From the IMG/VR virus record IMGVR_UViG_2778261226_000007: 31,860 nucleotides of DNA. One strand, given 5' to 3'. The notes beneath the pieces are model-generated. The model worked only from the letters and a program-made list of their open reading frames with translations. It was not told the DNA's origin and made no database searches. Both the position numbers and the translations under genes were made by a program. The stretch is from a virus. Its lineage: Duplodnaviria > Heunggongvirae > Uroviricota > Caudoviricetes. Position 1 is the first letter of the stretch. Every line of letters starts with the position of its first letter. Below are positions 1 to 31,860 of the stretch, piece after piece.

Positions 1-408
1 GCGCCAGCGGCTGATCACCTCCTGCTCCGGATCGGCGTCACTGTTTCCGTTGACGAAGTTCACCGCATCCAGAAAACGGGCGTAAACCTTACGCCGGACC
101 ACCGTTCCGCCGACCAGACTCTGCAGGTCTTCCGCCATCCCGGTGACCATGCCGTGCAGATTAGAGACTTTCAGCGTTGGCCTTGCACTGGCTCCTTTGC
201 CGTTCATCTCAAATCCACTTCCCTGAATGGGATAGGCCTGATACTGCCGCCCCTGCCAGGTGACTGGTTCACCTTTTTCGTTCTGCTCATTGCAGAAAAA
301 GTAACGATCTCCGCCGACCTCTGTCAGATCAATTTCCCAGAGCACGACCAGCGCGGATTGCTCCGTTTTAGTGCACTCATTGAGTGTTTCCTGCTGTATA
401 TCCTGCAT
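1..408 (-). CDS. Minor tail protein L (lambda gpL-like), 5' part only; the gene continues past the left window edge
   Basis: Minus-strand translation from the ATG at 408-406 reads MQDIQQETLNECTKTEQSALVVLWEIDLTEVGGDRY, which matches the lambda gpL N-terminus as I recall it. The start overlaps the gpM stop (TGATG). No stop in window, so it is absent from the ORF track. Confidence 0.8.
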   Translation of the reverse strand, partial: MQDIQQETLNECTKTEQSALVVLWEIDLTEVGGDRYFFCNEQNEKGEPVTWQGRQYQAYPIQGSGFEMNGKGASARPTLKVSNLHGMVTGMAEDLQSLVGGTVVRRKVYARFLDAVNFVNGNSDADPEQEVISRWR

Positions 409-764
409 CAGTGAGTGACCTCTTCAAAGGTACAGTTAAAATCGGTATACATGGCATTATCCGAAATGCTCCACTCCCTGCAGACAACCCGGACAGTCCT
501 GTTGTGTTTTGGCGGGCGCCACAAAAAAGCACGAATCCCGGCATGACGGGATAAAAAACTGTCCAGCGCGGCACGGGAGTATTCATCTGTGACACGAAAT
601 ACCGGTTTAAACGTTTTCAGATCCGCATTCAGCCCACCAGCCCGTCGCTGTTCATATCCGTCACCAAACTTTACCGTAATAACTGATGGCTTTCGTGTCG
701 TCTCCATCCCCTCACGGGGGATCCAGTTAAAAACTTCAGGCTCAGGCACTGTATAATCCTCCAT
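408..764 (-). CDS. Minor tail protein M (lambda gpM-like)
   Basis: Contains FGDGYEQRRAGGLNADLKT and SFLWRPP, resembling lambda gpM, and lies between the tape measure and gpL genes. Start is ambiguous: MEDYTV at 764 or METTRK at 707 (the latter has a GAGGGG RBS). Confidence 0.7.
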   Translation of the reverse strand: MEDYTVPEPEVFNWIPREGMETTRKPSVITVKFGDGYEQRRAGGLNADLKTFKPVFRVTDEYSRAALDSFLSRHAGIRAFLWRPPKHNRTVRVVCREWSISDNAMYTDFNCTFEEVTH

Positions 765-3700
765 CCCGACGCGATGACTGCATAATTGACACAACCCTGC
801 TGTCGATCAGATCCACCAGTCCCCTGGCTGAGCGCGTATCTATCTCGCCATTGCTCCCTTGATTCTGAATGCTAATGTGATACACGGGAGAATAAACAAA
901 TCCACCGCCACCATTCACATTGCCAATGGCTCTGACCCCAAGAGAGCCGTCCGCTGCCCGTGTCAGTGGCATGATAGCTTCAGGCCCGGCCTCGCCCATC
1001 AGCCCGGCACCTTTCGCAAAAGCAAAATACGTCGGTGTATCCACAATAGTGTTACTGTAAGCACTCAGATTTGCCGATGTGTAAACACCACCTTTTGCGT
1101 TTGCCACCGCCCCCGAAATCCATCCGCCGACCGTACCAAGCCACCCTCCGGCACCGGAGAGTGACTTCAGTCCGTTAACAATGGCCGCATTCATCAGAAT
1201 TTTTGAAACTTCCCGGAGAACTGAACTCCCCCAGTTCCTCCACTCCACAACATTCCCGGCCAGTGCATCGGAAATATTTGATACCAGCCCGTCCATCGTG
1301 GAAACAACAGCATCTGCCGCCTGTGAAGCATAATCGGTGGCACTGTCTGCCCAGTTGGTCAGTCCCTCCTGGAGTCCGGCATTCCAGTTATTACGTAAAG
1401 CATCGGCCTTTGCATAATAATCCTGCTGATCGCTGAGACGCTCTTCCAGATATTTTTTATTCAGTTCTTTCTCCTGTTTCCACAGGGCTTCTTCAATTTC
1501 TCCGGCCTGATACTGTCTCAGCAGCTCGTTATTTTTCTGCTCAAACTCATGCCGGATACTCCACATTTCCTGGAGTCGTTCACGCATCCGTGAGCCTTCA
1601 CCATATCCCAGCAACTGCGCGTCGTCAGATGCCCGGGCACTGGCATTACTGTCCGCCAGACTGCTTTCATACGCGGCAAGCTGCTCACGAATCTTTTTCT
1701 GGTCGATGAGTGCTGCATTCTGCAAAAGCGTTTTTTTCTGCGCTTCTGACAGGGTTGATAATTCGCCCTGACTGACCTGATATTTCATCTTAGCCAGTTC
1801 AGTATTCTGCCCTGCCAGTGCTATCTGTTCTTTTTGCTGTTTAATCAGCCGTTTATAAATATCTTCTGTTTTTTCCGCTTCGGTCTTTTTATGCGCTTTG
1901 GGTTTATTTGCCTGGTTATTTCGCCAGGCATCCAGTGAGTTATTGATATAATTCTGTCTGGCTGTCCGATACGCCTCTCCCACAAAGCCGAGATCATCCG
2001 CAGCATAGCCCAGTCGGGCACGCTCACGCGCTTCCCCCTTAAGGCGGGACAGAGCCAGTTCGCGCTTGCTGTTATTCAGTGCGGTCTGCTGTTTATCATC
2101 CAGAGTTGCCTGTGGTAGCCGTAACGGTACATTCACCAGCCCCTGTCGCTGCTGAAGTAATTCATTACCAAGCCCGAGAAGGCGATTAAACTCGGTATGC
2201 TTCCCATTCATGATCAACAGGGACTGATACGCTTTGTTTTGTTCCGCTGCCTGTTGACGGATCAACGCCACTCGTCGCTCCTCCAGCCCGGCAAGCACAT
2301 CCTGAATGGATTGCGCTTTGCCCTGCATTTGTGTGAGACGGGACTGTTCAACTGCCAGTTGATTTGTTGCTTCTGCAAGCCCTTTAAGGATGATTTCAGC
2401 ACCAGAACCACTCTGCGAACTTTCATCAAGCCAACGTTGATAATCAGCAATTTGATTTTTCAGTCCGCGAATTTTTCCTTCCTGTTCGTTAATCAGGCGA
2501 TTTTGTTCCTCCAGTGCCTGCCGCGTCTTTTCCTCATTATCTGACGCTTCAGGAAGCGACATTGCCGACGTTTTCTGACGAATTTCGTCGATTGTTGCGG
2601 CATACTGGCGTGCAGATTCTCTGGCCTGCTCCTGATTCTGATACATCGTGTACCAGGCCGTCGCCCCCAGCATGACGAGTCCCGGCACACCACCAACCAG
2701 CCCCAGCGCACCACTTAATAAACGACTCCCCACTGACGTGACAGTATTCAGCGTTGTCTGTGCTGCTGTTCTGGCCGCAATATTACGGGTAAGTGATGCC
2801 TGGGCAGCAGCCAGTTTCGCTTCTGCGGCTGCCTGTCTTTCAGTACCACGGGTAGCCGCGACCGCCTGTTGCGCACGATAAACCGCCGCACGCGCCCTGG
2901 CGGTTGCTATCTGCGTCCCCCGGAGCTGCGCTTCCGCAAGAGCTACTTCGTTTCTGGCTGCAGTAATTAATCCGGCAGTTGCAGATCCAGCAGAAGATGC
3001 CATATTGCCAAAATATCGGGCTACCCCGACGGCAACCAGAGCACCGGCAGCGGTTGCCACAGTGTCAATATTGCCTGCAATACCATTCAGCACACCGGAG
3101 AGCGTCTTCGTCACTCCGCTTGCTTCGTTCGCACCACCAACCCAGGCCATAAAGGCGTTTTCAACTTTGGTTGCAGAGGATGAAACCGTATCAGGCATTG
3201 CTGCATATTCATCACGCAACGCCCCAAGCTGACTAATCAGTGCAGGAACAACCTTATCGGCGGTCAACTTTCCGTTATCCGCCATGGCCTTCAGATCCTT
3301 ACGGGCAACACCCATTCCCGCAGCCAGCGCACGAATAACACGATCGCCGTTCTCATTCACAGAGTTAAATTCTTCACCGCGCAGCACTCCCTGCGCCAGT
3401 GCCTGACTGAACTGCGTGATCACCGAACTGGCTTCTGCTGCACTGGCACCGGATAATTTCAGGCCCGTGGAGATAGCCTCGGTGACTTTCAGTACCTCCT
3501 CAGAACTGTAGCCATACTCCCGCATGGAAGCTGCAGAGCGGGCAAAAAGGCTGGCGTTATCAGAAAACGCCGTTCCCGTTCTCTGGCTGATTGCCATTAA
3601 TTCACGTTGTGATACCTGAAAATCATCAGTGGACTGTGAGGCCTGCTTCAGACGGGCATTTACTGAATTCCACTCATCGGCGAGAGAAATAAGATGACCG

Positions 3701-3942
3701 GTAGCAAAAGCCCCGGCAAATGCCCCCGCCATATTCAGTGCCGAAGATTTAGCTGTATTTATCTGATCCGTCACTTCTGCCAGTGCACGCCGCATTTCAC
3801 GGGATGCAGCAGCGGACTGCCGGCCTCCGTTCTGCATGGTACGGTAGTAATCCTGCCCCATACGCGAAGCCCGGGAGATCTCTGACTGGAATGACCGGGA
3901 ATTTGCCGAGATTTTAATAATCAGCTCACGTAATGTCGCCAT
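742..3942 (-). CDS. Tail tape measure protein
   Basis: 1066-aa ORF with long Ala/Gln-rich coiled-coil stretches, located directly after the tail assembly chaperone pair as in lambda/HK97 tail modules. Confidence 0.9.
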   Translation of the reverse strand: MATLRELIIKISANSRSFQSEISRASRMGQDYYRTMQNGGRQSAAASREMRRALAEVTDQINTAKSSALNMAGAFAGAFATGHLISLADEWNSVNARLKQASQSTDDFQVSQRELMAISQRTGTAFSDNASLFARSAASMREYGYSSEEVLKVTEAISTGLKLSGASAAEASSVITQFSQALAQGVLRGEEFNSVNENGDRVIRALAAGMGVARKDLKAMADNGKLTADKVVPALISQLGALRDEYAAMPDTVSSSATKVENAFMAWVGGANEASGVTKTLSGVLNGIAGNIDTVATAAGALVAVGVARYFGNMASSAGSATAGLITAARNEVALAEAQLRGTQIATARARAAVYRAQQAVAATRGTERQAAAEAKLAAAQASLTRNIAARTAAQTTLNTVTSVGSRLLSGALGLVGGVPGLVMLGATAWYTMYQNQEQARESARQYAATIDEIRQKTSAMSLPEASDNEEKTRQALEEQNRLINEQEGKIRGLKNQIADYQRWLDESSQSGSGAEIILKGLAEATNQLAVEQSRLTQMQGKAQSIQDVLAGLEERRVALIRQQAAEQNKAYQSLLIMNGKHTEFNRLLGLGNELLQQRQGLVNVPLRLPQATLDDKQQTALNNSKRELALSRLKGEARERARLGYAADDLGFVGEAYRTARQNYINNSLDAWRNNQANKPKAHKKTEAEKTEDIYKRLIKQQKEQIALAGQNTELAKMKYQVSQGELSTLSEAQKKTLLQNAALIDQKKIREQLAAYESSLADSNASARASDDAQLLGYGEGSRMRERLQEMWSIRHEFEQKNNELLRQYQAGEIEEALWKQEKELNKKYLEERLSDQQDYYAKADALRNNWNAGLQEGLTNWADSATDYASQAADAVVSTMDGLVSNISDALAGNVVEWRNWGSSVLREVSKILMNAAIVNGLKSLSGAGGWLGTVGGWISGAVANAKGGVYTSANLSAYSNTIVDTPTYFAFAKGAGLMGEAGPEAIMPLTRAADGSLGVRAIGNVNGGGGFVYSPVYHISIQNQGSNGEIDTRSARGLVDLIDSRVVSIMQSSRRDGGLYSA

Positions 3943-3956
3943 TTACTTTACCCCAT

Positions 3957-3981
3957 AAAAAAACCGCTTCTGCGGTTTTTT
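3957..3981. terminator. Hairpin with flanking A-run and T-run (bidirectional intrinsic-terminator-like)
   Basis: aaaaaaaccgcttctgcggtttttt: stem accgc/gcggt flanked by A7 and T6, between the lipoprotein gene stop and the tape measure start. Confidence 0.5.
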
Positions 3982-3991
3982 AAGATGATAA

Positions 3992-4333
3992 TTATTGGCA
4001 AAACAACTTATATTTTTCCATACTGCTTGGATCATGATCATTAACAATTGTTACAGTCCCATGACTCTTAACTTTTCCATCCACAACTTCCAAATAAACA
4101 AAATATGGCTTTTTCCCTGTATATCCACCAAACGTGTTTTTTGAATTAACATCACCACAAACATAACCATATAAATCACCTGACTTATGAAAAAAAGAAT
4201 TAAATTTTGCACTATCAGGATCAATAAGCTTATCTTTAACTAAGTTTTCCCCTAAAGAAATAACATAATTATCTGATGGCTTACATGCACTAATAAAAAA
4301 CAAACAAGCTAATGTCACCACTGATTTTCTCAT
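3992..4333 (-). CDS. Small lipoprotein (moron-like insertion in the tail module)
   Basis: Start MRKSVVTLACLFFISAC gives a signal peptide plus lipobox Cys, with an AGGAGG RBS. The segment is visibly AT-rich compared with flanking tail genes. Confidence 0.6.
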   Translation of the reverse strand: MRKSVVTLACLFFISACKPSDNYVISLGENLVKDKLIDPDSAKFNSFFHKSGDLYGYVCGDVNSKNTFGGYTGKKPYFVYLEVVDGKVKSHGTVTIVNDHDPSSMEKYKLFCQ

Positions 4334-4391
4334 GATTAATCCTCCTGACTTTGAGTAAAGCATTCAATTTCAAAACGATTAAAAAATTATC

Positions 4392-4682
4392 TTATAGTGA
4401 AGACATTAGAGCAACCTCTAATCCAATAAATGGATCATCGCATTTATTTTCTTCTGATTCATGCTCCCACTGAAGAAGCGCATCATTCAGTGGTACTTTG
4501 ACACCCTGCGCACCGTAAACAGCTGAAACAATCTGGGCAGCCCGGATATCAGCCCGTTCGTCCCCCAGCGGGCTGAACCTGTCAAATTCTGCCCACATCA
4601 TGATTTCTGATGCGGACATTTCCCGGCGTAACTCTGACAATGTGCGCCCCATCCTGAGTGCCAGCATCATCAGAAAACGCAT
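4392..4682 (-). CDS. Tail assembly chaperone, frameshift-extension segment (lambda gpT-like part of a G-T fusion)
   Basis: ORF lies in the -1 frame relative to the upstream chaperone ORF and immediately downstream of a slippery A AAA AAG site, positioned between the major tail protein and tape measure genes. Confidence 0.65.
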   Translation of the reverse strand: MRFLMMLALRMGRTLSELRREMSASEIMMWAEFDRFSPLGDERADIRAAQIVSAVYGAQGVKVPLNDALLQWEHESEENKCDDPFIGLEVALMSSL

Positions 4683-4693
4683 CCCCGGAAGCG

Positions 4694-5080
4694 CTACTTT
4701 TTTTTAACCTCGCCGGCATCACTGATCAGTTCCAGAGACTGCCGAAGAAGCCGCGCATGCACCGGGCCATACACGGCAATCACCTGTTCACGATCATCCT
4801 CTGAAAATACAGGTTGCAGTCCGGTATCACACAGAACATCAATGAACAGTTCAACATCTGCCTCCAGATTTCGGCGGGCGCGCTCCGCAACGGATAACGG
4901 TGTCTCATCATCTTTTGCTTTAACGATCTCCTGCCAGCGCAACCAGGCTTCTGCAGAAGGTTCCCGTAATACAACCGTTGCCCCTTCCCATTCAGGCACA
5001 TCAACAGTTTTATGGCGAAACCCCGACATCGTTGCCAGAGCCAGATTACGGATATTTTTAGTCATCACACCCATCCTCAT
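4694..5080 (-). CDS. Tail assembly chaperone (lambda gpG-like)
   Basis: Sits directly downstream of the major tail protein gene and ends in the slippery run ...GEVKKK*. Its start overlaps the major tail stop (TAATG). Confidence 0.7.
   Translation of the reverse strand: MRMGVMTKNIRNLALATMSGFRHKTVDVPEWEGATVVLREPSAEAWLRWQEIVKAKDDETPLSVAERARRNLEADVELFIDVLCDTGLQPVFSEDDREQVIAVYGPVHARLLRQSLELISDAGEVKKK
4697..4703 (-). promoter_or_regulatory. Programmed -1 ribosomal frameshift slippery heptamer (A AAA AAG)
   Basis: Minus strand reads G GTT AAA AAA AAG TAG at the end of the G-like ORF. A -1 slip continues as KKVALPG into the 4392..4682 ORF. Confidence 0.65.
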
Positions 5081-5784
5081 TAACTGACGGTTACAGTGCA
5101 GGAAGTGGAGGTCACTTTGTTAACCGGGCTTGCTGAATCAGAAATCTCGCAGGTATATGCGCCCGCATCACCGGATACTGCCAATGCCTTACTGAACGTT
5201 GCCGCCGTCTGTCCGGAAACAGGAGAACTACCTTTCTTCCAGACATAAGAATAAGGCGGCACACCACCGGCAGCCTCAACCACCATTTCGAGTTTCGCTC
5301 CGGCAGAAACCTGCAGCGTGCTGTTTAAATCGACCTTCACTTTCAGCGGCTCTGTCGTCAGCACAGGTTTACCTTTCAGGCGCAGGGAAAACGTTGCAGC
5401 CACAACACCATTGGTTCCTGCAGACCAGGTATGCTGACGCACCTCTGCCATAAAGGTAAATCCGTTTCCTGACGGAAAAATAACTTTAAAGCCATACGTG
5501 GTGTCATTGTCATAGGCACTGCGCAACGCGTTCTGGGCAGCATTGAGGTAAAAGTTGCCTGACATGGAAATCTCTGACGCGGCACCAAGACCGTTAATAT
5601 TTTCCTGCTCAACAGAACACAGCGTGGTGACATCAATATCCTGCTTTTGTCCTGCGGTAAACTGCACCTCTTTGATTGTACAGCTCAGGCCAAGATAGCT
5701 GGCAGAATCCAGGGTTTCTGCTGTTACCGGTGCAGACGAAATCATAATTTTCGTCAGTTGCGAACGCTCAAAATTAGAGGACAT
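5080..5784 (-). CDS. Major tail protein with C-terminal Ig-like domain
   Basis: 234-aa ORF upstream of the chaperone pair. The C-terminal ~80 aa (PYSYVWKKGSS...AYTCEISDSASP) looks like a Big_2/Ig-like decoration domain common on phage major tail proteins. Confidence 0.75.
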   Translation of the reverse strand: MSSNFERSQLTKIMISSAPVTAETLDSASYLGLSCTIKEVQFTAGQKQDIDVTTLCSVEQENINGLGAASEISMSGNFYLNAAQNALRSAYDNDTTYGFKVIFPSGNGFTFMAEVRQHTWSAGTNGVVAATFSLRLKGKPVLTTEPLKVKVDLNSTLQVSAGAKLEMVVEAAGGVPPYSYVWKKGSSPVSGQTAATFSKALAVSGDAGAYTCEISDSASPVNKVTSTSCTVTVS

Positions 5785-5801
5785 ACTCGTCTCCTGAAAA
5801 T

Positions 5802-5823
5802 AAAAAAACCCGCCAGCGGCGGG
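5802..5823 (-). terminator. Hairpin plus U-run immediately upstream of the major tail gene RBS
   Basis: Minus strand: cccgccgctggcggg followed by ttttttta, then AGGAGA and the ATG at 5784. Confidence 0.35.
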
Positions 5824-5844
5824 TGGGTAAAATCATTAACGACC

Positions 5845-6189
5845 TCAGGCTATTACCTGAAATTCAAGCGTGGCTCTGCTCAGACGGGAATCAGGATCAT
5901 AACCCTGAGTTTTAGAAATAACGGAGGGTGCAAGTTGCCTTACCGCATCAAGCGCCTGCTCACGGATATCATCTGCGTCATCAGGTACTGTTGCCCAGAC
6001 ATCGATCTGCACGGTAATTCTGGATTCAGCCTGACCATCAAGCACATCAGACGCCGTGTCAGACACCACAGAAAACACCAGCCACGGCGGAGATACCGCA
6101 GGCTTTCCCTCCGTCAGCGGGACCACATAAGGATAAACCTGTCCTCCGGCCAACTGAGACAGCAGGGAATACAGTGTGGCTTCCCTCAT
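5845..6189 (-). CDS. Tail completion/terminator-like protein (DUF3168-like)
   Basis: Position between the head-tail joining genes and the major tail gene; size and order match an HK97-like module. Confidence 0.55.
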   Translation of the reverse strand: MREATLYSLLSQLAGGQVYPYVVPLTEGKPAVSPPWLVFSVVSDTASDVLDGQAESRITVQIDVWATVPDDADDIREQALDAVRQLAPSVISKTQGYDPDSRLSRATLEFQVIA

Positions 6190-6635
6190 TTACTTAAGAC
6201 CTCATCAATAGCCTGATTCATTCGCTGTATGGCAACCTGCGCCACCAGCTCCTCTGTCGTATCGAAAGCCGGGCGAATGAATGGATGCGCGGGCATGTTT
6301 ATCGTTCCCAGCTCCACAAAGCGCCAGTAAAACGCATTTCGGGGATCGCTGGCTTTCATGCTGTTATCACTGTTTCCGGTTCGCAGGTTCCGTCCGCGAA
6401 TGTGGACACCCGAGATAATTTCCCCCCGACGCTTTGAACGCTGCGTGAGAACAACCACATTTTTCTTCAGTTTCCCGGTTCGCTCCGGCGCACGTTCAAC
6501 AACTGCATCCCGCATAATTTCAGCACCGGCACGGGTGGCATCGCGCAGAACCTTATTGTTTTCTGCCCTGCTGAGCGTCTCCAGATCCCGTGCAATATCC
6601 GCCAGGCCGGAAAAATCAAGACTGAAATCCATCAC
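6186..6635 (-). CDS. HK97 gp10-family head-tail joining protein
   Basis: Position and size in the HK97-like order; overlapping start/stop with both neighbours. Confidence 0.6.
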   Translation of the reverse strand: MMDFSLDFSGLADIARDLETLSRAENNKVLRDATRAGAEIMRDAVVERAPERTGKLKKNVVVLTQRSKRRGEIISGVHIRGRNLRTGNSDNSMKASDPRNAFYWRFVELGTINMPAHPFIRPAFDTTEELVAQVAIQRMNQAIDEVLSK

Positions 6636-6970
6636 ACATTCCCCTTCAGGCTGCAGAGTATTTCAAGCCGGGTGGTGCGTGCATCCGGTATTGGTGGCCC
6701 TTCTATACCAAGAATGGCTCCTTTGAATGCACCGGTCAGCACTTTCAGACGTGAAGCTGCCGTCACATCGCGTCGGAATCTCATCCAGACTCTGACCGTA
6801 GCCTGAGCGGTTTCTGCACCTCCTGATATTCTCTCCCTCCCGCTGATACCCTTAACTTCTGCCCATACGGTAGCTCCCTCCGTCACCGTCTCCACCGGAT
6901 GCCCTGACGGAGAGCGGGCGGTGGTGACATTCAGAATAGTTACGCGATCACGTAATCTGCCCGCCTGCAT
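6632..6970 (-). CDS. Head closure / head-tail adaptor protein
   Basis: Position downstream of the gp6-like connector in the HK97-like order. Confidence 0.6.
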   Translation of the reverse strand: MQAGRLRDRVTILNVTTARSPSGHPVETVTEGATVWAEVKGISGRERISGGAETAQATVRVWMRFRRDVTAASRLKVLTGAFKGAILGIEGPPIPDARTTRLEILCSLKGNV

Positions 6971-6978
6971 GGTTCCTC

Positions 6979-7296
6979 CTACAAAGGAATAAAACGATAA
7001 GGCTCCAGCAGAGAAGAAAAACCAAACGGGACTGGTGCCTTGCTGACATCTGAGGAATTTTCCCGGTTTTCGTACCAGTGTCCGACCAGCAACATGAGCG
7101 CCAACAAAACATCATCAGCTATAAGCACCCCTTCAGGATCACCTTCCGGCACCATCTCCTCATAAAGCTTACGGTTGATAAAATTTTCTGCCTTGCGGCA
7201 GGCAGCCCGGAAATACAGCATCAGTAACTCATCATCAGTTGCATCATCTGTATCAATACGGCACTGCGCCCTGAGTTTTTCCACTATTGCTGCCAT
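6979..7296 (-). CDS. Head-tail connector protein (gp6-like)
   Basis: Lies immediately downstream of the major capsid gene. Start taken at MAAIVEKL, which has an AGGAG RBS. Confidence 0.6.
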   Translation of the reverse strand: MAAIVEKLRAQCRIDTDDATDDELLMLYFRAACRKAENFINRKLYEEMVPEGDPEGVLIADDVLLALMLLVGHWYENRENSSDVSKAPVPFGFSSLLEPYRFIPL

Positions 7297-7340
7297 CAGA
7301 AACTCCTGCCCGCAACACTGTGCGGGCATAAAAAACTGCA

Positions 7341-8564
7341 TTACGCAGCGGCTTTCTGGCGGGTTGCAGCACCGATCTTCATCAGCTTAATCGCCTGAGA
7401 ATCCACCAGCATACCGCCGGTTCGTTTGGTTGTATAAAAGCCCACAAACGGTTTGTTGGTGTAAGGATCGCGCAGGATGCGGGTGCCGATACGATCAACG
7501 ATGGTATAGCCGCGTTTGAAGTTACCAAACGCAATAGCTTTTGCATCGGCAGCAATATCCGGCATCTGCTCATTCTCAACGATGCCATACCCCGCCAGTG
7601 AAGAAGGCTGACCCAGCTCAATGCCCGGACGCCACAGATAATTTCCGTCGTTATCCTTCAGCAGGCGAATGGCAAACAGGCTGCTGTTATTCATCATGAA
7701 CTTCGCGCCGCTGCGATGCGCCTTGCGCAGGGTGTAAATCAGTTTAATGATCGCATCGGCAGTCACGCCAGAAGCCGCACCGGAAGCGATGTGCTGAAGT
7801 TTGCCAAACGCACGGGTCTTGTCATCTTCATCGGTGGACTCATAAGCCAGAAAACCTTTTGGTTTTTTGCTGCCGTCGCCACTGGTAAAGGCAATTTCTT
7901 CCTGTTCGGCAAATTCCAGCGCCAGCTCACTGTTGATCCAGTCTTCCACATTGAAGAAAGCGTCATCGAGCATTTTCTGGGTGGCCTGCGGGTTGCCGTA
8001 GATTTCCCCCATAAAGGGTTCAATCAGCCCCAGTTTTGAGGTGGCGGTTTCCGGACGTGCATCCGTTTCCCCCACCCATCCGGACGTTGTGCCGCCCAGA
8101 TTCACCAGTTTTTTATAATCCGAGCCCCCGAGGGTGATCACAGTGGCTTCCTGGCGCATCACCACCTCATCTTTCAGTAGCGTCAGAATGGTGCGATCCA
8201 GTTCTTCCGGAATGGCATAACCGCCATCTTCATCATTGCCCACCTGCAGCGCCTTACGCTCCAGCTCACGCAGGCCGTCTTCACGCCCCTTGCGCATAAA
8301 TCCGATAAACGCTTCTTTGTGTTCACTGGCAACTTTATTTTGCGTGCCGCCTGCCGGACGCTTGATGTCTGCCAGCTCTTTTTCCAGGTCGCTTTTCAGG
8401 TTCTCCAGCTCGCTGATTTGCCCGTTCAGGCTTTCCACCTGTTCGGCCAGCTTGCCTTTTTCCTGTTCGATCGCGTCAATGCGCTTGTCGTTTTTTGCCT
8501 TAAAATCGTCAAACTTCTGCTGCAGCTCCTGCGCGACCTGCTCCACATCTTTAATGTCAGCCAT
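7341..8564 (-). CDS. Major capsid protein, HK97 family, with N-terminal delta (scaffold) domain
   Basis: 407 aa. The N-terminal ~100 aa is a coiled coil (QELQQKFDDFKAKNDKRIDAIEQEKGKLAEQVESL...) followed by an HK97-fold body, directly after the prohead protease gene. Confidence 0.9.
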   Translation of the reverse strand: MADIKDVEQVAQELQQKFDDFKAKNDKRIDAIEQEKGKLAEQVESLNGQISELENLKSDLEKELADIKRPAGGTQNKVASEHKEAFIGFMRKGREDGLRELERKALQVGNDEDGGYAIPEELDRTILTLLKDEVVMRQEATVITLGGSDYKKLVNLGGTTSGWVGETDARPETATSKLGLIEPFMGEIYGNPQATQKMLDDAFFNVEDWINSELALEFAEQEEIAFTSGDGSKKPKGFLAYESTDEDDKTRAFGKLQHIASGAASGVTADAIIKLIYTLRKAHRSGAKFMMNNSSLFAIRLLKDNDGNYLWRPGIELGQPSSLAGYGIVENEQMPDIAADAKAIAFGNFKRGYTIVDRIGTRILRDPYTNKPFVGFYTTKRTGGMLVDSQAIKLMKIGAATRQKAAA

Positions 8565-8578
8565 TATTTTTCTCCTGG

Positions 8579-9229
8579 TTAAAATTTAAGATTTTTCAGT
8601 GCATTCAGTGCGGCATCCACATCCTCAGCATCACGCAGGGATAAAGCGCCATATCCCCCGGCCATGAATGCTTTGGCCTGGGTTCGCGAGAGTCCAACAT
8701 CGCGCAGGACTCGCTCAATAATTTTCTGATCAGGGATCTCCCCACGCGCCAGCGCATTTTTCACATCGCTGATGCGTGCCTCATCATTGGAAGGAAACGT
8801 CACCAGACTGACCTCCCACAAGTCGATCTCTTTCAGCAGGAATACCCCTTTTTCACGGTCGTACTCCCAGTCTTTCAGGATGTAGCCAATAGAAAGGCCG
8901 GTTAAAGAACCGGCCTTCATATGGGCATGTGCACGTTTTGCCAGGGGATCATCATCAACGAGTAATCGCCCCCTGACATAAAGCCCGACATCATCTTCTT
9001 TCATTTCGGTGTACACACCGATGGGCTCATCCATGCGGTGCTGCCAGAGCAACGCAGGCAGCGCCTTTTTTTCGCTCCATTTCTGGAGTGTTGTGGTAAA
9101 GGCACCGGGGACCACCACATCATCGTGGCTGTCCTTAACACCAAAAACAGAACCGTAACCTTCAAATTCCCCGGAATCACTGACGGATTTCAGGTTCAGC
9201 GGTATATCAAGACGCTGTTTTGTCTGCAT
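8579..9229 (-). CDS. Prohead protease (HK97 gp4-like)
   Basis: Located between the portal and capsid genes. Start taken at MQTKQ, which has an AAGGAG RBS; the ORF-track start at 9259 is less likely. Confidence 0.8.
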   Translation of the reverse strand: MQTKQRLDIPLNLKSVSDSGEFEGYGSVFGVKDSHDDVVVPGAFTTTLQKWSEKKALPALLWQHRMDEPIGVYTEMKEDDVGLYVRGRLLVDDDPLAKRAHAHMKAGSLTGLSIGYILKDWEYDREKGVFLLKEIDLWEVSLVTFPSNDEARISDVKNALARGEIPDQKIIERVLRDVGLSRTQAKAFMAGGYGALSLRDAEDVDAALNALKNLKF

Positions 9230-10448
9230 CTCCACTCTCCTTTTTCTTACCGTTGTCATCGCCAGCAGAGGGACTGGTGGTCATGTTCATCGGTGTCAGA
9301 TACACATCACCACCCGGTCTGGGATTCATATCTTCCAGATCACGGCAGTCATTAGGGGAATAAATCCCCCAGTTGATCCCCGTGGCATACGCTTCAAAGC
9401 GGGATTTCATGTCGCCACGCAACAATGCTCCGGCATTAAATTTGGCGTAAAACTTCCCCTGCTTGCTCTCCCTGACCAGCCCTGTATTGATCCGTTGCTC
9501 AATACGGGTCAGATACGGCACAAGGGAATAGTTAATGAAACCAAGCCCCAGCTCTTCAATATTGTTGAAGGTGGCGCGATCGGTGTTCTGCACCATATGC
9601 AGCGGCACGCGGAACAGGCGACAGATTTCTTCCAGCTGAAACTTACGGGTTTCCAGGAACTGGCTGTCCTCGGCATTCAGTGCCACCGTTTTCCAGTCCA
9701 GCCCCATTTCCAGAATCATCGGACGATGAGAATTTCCCAGCCCGACATGCCGTTCCTCAAAATCCTTTTTGATACGCGCATAAGCCTGATCAGAAAGTTG
9801 TTGATCCGTACGCAACACACCGGATGTCACTGCACCGTTGCCAAACAACCTGGCACCGTGCTCCTCGGTTGCCGCTGCCAGTGAAATGGCCTCACGCGCA
9901 TACGCAATGGGATTCAGCCCGACCAGTCCGTCCAGCGTCAGAGTACGCACATGCCAGATTTCATCCTGAGTCAGCACATCCACAGAACCATCCGGAAATG
10001 TCACCTGATAAACCGGCTGCCACTGACAGTTCAGCTTCGGCTCCACACATCCCGGATCTATAGGAAGAAGCTCCACCACTTCTCCCAGCGCCTTCACCTT
10101 GTAAGCGTAAAAATTACCCCGCAGACACAGGCAGACGATAACCAGCTCCCAGAATTCCTGCGGTGTCATGTAGCCATTGGGTTTTGCCGAAATCAGCTTA
10201 TGCAGTCGTTCATCCACTGCCCGTGTTTTAAGAGTGCCGGTGATTTTGTAGAGGCTGCAGGGCAGCATACCAACAGACTCCGCCAGCACCCTGACGCAGG
10301 AATACACCGCCGTCAGCCGCATGGCCCGCTGACTGCTGATCCGCTTTCCGGTATAGGTGTCGTATGACAACCCAAGTTCTTCCGCAAGCATCCCGGGCGT
10401 TGTGACGGGGGTATTATTTTTACGTTGAAAAAGCCCCTGGAAAAACAT
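9207..10448 (-). CDS. Portal protein (HK97 family)
   Basis: 413-aa ORF downstream of the terminase large subunit with an acidic C-terminus (GDDNGKKKESGDADKTAS). Confidence 0.85.
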   Translation of the reverse strand: MFFQGLFQRKNNTPVTTPGMLAEELGLSYDTYTGKRISSQRAMRLTAVYSCVRVLAESVGMLPCSLYKITGTLKTRAVDERLHKLISAKPNGYMTPQEFWELVIVCLCLRGNFYAYKVKALGEVVELLPIDPGCVEPKLNCQWQPVYQVTFPDGSVDVLTQDEIWHVRTLTLDGLVGLNPIAYAREAISLAAATEEHGARLFGNGAVTSGVLRTDQQLSDQAYARIKKDFEERHVGLGNSHRPMILEMGLDWKTVALNAEDSQFLETRKFQLEEICRLFRVPLHMVQNTDRATFNNIEELGLGFINYSLVPYLTRIEQRINTGLVRESKQGKFYAKFNAGALLRGDMKSRFEAYATGINWGIYSPNDCRDLEDMNPRPGGDVYLTPMNMTTSPSAGDDNGKKKESGDADKTAS

Positions 10449-10630
10449 TACTCACCTCCGGAGGCGACCCGGTGACCACGATCGAGATAACGCGCAACCA
10501 GCCACGACCAGCACAGGCACAGCCCCCCGGCAACAACAAAACCTGCCGGGGGATAAATCAGCCATGTGCCATACGACAGCAAAAGCGCCCCCAGCACGCC
10601 CACCAGTGGCGTGAGAATTATCAGAAACAT
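10448..10630 (-). CDS. Small hydrophobic protein (two predicted TM helices)
   Basis: 60-aa ORF between the terminase and portal genes; its stop overlaps the portal start. Hydrophobic throughout. Could be spurious. Confidence 0.3.
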
Positions 10631-10641
10631 AATGACCTCGG

Positions 10642-12399
10642 TTAAAGCGAGCGGATACCAACGCTGACCAGATGCTCAGACAGATCCGGCTCCGGTTCAC
10701 CGCCATTGACCAGCATCCGGCTCATTGCTGTAAACATCGCAACAGGACCGTCGATTTTGGCTTCCAGCGTGGATTTATTCGGGAAGATATTGTCGTTTTT
10801 GTCCGGTTTTACCGTAACGTTAGACATCATCCAGTTCATGACCGGATGATTGCTGTGATGGAAACGCCCGGCATAGACCAGTGATTCCGTTTCCTTCATG
10901 GCCTCTGACAGATTGCGAACCGTCTGCGGAACCTCCACCAGCGGTATCCCTTCTTCAGCCAGTGCCAGGCTGAACTGCATCGCGCTCCACGGGTCAAATC
11001 CCAGTTCCCTGAGGTTTTCACCACCAATCCATTCCAGTAAGTCACTTTTTATCTGAGCATGATCGATAACATCACCATCCGTCAGAATCAGCTTATCCAT
11101 CTCCGCCCACTTCCGGTAAAGTTCTGCCTGCTGCCGCGAGCATCGTTCCAGCCGTCCTTCCGGAAGCCAGAATTTAAAATCGGCATGAACATGCCCGTTA
11201 TCCGTTCGCCAGAGTTTTGCCGCCGCACAGATATCAATCTTATGAGCAAGGTCAACGCCGACCCACATGGGATACGTTTTCAGCTCATGTCGTGGGGCAA
11301 TGTATTCGCACTTCTCCCACTTAATCATGTCCATCCAGGCAGACTCTGCTGTTACCCACACATTCATGTGTTTGGTAAAAAAATTCACCCGTGCAGAGAC
11401 CTGTTCTTTCGCTTTTTTCGCCAAGCGACGCAGATCATCCCAGCGTTTACAGATGCCCAGGCCGGGATTCGCTTTCTGCCAGACCGTTTCATCAAACGGA
11501 TCATCTCCCTCATCGAGGGTGTAAATAATCGCAAAGTAGGAGTCGTCTTTTACCGCGCCCTCCACGTCGCTGTTATAGCCACGCAATACCTTGATGGCGT
11601 AATCACGCTGCTCGTAACAAATCCCTTCCTTGTTAAACCCTGCCGTGGTGATACCAAATAAAAGGGACTGCAGACGAGCACCGGTTGCCGTTTCCAGAAC
11701 GTCCCACACGTCACGGGTTTTATGTGCATGCAGCTCATCAATAATGGCGCAGTGGATGTTCAGACCATCCAGGTTGTTTGCATCCGAAGAAAGCGGTTCA
11801 AATTTTGATGCGCTCTGCTCCTGGTAAATCGCCAGCTTGTTGAAATCAAACAACCGCCCGAGTGTCGACCGGGCTTTTCTGACCATATTTTTGGCGTCTT
11901 CAAACACGATTCTGGCCTGGTCACGCGTGGTTGCGGCTGAATACACCTCAGCTCCGCCTTCACCATCTGCCCCCGTCATATACAGGCCGATACCCGATGA
12001 CAGAGTTGATTTTGCGTTTTTACGGGCGACTTCGTTGTACGCCGTCCGGAACCGGCGCACCATCACCGGACGTCCGCTGCCATCGCTGCGCATGACAACT
12101 TCCCCGGTCTCTTCATTGACCAGCGGAATGACAAAACCAAAAATATTAATGAGGATAAATACATGCCAGTCCATCAACTCAATGGGCTGGCCTGCCAGCG
12201 CCCCTTTTACATGAGGCACAAATTTGTAGAAATTCAGGATGTGCTGCGCACGGGGTTCACTGAAATAAATCCCCCGCTCTTCGCCGTACTTCAGATCATC
12301 AAGAAAACGCTGGCAGGCCAGGCGGACAAATTCGCCAGCAACAATTTCTCCTGCAACAACACGTTCGGCGTAGCGGATCCCGTCAGCCACTTTTGCCAT
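10642..12399 (-). CDS. Terminase large subunit
   Basis: 585-aa ORF; its start overlaps the small-subunit stop; position in the packaging module. Confidence 0.9.
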
Positions 12400-12881
12400 C
12401 AGTCTCTCGCTTTTAAAAGCTCCGCCAGCGGATCAACATCATCCGGTCCGGCGATATTTACTTTAGCCCGGCTTGCCGGTGACATACCAAACTCTGCAAG
12501 CATTGCCCGGATCCGCTTCCAGGCATCCGCTTTCATTGCCGCCGCGGGGTGCGCCTTAATCAGTACATCACCGCTCTGCGTTTCCGTGCGGTAAGTATAC
12601 CCCTCAACATCGAGTGTTTCGCAGTGATGCCGATATTCGGTGTAGGCTTCCACCAGCAACTCGAGCGCACGTGCATCAAGCTGAGAAATGATCCCTTCCG
12701 CATTCAGCTCTTCCGCCATTCGCCTGAACCAGTACTTCCCCTGAGCCCCTAAATGCTGCGGAATTTTAGGAAGACCTTTTTCATCCTTTTTAGCGGTTTT
12801 TTTGTGGTCTTTAACGGGACGCTTTGAGGGGTTGCCTCGTATCAAATGCAGGCGTGGCGGGGTTTTCGGAGGTCCTGACAT
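12399..12881 (-). CDS. Terminase small subunit
   Basis: 160-aa basic protein immediately upstream of the large subunit. Confidence 0.75.
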   Translation of the reverse strand: MSGPPKTPPRLHLIRGNPSKRPVKDHKKTAKKDEKGLPKIPQHLGAQGKYWFRRMAEELNAEGIISQLDARALELLVEAYTEYRHHCETLDVEGYTYRTETQSGDVLIKAHPAAAMKADAWKRIRAMLAEFGMSPASRAKVNIAGPDDVDPLAELLKARD

Positions 12882-13029
12882 AATCGGTCTTACCTATCAA
12901 TCGTTTGTTCACATTTCCAAAAAAAAGTTTTCGAACCTGCGGCGATGTGAGGAAGGGTCAGGCGGCGGTACTGAGCAGCCAGGGTTGCAGAGATTTGACC
13001 CGCCCCTCCCTTACAGATGAGAACGATTA

Positions 13030-13380
13030 TCAGTTGATGCGTTCACGCGCTGTTTTCTCTTTGTGGCAGGGCCAGCACAGACTCTGCAGGTTGCTGTTTG
13101 CGTCTGTTCCGCCATGCGCTTTCGGGATGATGTGGTCGACAGTTTTCGCCTCGCTCACCACACCGACACGCAGACACAACTGACACAGACCTTTATCGCG
13201 CTTCAGAATACGGGCACGAATCACCGTCCATTTTGAGCCATAGCCACGCTGGTGGCGGCTCAGTCCGCGCTGGTGCTGCACCCAGCCTTCACCGCGATGC
13301 TTATCGCAGTAACCCGAACTGTCTGTTGTTGTGCCTGCACATCCACGCTTACGACAGGCGCGGGGTATTCGTGATGGCAT
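13030..13380 (-). CDS. HNH endonuclease
   Basis: Cys-rich ORF with HNH-type motifs (CQLC...DHIIPKAHGG...N...CWPCH), in the usual HK97-like position just upstream of the terminase genes. Confidence 0.85.
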   Translation of the reverse strand: MPSRIPRACRKRGCAGTTTDSSGYCDKHRGEGWVQHQRGLSRHQRGYGSKWTVIRARILKRDKGLCQLCLRVGVVSEAKTVDHIIPKAHGGTDANSNLQSLCWPCHKEKTARERIN

Positions 13381-13441
13381 TGGAATCTCCTTAATACCGG
13401 CATTATCGCAGCCCCTCGCTGAAGGGCTGCTGTAATGCCTG

Positions 13442-13744
13442 TTACTCAGTAACGACTGCGCCTTCCGGTAATTTCATACCTGCAAATACCGGACAACCAG
13501 GATGACGAGCATCTTCTGTTGCTTCCAGCATTGACTCACCAAACCACTCCGTCGTGGCGCGACCATCAGCAGCTTTGTAGTGGAGTAAGTACTGGTTTTC
13601 GCCATCCGCATACTGCGCGCGGGCTTTAACCTCACCCCATTCATCACTGATGCGCATCTCCACCAGTTGAGACAACTCAAACTTAAACGGAACAGCAGCG
13701 GCACCAATTGCAACCGGTTTGTTTTCTGTTTTTTCCATCATCAT
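13442..13744 (-). CDS. Hypothetical phage protein
   Basis: 100-aa ORF with a GGAG RBS, preceded by a terminator-like hairpin. Confidence 0.45.
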   Translation of the reverse strand: MMMEKTENKPVAIGAAAVPFKFELSQLVEMRISDEWGEVKARAQYADGENQYLLHYKAADGRATTEWFGESMLEATEDARHPGCPVFAGMKLPEGAVVTE

Positions 13745-13754
13745 CTCCAGATAT

Positions 13755-13778
13755 AAAAAAGCCCCGCATTTGCGGGGC
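13755..13778 (-). terminator. Intrinsic-terminator-like hairpin
   Basis: Minus strand: gccccgcaaatgcggggc followed by tttttt. Confidence 0.5.
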
Positions 13779-13800
13779 TACAAACAGGCATCACAGCCAG

Positions 13801-14016
13801 TTAGCTAAGTCCGACAGACATAAAATCATCACTACCTAAACGATGGGAACCATAACGAACTTCATACTCCCCATTCAATTCAGAGCGTTTAGACTTTGCG
13901 CCATCCTCCGTTGCATAAATGCCGACCAGATGCCAGGGTTTGTCACGTACTACAGCCCAACCAAGAACCCATCCCTGATTATCAGGATCAGCCTTCAGGT
14001 TATTTTCTACAAACAT
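13801..14016 (-). CDS. Hypothetical protein
   Basis: Start taken at MFVENN, which has an AGGAGA RBS. Confidence 0.4.
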   Translation of the reverse strand: MFVENNLKADPDNQGWVLGWAVVRDKPWHLVGIYATEDGAKSKRSELNGEYEVRYGSHRLGSDDFMSVGLS

Positions 14017-14056
14017 AGTGTTCTCCTTTTGGGTACCCAGAGACATTCTATGTCAT

Positions 14057-14281
14057 TCATGAAACAGGCAACAACGTGGCCGTTACAATCCCCGCCATAT
14101 TTGCGTTCAGATCACATTCAACAGAAATTTCTTCATCCGTGGCATCCACTTCATATGTCCGGGAATAACACTCCGTGCATTTACCACTGAAGATATCCTT
14201 AACCAGAACACGTCCACGCTGCAAAACCCTGAATGGAATCGTTCCGTTAAAGGGCTTTACGGTTACCAGTAATCTCTTCAT
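14057..14281 (-). CDS. Hypothetical small protein
   Basis: Start taken at MKRLLVTV, which has a GGAGGGG RBS. The longer ORF-track version is probably an upstream extension. Confidence 0.35.
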   Translation of the reverse strand: MKRLLVTVKPFNGTIPFRVLQRGRVLVKDIFSGKCTECYSRTYEVDATDEEISVECDLNANMAGIVTATLLPVS

Positions 14282-14454
14282 ATCCCCTCCGGATAAAAAT
14301 GCCCCTTGCCGCCCGGGCTGTTGTTCAAAGTTCATCCTGATTCGGCAAGATTCAGAATGTATAAGACAAATTGGCACACACAGCAGAATTTCATGCTTTC
14401 TGGACGCTGGCGCATCCTTCATTTTTCAGCGAAATATTCTGCTCTTACGGGCGA

Positions 14455-14637
14455 TCAGCTCTGCAGACACTGTCGAACACCGTCGACAATTTCGCAGACC
14501 TGAGAAGCCGTATCGAAAAGCTGGCGCGCCTTATCCAGGCTGACGCACCCCACCAATAAAAAAGGCACCAGTATCGCTACCAGTGCCCATTTTGCCGCCG
14601 CTCGCGGCATTCTGTGTGTCCGGTGTTTTCGGCTCAT
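14455..14637 (-). CDS. Small putative lipoprotein
   Basis: Signal peptide plus lipobox (ALVAILVPFLLVGC). Immediately preceded by an unlisted 36-aa hydrophobic ORF at about 14638..14748. Confidence 0.3.
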   Translation of the reverse strand: MSRKHRTHRMPRAAAKWALVAILVPFLLVGCVSLDKARQLFDTASQVCEIVDGVRQCLQS

Positions 14638-14884
14638 ATCACCACCAACGCACAGCCCAAATCAGAACAGCGACCGCCACAAGGCGAATTGCAAAGGCCG
14701 CAGCCCTTGTCAAATCAAGGCTCGCGGGAGTTTCCACTTCAATACCTTTCATAATGGACAACCTCAAAAAGAATCTTTTATACTTTCCCACGAGGATTTT
14801 CTCCGTACTCACTACTCACAATTTCCTCTTTGACGTGAAAACTAAAAACCCCGGACTGTTCCAGCAGCTGGGGTTTTGTTTTTT

Positions 14885-15166
14885 TTATTTACTGGTATGA
14901 GTACGGCATTTAGCTATTTCATCCCGGGCTTTACTGTCTCCGCGACAGATACAACGAACCGTGTCACCCGCCAGCGTGGTGATGTAGGCTTCATCCGTTT
15001 TTTCCACCGAAATGCATGGTACATTGCCATCCCGGCAATACTCCACTTGGGCAGCAAGGTGAGTGTTGCGCGGGTAAAATTCCAGGCGATACATATTCCC
15101 CAGAACATGCACTTCTTCAACCTGACGCCCATCTTCCATTACCGTGATTTTTTTCAGTGCGTACAT
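14885..15166 (-). CDS. Hypothetical protein
   Basis: Start taken at MYALKK with a GGAGGT RBS; flanked by terminator-like hairpins on both sides. Confidence 0.4.
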   Translation of the reverse strand: MYALKKITVMEDGRQVEEVHVLGNMYRLEFYPRNTHLAAQVEYCRDGNVPCISVEKTDEAYITTLAGDTVRCICRGDSKARDEIAKCRTHTSK

Positions 15167-15197
15167 ACGTACCTCCGTTCTTTCGTTTTTTGAGCAA

Positions 15198-15219
15198 TAA
15201 AAAAGCCGCTCATGGCGGC
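15198..15219 (-). terminator. Intrinsic-terminator-like hairpin after the endolysin gene
   Basis: Minus strand: gccgccatgagcggc followed by tttttt. Confidence 0.5.
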
Positions 15220-15236
15220 CCTGTATGTTCTGCAAG

Positions 15237-15620
15237 CTATCGTTTCAACTGAAAGTGAGGCCCATCCTTTAATGACCGCCACTCACCGCCCCATTCGATG
15301 GGGGTATTCAGCTCTTTCGCTGCCTGCTTAAATGCCTGCGCGATTTTCTCGTACAGAGGCCAGTCCCATGACACCTGGCTGCCAACCCAGGCAACAACAT
15401 CCACCGCATCACCGGTCAGGTGGCGGCTGTTCATGGTCTGGCTTTTCCCTTCCGCGACCAGCTGTTTCTGGCGTTCTTTCGTGCGCAGCCCTTCCGTAAT
15501 ACCGAAATCAACCTCCGTCAGCTCCAGCGCACGGCGAACGACAGCAACCAGCTGTGGTTTAACGCCCTCCAGATTCTTTTCGCTGCGACGACTGAATCTG
15601 AATTTACCCGACATATTCAC
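15237..15620 (-). CDS. Endolysin, peptidase M15 family (L-alanyl-D-glutamate peptidase type)
   Basis: 127 aa; SRHLTGDAVDVV looks like an M15 zinc-binding motif. Last gene of the lysis cassette, with its start overlapping the upstream membrane protein stop. Confidence 0.7.
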   Translation of the reverse strand: MNMSGKFRFSRRSEKNLEGVKPQLVAVVRRALELTEVDFGITEGLRTKERQKQLVAEGKSQTMNSRHLTGDAVDVVAWVGSQVSWDWPLYEKIAQAFKQAAKELNTPIEWGGEWRSLKDGPHFQLKR

Positions 15621-15892
15621 CTCAACAATGGAAAGATTTTTGTGACGTTCCCGCGTGCGCGTATCACCAGCACGCAGAACAGCAGGTTAAAAAACACTTC
15701 CAGCCAGCCCGTTGCTAACGGGCGACCACACAGATAGCTGAGGGGCGCAAAGGCATACAGCAGCATCAGCAACCAGGCCAGCCATGACATCAGCGGTTTA
15801 TGTCTGGAATCACGACGACGATAAAAAAAGAGCGTCAGCACGATAACCGTGCATAACGCCACATTCAGCAATCCGGGAAGGTTACTTAACAT
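15617..15892 (-). CDS. Small membrane protein in the lysis cassette (holin/antiholin-like)
   Basis: 91 aa, two or three hydrophobic segments, GGAGGAGG RBS. Overlaps the upstream holin-like ORF and is ATGA-coupled to the endolysin. Confidence 0.5.
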   Translation of the reverse strand: MLSNLPGLLNVALCTVIVLTLFFYRRRDSRHKPLMSWLAWLLMLLYAFAPLSYLCGRPLATGWLEVFFNLLFCVLVIRARGNVTKIFPLLR

Positions 15893-16274
15893 TGCCGCCT
15901 CCTCCACCCCGCAGGCGGGAGAACAGGCCGGACACCAGCGATGCAATATCCTGCTGGTGGATGAACGAGAGAATCTTCACCGACACCACGGCCACCAGCA
16001 CCGCACACAGTGCATCCGCCGATGTACCGTCATAACCTGTTTTTGATGCAATCCAGGCTGACAGCACATGCGCACCCAGCACGCCAACGATAAACGACAC
16101 CAGAAAATGCGCCGCCACACGCCAGGCTGAAAGCGCCTGCGGCATCGTTGCCACAAATAACGCCCCAGCGAACGCCCCAAACACAATCCCGAAATCCGTT
16201 CCGGTAAACAGCCCGAATACCGTCGCCCCGCCGAGCGCCGCAGCCGTACCGGAACCGGACAAGGGTTCAGACAT
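15882..16274 (-). CDS. Putative holin
   Basis: 130 aa with several Gly/Ala-rich hydrophobic helices. Start taken at MSEPLSG with an AGGAGA RBS. First gene after a terminator hairpin. Confidence 0.5.
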   Translation of the reverse strand: MSEPLSGSGTAAALGGATVFGLFTGTDFGIVFGAFAGALFVATMPQALSAWRVAAHFLVSFIVGVLGAHVLSAWIASKTGYDGTSADALCAVLVAVVSVKILSFIHQQDIASLVSGLFSRLRGGGGGNVK

Positions 16275-16292
16275 ACTTTTTCTCCTGTAAAT

Positions 16293-16314
16293 AAAAAAGG
16301 GCCACTGTCGGCCC
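16293..16314 (-). terminator. Intrinsic terminator immediately upstream of the lysis cassette (tR'-like position)
   Basis: Minus strand: gggccgacagtggccc followed by tttttt, about 20 nt before the holin RBS. Confidence 0.55.
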
Positions 16315-16404
16315 GTAAAAAAACAACACCCCGTCAAAGGCACCCGCAGATACCTTTTGTGTGGTGTTATCTGATGTGATGTGCGCCGGACGTGGCGCGG
16401 ATAT

Positions 16405-16428
16405 AAAAAAGGCCCGCCGCAGCGAGCC
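16405..16428 (-). terminator. Terminator-like hairpin after the AraC-family gene
   Basis: Minus strand: ggctcgctgcggcgggcc followed by tttttt. Confidence 0.45.
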
Positions 16429-16453
16429 TGTTTTCAATGAGTGCAAAATTCAA

Positions 16454-17197
16454 TTATTCTTGAGTAACACTTAAACTCATCTCATTGAATGCAGCCATCC
16501 TGTAACCTGCCGGTGTAACACCAAAATAACTCCTGAATACGCTGATAAAATAAGATGTAAAATTATAGCCACACTGAGCAGCGATTCTGTTGATGGCGCA
16601 ACGAGATTGATTCAACAGCATTGCTGCCATTCTCATTCTCTCTGTAAGCAACAACTCACTGAAACAGGTGCCTTCTTCTTTCAGTCTTTTTTTTAACAAA
16701 CTTTCACTGATACATAACCGCGAAGACACATCTCTCAGAGTCCAGTTTGCTGCAATGTCCGTACGAAACAATGCACTAAGCCTGTCACTAATATTGCCAA
16801 TACACGCGGTCAGAAACGACGAAAACATTTTCTCTGATGAGAAAAACGCCAGACACGAAAAGGAAAGCATTTCCGCTAAATTGTCCGTATGAATCTTTTC
16901 CTCACAAAGATAATCAATCAGGATGCCCATCAATTCTGCCTTGGGAAAACTCACGCAAAGATATCGTGGTATTTGCCGGACTAAAACTACATCCTGTTTT
17001 TCGTCTCCACACAACAGGTAACGGATAATTGTCGATTCACTGAGACTTATTCGCCGAAAACATTCCGAAAAGGGCAATAACGATCCAGCTCCCCCCCTGA
17101 CAAGAAGTGCACTACCACTTTCCAGAGAGAGCTCTTTTCCTTCAAAGAGCACAACAAACGGGGAATGAACAAAAACAACAGAACAAGCTTCATTCAT
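16454..17197 (-). CDS. AraC-family transcriptional regulator (AT-rich cargo gene between Q and lysis genes)
   Basis: C-terminal AraC-type double HTH region. Segment is visibly AT-rich; start taken at MNEACSVV. Confidence 0.8.
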   Translation of the reverse strand: MNEACSVVFVHSPFVVLFEGKELSLESGSALLVRGGAGSLLPFSECFRRISLSESTIIRYLLCGDEKQDVVLVRQIPRYLCVSFPKAELMGILIDYLCEEKIHTDNLAEMLSFSCLAFFSSEKMFSSFLTACIGNISDRLSALFRTDIAANWTLRDVSSRLCISESLLKKRLKEEGTCFSELLLTERMRMAAMLLNQSRCAINRIAAQCGYNFTSYFISVFRSYFGVTPAGYRMAAFNEMSLSVTQE

Positions 17198-17319
17198 ATC
17201 AATTGCCCTGACATTACTGGTCACAAGATAAGTATATATCGATTTACAAAAATACAAGCCGAAAGACCAGTATTCGCAACCACCAGCGCGTTTAACGTCC
17301 TGTACCGTTTTTCAGGCAT

Positions 17320-17342
17320 AAAAAAACCCGCTCAGTGGCGGG
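17320..17342 (-). terminator. Intrinsic-terminator-like hairpin between the ORF6N gene and the AraC-family gene
   Basis: Minus strand: cccgccactgagcggg followed by ttttttt. Confidence 0.5.
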
Positions 17343-17420
17343 TTTAAGCTGTTTGGCGTAGTAACCACTCTTAACAGGATATTCAACTTTTTACGATCGT
17401 AAAGCGTTCGGGGAAAATTT

Positions 17421-17909
17421 TTAAAACCGTTCCAGAGTGCATACCATCGCATCGGCGGGTAGTTTTTCCGTGAAGTCGACCTGACCGTGTTTATCGAAGT
17501 GGATCAGTAATGCGCATCCATCATTTTGGGTTGGGGTGTTTTGTGCTGCTGGTGGTTGTTTTTGGCTGAAATAACAGTCTTCCAGTTTTTCGAACACTTC
17601 CCACGCCTGATCGGTTTCCAGCATTTTGGCGTGACGGGCTGCTCCGCGTTCTGTCCAGAGGATGAGGTGCTTTGTACGCGGTGCAACTAAGTTACTTTGA
17701 GTAACCTTGTTCTTAAATTCCCGCAACTCAGCCCCTTCCAATTTGAAGTAGTGTTTCCCACAAACAAAACGCTCGGCATTGCGTGTATAGTTCACTTTGA
17801 TGTTATTAGTTTCGGTGCCATAAAGTTGTGCCAAAAGCTCGGTAGTAATGACAGGGATTTGGTTATGGGTGATCGGGGAAAGAGTTTCAACTGAGATTTG
17901 AATAGCCAT
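17421..17909 (-). CDS. ORF6N-domain protein (antirepressor-like)
   Basis: N-terminal block (...NYTRNAERFVCGKHYFKLEG...LILWTERGAARHAKML...) is clearly paralogous to the N-terminus of the 24402..25256 protein. Confidence 0.7.
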   Translation of the reverse strand: MAIQISVETLSPITHNQIPVITTELLAQLYGTETNNIKVNYTRNAERFVCGKHYFKLEGAELREFKNKVTQSNLVAPRTKHLILWTERGAARHAKMLETDQAWEVFEKLEDCYFSQKQPPAAQNTPTQNDGCALLIHFDKHGQVDFTEKLPADAMVCTLERF

Positions 17910-18182
17910 AGGATGATCCTTTTTCTATGTGAATCATCACCACTGCTGACGCCAATCAGTATGGTGGTGAACTGTGCAGGGTTGGCGTAACCGGGAAAAA
18001 GGAACCGGCGCGGATCGCTCCGCCCCCACACAGCCCACCATTGAGATGTGACAGTGCAAACGACAATAAAAAAGACGCTGGCGCGTCTGTTGTCGCCTTT
18101 TTCATCCGGGACGCCAATCCCGACGCCAGATTTTGCTGGCGCGTGAGGAATATAGCCCCGGACAATGTGTCTGGTCAAGCTC
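17910..18182 (-). promoter_or_regulatory. Leader module C: promoter, short terminated transcript and structured region upstream of the ORF6N gene, directly after Q
   Basis: Minus strand has TTGACC (18178-18173), an 18-nt spacer and TATATT (18154-18149); a hairpin plus U6 (gacgcgccagcgtcTTTTTT, 18066-18087); and a GCGA tetraloop hairpin (18010-18023). Homologous at nucleotide level to modules A and B. Confidence 0.55.
18067..18141 (-). ncRNA. Candidate short leader RNA C (~75 nt, promoter to intrinsic terminator)
   Basis: Inferred from the promoter and terminator positions; predicted internal hairpins (gccag/cuggc, cggga/ucccg). Start and end are approximate. Confidence 0.35.
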
Positions 18183-18578
18183 CTACATGATTCGTTCTAC
18201 GTATCTGTCCATCTCCAGTCGGATATCAAGCATCATCAACATGCCATCAATAACCCCTTCCGCTTTCTGCAGGCGCTTGCCAATACAGGTATCCGAACAC
18301 CCATGCTTTCGTGCCAACCCCATAAAAGTCATTCCACCTACGTAATAATCCACCAACAAATCGTGCAAATCCTGATTTTTCTTGTTCAACCGGGCCATAC
18401 AGCCACAAATTATCATTGCATCATCATCAGAACACTGAGGGCGTGATTTCACTTTCGGCGGGATTAATCCTTTAAAACCAGCAGCGATTGACGCCCATGA
18501 CACATCTTCGTGATTGTTCGCAGCCCATGATCCCCACCGCTCCATAACCTGCTGAATATCACGCACCATCGTTATCAC
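18183..18578 (-). CDS. Late-gene antitermination protein Q family
   Basis: 131 aa, Cys-containing, in the lambdoid position after RusA and before the late region. Assignment by recalled similarity to Q-family proteins. Confidence 0.65.
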
Positions 18579-18933
18579 CTGTAATTTCGTAAATCTTCAC
18601 GCCCAACCGCCCACCAGGAACAGGCAGTCCGCGCACAATATTGATTTCATCAAACTGCTCGTCGTCTATAAGTAGTCCGGCATGCGTCAGCGCATCCAGT
18701 GGTGCTTTCAGAATATTGTCCAGGTCACGACGGCGCTTATCCGGCGGCTCTGCAATAATTTTTATTGCCAGCCTTCCGGACAGATTTAATTTCAGTCGCT
18801 GCTGGCGAACAATAAGCGCCACATCCCGGCGATAACGCTCCCCTGCTTTTGATACAAAATATGTGCTGCCACGACGACGCCAGTAGGTGTTCACCGTCGG
18901 TGGGTAAGGTAAAACACACTCTAAGCGCATCAA
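18559..18933 (-). CDS. rusA: RusA-family Holliday junction resolvase
   Basis: [10 protein letters not shown]...[29 protein letters not shown] matches the conserved RusA core (catalytic Asp cluster). Confidence 0.85.
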
Positions 18934-19172
18934 CGCAGTACCCCCTGCACCAATTTTTCAAATTTTCCAACTTTTGTTTCCAGCTCTGCCACACAATCCA
19001 CCAGCTCATCCACCGCTTTTTGTGCGCGGTGTTTTGCCTGCATCAGTTCTCTGAGCGCGGGTACCATATCCCGACGAATGGCATCTTTTGTTACGCCTGT
19101 CTTTTCCAGTTGTTCCGCCTGTCGTAACATTTCCTGTGCCTGTTTACGTAATTGTTCAGGCGTAAAAGTCAT
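18930..19172 (-). CDS. Hypothetical small coiled-coil protein
   Basis: Start taken at MTFTPEQL; the ORF-track start is a TTG. Lies between the helicase and RusA genes. Confidence 0.4.
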   Translation of the reverse strand: MTFTPEQLRKQAQEMLRQAEQLEKTGVTKDAIRRDMVPALRELMQAKHRAQKAVDELVDCVAELETKVGKFEKLVQGVLR

Positions 19173-19183
19173 GGTCTGGTTGT

Positions 19184-20575
19184 TCAAAAGAAACGCTCCA
19201 TCTTACTGCTGTCGGTTCGCTTATTGCTGTATCTGCGCGGCTGGGGCTGCTGCATTGGGGTGGAAAGAATCTGTGCGCTTTCCTGGTCTACGGGCAGAAA
19301 ATGTCCGTTATAAAAACGCCGGTAAATCGTCCCCAGAGAACCGTTACGTTGTTTCGTGATATTGATTTCTGCAATGCCTCTGGCCTGCGTATCCGGGTTG
19401 TACACTTCATCCCTGTAAAGCATCAGAATGATGTCTGCATCCGCCTCTATTTCTCCGGAATTTTTCAGGTCTGAGTTCATAGGTCGTTTATTGGGTCTGG
19501 ACTCAACTCCACGGGAAAGTTGGCTCAGCGCAACCACCGGTAATCCGCCGGATTTTGCCAGGCCTTTAAGCCCTTTTGATATTTCCCCCACGGCAAGGTC
19601 ATGACGTCCTATGGTACGGGTTTTTATCAGCCCGAGATAATCAACCACCACCAGCGCCGTTTCCGGGTGTTTAATCAGATGGTGTTTCGTTGTTGCGCAT
19701 ATTTCATCAATGGTCAGGTTCGCCTGGTCCACCATCCAGATATTGCGTCCGGTCATCAGCTCCACCCCCTTAATGAAACGCGCCCAGTCTTCGTCACCAA
19801 AGTGAGAGACAGATTTCAGGCGCGATACAGGCATTCCTCCGGCAGCAGACACCATGCGTTCACCGATCTGAATGTTCGCCATTTCCATTGTGAACAGAAG
19901 AACACCATGCCCCTGCTCAGTCACCTTGTCGATGATATCCAGCGCCAGTTCGGTTTTGCCCATTGACGGACGAGCCGCAATAAATACCAGATCGCCGGGC
20001 TCCATGCCGCCTGTTTTTGCGTCCAGTTCATCAATACCGGTCATCAACGTTCTGGATTTTTCCAGTCCCTGATTCCGGCATTCAACACGGTCAACCACCT
20101 CCGGAAGCACATCATCAATATGTACCGGCTGAATAATGCCCTTTTCCGTCGACAATGAAGCCATCATGTTCTGCGCATCCTTCAGGACATCTTCAGCTGC
20201 TTCACAGGTATGCGCATCACGTAATTTCTGCAGCGCCTCATTCAGTGTTTTTTCTGCATCACGCAATGCAGCATTGCGCCGCAACGCTGCAACATAGTGC
20301 TCCAGTGAAGACTTCACCCAGGTTTTACGCCCGGTATCAGTAATCACCGGAGCAAGTTCCGGCATTTCATTACACAGCAGCACAGGATCAATCACACCTG
20401 AAACACGAGCCTGTCGGCAGATGCCTGTGTAGATATCCCTATACGCTCGTACAGAAAAAACGTCCGCTGGCAGTGTGGCCAGAATATCCATCACTTCATG
20501 ATCTGCCCCACGCAGAAAAAACGCGCCAATGACAGCGCCTTCCAGATCATCGTTACGCCATACTGGAGTGGTCAT
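19184..20575 (-). CDS. Replicative DNA helicase (DnaB-like)
   Basis: 463 aa with Walker A (ARPSMGKT) and the overall DnaB C-terminal RecA-like organisation. Confidence 0.85.
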   Translation of the reverse strand: MTTPVWRNDDLEGAVIGAFFLRGADHEVMDILATLPADVFSVRAYRDIYTGICRQARVSGVIDPVLLCNEMPELAPVITDTGRKTWVKSSLEHYVAALRRNAALRDAEKTLNEALQKLRDAHTCEAAEDVLKDAQNMMASLSTEKGIIQPVHIDDVLPEVVDRVECRNQGLEKSRTLMTGIDELDAKTGGMEPGDLVFIAARPSMGKTELALDIIDKVTEQGHGVLLFTMEMANIQIGERMVSAAGGMPVSRLKSVSHFGDEDWARFIKGVELMTGRNIWMVDQANLTIDEICATTKHHLIKHPETALVVVDYLGLIKTRTIGRHDLAVGEISKGLKGLAKSGGLPVVALSQLSRGVESRPNKRPMNSDLKNSGEIEADADIILMLYRDEVYNPDTQARGIAEINITKQRNGSLGTIYRRFYNGHFLPVDQESAQILSTPMQQPQPRRYSNKRTDSSKMERFF

Positions 20576-21459
20576 GCAGCCACACCTCCAATATGCGCAC
20601 GATAGCTGGGCCAGTTAAACGACAACCAGTTGCGTCCCCCGTCTGTGATCCTGTCGGCAATGCGGGGGCTGATGAACGCCCACAACTCTTCCGGTGAAAG
20701 GTTGCTGATCAGGATGGTGGGCAGGATGCTTTCGTACCGGGCATTGATAATTTCCTGCAAAATAGCCATTTCAGCCGCGCTGCCAAACTGAACGCCGACT
20801 TCGTCGATGATCAGCAAATCCAATGACGCATAATGCTCAATAACTTCATCCGCTGTTTTTTCGCTGTCATTCCGCCAGCAGTTTTTCACAGCACGGGTAA
20901 GGCGCATCACATCAGTAATCTCCACACTGGCCAGATGGTTACGGATGATGTGTTTTGCCATAGCCACAGCCAGATGATTTTTTCCGGTACCACAACTGCC
21001 TGTCAGAACAAGACTGGTACCGTTAGCCAGAACATCCTCCCAGCTCTCTGCATAGCGGCGGCAGGCAGCAAGATTTCTGGCTGCATCAGAGTTAATCTCC
21101 TGATAGTTTTCAAACTCACAGTCGCGAAACCTACAGGCAACACCAGCATTCTCAATCAGCACATCAGCTTTCATTGCAACCAGAGTCCGATGTGTCACAT
21201 CCATTTCATCCACCAGACACTCCGGACAGCGGGAAATTTTTGAGACAGCGCCCCCCTGCCGATCATCCCACACCAGTATATGCGTACGATATTTACCGTG
21301 TTTTTCGCAGCATCCAACCCCTTCAGATTCCCGGCAGGCGCGGTAAGGCCATGGCTTTTCGCCATTCTGAGCAAATGCAATCTCTGCCCGTAACTCATCC
21401 ATTCGCGCCTGTAGTCTTGTTTGTTTCTCACGTTGGTTAATCGTCATCATCGCTGTCAC
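20572..21459 (-). CDS. DnaC/IstB-like AAA+ helicase loader with N-terminal Cys-rich region
   Basis: Walker A GSCGTGKNHLA and Walker B LLIIDEVG; N-terminal Cys cluster; start overlaps the upstream gene's stop. Confidence 0.75.
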   Translation of the reverse strand: MTAMMTINQREKQTRLQARMDELRAEIAFAQNGEKPWPYRACRESEGVGCCEKHGKYRTHILVWDDRQGGAVSKISRCPECLVDEMDVTHRTLVAMKADVLIENAGVACRFRDCEFENYQEINSDAARNLAACRRYAESWEDVLANGTSLVLTGSCGTGKNHLAVAMAKHIIRNHLASVEITDVMRLTRAVKNCWRNDSEKTADEVIEHYASLDLLIIDEVGVQFGSAAEMAILQEIINARYESILPTILISNLSPEELWAFISPRIADRITDGGRNWLSFNWPSYRAHIGGVAA

Positions 21460-21460
21460 C

Positions 21461-22453
21461 TCAGAATGTCAGTTTGTCACTGGATTTACCGAATTTGTCA
21501 GACATGGCTCCCAGGCCAGCCAGGACATCGACCTGTCGCTGTCGCCCACCTCCGGGAGCGGCTGGCTGTTGCCAAGATTCGTCAAAGTGCCGATCGGGGC
21601 CAAAGAACGTCGCAGCCTGCTTCACGAACTGTGTGCCGGTATTTCCTGTAGCACGTACCCAGGCTGCATACCGCCTTACGCCATTAAGCATGGTCTCCGG
21701 TTTTATTCCCTCCCTGATACGAGCTTTCCAGGCTTTGAAGGCTGCTGACTTGGAATTACCACCAGCACGTTTGGGATATTCCTGCCAGGCCTGTTCAAAT
21801 TCCGGTGAATATTCCTGTCGGGCAGAACGCGCTGGTGCAGACGCGTCAGCGGATGCGCCAATAGTGTTTTTAGTCTCCGTTGTAATCTCTGTAGTAATCT
21901 CTGTATTTGTATCAACATTCGGCGTATCCCCTGTTCCGTTATGACGTTGGGGGGTGTTCCGTTTTAACGTAATAGCTGTATCGCTGATTGAGTTATTGCT
22001 GTTACTTTCTGGCGAAACAGAAGAAGGTGTGGTGATGGCAGCAATTGCCTGTGGGTTGATCCCGACAAACAAAATATTGCTGCATTTCACCCCGTCTAGC
22101 ATTTCCACCGTACGTAAATCCAGAGTAATAAACCCAGCATCACGAAGACGCTTCAGCGCATCTGCGGTTTCCCTTTTCCCAAAGCCAAACTGTTCAGCAA
22201 ACGCCTGATAGCTTCTTTGCAGCTTGTCACCCTGAAAACGCTTGCGATATCCCAGTAAAGCCCCGGTATGCTCATCCCTGACTTCTGTCGGGCGGTACCA
22301 GTAAACAATCTCTGAAAGCAGCGCAATGGCAGTCGCATCCGGACGACCACTTGGTAGCCGAATATGTTTCCACCAGTTCGCTGGTGTGACATTGCCAGAA
22401 ATATTGAGTTGGCCAATAGCCATAACTTCAGGTGTAGGAGCGTAACGGCTCAC
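21461..22453 (-). CDS. Replication initiation protein (O-like / replisome organiser)
   Basis: Immediately upstream of the loader and helicase genes. Contains an internal tandem repeat (TEITTEITTE) like the ori iterons inside lambda O. Confidence 0.6.
   Translation of the reverse strand: MSRYAPTPEVMAIGQLNISGNVTPANWWKHIRLPSGRPDATAIALLSEIVYWYRPTEVRDEHTGALLGYRKRFQGDKLQRSYQAFAEQFGFGKRETADALKRLRDAGFITLDLRTVEMLDGVKCSNILFVGINPQAIAAITTPSSVSPESNSNNSISDTAITLKRNTPQRHNGTGDTPNVDTNTEITTEITTETKNTIGASADASAPARSARQEYSPEFEQAWQEYPKRAGGNSKSAAFKAWKARIREGIKPETMLNGVRRYAAWVRATGNTGTQFVKQAATFFGPDRHFDESWQQPAAPGGGRQRQVDVLAGLGAMSDKFGKSSDKLTF
21882..21905. repeat. Exact 12-bp tandem direct repeat (gtaatctctgta x2), candidate origin iterons
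   Basis: Read directly: tgtaatctctgtagtaatctctgtatttgtatc inside the initiator gene, with partial copies adjacent. Confidence 0.45.
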
Positions 22454-22674
22454 ACGGCACCTCCCAGACGCTTAAACATTTTTCCAGACAGAAATACCGC
22501 CAGCGGGTAACTGATGGTGTAGCTACGCCCCTGTAGTTCGCACACGACTTTCTGGCTTTCAGCGTTGACTAGGCAACCCCGCAGAACGTGACCGTTGCTG
22601 GTGGCGAACCACTGCCCCACACGGGGGCAACGGTTGTATCGGTGATACAGGGAATTAACGATGCGGCGAATCAT
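22450..22674 (-). CDS. Hypothetical small Cys-containing protein
   Basis: 74-aa ORF whose first ~20 nt (GGAGGCGCACCCATGATTCGC) nearly duplicate the 5' end of leader module B. ATGA-coupled to the initiator gene. Confidence 0.4.
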   Translation of the reverse strand: MIRRIVNSLYHRYNRCPRVGQWFATSNGHVLRGCLVNAESQKVVCELQGRSYTISYPLAVFLSGKMFKRLGGAV

Positions 22675-23222
22675 GGGTGCGCCTCCTTGTCAGAACCATT
22701 AAGTCTGGAATCAACAAGTGCAGCGCCAAAAACAGCATCTCCTACACGGTCATACAGCTTGCTCGCCAGCGGAGATTCAACGGCCTTAAGCATGGGGTAA
22801 AGCTGGCTTTTCCAGATTTGATGGATTTCACGCAAATGCAGGTATACGCCTCTGGCGTTTCGTGCAACAGCTGACATATCAACCGCGTCAGCACCAGATA
22901 AATTCTTCTCCATCTGGTTAAAGGCGTTGATGTATGCCTCTTTGAACCTGGCTGCACGTTTGCCAGTGAAGCCCATGGCAAGAAACGCAAAACCGTCGCG
23001 GGTGATTTGGTAGCAGGGAAGTTTGCGGCCTGATGCGTCGGTGTATTCACTTAACACAAAATTGTGTTCAGTAAATTCAGCGGAACATTCGAGGTTTCGA
23101 ATTCTGTCTAAAACCCGCTCATGCCGTTTAGTAAAGTAATTAGAAACTGCAAGAGATGTGGTGACAACACGACCATTGATAATCGTGATTTCAGGGTGAG
23201 ATTGGGTTGGGAGAGTAGTCAT
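22671..23222 (-). CDS. Rha-family phage regulatory protein (copy B)
   Basis: Start taken at MTTLPTQ. The N-terminal region (...VSNYFTKRHERVLDRIRNL...YQITRDGFAFLAMGFTGKRAARFKEAYINAF) looks like a Rha domain. The ORF-track N-terminal extension is the leader. Confidence 0.65.
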   Translation of the reverse strand: MTTLPTQSHPEITIINGRVVTTSLAVSNYFTKRHERVLDRIRNLECSAEFTEHNFVLSEYTDASGRKLPCYQITRDGFAFLAMGFTGKRAARFKEAYINAFNQMEKNLSGADAVDMSAVARNARGVYLHLREIHQIWKSQLYPMLKAVESPLASKLYDRVGDAVFGAALVDSRLNGSDKEAHP

Positions 23223-23534
23223 GGTGACAGCCCCTATGTTGAATTCAATGAACTCACCACCAAGGCTTTCCACGACCATATAGGTGGTGAGACGTACAGG
23301 GGTGGAAATACCGGTCAACATAGAACCCGGCCCAACCGAAGTTGGCCCTGCACGCCCCACCATAATTTGGGCGTAACGATGCTCATGACACGAAAAAACC
23401 GCATGAGCGCGGTTGTGCTCTATATTGAATTTCGGGTTTCCACGCCCGGCCCCCGCTTTATAAGGTGCAGAGACAGTGTAACGTCCCAAAAGTGCAGAAT
23501 CAATATGTTGGCGAATCATGGGCGCACCTCCCAT
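23223..23534 (-). promoter_or_regulatory. Leader module B: promoter, short terminated transcript and structured region upstream of Rha copy B
   Basis: Minus strand has TTGATT (23503-23498), a 17-nt spacer and TACACT (23480-23475); a hairpin plus U6 (ccgcgctcatgcggTTTTTT, 23393-23412); and a UUCG-loop hairpin (23329-23347). Confidence 0.55.
23393..23468 (-). ncRNA. Candidate short leader RNA B
   Basis: Inferred from promoter and terminator positions; approximate ends. Confidence 0.35.
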
Positions 23535-23877
23535 TGATTACGACGGAAAACAGTGTGATTCAGGTTGGTTTCAGCCTCATGGAATGCTTCAATACAGCTC
23601 TCGTAGTACCGCATTGTGCGCAGACTTAACCCAAGCTGAAGCATCATCAGGCCATCAAGGGTGATGTAATAACCACGCAGGGAATCGCCATACACGTGGT
23701 AAGTACCCGGTATGAAATTACGGGAGAAGAATTCACGCGAGCAGTTCAGATACTCGATTTTGTCGACGATATTCTGGTGCATGCGCTTGAAGTGGCAGGC
23801 AACATGCAGGGAGAAAATAACAGCCTTACCGTTGACGATCTCAATTTTGAGGAATGGGGAAGTTGGGATCGTAGCCA
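23516..23877 (-). CDS. Rha-family phage regulatory protein (copy A)
   Basis: Start taken at MATIPTS. Contains KRMHQNIVDKIEYL...YYITLDGLMMLQLGL, resembling a Rha domain. Its stop is ATGA-overlapped with the start of leader B. Confidence 0.6.
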
Positions 23878-24192
23878 TGATGGCAGCCTCCGTATGCAAT
23901 GGATAACTTCCACCACCGGAAACGCCAATTTCGCTGGTGGTGAACTGAGCAGGGTTGGCGTAACCGGCGCATACGGAAACCGGCGCACCTTTCGGTGCCC
24001 CCACCCAGCCCACCATAATTTGGGTATAGCTGAGTTGTAGCAACAAAAAAGACGCTAACGCGCCAATTGTCGCCGTATGCAATTCCAGGACGCCAATCCC
24101 GGCACCCGCTTTATAAGGTGCTGGAACAGTGTAACGTCCCGAAATTGCAGAATCAATATGTTGGTTGCGGATCATTTTGTACCTACTCGCCG
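23878..24192 (-). promoter_or_regulatory. Leader module A: promoter, short terminated transcript and structured region upstream of Rha copy A
   Basis: Minus strand has TTGATT (24156-24151), a 17-nt spacer and TACACT (24133-24128); a hairpin plus U6 (24044-24064); and a GAAA tetraloop hairpin gcaccGAAAggtgc (23985-23998). Confidence 0.55.
24045..24120 (-). ncRNA. Candidate short leader RNA A
   Basis: Inferred from promoter and terminator positions; approximate ends. Confidence 0.35.
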
Positions 24193-24402
24193 TCAATCCG
24201 CGTTTTCGCGCTGATTCCAGTCATGAACAGCACGTTCTTTCGAATCAGGGATCTGGTTTGCGTTACAGCAAGTACATGCGACGTAATAACCATCATCGCC
24301 ATCCAGAAAATATTTCACCTCAATGAGTTGTACTTCCGGATTTCCGCAGAACGGGCAAGGTTTCAGATCGACATCACCAGTTACACACGTCTTGGTTTGC
24401 AT
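24193..24402 (-). CDS. Lar-family restriction alleviation protein (zinc ribbon)
   Basis: 69 aa with CPFCG...CTCC zinc-ribbon spacing typical of the Lar family found in Rac-type prophages. Confidence 0.65.
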   Translation of the reverse strand: MQTKTCVTGDVDLKPCPFCGNPEVQLIEVKYFLDGDDGYYVACTCCNANQIPDSKERAVHDWNQRENAD

Positions 24403-25256
24403 TATTTGTTCTCCTGTAAAAGATTCGCGAGCTCAGTGTTATGGGTAAACAGCCCATCCCATGTTTTCTTCATCGGTAGTTCACCGTTCAGATAATGGCG
24501 ATATAACCAGGCGGCACCTTTTTTCTTCAGGAGTGGTTTGAAAATCTCGCGCATTTCCCCGTTTTCCTGCTCAACCTGCCCAGAACGCTCAGTCAGGTAT
24601 TGGTCACGTGCATACGCTTTTACACGCCAGCGCGGATACATAGCCTCCGGACGGTCGTCATACAGCCAGTTACGCTCTTCAAGGAACGCATTAATCTGAC
24701 GAGTGTTTACACCGTTGAGTTGTTTGCAGAACTGCACAGGAGTGATGCCATCGGCGAGATGGCTTTCGAGTTTGCTGATGTAGCGAGCCTGACGCTCTGC
24801 ATACCCGAGAGCAAGGCGTTCGGATTTTTTGGCTTCAATCCACGCTTCAGCAGCAGCGATCGGATCGTCAAAGTCTGGAATAGTGTTTGAAGAAGGCGTT
24901 GCTTTACGAAAATACGCCTGCTCCATTTTTTCGAAGAACGACCAGGCCTCGTCTGTATCGACGATTTTTGACATGCGGGCAGCGCCGCGTTCTGTCCAGA
25001 GGACAAGTGATGTTGTATGTTTATTAACCGACTCGCTAAAAGATAGTCGGAAAGATTTCAGCTCATCACCGCTGATTTTGAAAAAGTGTTTACCCTCAAC
25101 GAAACGATCTTCGTTTCGAATGTAGTTCTGTTGTATACGGATTGGCGTTGTTCCATATCCCGCCGCCAACGTTTCGGTGGTAACTACACGTACTCCCTGC
25201 CACTCAATAACTGGCAAGTTTTCAGGGTTGACTAATTTTTGTTTATTGATCATCAT
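24402..25256 (-). CDS. Antirepressor-like protein with N-terminal ORF6N domain and a C-terminal extension (KilA-C-like)
   Basis: The N-terminal ~110 aa is paralogous to the 17421..17909 product. First large gene downstream of cro. Confidence 0.7.
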   Translation of the reverse strand: MMINKQKLVNPENLPVIEWQGVRVVTTETLAAGYGTTPIRIQQNYIRNEDRFVEGKHFFKISGDELKSFRLSFSESVNKHTTSLVLWTERGAARMSKIVDTDEAWSFFEKMEQAYFRKATPSSNTIPDFDDPIAAAEAWIEAKKSERLALGYAERQARYISKLESHLADGITPVQFCKQLNGVNTRQINAFLEERNWLYDDRPEAMYPRWRVKAYARDQYLTERSGQVEQENGEMREIFKPLLKKKGAAWLYRHYLNGELPMKKTWDGLFTHNTELANLLQENK

Positions 25257-25281
25257 GAAATCCCCTTACTAATCAGAATAA

Positions 25282-25318
25282 GTCGGGCTGACGGAGTGCG
25301 GCCCGGCTTTTCTTTTTT
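25282..25318. terminator. GC-rich hairpin with adjacent T-rich tract between cro and the next early gene (tR1-like position)
   Basis: gtcgggctgacggagtgcggcccggc followed by ttttctttttt on the plus strand. Minus-strand function is uncertain (weak U-tract). Confidence 0.3.
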
Positions 25319-25332
25319 CGTTCAGTAACCGT

Positions 25333-25632
25333 TCATCGCGTGGACATTTCTGATGAATCACTCTGCCCATCTTCCGTGCGCGCTAGGCTTGGATTTGAAA
25401 TTTTGCGTAACGAATCAGGAATTCCATCTTCAGGGTGAGGATAAAGATCTGGCCTTAAGCCATGTGGCGTGACCTTCCATGCAACTACTTCACATACGCG
25501 TAAAACAAAACGAGCAGGAATTGTGTTTTTTGAAAACCACTGATTCACCGCTTGCGGAGTTACACCAAGGTTTCGTGCAATGGCATTTTGCGCAATTAAT
25601 GCGCGAAGTACGTCGTAATCATTTCCTTTCAT
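25333..25632 (-). CDS. Cro-like HTH regulator
   Basis: Small HTH protein (NAIARNLGVTPQAVNQWFSKNTIPARFVLRV) transcribed divergently from the CI-type repressor. Confidence 0.6.
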   Translation of the reverse strand: MKGNDYDVLRALIAQNAIARNLGVTPQAVNQWFSKNTIPARFVLRVCEVVAWKVTPHGLRPDLYPHPEDGIPDSLRKISNPSLARTEDGQSDSSEMSTR

Positions 25633-25765
25633 AGCAAAACACCAATATTAACTTGATAACACAAGAATACATCAAGATTAAATTAACATGCAAGTTGCAA
25701 AAGGATCGAATACACTAAAATCAAGTAAAGATTTATCCTTGTAAAGAAACCCACAGGACCTGGTC
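25633..25765. promoter_or_regulatory. Divergent immunity control region (operators and promoters)
   Basis: AT-rich intergenic region with a perfect dyad CTTGAT-N13-ATCAAG (25652-25676), a second near-dyad ATCAAG-N12-CTTGTA (25720-25743) and an 11-bp palindrome TGCAAGTTGCA (25689-25699). Confidence 0.5.
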
Positions 25766-26455
25766 ATGAAGAACGTCAAAAACACGGAAAATCGAATAGC
25801 CGCGATGCTGAAAGCAAAAGGATGGACTCAGGCTCAACTGGCCCGCAAGTTAGGTGTGAGTGCGCAATCAGTGCAGTACTGGACAACAGGAAAGACATTT
25901 CCACGGAGTGATAAGCTTGCGCAGTTATCAGAGATTAGCGGTTATCCACAATCCTGGTTCTTAGGTGAAGACCCCTCACCGACCTTCTCCTCGCCAGAGA
26001 AACACCAGACAAGAACAGATAGCGTCGTGTTTAATGTCCTTGATGTTGAGTTCAGTTGCGGTGATGGAACTCATGTCCGTGGTGACTTGATAGATGTAGT
26101 GCGCTCAATAGAACTTGATCCTGAATATGCCCGACGTCTTGTTGGAAATCGGGCATTCAAAAATATAGAAATAGGTAACGCCAGAGGAGACAGTATGGCT
26201 CCCACAATCTCACCTGGCGACCTTCTTTTTCTCGATAAGACAGTAACTTATTTTGATGGAGATGGCATTTATGCATTTTGTTTTGATGGAGAATGCTACG
26301 TGAAAAGACTTCAAAAAATTGGAAGCAAAATCATGGTGTTATCTGATAACCCCAATTATCAACCATGGAGCATCGAAAAAGAGGGTTTAGCTCTGCTTTA
26401 TATCCAGTCTAAAGTGATCTCATCTGTACCATTCAATATAAACAGATTTGGTTAG
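25766..26455 (+). CDS. CI-type prophage repressor (HTH plus S24 LexA-like autopeptidase domain)
   Basis: N-terminal HTH (GWTQAQLARKLGVSAQSVQYW); C-terminal domain with the catalytic Ser in GDSMAP and Lys in YVKRL. Confidence 0.85.
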   Translation: MKNVKNTENRIAAMLKAKGWTQAQLARKLGVSAQSVQYWTTGKTFPRSDKLAQLSEISGYPQSWFLGEDPSPTFSSPEKHQTRTDSVVFNVLDVEFSCGDGTHVRGDLIDVVRSIELDPEYARRLVGNRAFKNIEIGNARGDSMAPTISPGDLLFLDKTVTYFDGDGIYAFCFDGECYVKRLQKIGSKIMVLSDNPNYQPWSIEKEGLALLYIQSKVISSVPFNINRFG

Positions 26456-26467
26456 TCTTTGATTTTA

Positions 26468-26489
26468 ACGGGCTTTGCCCGTTTTTTTC
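26468..26489 (+). terminator. Intrinsic terminator after the repressor gene
   Basis: acgggctttgcccgt followed by ttttttt. Confidence 0.6.
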
Positions 26490-26518
26490 TGCCTAAAATA
26501 CACGATATCAATTTTTTC

Positions 26519-26547
26519 TTGACAGCCTATTTCGCAAAGCATAATAT
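26519..26547 (+). promoter_or_regulatory. Strong sigma70-type promoter (pL-like)
   Basis: TTGACA (26519-26524), a 17-nt spacer and TAATAT (26542-26547); CTTGAT/ATCAA operator-like half-sites lie just downstream (26554-26575). Confidence 0.6.
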
Positions 26548-26600
26548 CGCGCCATCAACTATAACTTGATTTGATTCAATTTAAAATTGTTGGTGGGTAT

Positions 26601-27053
26601 ATGAAGACACTAAACGCAACTCCAGAAACAACTAATTTTATCAACTGCGGCTGTGTTACGCTTGAAGGCTTAGAACTTGATTCCTTTGCATTAAATATTG
26701 CAAATTTGCTAAGTGCTGTACGCACATTCCATCTTCTTGATTGTGCTCGCTCAAAGGAACTAGGCATTGAGGTAATGGAATTTATCCATGAATATGCTCT
26801 ATCTGCGGCTTCTCCTGCACGACAAAAACAATCCTTCCCTAAAAGCTGGCTGGTTAACCTTCACACCCAACGCGAAGCCTGCGGCTTAACAACCGCCGAA
26901 CTCGCCAGGCTGCTCGATCTCGATGAAGAAATCATCATCCAGTGGGAGAGCGGAGAGTATGAACCAACTATCAGTATGCTTATCCCACTGGCAAATATTC
27001 TTGGCTGCGATCCGATGTGGTTATTGACTGGTAGCAATGCTACAAAGGAGTAA
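26601..27053 (+). CDS. Uncharacterised protein with C-terminal XRE-type HTH
   Basis: Start taken at MKTLNAT with a GGTGGG RBS (ORF-track start is a TTG). C-terminal HTH (LTTAELARLLDLDEEIIIQWESGEYEPTISMLIPLANILG). The N-terminal domain is paralogous to the next gene's product. Confidence 0.6.
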   Translation: MKTLNATPETTNFINCGCVTLEGLELDSFALNIANLLSAVRTFHLLDCARSKELGIEVMEFIHEYALSAASPARQKQSFPKSWLVNLHTQREACGLTTAELARLLDLDEEIIIQWESGEYEPTISMLIPLANILGCDPMWLLTGSNATKE

Positions 27054-27058
27054 CAGCA

Positions 27059-27259
27059 GTGAATAGTAATATCCATGACAATTTCGAAGGTATTTGTCTG
27101 GCATCGGATTCATTTGCAATAAACATTCATAGTCTGTTGTGCGCTGCGCAAGTTTTACAGATGTCAAATAATCAGAATGCAAAAACATTAGGTGATGAAA
27201 TCCTGTCTTTTGCATGTGAATATTCGAAAGCTGCAGTCAAAAAAGAATTAGCGCAATAA
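27059..27259 (+). CDS. Small protein paralogous to the N-terminal domain of the preceding HTH protein
   Basis: GTG start with an AAGGAG RBS 8 nt upstream. Alignable to the upstream product (EG..L.SFA.NI..LL.A......K.LG.E...F..EY). Confidence 0.5.
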   Translation: MNSNIHDNFEGICLASDSFAINIHSLLCAAQVLQMSNNQNAKTLGDEILSFACEYSKAAVKKELAQ

Positions 27260-27455
27260 CAATAAATATTCACTGAATGTTTATTACGGTTTTATCGCCG
27301 GGGATTGTTGCAACCTTTATTCGCAGGAGATTATGTTATGACTTTCCTGAAACATAAGGCATCGTATAAAACTGCCTGCCTCATTGCACAACATGGAGAT
27401 TCTTATCTTCATATAGCCAACCTGTATTTGCGCAAAGCATATGGGAGATAAATAA

Positions 27456-27644
27456 ATGAAAGAAAAACAACAAAACATAACACATAAAAAAGTAAGAGTG
27501 TTGCTAACCATTGAAAATGGTGAAGTAATTTACTCAAAACATCTGTTGGATAATGAATTCGTTGGCTGCATGGATACATTTCTGTGGATGGCAAAAAGAG
27601 CTGGCTACACGATTATTCCACCAGCAAAGGAGCAAACATTATGA
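27456..27644 (+). CDS. Hypothetical small protein (62 aa)
   Basis: GGGAG RBS; stop overlaps the next gene's start (ATGA). Confidence 0.45.
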   Translation: MKEKQQNITHKKVRVLLTIENGEVIYSKHLLDNEFVGCMDTFLWMAKRAGYTIIPPAKEQTL

Positions 27645-28222
27645 ATCATTCAGATTTCCGACCAGAAGTTACGCCACATGGCATAAAAATTGGCAATACA
27701 ACCATTAATTTTGTTGATGCCGTACAGCGACTTAATGATGGTGAATACGACAATCCATACTGGCACGGCTTAAGAATCATGCAATGTATTGCTGAAGCCG
27801 ATGATGCAGGGTTGCTGGGACGATTTTCAGTCGATATGAAGGTTGCTCAGTGGCGATGGCTGTATGTGACTACGTTTATAAATGAAGAGAAAGACAAGAA
27901 CGGTACCGTTGATATCCCTAACGATAACGGAACTACAGATCACGCGGTTATTTACAAGGGCAAACATGGTTGCCTGAGTATCTACCCCGGACCACTTCGT
28001 ATTGCCCTGCAAAACCACGTCGAATGGGGATTTATTGAAAAATATGGCGAAGCTGAAGGCATGGGGCGAGTTCTGTTTCTCTATCAAAAAATGCTCATCG
28101 CAGATCCTGATAATGGTTTCATTATTTCTGCTATGGGGCGCGAAGGGCTTGAACTCCTTCTGGATGAAATGATGAACGACCTGAATACTCATGGTATGCC
28201 AGAAGCGCCAGTGACACATTAA
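27641..28222 (+). CDS. Hypothetical protein (193 aa), no recognisable motif
   Basis: AAGGAG RBS; start taken at MNHSDF; translationally coupled to the upstream 62-aa ORF. Confidence 0.55.
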   Translation: MNHSDFRPEVTPHGIKIGNTTINFVDAVQRLNDGEYDNPYWHGLRIMQCIAEADDAGLLGRFSVDMKVAQWRWLYVTTFINEEKDKNGTVDIPNDNGTTDHAVIYKGKHGCLSIYPGPLRIALQNHVEWGFIEKYGEAEGMGRVLFLYQKMLIADPDNGFIISAMGREGLELLLDEMMNDLNTHGMPEAPVTH

Positions 28223-28398
28223 ATATTAAGAAGAATATAATTCTTCCATCTTTTACCAACCGTTTATATGAAAAGCAACCGTGAATTAAACAGAGTAAAA
28301 CTGATTTTAATCCTTGCCACAGTACTGACACTAACTGAAATCATTATTCTCTTTATTGCGCTGTCAGTCGGTTAAAAATATCGGGATACCACAGACCA

Positions 28399-28587
28399 AT
28401 GAGACTGTATTTCACAATAGTAATTTTACTGGCAATTATCGCATGCATTTACGGATTACTCGTTCCGTTCCTTATATCCATGAAGGATACGATAGCAGTT
28501 ATTTCTGGCTTTGCACTGGCGTTTCTGACCCCGCCCTGCATTTATGCCATTTACAAGGGTCTTTCTTTCACTAAGGATAAAAGATGA
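28399..28587 (+). CDS. Small membrane protein (two predicted TM helices)
   Basis: Hydrophobic 62-aa ORF whose stop overlaps the SPFH gene start (ATGA). Confidence 0.5.
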   Translation: MRLYFTIVILLAIIACIYGLLVPFLISMKDTIAVISGFALAFLTPPCIYAIYKGLSFTKDKR

Positions 28588-29411
28588 AAAAAATTATTTT
28601 TGCTTTAGCCATTGTTCTGCCGACTATTGGCCTTGTCGGTTGCGATCGCGTTGAACCAGGTAATGTTGGCATCAAGGTAAATAAACTGGGCGACGACAAA
28701 GGCGTCGGTGAGGTGGTCGGTGTTGGTCGCTACTGGACTGGCTGGAATACTGAAGTTTATATCTTCCCCACCTTCAAACAAATGAAGACCTACGATGAAC
28801 CGTTCAGTTTCCAGATGAGTGACGGTACAACCATCGGCTATCACATTGGCGTGGCCTACAAAGTTGATCCATCCAAAGTTACCACGGTGTTTCAGACCTA
28901 CCGCAAAGGCGTGGATGACATTACCGACACTGACCTGCGCCAGAAGATCGCCGACGCACTCAACCGACTGGCCAGCAAAATGACCACTGACAAATTTATC
29001 GACGGCGGCAAGTCTGAGCTGCTGGATGAAGCTCTTAAAGACATTCAGGCAGAGATGACACCTATCGGTATTCAGGTAATGAGCCTCTCATATGTGGGTA
29101 AGCCGGAGTACCCGCCAACCGTTATCGACAGCATTAATGCCAAAGTCACGGCAAACCAGAAAACCCTGCAGCGCGAGCAGGAAGTCAAGCAACGTGAAGC
29201 GGAGGCCAACATGCTACGTGCGGAAGCTGCCGGACAGGCTGATGCCATTCGAACAAAAGCCCAGGCAGAAGCCGATGCCATTCGTTTACGCGGCGAAGCT
29301 CTACGCCAGAACCCAGGCGTCATGGAGCTGGAAGCCATCAACAAGTGGAACGGTACACTGCCGCAATACATGACCAGTGGTGCCAATACACCATTTATCC
29401 AGATTAAATAA
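28584..29411 (+). CDS. SPFH/band-7 domain lipoprotein
   Basis: Signal peptide with lipobox (LPTIGLVGC); SPFH-like core; C-terminal Ala/Glu/Gln-rich coiled coil (REQEVKQREAEANMLRAEAAGQADAIRTKAQAEADAIRLRGEA). Confidence 0.8.
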   Translation: MKKIIFALAIVLPTIGLVGCDRVEPGNVGIKVNKLGDDKGVGEVVGVGRYWTGWNTEVYIFPTFKQMKTYDEPFSFQMSDGTTIGYHIGVAYKVDPSKVTTVFQTYRKGVDDITDTDLRQKIADALNRLASKMTTDKFIDGGKSELLDEALKDIQAEMTPIGIQVMSLSYVGKPEYPPTVIDSINAKVTANQKTLQREQEVKQREAEANMLRAEAAGQADAIRTKAQAEADAIRLRGEALRQNPGVMELEAINKWNGTLPQYMTSGANTPFIQIK

Positions 29412-29450
29412 CTTATATGCCCGGCAGGCGCCGGGCTAAGGGAAATGCAG

Positions 29451-29822
29451 ATGAACACCCAGAATACTCAACCGCAAATAATGAACTATGACCCGAATCT
29501 GACGTCATGCGGACGCATGGCAAACCAAACCGTTCGATTAACTTTCGGACTATGGGAATACCGCGAAACATTCGAAGTTACTGTCGGCGGCAATCTGACC
29601 GGACTGGATGTTATCAGTTGCGCTATTGAAAGCCTGTACGCAACGCTGCCTTATGAAGAAGTCAAGGATGAGCGCACAGGGGAAACAGATATCATGGCCA
29701 CCATTAATATTGGCGAACTGATATGTCAGGATGAAGACCTGTCCGGAGAACTCTGGCTTGCCGGGATGCTTATCTCAGCAGAAATTATCAGTATTGAACC
29801 CGCTACAAACATACGGCTCTGA
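29451..29822 (+). CDS. Hypothetical protein
   Basis: AAGGGA RBS before the second ATG; no recognisable motif. Confidence 0.4.
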   Translation: MNTQNTQPQIMNYDPNLTSCGRMANQTVRLTFGLWEYRETFEVTVGGNLTGLDVISCAIESLYATLPYEEVKDERTGETDIMATINIGELICQDEDLSGELWLAGMLISAEIISIEPATNIRL

Positions 29823-29853
29823 AGTTCTCACTATTCAGAGAGCAGGAGAAAAA

Positions 29854-30096
29854 ATGTTTGCTTTGATTAATCAGGGACAACTGTATACCGACAGTGCCGG
29901 TTACCCGGTAAAAATTATTCGCTGCATAAATAACACCGTGTTGTACAGAAGAATGGATGGGCGAACACAATCGGTAAAAATGAACGATTTTAATGAATCG
30001 TTTGAACGGATCGATCACCAGGAATACCGACAAATTCTGGCAGAAACAGAGCAGGAAGCTCATCTGAAAAAATTACGAGCCATGAAAAGGAAGTAG
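29854..30096 (+). CDS. Hypothetical small protein
   Basis: Start taken at MFALINQ with a GGAG RBS. Confidence 0.4.
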   Translation: MFALINQGQLYTDSAGYPVKIIRCINNTVLYRRMDGRTQSVKMNDFNESFERIDHQEYRQILAETEQEAHLKKLRAMKRK

Positions 30097-30099
30097 CGA

Positions 30100-30246
30100 A
30101 TGAATAAAGCGTTTGAGCTATGGGTACGCCAGCGTTACGGCAATCGTTATGACCTGACGCGAGATGTTGACGGTTTCTACTGCCGTGAAGTTGTGAAACG
30201 AATGTTTGAAGTGTGGTGCCACTGCCGTGGGCTGAGTGTTGTGTGA
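30100..30246 (+). CDS. Hypothetical small protein (48 aa, below the ORF-track size cutoff)
   Basis: ATG at 30100, 3 nt after the previous stop; reads MNKAFELWVRQRYGNRYDLTRDVDGFYCREVVKRMFEVWCHCRGLSVV. Confidence 0.3.
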   Translation: MNKAFELWVRQRYGNRYDLTRDVDGFYCREVVKRMFEVWCHCRGLSVV

Positions 30247-30254
30247 GGTAATAC

Positions 30255-30491
30255 ATGGGCAATGTGATTCAACTGGCTCCCAATGAATGGGTTTGTGAAA
30301 GCGTTCTTATCGCAATTACCGGGCTCAAACCTGGCACAATTCTCCGAGCCCGGAAAGAATGCTGGATGGTAGGAAGAGAGTATATTCACGTATCGCCAGA
30401 CGGTAATCCAAAACCTTCCAGTGAATGTATGTATAACAGAAAAGCAATAGATGCCTGGGTCTCTTCAATGAAAAACAAACAACCTGGGTGA
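30255..30491 (+). CDS. Putative excisionase-like protein
   Basis: 78-aa protein immediately upstream of the integrase; resembles small excisionase-like proteins of E. coli cryptic prophages. Confidence 0.5.
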   Translation: MGNVIQLAPNEWVCESVLIAITGLKPGTILRARKECWMVGREYIHVSPDGNPKPSSECMYNRKAIDAWVSSMKNKQPG

Positions 30492-30546
30492 TTTAATACC
30501 ATGAAATATGTAAGCTCGTATCGCTCTTGGGCGTCTGGAGGTATCA

Positions 30547-31860
30547 ATGGATAAAGTCAAATATCCAACAGGCGTCGAAAACCACGGCGGCACATTACGC
30601 ATCTGGTTTAATTTTAAAGGTAAACGTGTCAGGGAAAATCTTGGTGTCCCTGACACTGTCAAGAACAGGAAGATCGCCGGAGAGCTGCGGACATCTGTAT
30701 GTTTTGCCATTCGTACAGGAAACTTTGATTATGCTGCGCAGTTCCCTGACTCTCCTAACCTCAAGGCTTTTGGGGTAAATAAAAAAGAAATTACGGTGAA
30801 AGAACTTGAAGAAAAGTGGCTGGATCTGAAACGCATGGAAATCTCTGCAAATGCATTCAATCGCTATAAATCCGTTGCAAGAACGATGGTTCCGAAAATT
30901 GGAGATAGCAGACTGGTGTCAACGGTGACCAAAGAGGAATTGCTGTATATCAGGAAAGATTTGCTGACCGGATACCAAAATCCAACAAAAGGTAAAGCTC
31001 GAGTAAAAGGACGAAGCGTTGTCACAGTAAATTATTACATGACGACAATCGCTGGAATGTTCCAGTTTGCTGCAGATCACGGTTACTTAGAAGCAAATCC
31101 CTTCGAGAGAATTAAGCCTCTTAAAAAAGCCAGGGCAGAGCCAGATCCGCTAACTCGTGACGAATTTATTCGCCTGATAGATGCTTGCCGGCATCAGCAG
31201 ACAAAAAACCTGTGGTCATTGGCTGTGTACACAGGAATGCGTCATGGTGAACTGGTCTCCCTGGCCTGGGAAGATATCGATCTGAAAGCAGGAACAATTA
31301 CTATCAGGCGCAATTATACGAAACTCGGTGAGTTCACTCTACCTAAAACTGAAGCAAGTACAAACAGGGTTGTGCATCTTATCCAGCCCGCTATCAGTGT
31401 CCTGAAAAATCAGGCTGAAATGACAAGACTGGGTAAGCAGCACCACATCAAGGTGCAACTACGTGAATATGGACGTTCAGTGAATCATGAATGTACTTTC
31501 GTATTTAACCCCCAGGTGGTTAGAAAAAGCAAACAGGTAGGTTTTATCTACAAGGTAGATTCCATTGGCGACTCATGGGAAACAGCCATTAAGCGTGCTG
31601 GCATCAGGTATCGAAAGGCATACCAGTCACGACACACTTATGCGTGCTGGTCATTATCTGCCGGAGCAAATCCAAGCTTCATTGCCAGCCAGATGGGCCA
31701 TGCAAGTGCCCAGATGGTGTTCAATGTATACGGAGCATGGATGACTGACAGCAATGCAGAACAGATCGCCATGCTGAATCAGAAGCTGGCAGATTATGTC
31801 CCAATGATGTCCCATAGTCACCAAAGTGACACAAGAGGTCTATTAAAATCAGTAAGTTAG
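30547..31860 (+). CDS. Tyrosine integrase (phage integrase family)
   Basis: 437 aa with the C-terminal catalytic region (SRHTYACWSL...HASAQMVFNVYGAWM; His, Arg and Tyr). Complete: the TAG stop occupies the last three bases of the window. Confidence 0.9.
   Translation: MDKVKYPTGVENHGGTLRIWFNFKGKRVRENLGVPDTVKNRKIAGELRTSVCFAIRTGNFDYAAQFPDSPNLKAFGVNKKEITVKELEEKWLDLKRMEISANAFNRYKSVARTMVPKIGDSRLVSTVTKEELLYIRKDLLTGYQNPTKGKARVKGRSVVTVNYYMTTIAGMFQFAADHGYLEANPFERIKPLKKARAEPDPLTRDEFIRLIDACRHQQTKNLWSLAVYTGMRHGELVSLAWEDIDLKAGTITIRRNYTKLGEFTLPKTEASTNRVVHLIQPAISVLKNQAEMTRLGKQHHIKVQLREYGRSVNHECTFVFNPQVVRKSKQVGFIYKVDSIGDSWETAIKRAGIRYRKAYQSRHTYACWSLSAGANPSFIASQMGHASAQMVFNVYGAWMTDSNAEQIAMLNQKLADYVPMMSHSHQSDTRGLLKSVS

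Follow-up and report, generated by a model that had tools for sequence, protein, structure and literature searches.

The phage genome fragment of IMG/VR record IMGVR_UViG_2778261226_000007 (Caudoviricetes; 31,860 nucleotides, referred to at its full length as the window) carries, downstream of its cI-like repressor gene, a short ORF that overlaps the start of a gene for a lipoprotein of the SPFH (Band 7) type. SPFH proteins are among biology's most widespread membrane scaffolds, and structures of their cages have been solved only recently. A first-pass annotation of the window placed the two genes in the immunity region, on the lysogenic side of the switch, and suggested that the short peptide may be a minimal analogue of the NfeD-type partners of cellular SPFH proteins. 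The locus thus raises the questions of whether the two genes are a genuine pair, what their products are, in which phase of the phage life cycle they are made, and what they might do there.

Both genes are real and under purifying selection. Among 80 related viral contigs, 79 keep the small ORF intact at its 62 codons; its dN/dS is 0.14-0.23, its product matches the PHROG 1130 profile over 61 of 66 positions (E 2.5e-23), and RefSeq annotates both genes at exactly the coordinates of Table 1 in a 100%-identical E. coli prophage; these findings lift the small ORF beyond chance. For the SPFH gene dN/dS is 0.02-0.03. The overlap of a two-TM peptide gene with an SPFH lipoprotein gene, as first described, is therefore genuine. 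The stop and start codons overlap by 4 nt, which is also the commonest arrangement among related loci, and the Shine-Dalgarno sequence inside the end of the small ORF lies 6 nt from the SPFH ATG. Anti-SD duplex energies in the window give the SPFH gene its own Shine-Dalgarno sequence and the small ORF only a weak one. The hairpin directly 3' of the SPFH stop was not called by the terminator scan, and the next ORF encodes a DUF5406 protein. Neighbouring ORFs are non-SPFH, so that the window has a single SPFH gene.

Table 1. Features of the window and of the two proteins that bear on the pair; promoter, terminator and operator entries are predictions at the level of consistency
Feature	Position	Strand	Details
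Holins and endolysin	15237-16343	opposite to the pair	late region; 12 kb from the pair
Three similar operator-like 14-mers	25644-25657, 25671-25684, 25720-25733		cro-cI intergenic region
cI-like repressor gene	25766-26455	+	upstream of the pair, same strand
Intrinsic terminator	26467..26492	+	directly after cI; AACGGGCTTTGCCCGTT then T-run; 7-bp stem, 5 GC pairs (terminator scan, at 26467-26483)
Two operator-like 14-mers	26510..26570		26510-26523 over the -35 hexamer; 26557-26570 just past the -10 hexamer
PL-like sigma-70 promoter	26519..26547	+	TTGACA-17-TAATAT, 10/12 (promoter scan)
Gap ahead of the small ORF	28223-28398		no + strand promoter predicted
Small ORF	28399..28587	+	62 aa; ATG start, TGA stop (ORF list and raw sequence)
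Coupling junction	28573..28587	+	AAGGA Shine-Dalgarno 28573-28577 within the small-ORF end; ATGA stop/start overlap 28584-28587
SPFH gene	28584..29411	+	275 aa; ATG start, TAA stop; PHROG 200
GC-rich hairpin	29412..29440	+	RNA fold dG -17.2 kcal/mol; directly 3' of the SPFH stop; without U tract
DUF5406 ORF	start 29445		next 3' of the SPFH gene
Peptide layout (residues)	TM1 ~3-26; TM2 ~32-52		loop SMKDT between the helices; basic C-tail KGLSFTKDKR
SPFH protein layout (residues)	1-19; 20-175; 178-242; 243-275		lipoprotein signal peptide; SPFH domain; long helix; conserved C-terminal tail

The 62-residue peptide has two hydrophobic segments by Kyte-Doolittle analysis, and AlphaFold2 models it as two helices (residues 2-26 and 31-61, pLDDT 68.5), in agreement with the two membrane helices first proposed; its predicted topology is N-in/C-in. 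A profile search finds 82 homologous clusters at 50% identity, almost all of them 55-90 aa long (one 894-aa match among the representative-search matches is a repetitive artefact), and leave-one-out HMM tests give the homologues E values of 1e-8 to 1e-18. Common to these clusters, and kept in distant phage families, is the loop motif P-x-[LM]-[IV]-S-x-x-D-[TS]-x-x-V-x-x-G, in which P23, S27 and G37 of the peptide are near-invariant. The peptides encoded upstream of the SPFH genes of Burkholderia phage Maja and the crAss-like phage cr126 are not counted as family members, since their leave-one-out scores of 8 and 12 bits are not significant (shuffle maximum 6.3), and they are treated as analogous two-TM ORFs only. 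The peptide matches no Pfam family at E <= 0.01, and neither it nor the SPFH protein matches any defence-system family of PADLOC-DB 2.0 at E <= 0.1.

The SPFH protein matches Pfam Band_7 (PF01145) over residues 22-208 with 109.2 bits (E 3e-31, cutoff 23.6) and the PHROG 200 profile with E 3.9e-114; L05 of phage phiP27 belongs to the same family. Its N-terminus, MKKIIFALAIVLPTIGLVGC|DRV, contains the lipobox LVGC with the acceptor Cys20 and has Asp21 at the +2 position, and the N-terminal membrane anchorage expected of the Band 7 superfamily would be provided by this predicted signal peptide and lipobox. A lipobox is present in all Gram-negative phage SPFH homologues examined; their +2 residue is not uniform (S, N or E in some), and so is not always an inner-membrane retention signal. 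In the AlphaFold2 monomer an SPFH domain of strands and helices (pLDDT 80-95) is followed by a 65-residue helix, and Foldseek aligns the model at full length (~280 columns) with HflC (1.6e-13), prohibitin (3.4e-13) and erlin (7e-13), and the further top matches, likewise cage-forming, are HflK, stomatin, flotillin and QmcA. Profile searches likewise match it to the PHB2 coiled coil, HflK and HflC. The C-terminal 33 residues have many invariant positions, yet a low pLDDT in the monomer, as would be expected of an inter-subunit cap, and this is compatible with a ring or cage.

The two genes travel together. Of 250 loci, 236 have an ORF of the peptide family whose end falls between -45 and +60 nt relative to the SPFH start, and an exact-protein look-up in the reverse direction, seeded from peptide homologues, found a Band_7 gene overlapping by 4 nt in all ten places covered (a scan of genome contigs with the single peptide yielded 2 loci), so the small ORF is conserved beside SPFH genes in related and unrelated phages. 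That the pair might be part of a housekeeping host operon, which would have spoken against the first-pass annotation, is not borne out: it is present in 393 of 5426 complete E. coli genomes (7%), and every context inspected is a prophage or a phage-plasmid. Carriers include lambdoid phages, P2-like elements (P88, UTI89), a P1-like plasmid and SSU5/pMT1-like plasmids, and beyond these N4, other Schitoviridae, a Pseudomonas temperate phage and a Xanthomonas phage; homologues of the SPFH protein also occur in haloarchaeal viruses. In P2-like phages the pair lies in the Cox-side early operon, in P1-like plasmids between dmt and ban, and in the strictly virulent N4 in the early/middle region. The P1-like plasmids have the pair in place of the P1 upl/plp segment; upl/plp itself was considered as a form of the pair and rejected, P1 plp being 125 aa long and on the other strand. 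We note that genes near the pair in N4 (Pfam GP17 family) and PhiSH19 bear the label "superinfection exclusion"; their products are unrelated soluble proteins, and the labels carry no evidential weight. An SPFH lipoprotein has been detected by mass spectrometry in a preparation of a virulent Vi01-like phage (PMC10892097), which accords with expression in the lytic cycle. We found no functional study of any phage SPFH protein or peptide in the literature, and according to a 2026 paper the reason for a phage SPFH lipoprotein "remains unclear" (PMC13239085).

The position of the pair downstream of cI and on the same strand, in the window and in related lambdoid prophages, speaks for expression from the prophage, and with it a lysogenic-conversion function such as envelope-level phage exclusion or a change of the host surface during dormancy. 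The pair sits among accessory genes, PHROG 1130 belongs to the category "moron, auxiliary metabolic gene and host takeover", the low frequency in E. coli genomes fits such a function, and by analogy a prophage-borne HflK/C-like protein of Pasteurella multocida is a reported virulence factor (PMC9872710). The layout of signals argues otherwise. Transcription of cI would end at the terminator directly behind it, and a separate, near-consensus promoter flanked by operator-like sites then heads an operon that passes through the pair, ~1.9 kb downstream, and runs on into the induction genes xis and int. From this promoter to the end of the SPFH gene no terminator is predicted, and the gap ahead of the small ORF has no predicted promoter. 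The operator pattern ATCAAGWWAWWRTT, which was defined post hoc, has six matches with at most one mismatch against 0.4 expected, five of the six at the two control regions of Table 1; the heptamer ACTTGAT alone is not enriched across the window (6 against 4.9 expected), and what hints at operators is only the way it clusters, along with the longer 14-mer. Because of the terminator and the promoter with its operator-like sites, the pair is predicted to belong to a PL-like early operon and not to the lysogenic side, and the first-pass annotation is corrected in this respect. The early operons of the P2-like and P1-like elements, together with virulent phages such as N4, argue for a function in the lytic cycle, and neither protein has a PADLOC match. 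An internal promoter may give lysogenic expression of the pair, and we regard a function exerted from the resting prophage as improbable.

The closest known cellular counterparts of the SPFH protein are HflK and HflC, which cage FtsH in E. coli (PDB 7vhp, 7vhq, 7wi3, 9cz2) and are its best Foldseek and profile matches, at only ~17-20% identity. They have the same succession of SPFH domain, long coiled-coil helix and conserved C-terminal segment, and they lie on the periplasmic side of the inner membrane, as is predicted for the phage protein. The phage SPFH ring could thus be a mimic that surrounds host FtsH, or competes for it, in the periplasm and so shifts which membrane or regulatory proteins it degrades, such as the CII/CIII-type lysogeny regulators of temperate phages. 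In keeping with this, the protein's best matches in structure and sequence, HflC, HflK and the prohibitins, form cages around AAA proteases on the same side of the membrane. The lambda PL operon carries the FtsH inhibitor cIII, and the pair occupies the equivalent operon. The scores, however, are far under the cutoffs of the NCBIfam HflK/HflC equivalog models (TIGR01933 / TIGR01932; 25.9 against 134.4 bits for HflC and 23.1 against 159.4 for HflK). HflK and HflC are moreover a K/C pair of paralogous subunits encoded by adjacent genes, each with an N-terminal TM helix, whereas the phage protein is encoded by one gene, has a lipid anchor instead, is phage-borne and has a dedicated two-TM peptide gene alongside. 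The pair is also common in virulent phages, which have no lysogeny decision to make, and SPFH homologues extend to the haloarchaeal viruses. Mimicry of HflK/C is in our judgement unlikely.

An SPFH gene accompanied by one for a small membrane protein recalls the SPFH-NfeD operons, such as E. coli QmcA-YbbJ (PDB 8z5g) and archaeal stomatin PH1511 with the NfeD protease PH1510, and follows the rule that SPFH genes share an operon with a small membrane protein gene (PMC2636767). The suggestion of a minimal NfeD analogue thus holds at the level of the operon, the peptide being, like NfeD, a membrane protein encoded with an SPFH protein. It does not hold as family membership: there is no Pfam NfeD match, the two helices fill the whole chain, and 62 residues leave no room for the NfeD OB-fold, so that the peptide has neither the soluble C-terminal OB-fold of NfeD nor the ClpP-type protease domain that may accompany it, and is rejected as an NfeD homologue. 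The pair differs from the SPFH-NfeD operons also in gene order, with the peptide gene upstream and a stop/start overlap, and the phage lipoprotein must face the periplasm whereas QmcA faces the cytoplasm.

Two TM helices and a basic C-tail are likewise the architecture of class II holins, and the pair might set the timing of lysis, with the peptide holin- or antiholin-like and the SPFH ring corralling it, or the real holin, so as to delay or sharpen permeabilization. A phage parallel is found in the Kayvirus group (Staphylococcus phage K), where the gene for the SPFH membrane protein MbpS follows, with overlap, that for the small holin-like TM protein MbpV, between lysK and tgl in the lysis region; the role of MbpS has only been speculated upon (PMC7150955). 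A crAss-like phage has a peptidoglycan hydrolase gene two genes downstream of its SPFH gene, and the N4 peptide gives a very weak holin-family match (E 0.044). Unlike the SPFH protein of the window, MbpS is anchored by an N-terminal TM segment and lacks a lipobox, and MbpV is 102 aa long with a single TM helix and no detectable homology to the peptide (4.7 bits). Against a part in lysis, the pair of the window lies outside the lysis cassette, the holins and endolysin being late-region genes of the opposite strand, lambdoid, P2-like, P1-like and N4 genomes all have the pair in early operons, and the peptide has no significant holin-family match in Pfam or PHROG. A dedicated lysis timer is, on these grounds, quite improbable.

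That the small ORF is a mere leader setting SPFH expression, or a chance neighbour, and does not encode a protein partner, is very improbable: the Shine-Dalgarno strengths, the uncoupled divergence of the two proteins (see below) and the several SPFH lineages that lack the peptide family and carry another small TM ORF there, or no such ORF, would fit it, but the purifying selection acts on the peptide's amino acids, its near-invariant residues and loop motif persist across the 82 clusters, and the Vequintavirinae keep the peptide gene even with an extra ORF between it and the SPFH gene, so that coupling is not the sole reason for its retention.

We propose, with about even confidence, that the pair forms an early-lytic, inner-membrane-anchored, periplasm-facing SPFH ring or cage built with the two-helix peptide. 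The SPFH protein would be exported and lipid-modified at Cys20, and because of the Asp at +2 it would probably stay in the inner membrane, in the outer leaflet. Both the SPFH domain and the long helix would in that case point into the periplasm, with the sidedness and overall architecture of HflK/C, prohibitins and erlins. Like these, the protein most probably assembles as a homo-oligomeric ring or dome and thereby fences off part of the inner membrane. The peptide would be a helical hairpin with both termini in the cytoplasm and its short conserved loop in the periplasm; as its stop codon overlaps the SPFH start, the two proteins would be made together, and the peptide may be a membrane-embedded partner or client of the ring. 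The identities of peptide and mature SPFH protein are uncorrelated among homologues (Spearman 0.13), and in P88 the mature SPFH protein is 96% identical and the peptide only 22%, so any contact between the two must rest on a few conserved loop residues, or there may be none. The pair would be transcribed with xis and int from the PL-like promoter, and if this is controlled by the repressor, as we infer, it would be silent in the lysogen and turned on after induction or infection.

Our best guess is that this module insulates or stabilizes the inner membrane of the infected cell from the periplasmic side, which could block the entry of a superinfecting genome or avert premature membrane failure. 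T4 Imm and P22 SieA are small superinfection-exclusion proteins of the inner membrane, encoded by phages and directed at the genomes of incoming phages. A role of this kind would fit the pair's early timing and its place in the membrane; no sequence relationship to exclusion proteins of this type was found with Pfam or PADLOC, and we know of no superinfection-exclusion system that uses an SPFH protein. Exclusion is thus a tentative choice of role; membrane integrity or lysis timing is somewhat more doubtful, as is, to the same degree, a role outside this list, and gating of FtsH or another protease is more doubtful still.

A large group of phage SPFH lipoproteins, then, comes with a dedicated, sequence-conserved hairpin peptide of 60-70 aa. 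The pair moves as a unit through very different genomes, from lambdoid prophages of the Stx type and the P2-like prophages found in uropathogenic E. coli to P1-like and SSU5/pMT1-like phage-plasmids, Yersinia pestis pMT1 among them, and the model virulent phage N4, and lytic growth, not the resting lysogen, is the phase in which it is expected to matter. It offers a compact and genetically tractable system for asking what a viral SPFH cage does and what a minimal SPFH partner looks like. It is possible, if speculative, that in hundreds of phages of Gram-negative bacteria, temperate and virulent alike, the two proteins are an obligate interacting two-component scaffold that walls off patches of inner membrane early in infection, from the periplasmic side, as an unrecognized means of exclusion or of control over membrane failure. 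If this is true, the scaffold would be the phage counterpart of the cellular SPFH-NfeD pairs, with an unrelated, minimal partner.

The two ORFs of the pair overlap at an ATGA in which the stop of the small ORF meets the start of the SPFH ORF, and an AAGGA ribosome-binding site lies 6 nt 5' of the SPFH ATG. The 275-aa product matches the Pfam Band_7/SPFH family (E 3e-31, far over threshold) and its N-terminus is a lipoprotein signal peptide, MKKIIFALAIVLPTIGLVGC, with Cys20 and Asp at +2. The 62-aa product has two hydrophobic stretches with SMKDT between them and a basic tail at its end, and is modelled by AlphaFold2 as helices 2–26 and 31–61 at modest confidence (pLDDT 68.5); the first-pass annotation had correctly described, at the coordinates it gave, a two-TM ORF overlapping an SPFH lipoprotein ORF.

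Coordinates and strands of the features discussed
Feature	Position	Strand	Remarks
Late lysis genes	15237-16343	opposite to pair	two holins and endolysin
267-aa protein	16454-17257	-	PHROG 1450
Cro-like gene	25333-25632	-	
cI-like repressor	25766-26455	+	HTH and S24 domains
Predicted intrinsic terminator	26467-26483 plus T-run		directly 3' of cI; clean
Predicted sigma-70 promoter	26519-26547		10/12 consensus match; 3' of cI terminator
160-aa HTH protein	26571-27053	+	first gene after cI, followed by several small ORFs
66-aa ORF	27059-27259		downstream of 160-aa HTH protein
212-aa protein		+	last gene before pair
Palindrome	28229-28245		immediately 3' of 212-aa gene stop
35-codon ORF	28268-28375	+	inside 176-nt gap upstream of small ORF
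Small ORF	28399-28587	+	62 codons, ATG start
SPFH ORF	28584-29411	+	275 codons
DUF5406, DUF4222, excisionase, integrase		+	in this order after pair

Several independent lines of evidence show that the small ORF is a gene. It matches PHROG 1130 ("membrane protein") with an E-value of 2.5e-23 and is called by PGAP at identical coordinates in the E. coli MEI7BO1-21 prophage (100% identical). Of 80 viral contigs from close relatives, 79 keep all 62 codons intact. Its dN/dS is 0.14–0.16 against 68%-identical homologues and 0.23 pooled across close relatives; that of the SPFH gene is 0.02–0.03. A profile made from close homologues recovered 82 clusters (50% identity) from a database of 1.84 billion representatives, nearly all of them 55–90 aa long with the same loop motif. 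This motif, YG-x3-P-x-[LM]-[IV]-S-x-x-D-[TS]-x-x-V-x-x-G, runs from the end of TM1 through the loop into the start of TM2, and P23, S27 and G37 are near-invariant in the alignment. The net charge of the C-tail is positive in 12 of the 14 examples, so by the positive-inside rule both termini are probably cytoplasmic and the conserved loop periplasmic.

The small ORF is conserved with SPFH genes in related phages and beyond. Among the loci with a complete SPFH gene, the end of a peptide-family ORF lies -45 to +60 nt from the SPFH start in 236 of 250, a redundant set that falls into 20 clusters at 70% SPFH identity; the family peptide accompanies the SPFH gene in ten of these clusters, another small TM ORF does so in three, and in the other seven neither is directly adjacent. 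In the inspected annotated records the peptide gene lies immediately 5' of the SPFH gene, overlapping it by 4–20 nt or separated from it by a few nt; these records include P2-like P88, the UTI89 prophage, Klebsiella and E. coli lambdoid phages, N4, Klebsiella MY01, Erwinia S6, Xanthomonas PB119, a temperate Pseudomonas phage, and P1-like and SSU5-like plasmids. Reciprocally, a look-up from one peptide homologue found a Band_7 gene with a 4-nt overlap at 10 of 10 places, where the flanks differ and the pair has, every time, an S24 repressor on one side and xis/int on the other, all on one strand. The Vequintavirinae keep the peptide gene, but a 54–57-aa ribbon-helix-helix-like ORF separates it from the SPFH gene; in the SE1-like phages this soluble ORF (2332-2505 in locus L085, 2332-2496 in locus L087) has a weak RHH_5 match (E 2e-4).

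In leave-one-out profile tests, the peptides of enterobacterial phages scored E-values of 1e-8 to 1e-18, that of Xanthomonas PB119 7e-11 and that of the Pseudomonas phage 1e-4, and the Burkholderia Maja and crAss-like phage peptides gave no significant family match. Remoter SPFH lineages carry small TM ORFs unrelated to the peptide family at the same position or just downstream, among them Kayvirus MbpV beside its SPFH gene and ORFs 3' of the SPFH gene in EF24C and HJTV-2, and the association of a phage SPFH gene with a small membrane ORF therefore holds as a rule beyond the homologous peptide family. We note that Salmonella phage PhiSH19 has an unannotated 72-aa ORF (1932-2150, minus strand, of its locus L107) that encodes two hydrophobic helices plus a strongly basic loop, runs 4 nt into the SPFH lipoprotein gene, is without homology to the peptide family and has a predicted topology reversed relative to it.

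The larger protein clearly belongs to the SPFH superfamily. Its predicted model has a confident SPFH domain (residues 20–175), a single 65-residue helix (178–242) and a C-terminus of low confidence that yet has many invariant positions; the best full-length structural matches are subunits of solved cages, namely HflC, HflK, prohibitins, erlins, stomatin, flotillin, QmcA and major vault protein. It is not an HflK/HflC orthologue, as its score is far under the cutoffs and, unlike HflK/HflC, it is a lone gene product with a lipid anchor. Since it appears to be a Sec/Lgt-processed lipoprotein, its mature form must be extracytoplasmic. In E. coli, Asp at +2 is the classical signal for inner-membrane retention; homologues have D, Y or G, but also S, N or E at this residue, so that inner-membrane retention is a prediction and not a rule.

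Divergence of the two partners is uncoupled (Spearman 0.13 over 91 pairs). Relative to the window, the mature SPFH protein is 96% identical in P88 and 95% in a P1-like plasmid, and the peptide only 22% and 31%, respectively. The DNA shared with P88 (4135-4880 of its locus L002; ~91% identity) is confined to 28632-29377, which is mature SPFH coding sequence, and includes neither the signal peptide nor the small ORF nor the last 11 SPFH codons. The mature SPFH block thus seems to have been swapped among unrelated phages separately from its peptide partner.

The window is a phiP27-like lambdoid prophage whose integration site adjoins yecN and cmoA; the pair region is 96.8% identical to phiP27, whose annotation lists the SPFH gene as L05 and omits the small ORF. 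Expression from the lysogenic side of the switch, as first proposed, is unsupported, since a predicted terminator follows cI and the operon, which ends in xis-int, has its own predicted promoter with operator-like repeats. The 14-mer ATCAAGWWAWWRTT has three copies between cro and cI and two at this promoter, one over the -35 hexamer and one just past the -10 hexamer; its six matches in the window against 0.4 expected are an inflated statistic, because the pattern was drawn up after the repeats had been noticed. No terminator was predicted from this promoter to the end of the SPFH gene, and no promoter in the 176-nt gap 5' of the small ORF. This is the layout of the lambda PL operon, repressor-controlled, early and leftward with xis-int at its end, and by this analogy the pair is most likely silent in the lysogen and switched on by induction.

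Other features of the region deserve mention. The 66-aa ORF is a paralogue of the N-terminal, non-HTH half of the 160-aa HTH protein (38% identity over 52 residues, E 7e-9), and the two look like a regulator accompanied by a shortened duplicate of its N-domain. The perfect AT-rich palindrome GAAGAATATAATTCTTC would form a weak RNA hairpin (-4.9 kcal/mol) followed by CATCTTTT, and could serve either as a weak terminator or as a site for protein binding. The 35-codon ORF, MKSNRELNRVKLILILATVLTLTEIIILFIALSVG, has one hydrophobic helix, stays intact across 21 different sequence variants from relatives and has a dN/dS of 0.47 versus 1.23 and 0.75 for the other two frames; it is without annotation or an obvious Shine-Dalgarno sequence, and may be a third small membrane protein. 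The 267-aa protein is encoded just upstream of the lysis cassette, presumably the position of stx2e in phiP27, and no toxin gene was apparent among the ORFs scanned, in a cursory look.

The pair is accessory and not a housekeeping host operon, being present in only 393 of 5426 complete E. coli genomes. It is also found in 631 plasmids, almost all non-mobilizable and 95–115 kb, including a P1-like element with the pair between dmt and ban and SSU5/pMT1-like elements such as Yersinia pestis pMT1. In pMT1 (2797-3831 of locus L103) and related SSU5-like phage-plasmids the pair lies 3' of exonuclease and recombinase genes, and the SPFH protein is ~80% identical. In P1-like pM121-2 the dmt-ban segment holds the pair in place of the tRNA genes, plp, upl and tciABC of phage P1, and appears to be a variable cargo site within the C1-controlled ban region. 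Tblastn with the SPFH protein matched 737 phage records, many of them strictly virulent (N4 and other Schitoviridae, Vequintavirinae, Ounavirinae, Bruynoghevirus, and BcepF1-like, phiCbK-like, Kayvirus, Enterococcus EF24C, haloarchaeal, crAss-like and Lak viruses), and fold matches reach giant viruses.

Both genes are already in PHROG families (the SPFH gene in PHROG 200) and are annotated as hypothetical in RefSeq, so the sequences are not new; their conserved pairing and its breadth appear to be undescribed so far. The literature searched contained no functional study of a phage SPFH protein or of the peptide; a 2026 paper explicitly calls the role of a phage SPFH lipoprotein unclear (PMC13239085), and the Kayvirus literature offers only speculation (PMC7150955). 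The closest known parallel in organisation is the cellular SPFH-NfeD operon, and to that extent the idea of a minimal NfeD analogue stands, although by Pfam search the peptide is not an NfeD protein. In the best-supported structural model, the SPFH protein would form a ring or cage anchored in the inner membrane and facing the periplasm, the co-synthesised hairpin peptide would be its membrane-embedded partner or client, and both would be produced early in lytic growth. That virulent phages carry the pair speaks against a role confined to the lysis-lysogeny decision, and its distance from the lysis cassette against a core lysis function. Foremost among the possible roles, the pair may insulate the membrane against incoming phage genomes; next, it may keep the membrane intact until programmed lysis, and, third, by analogy with HflK/C, it may gate FtsH.
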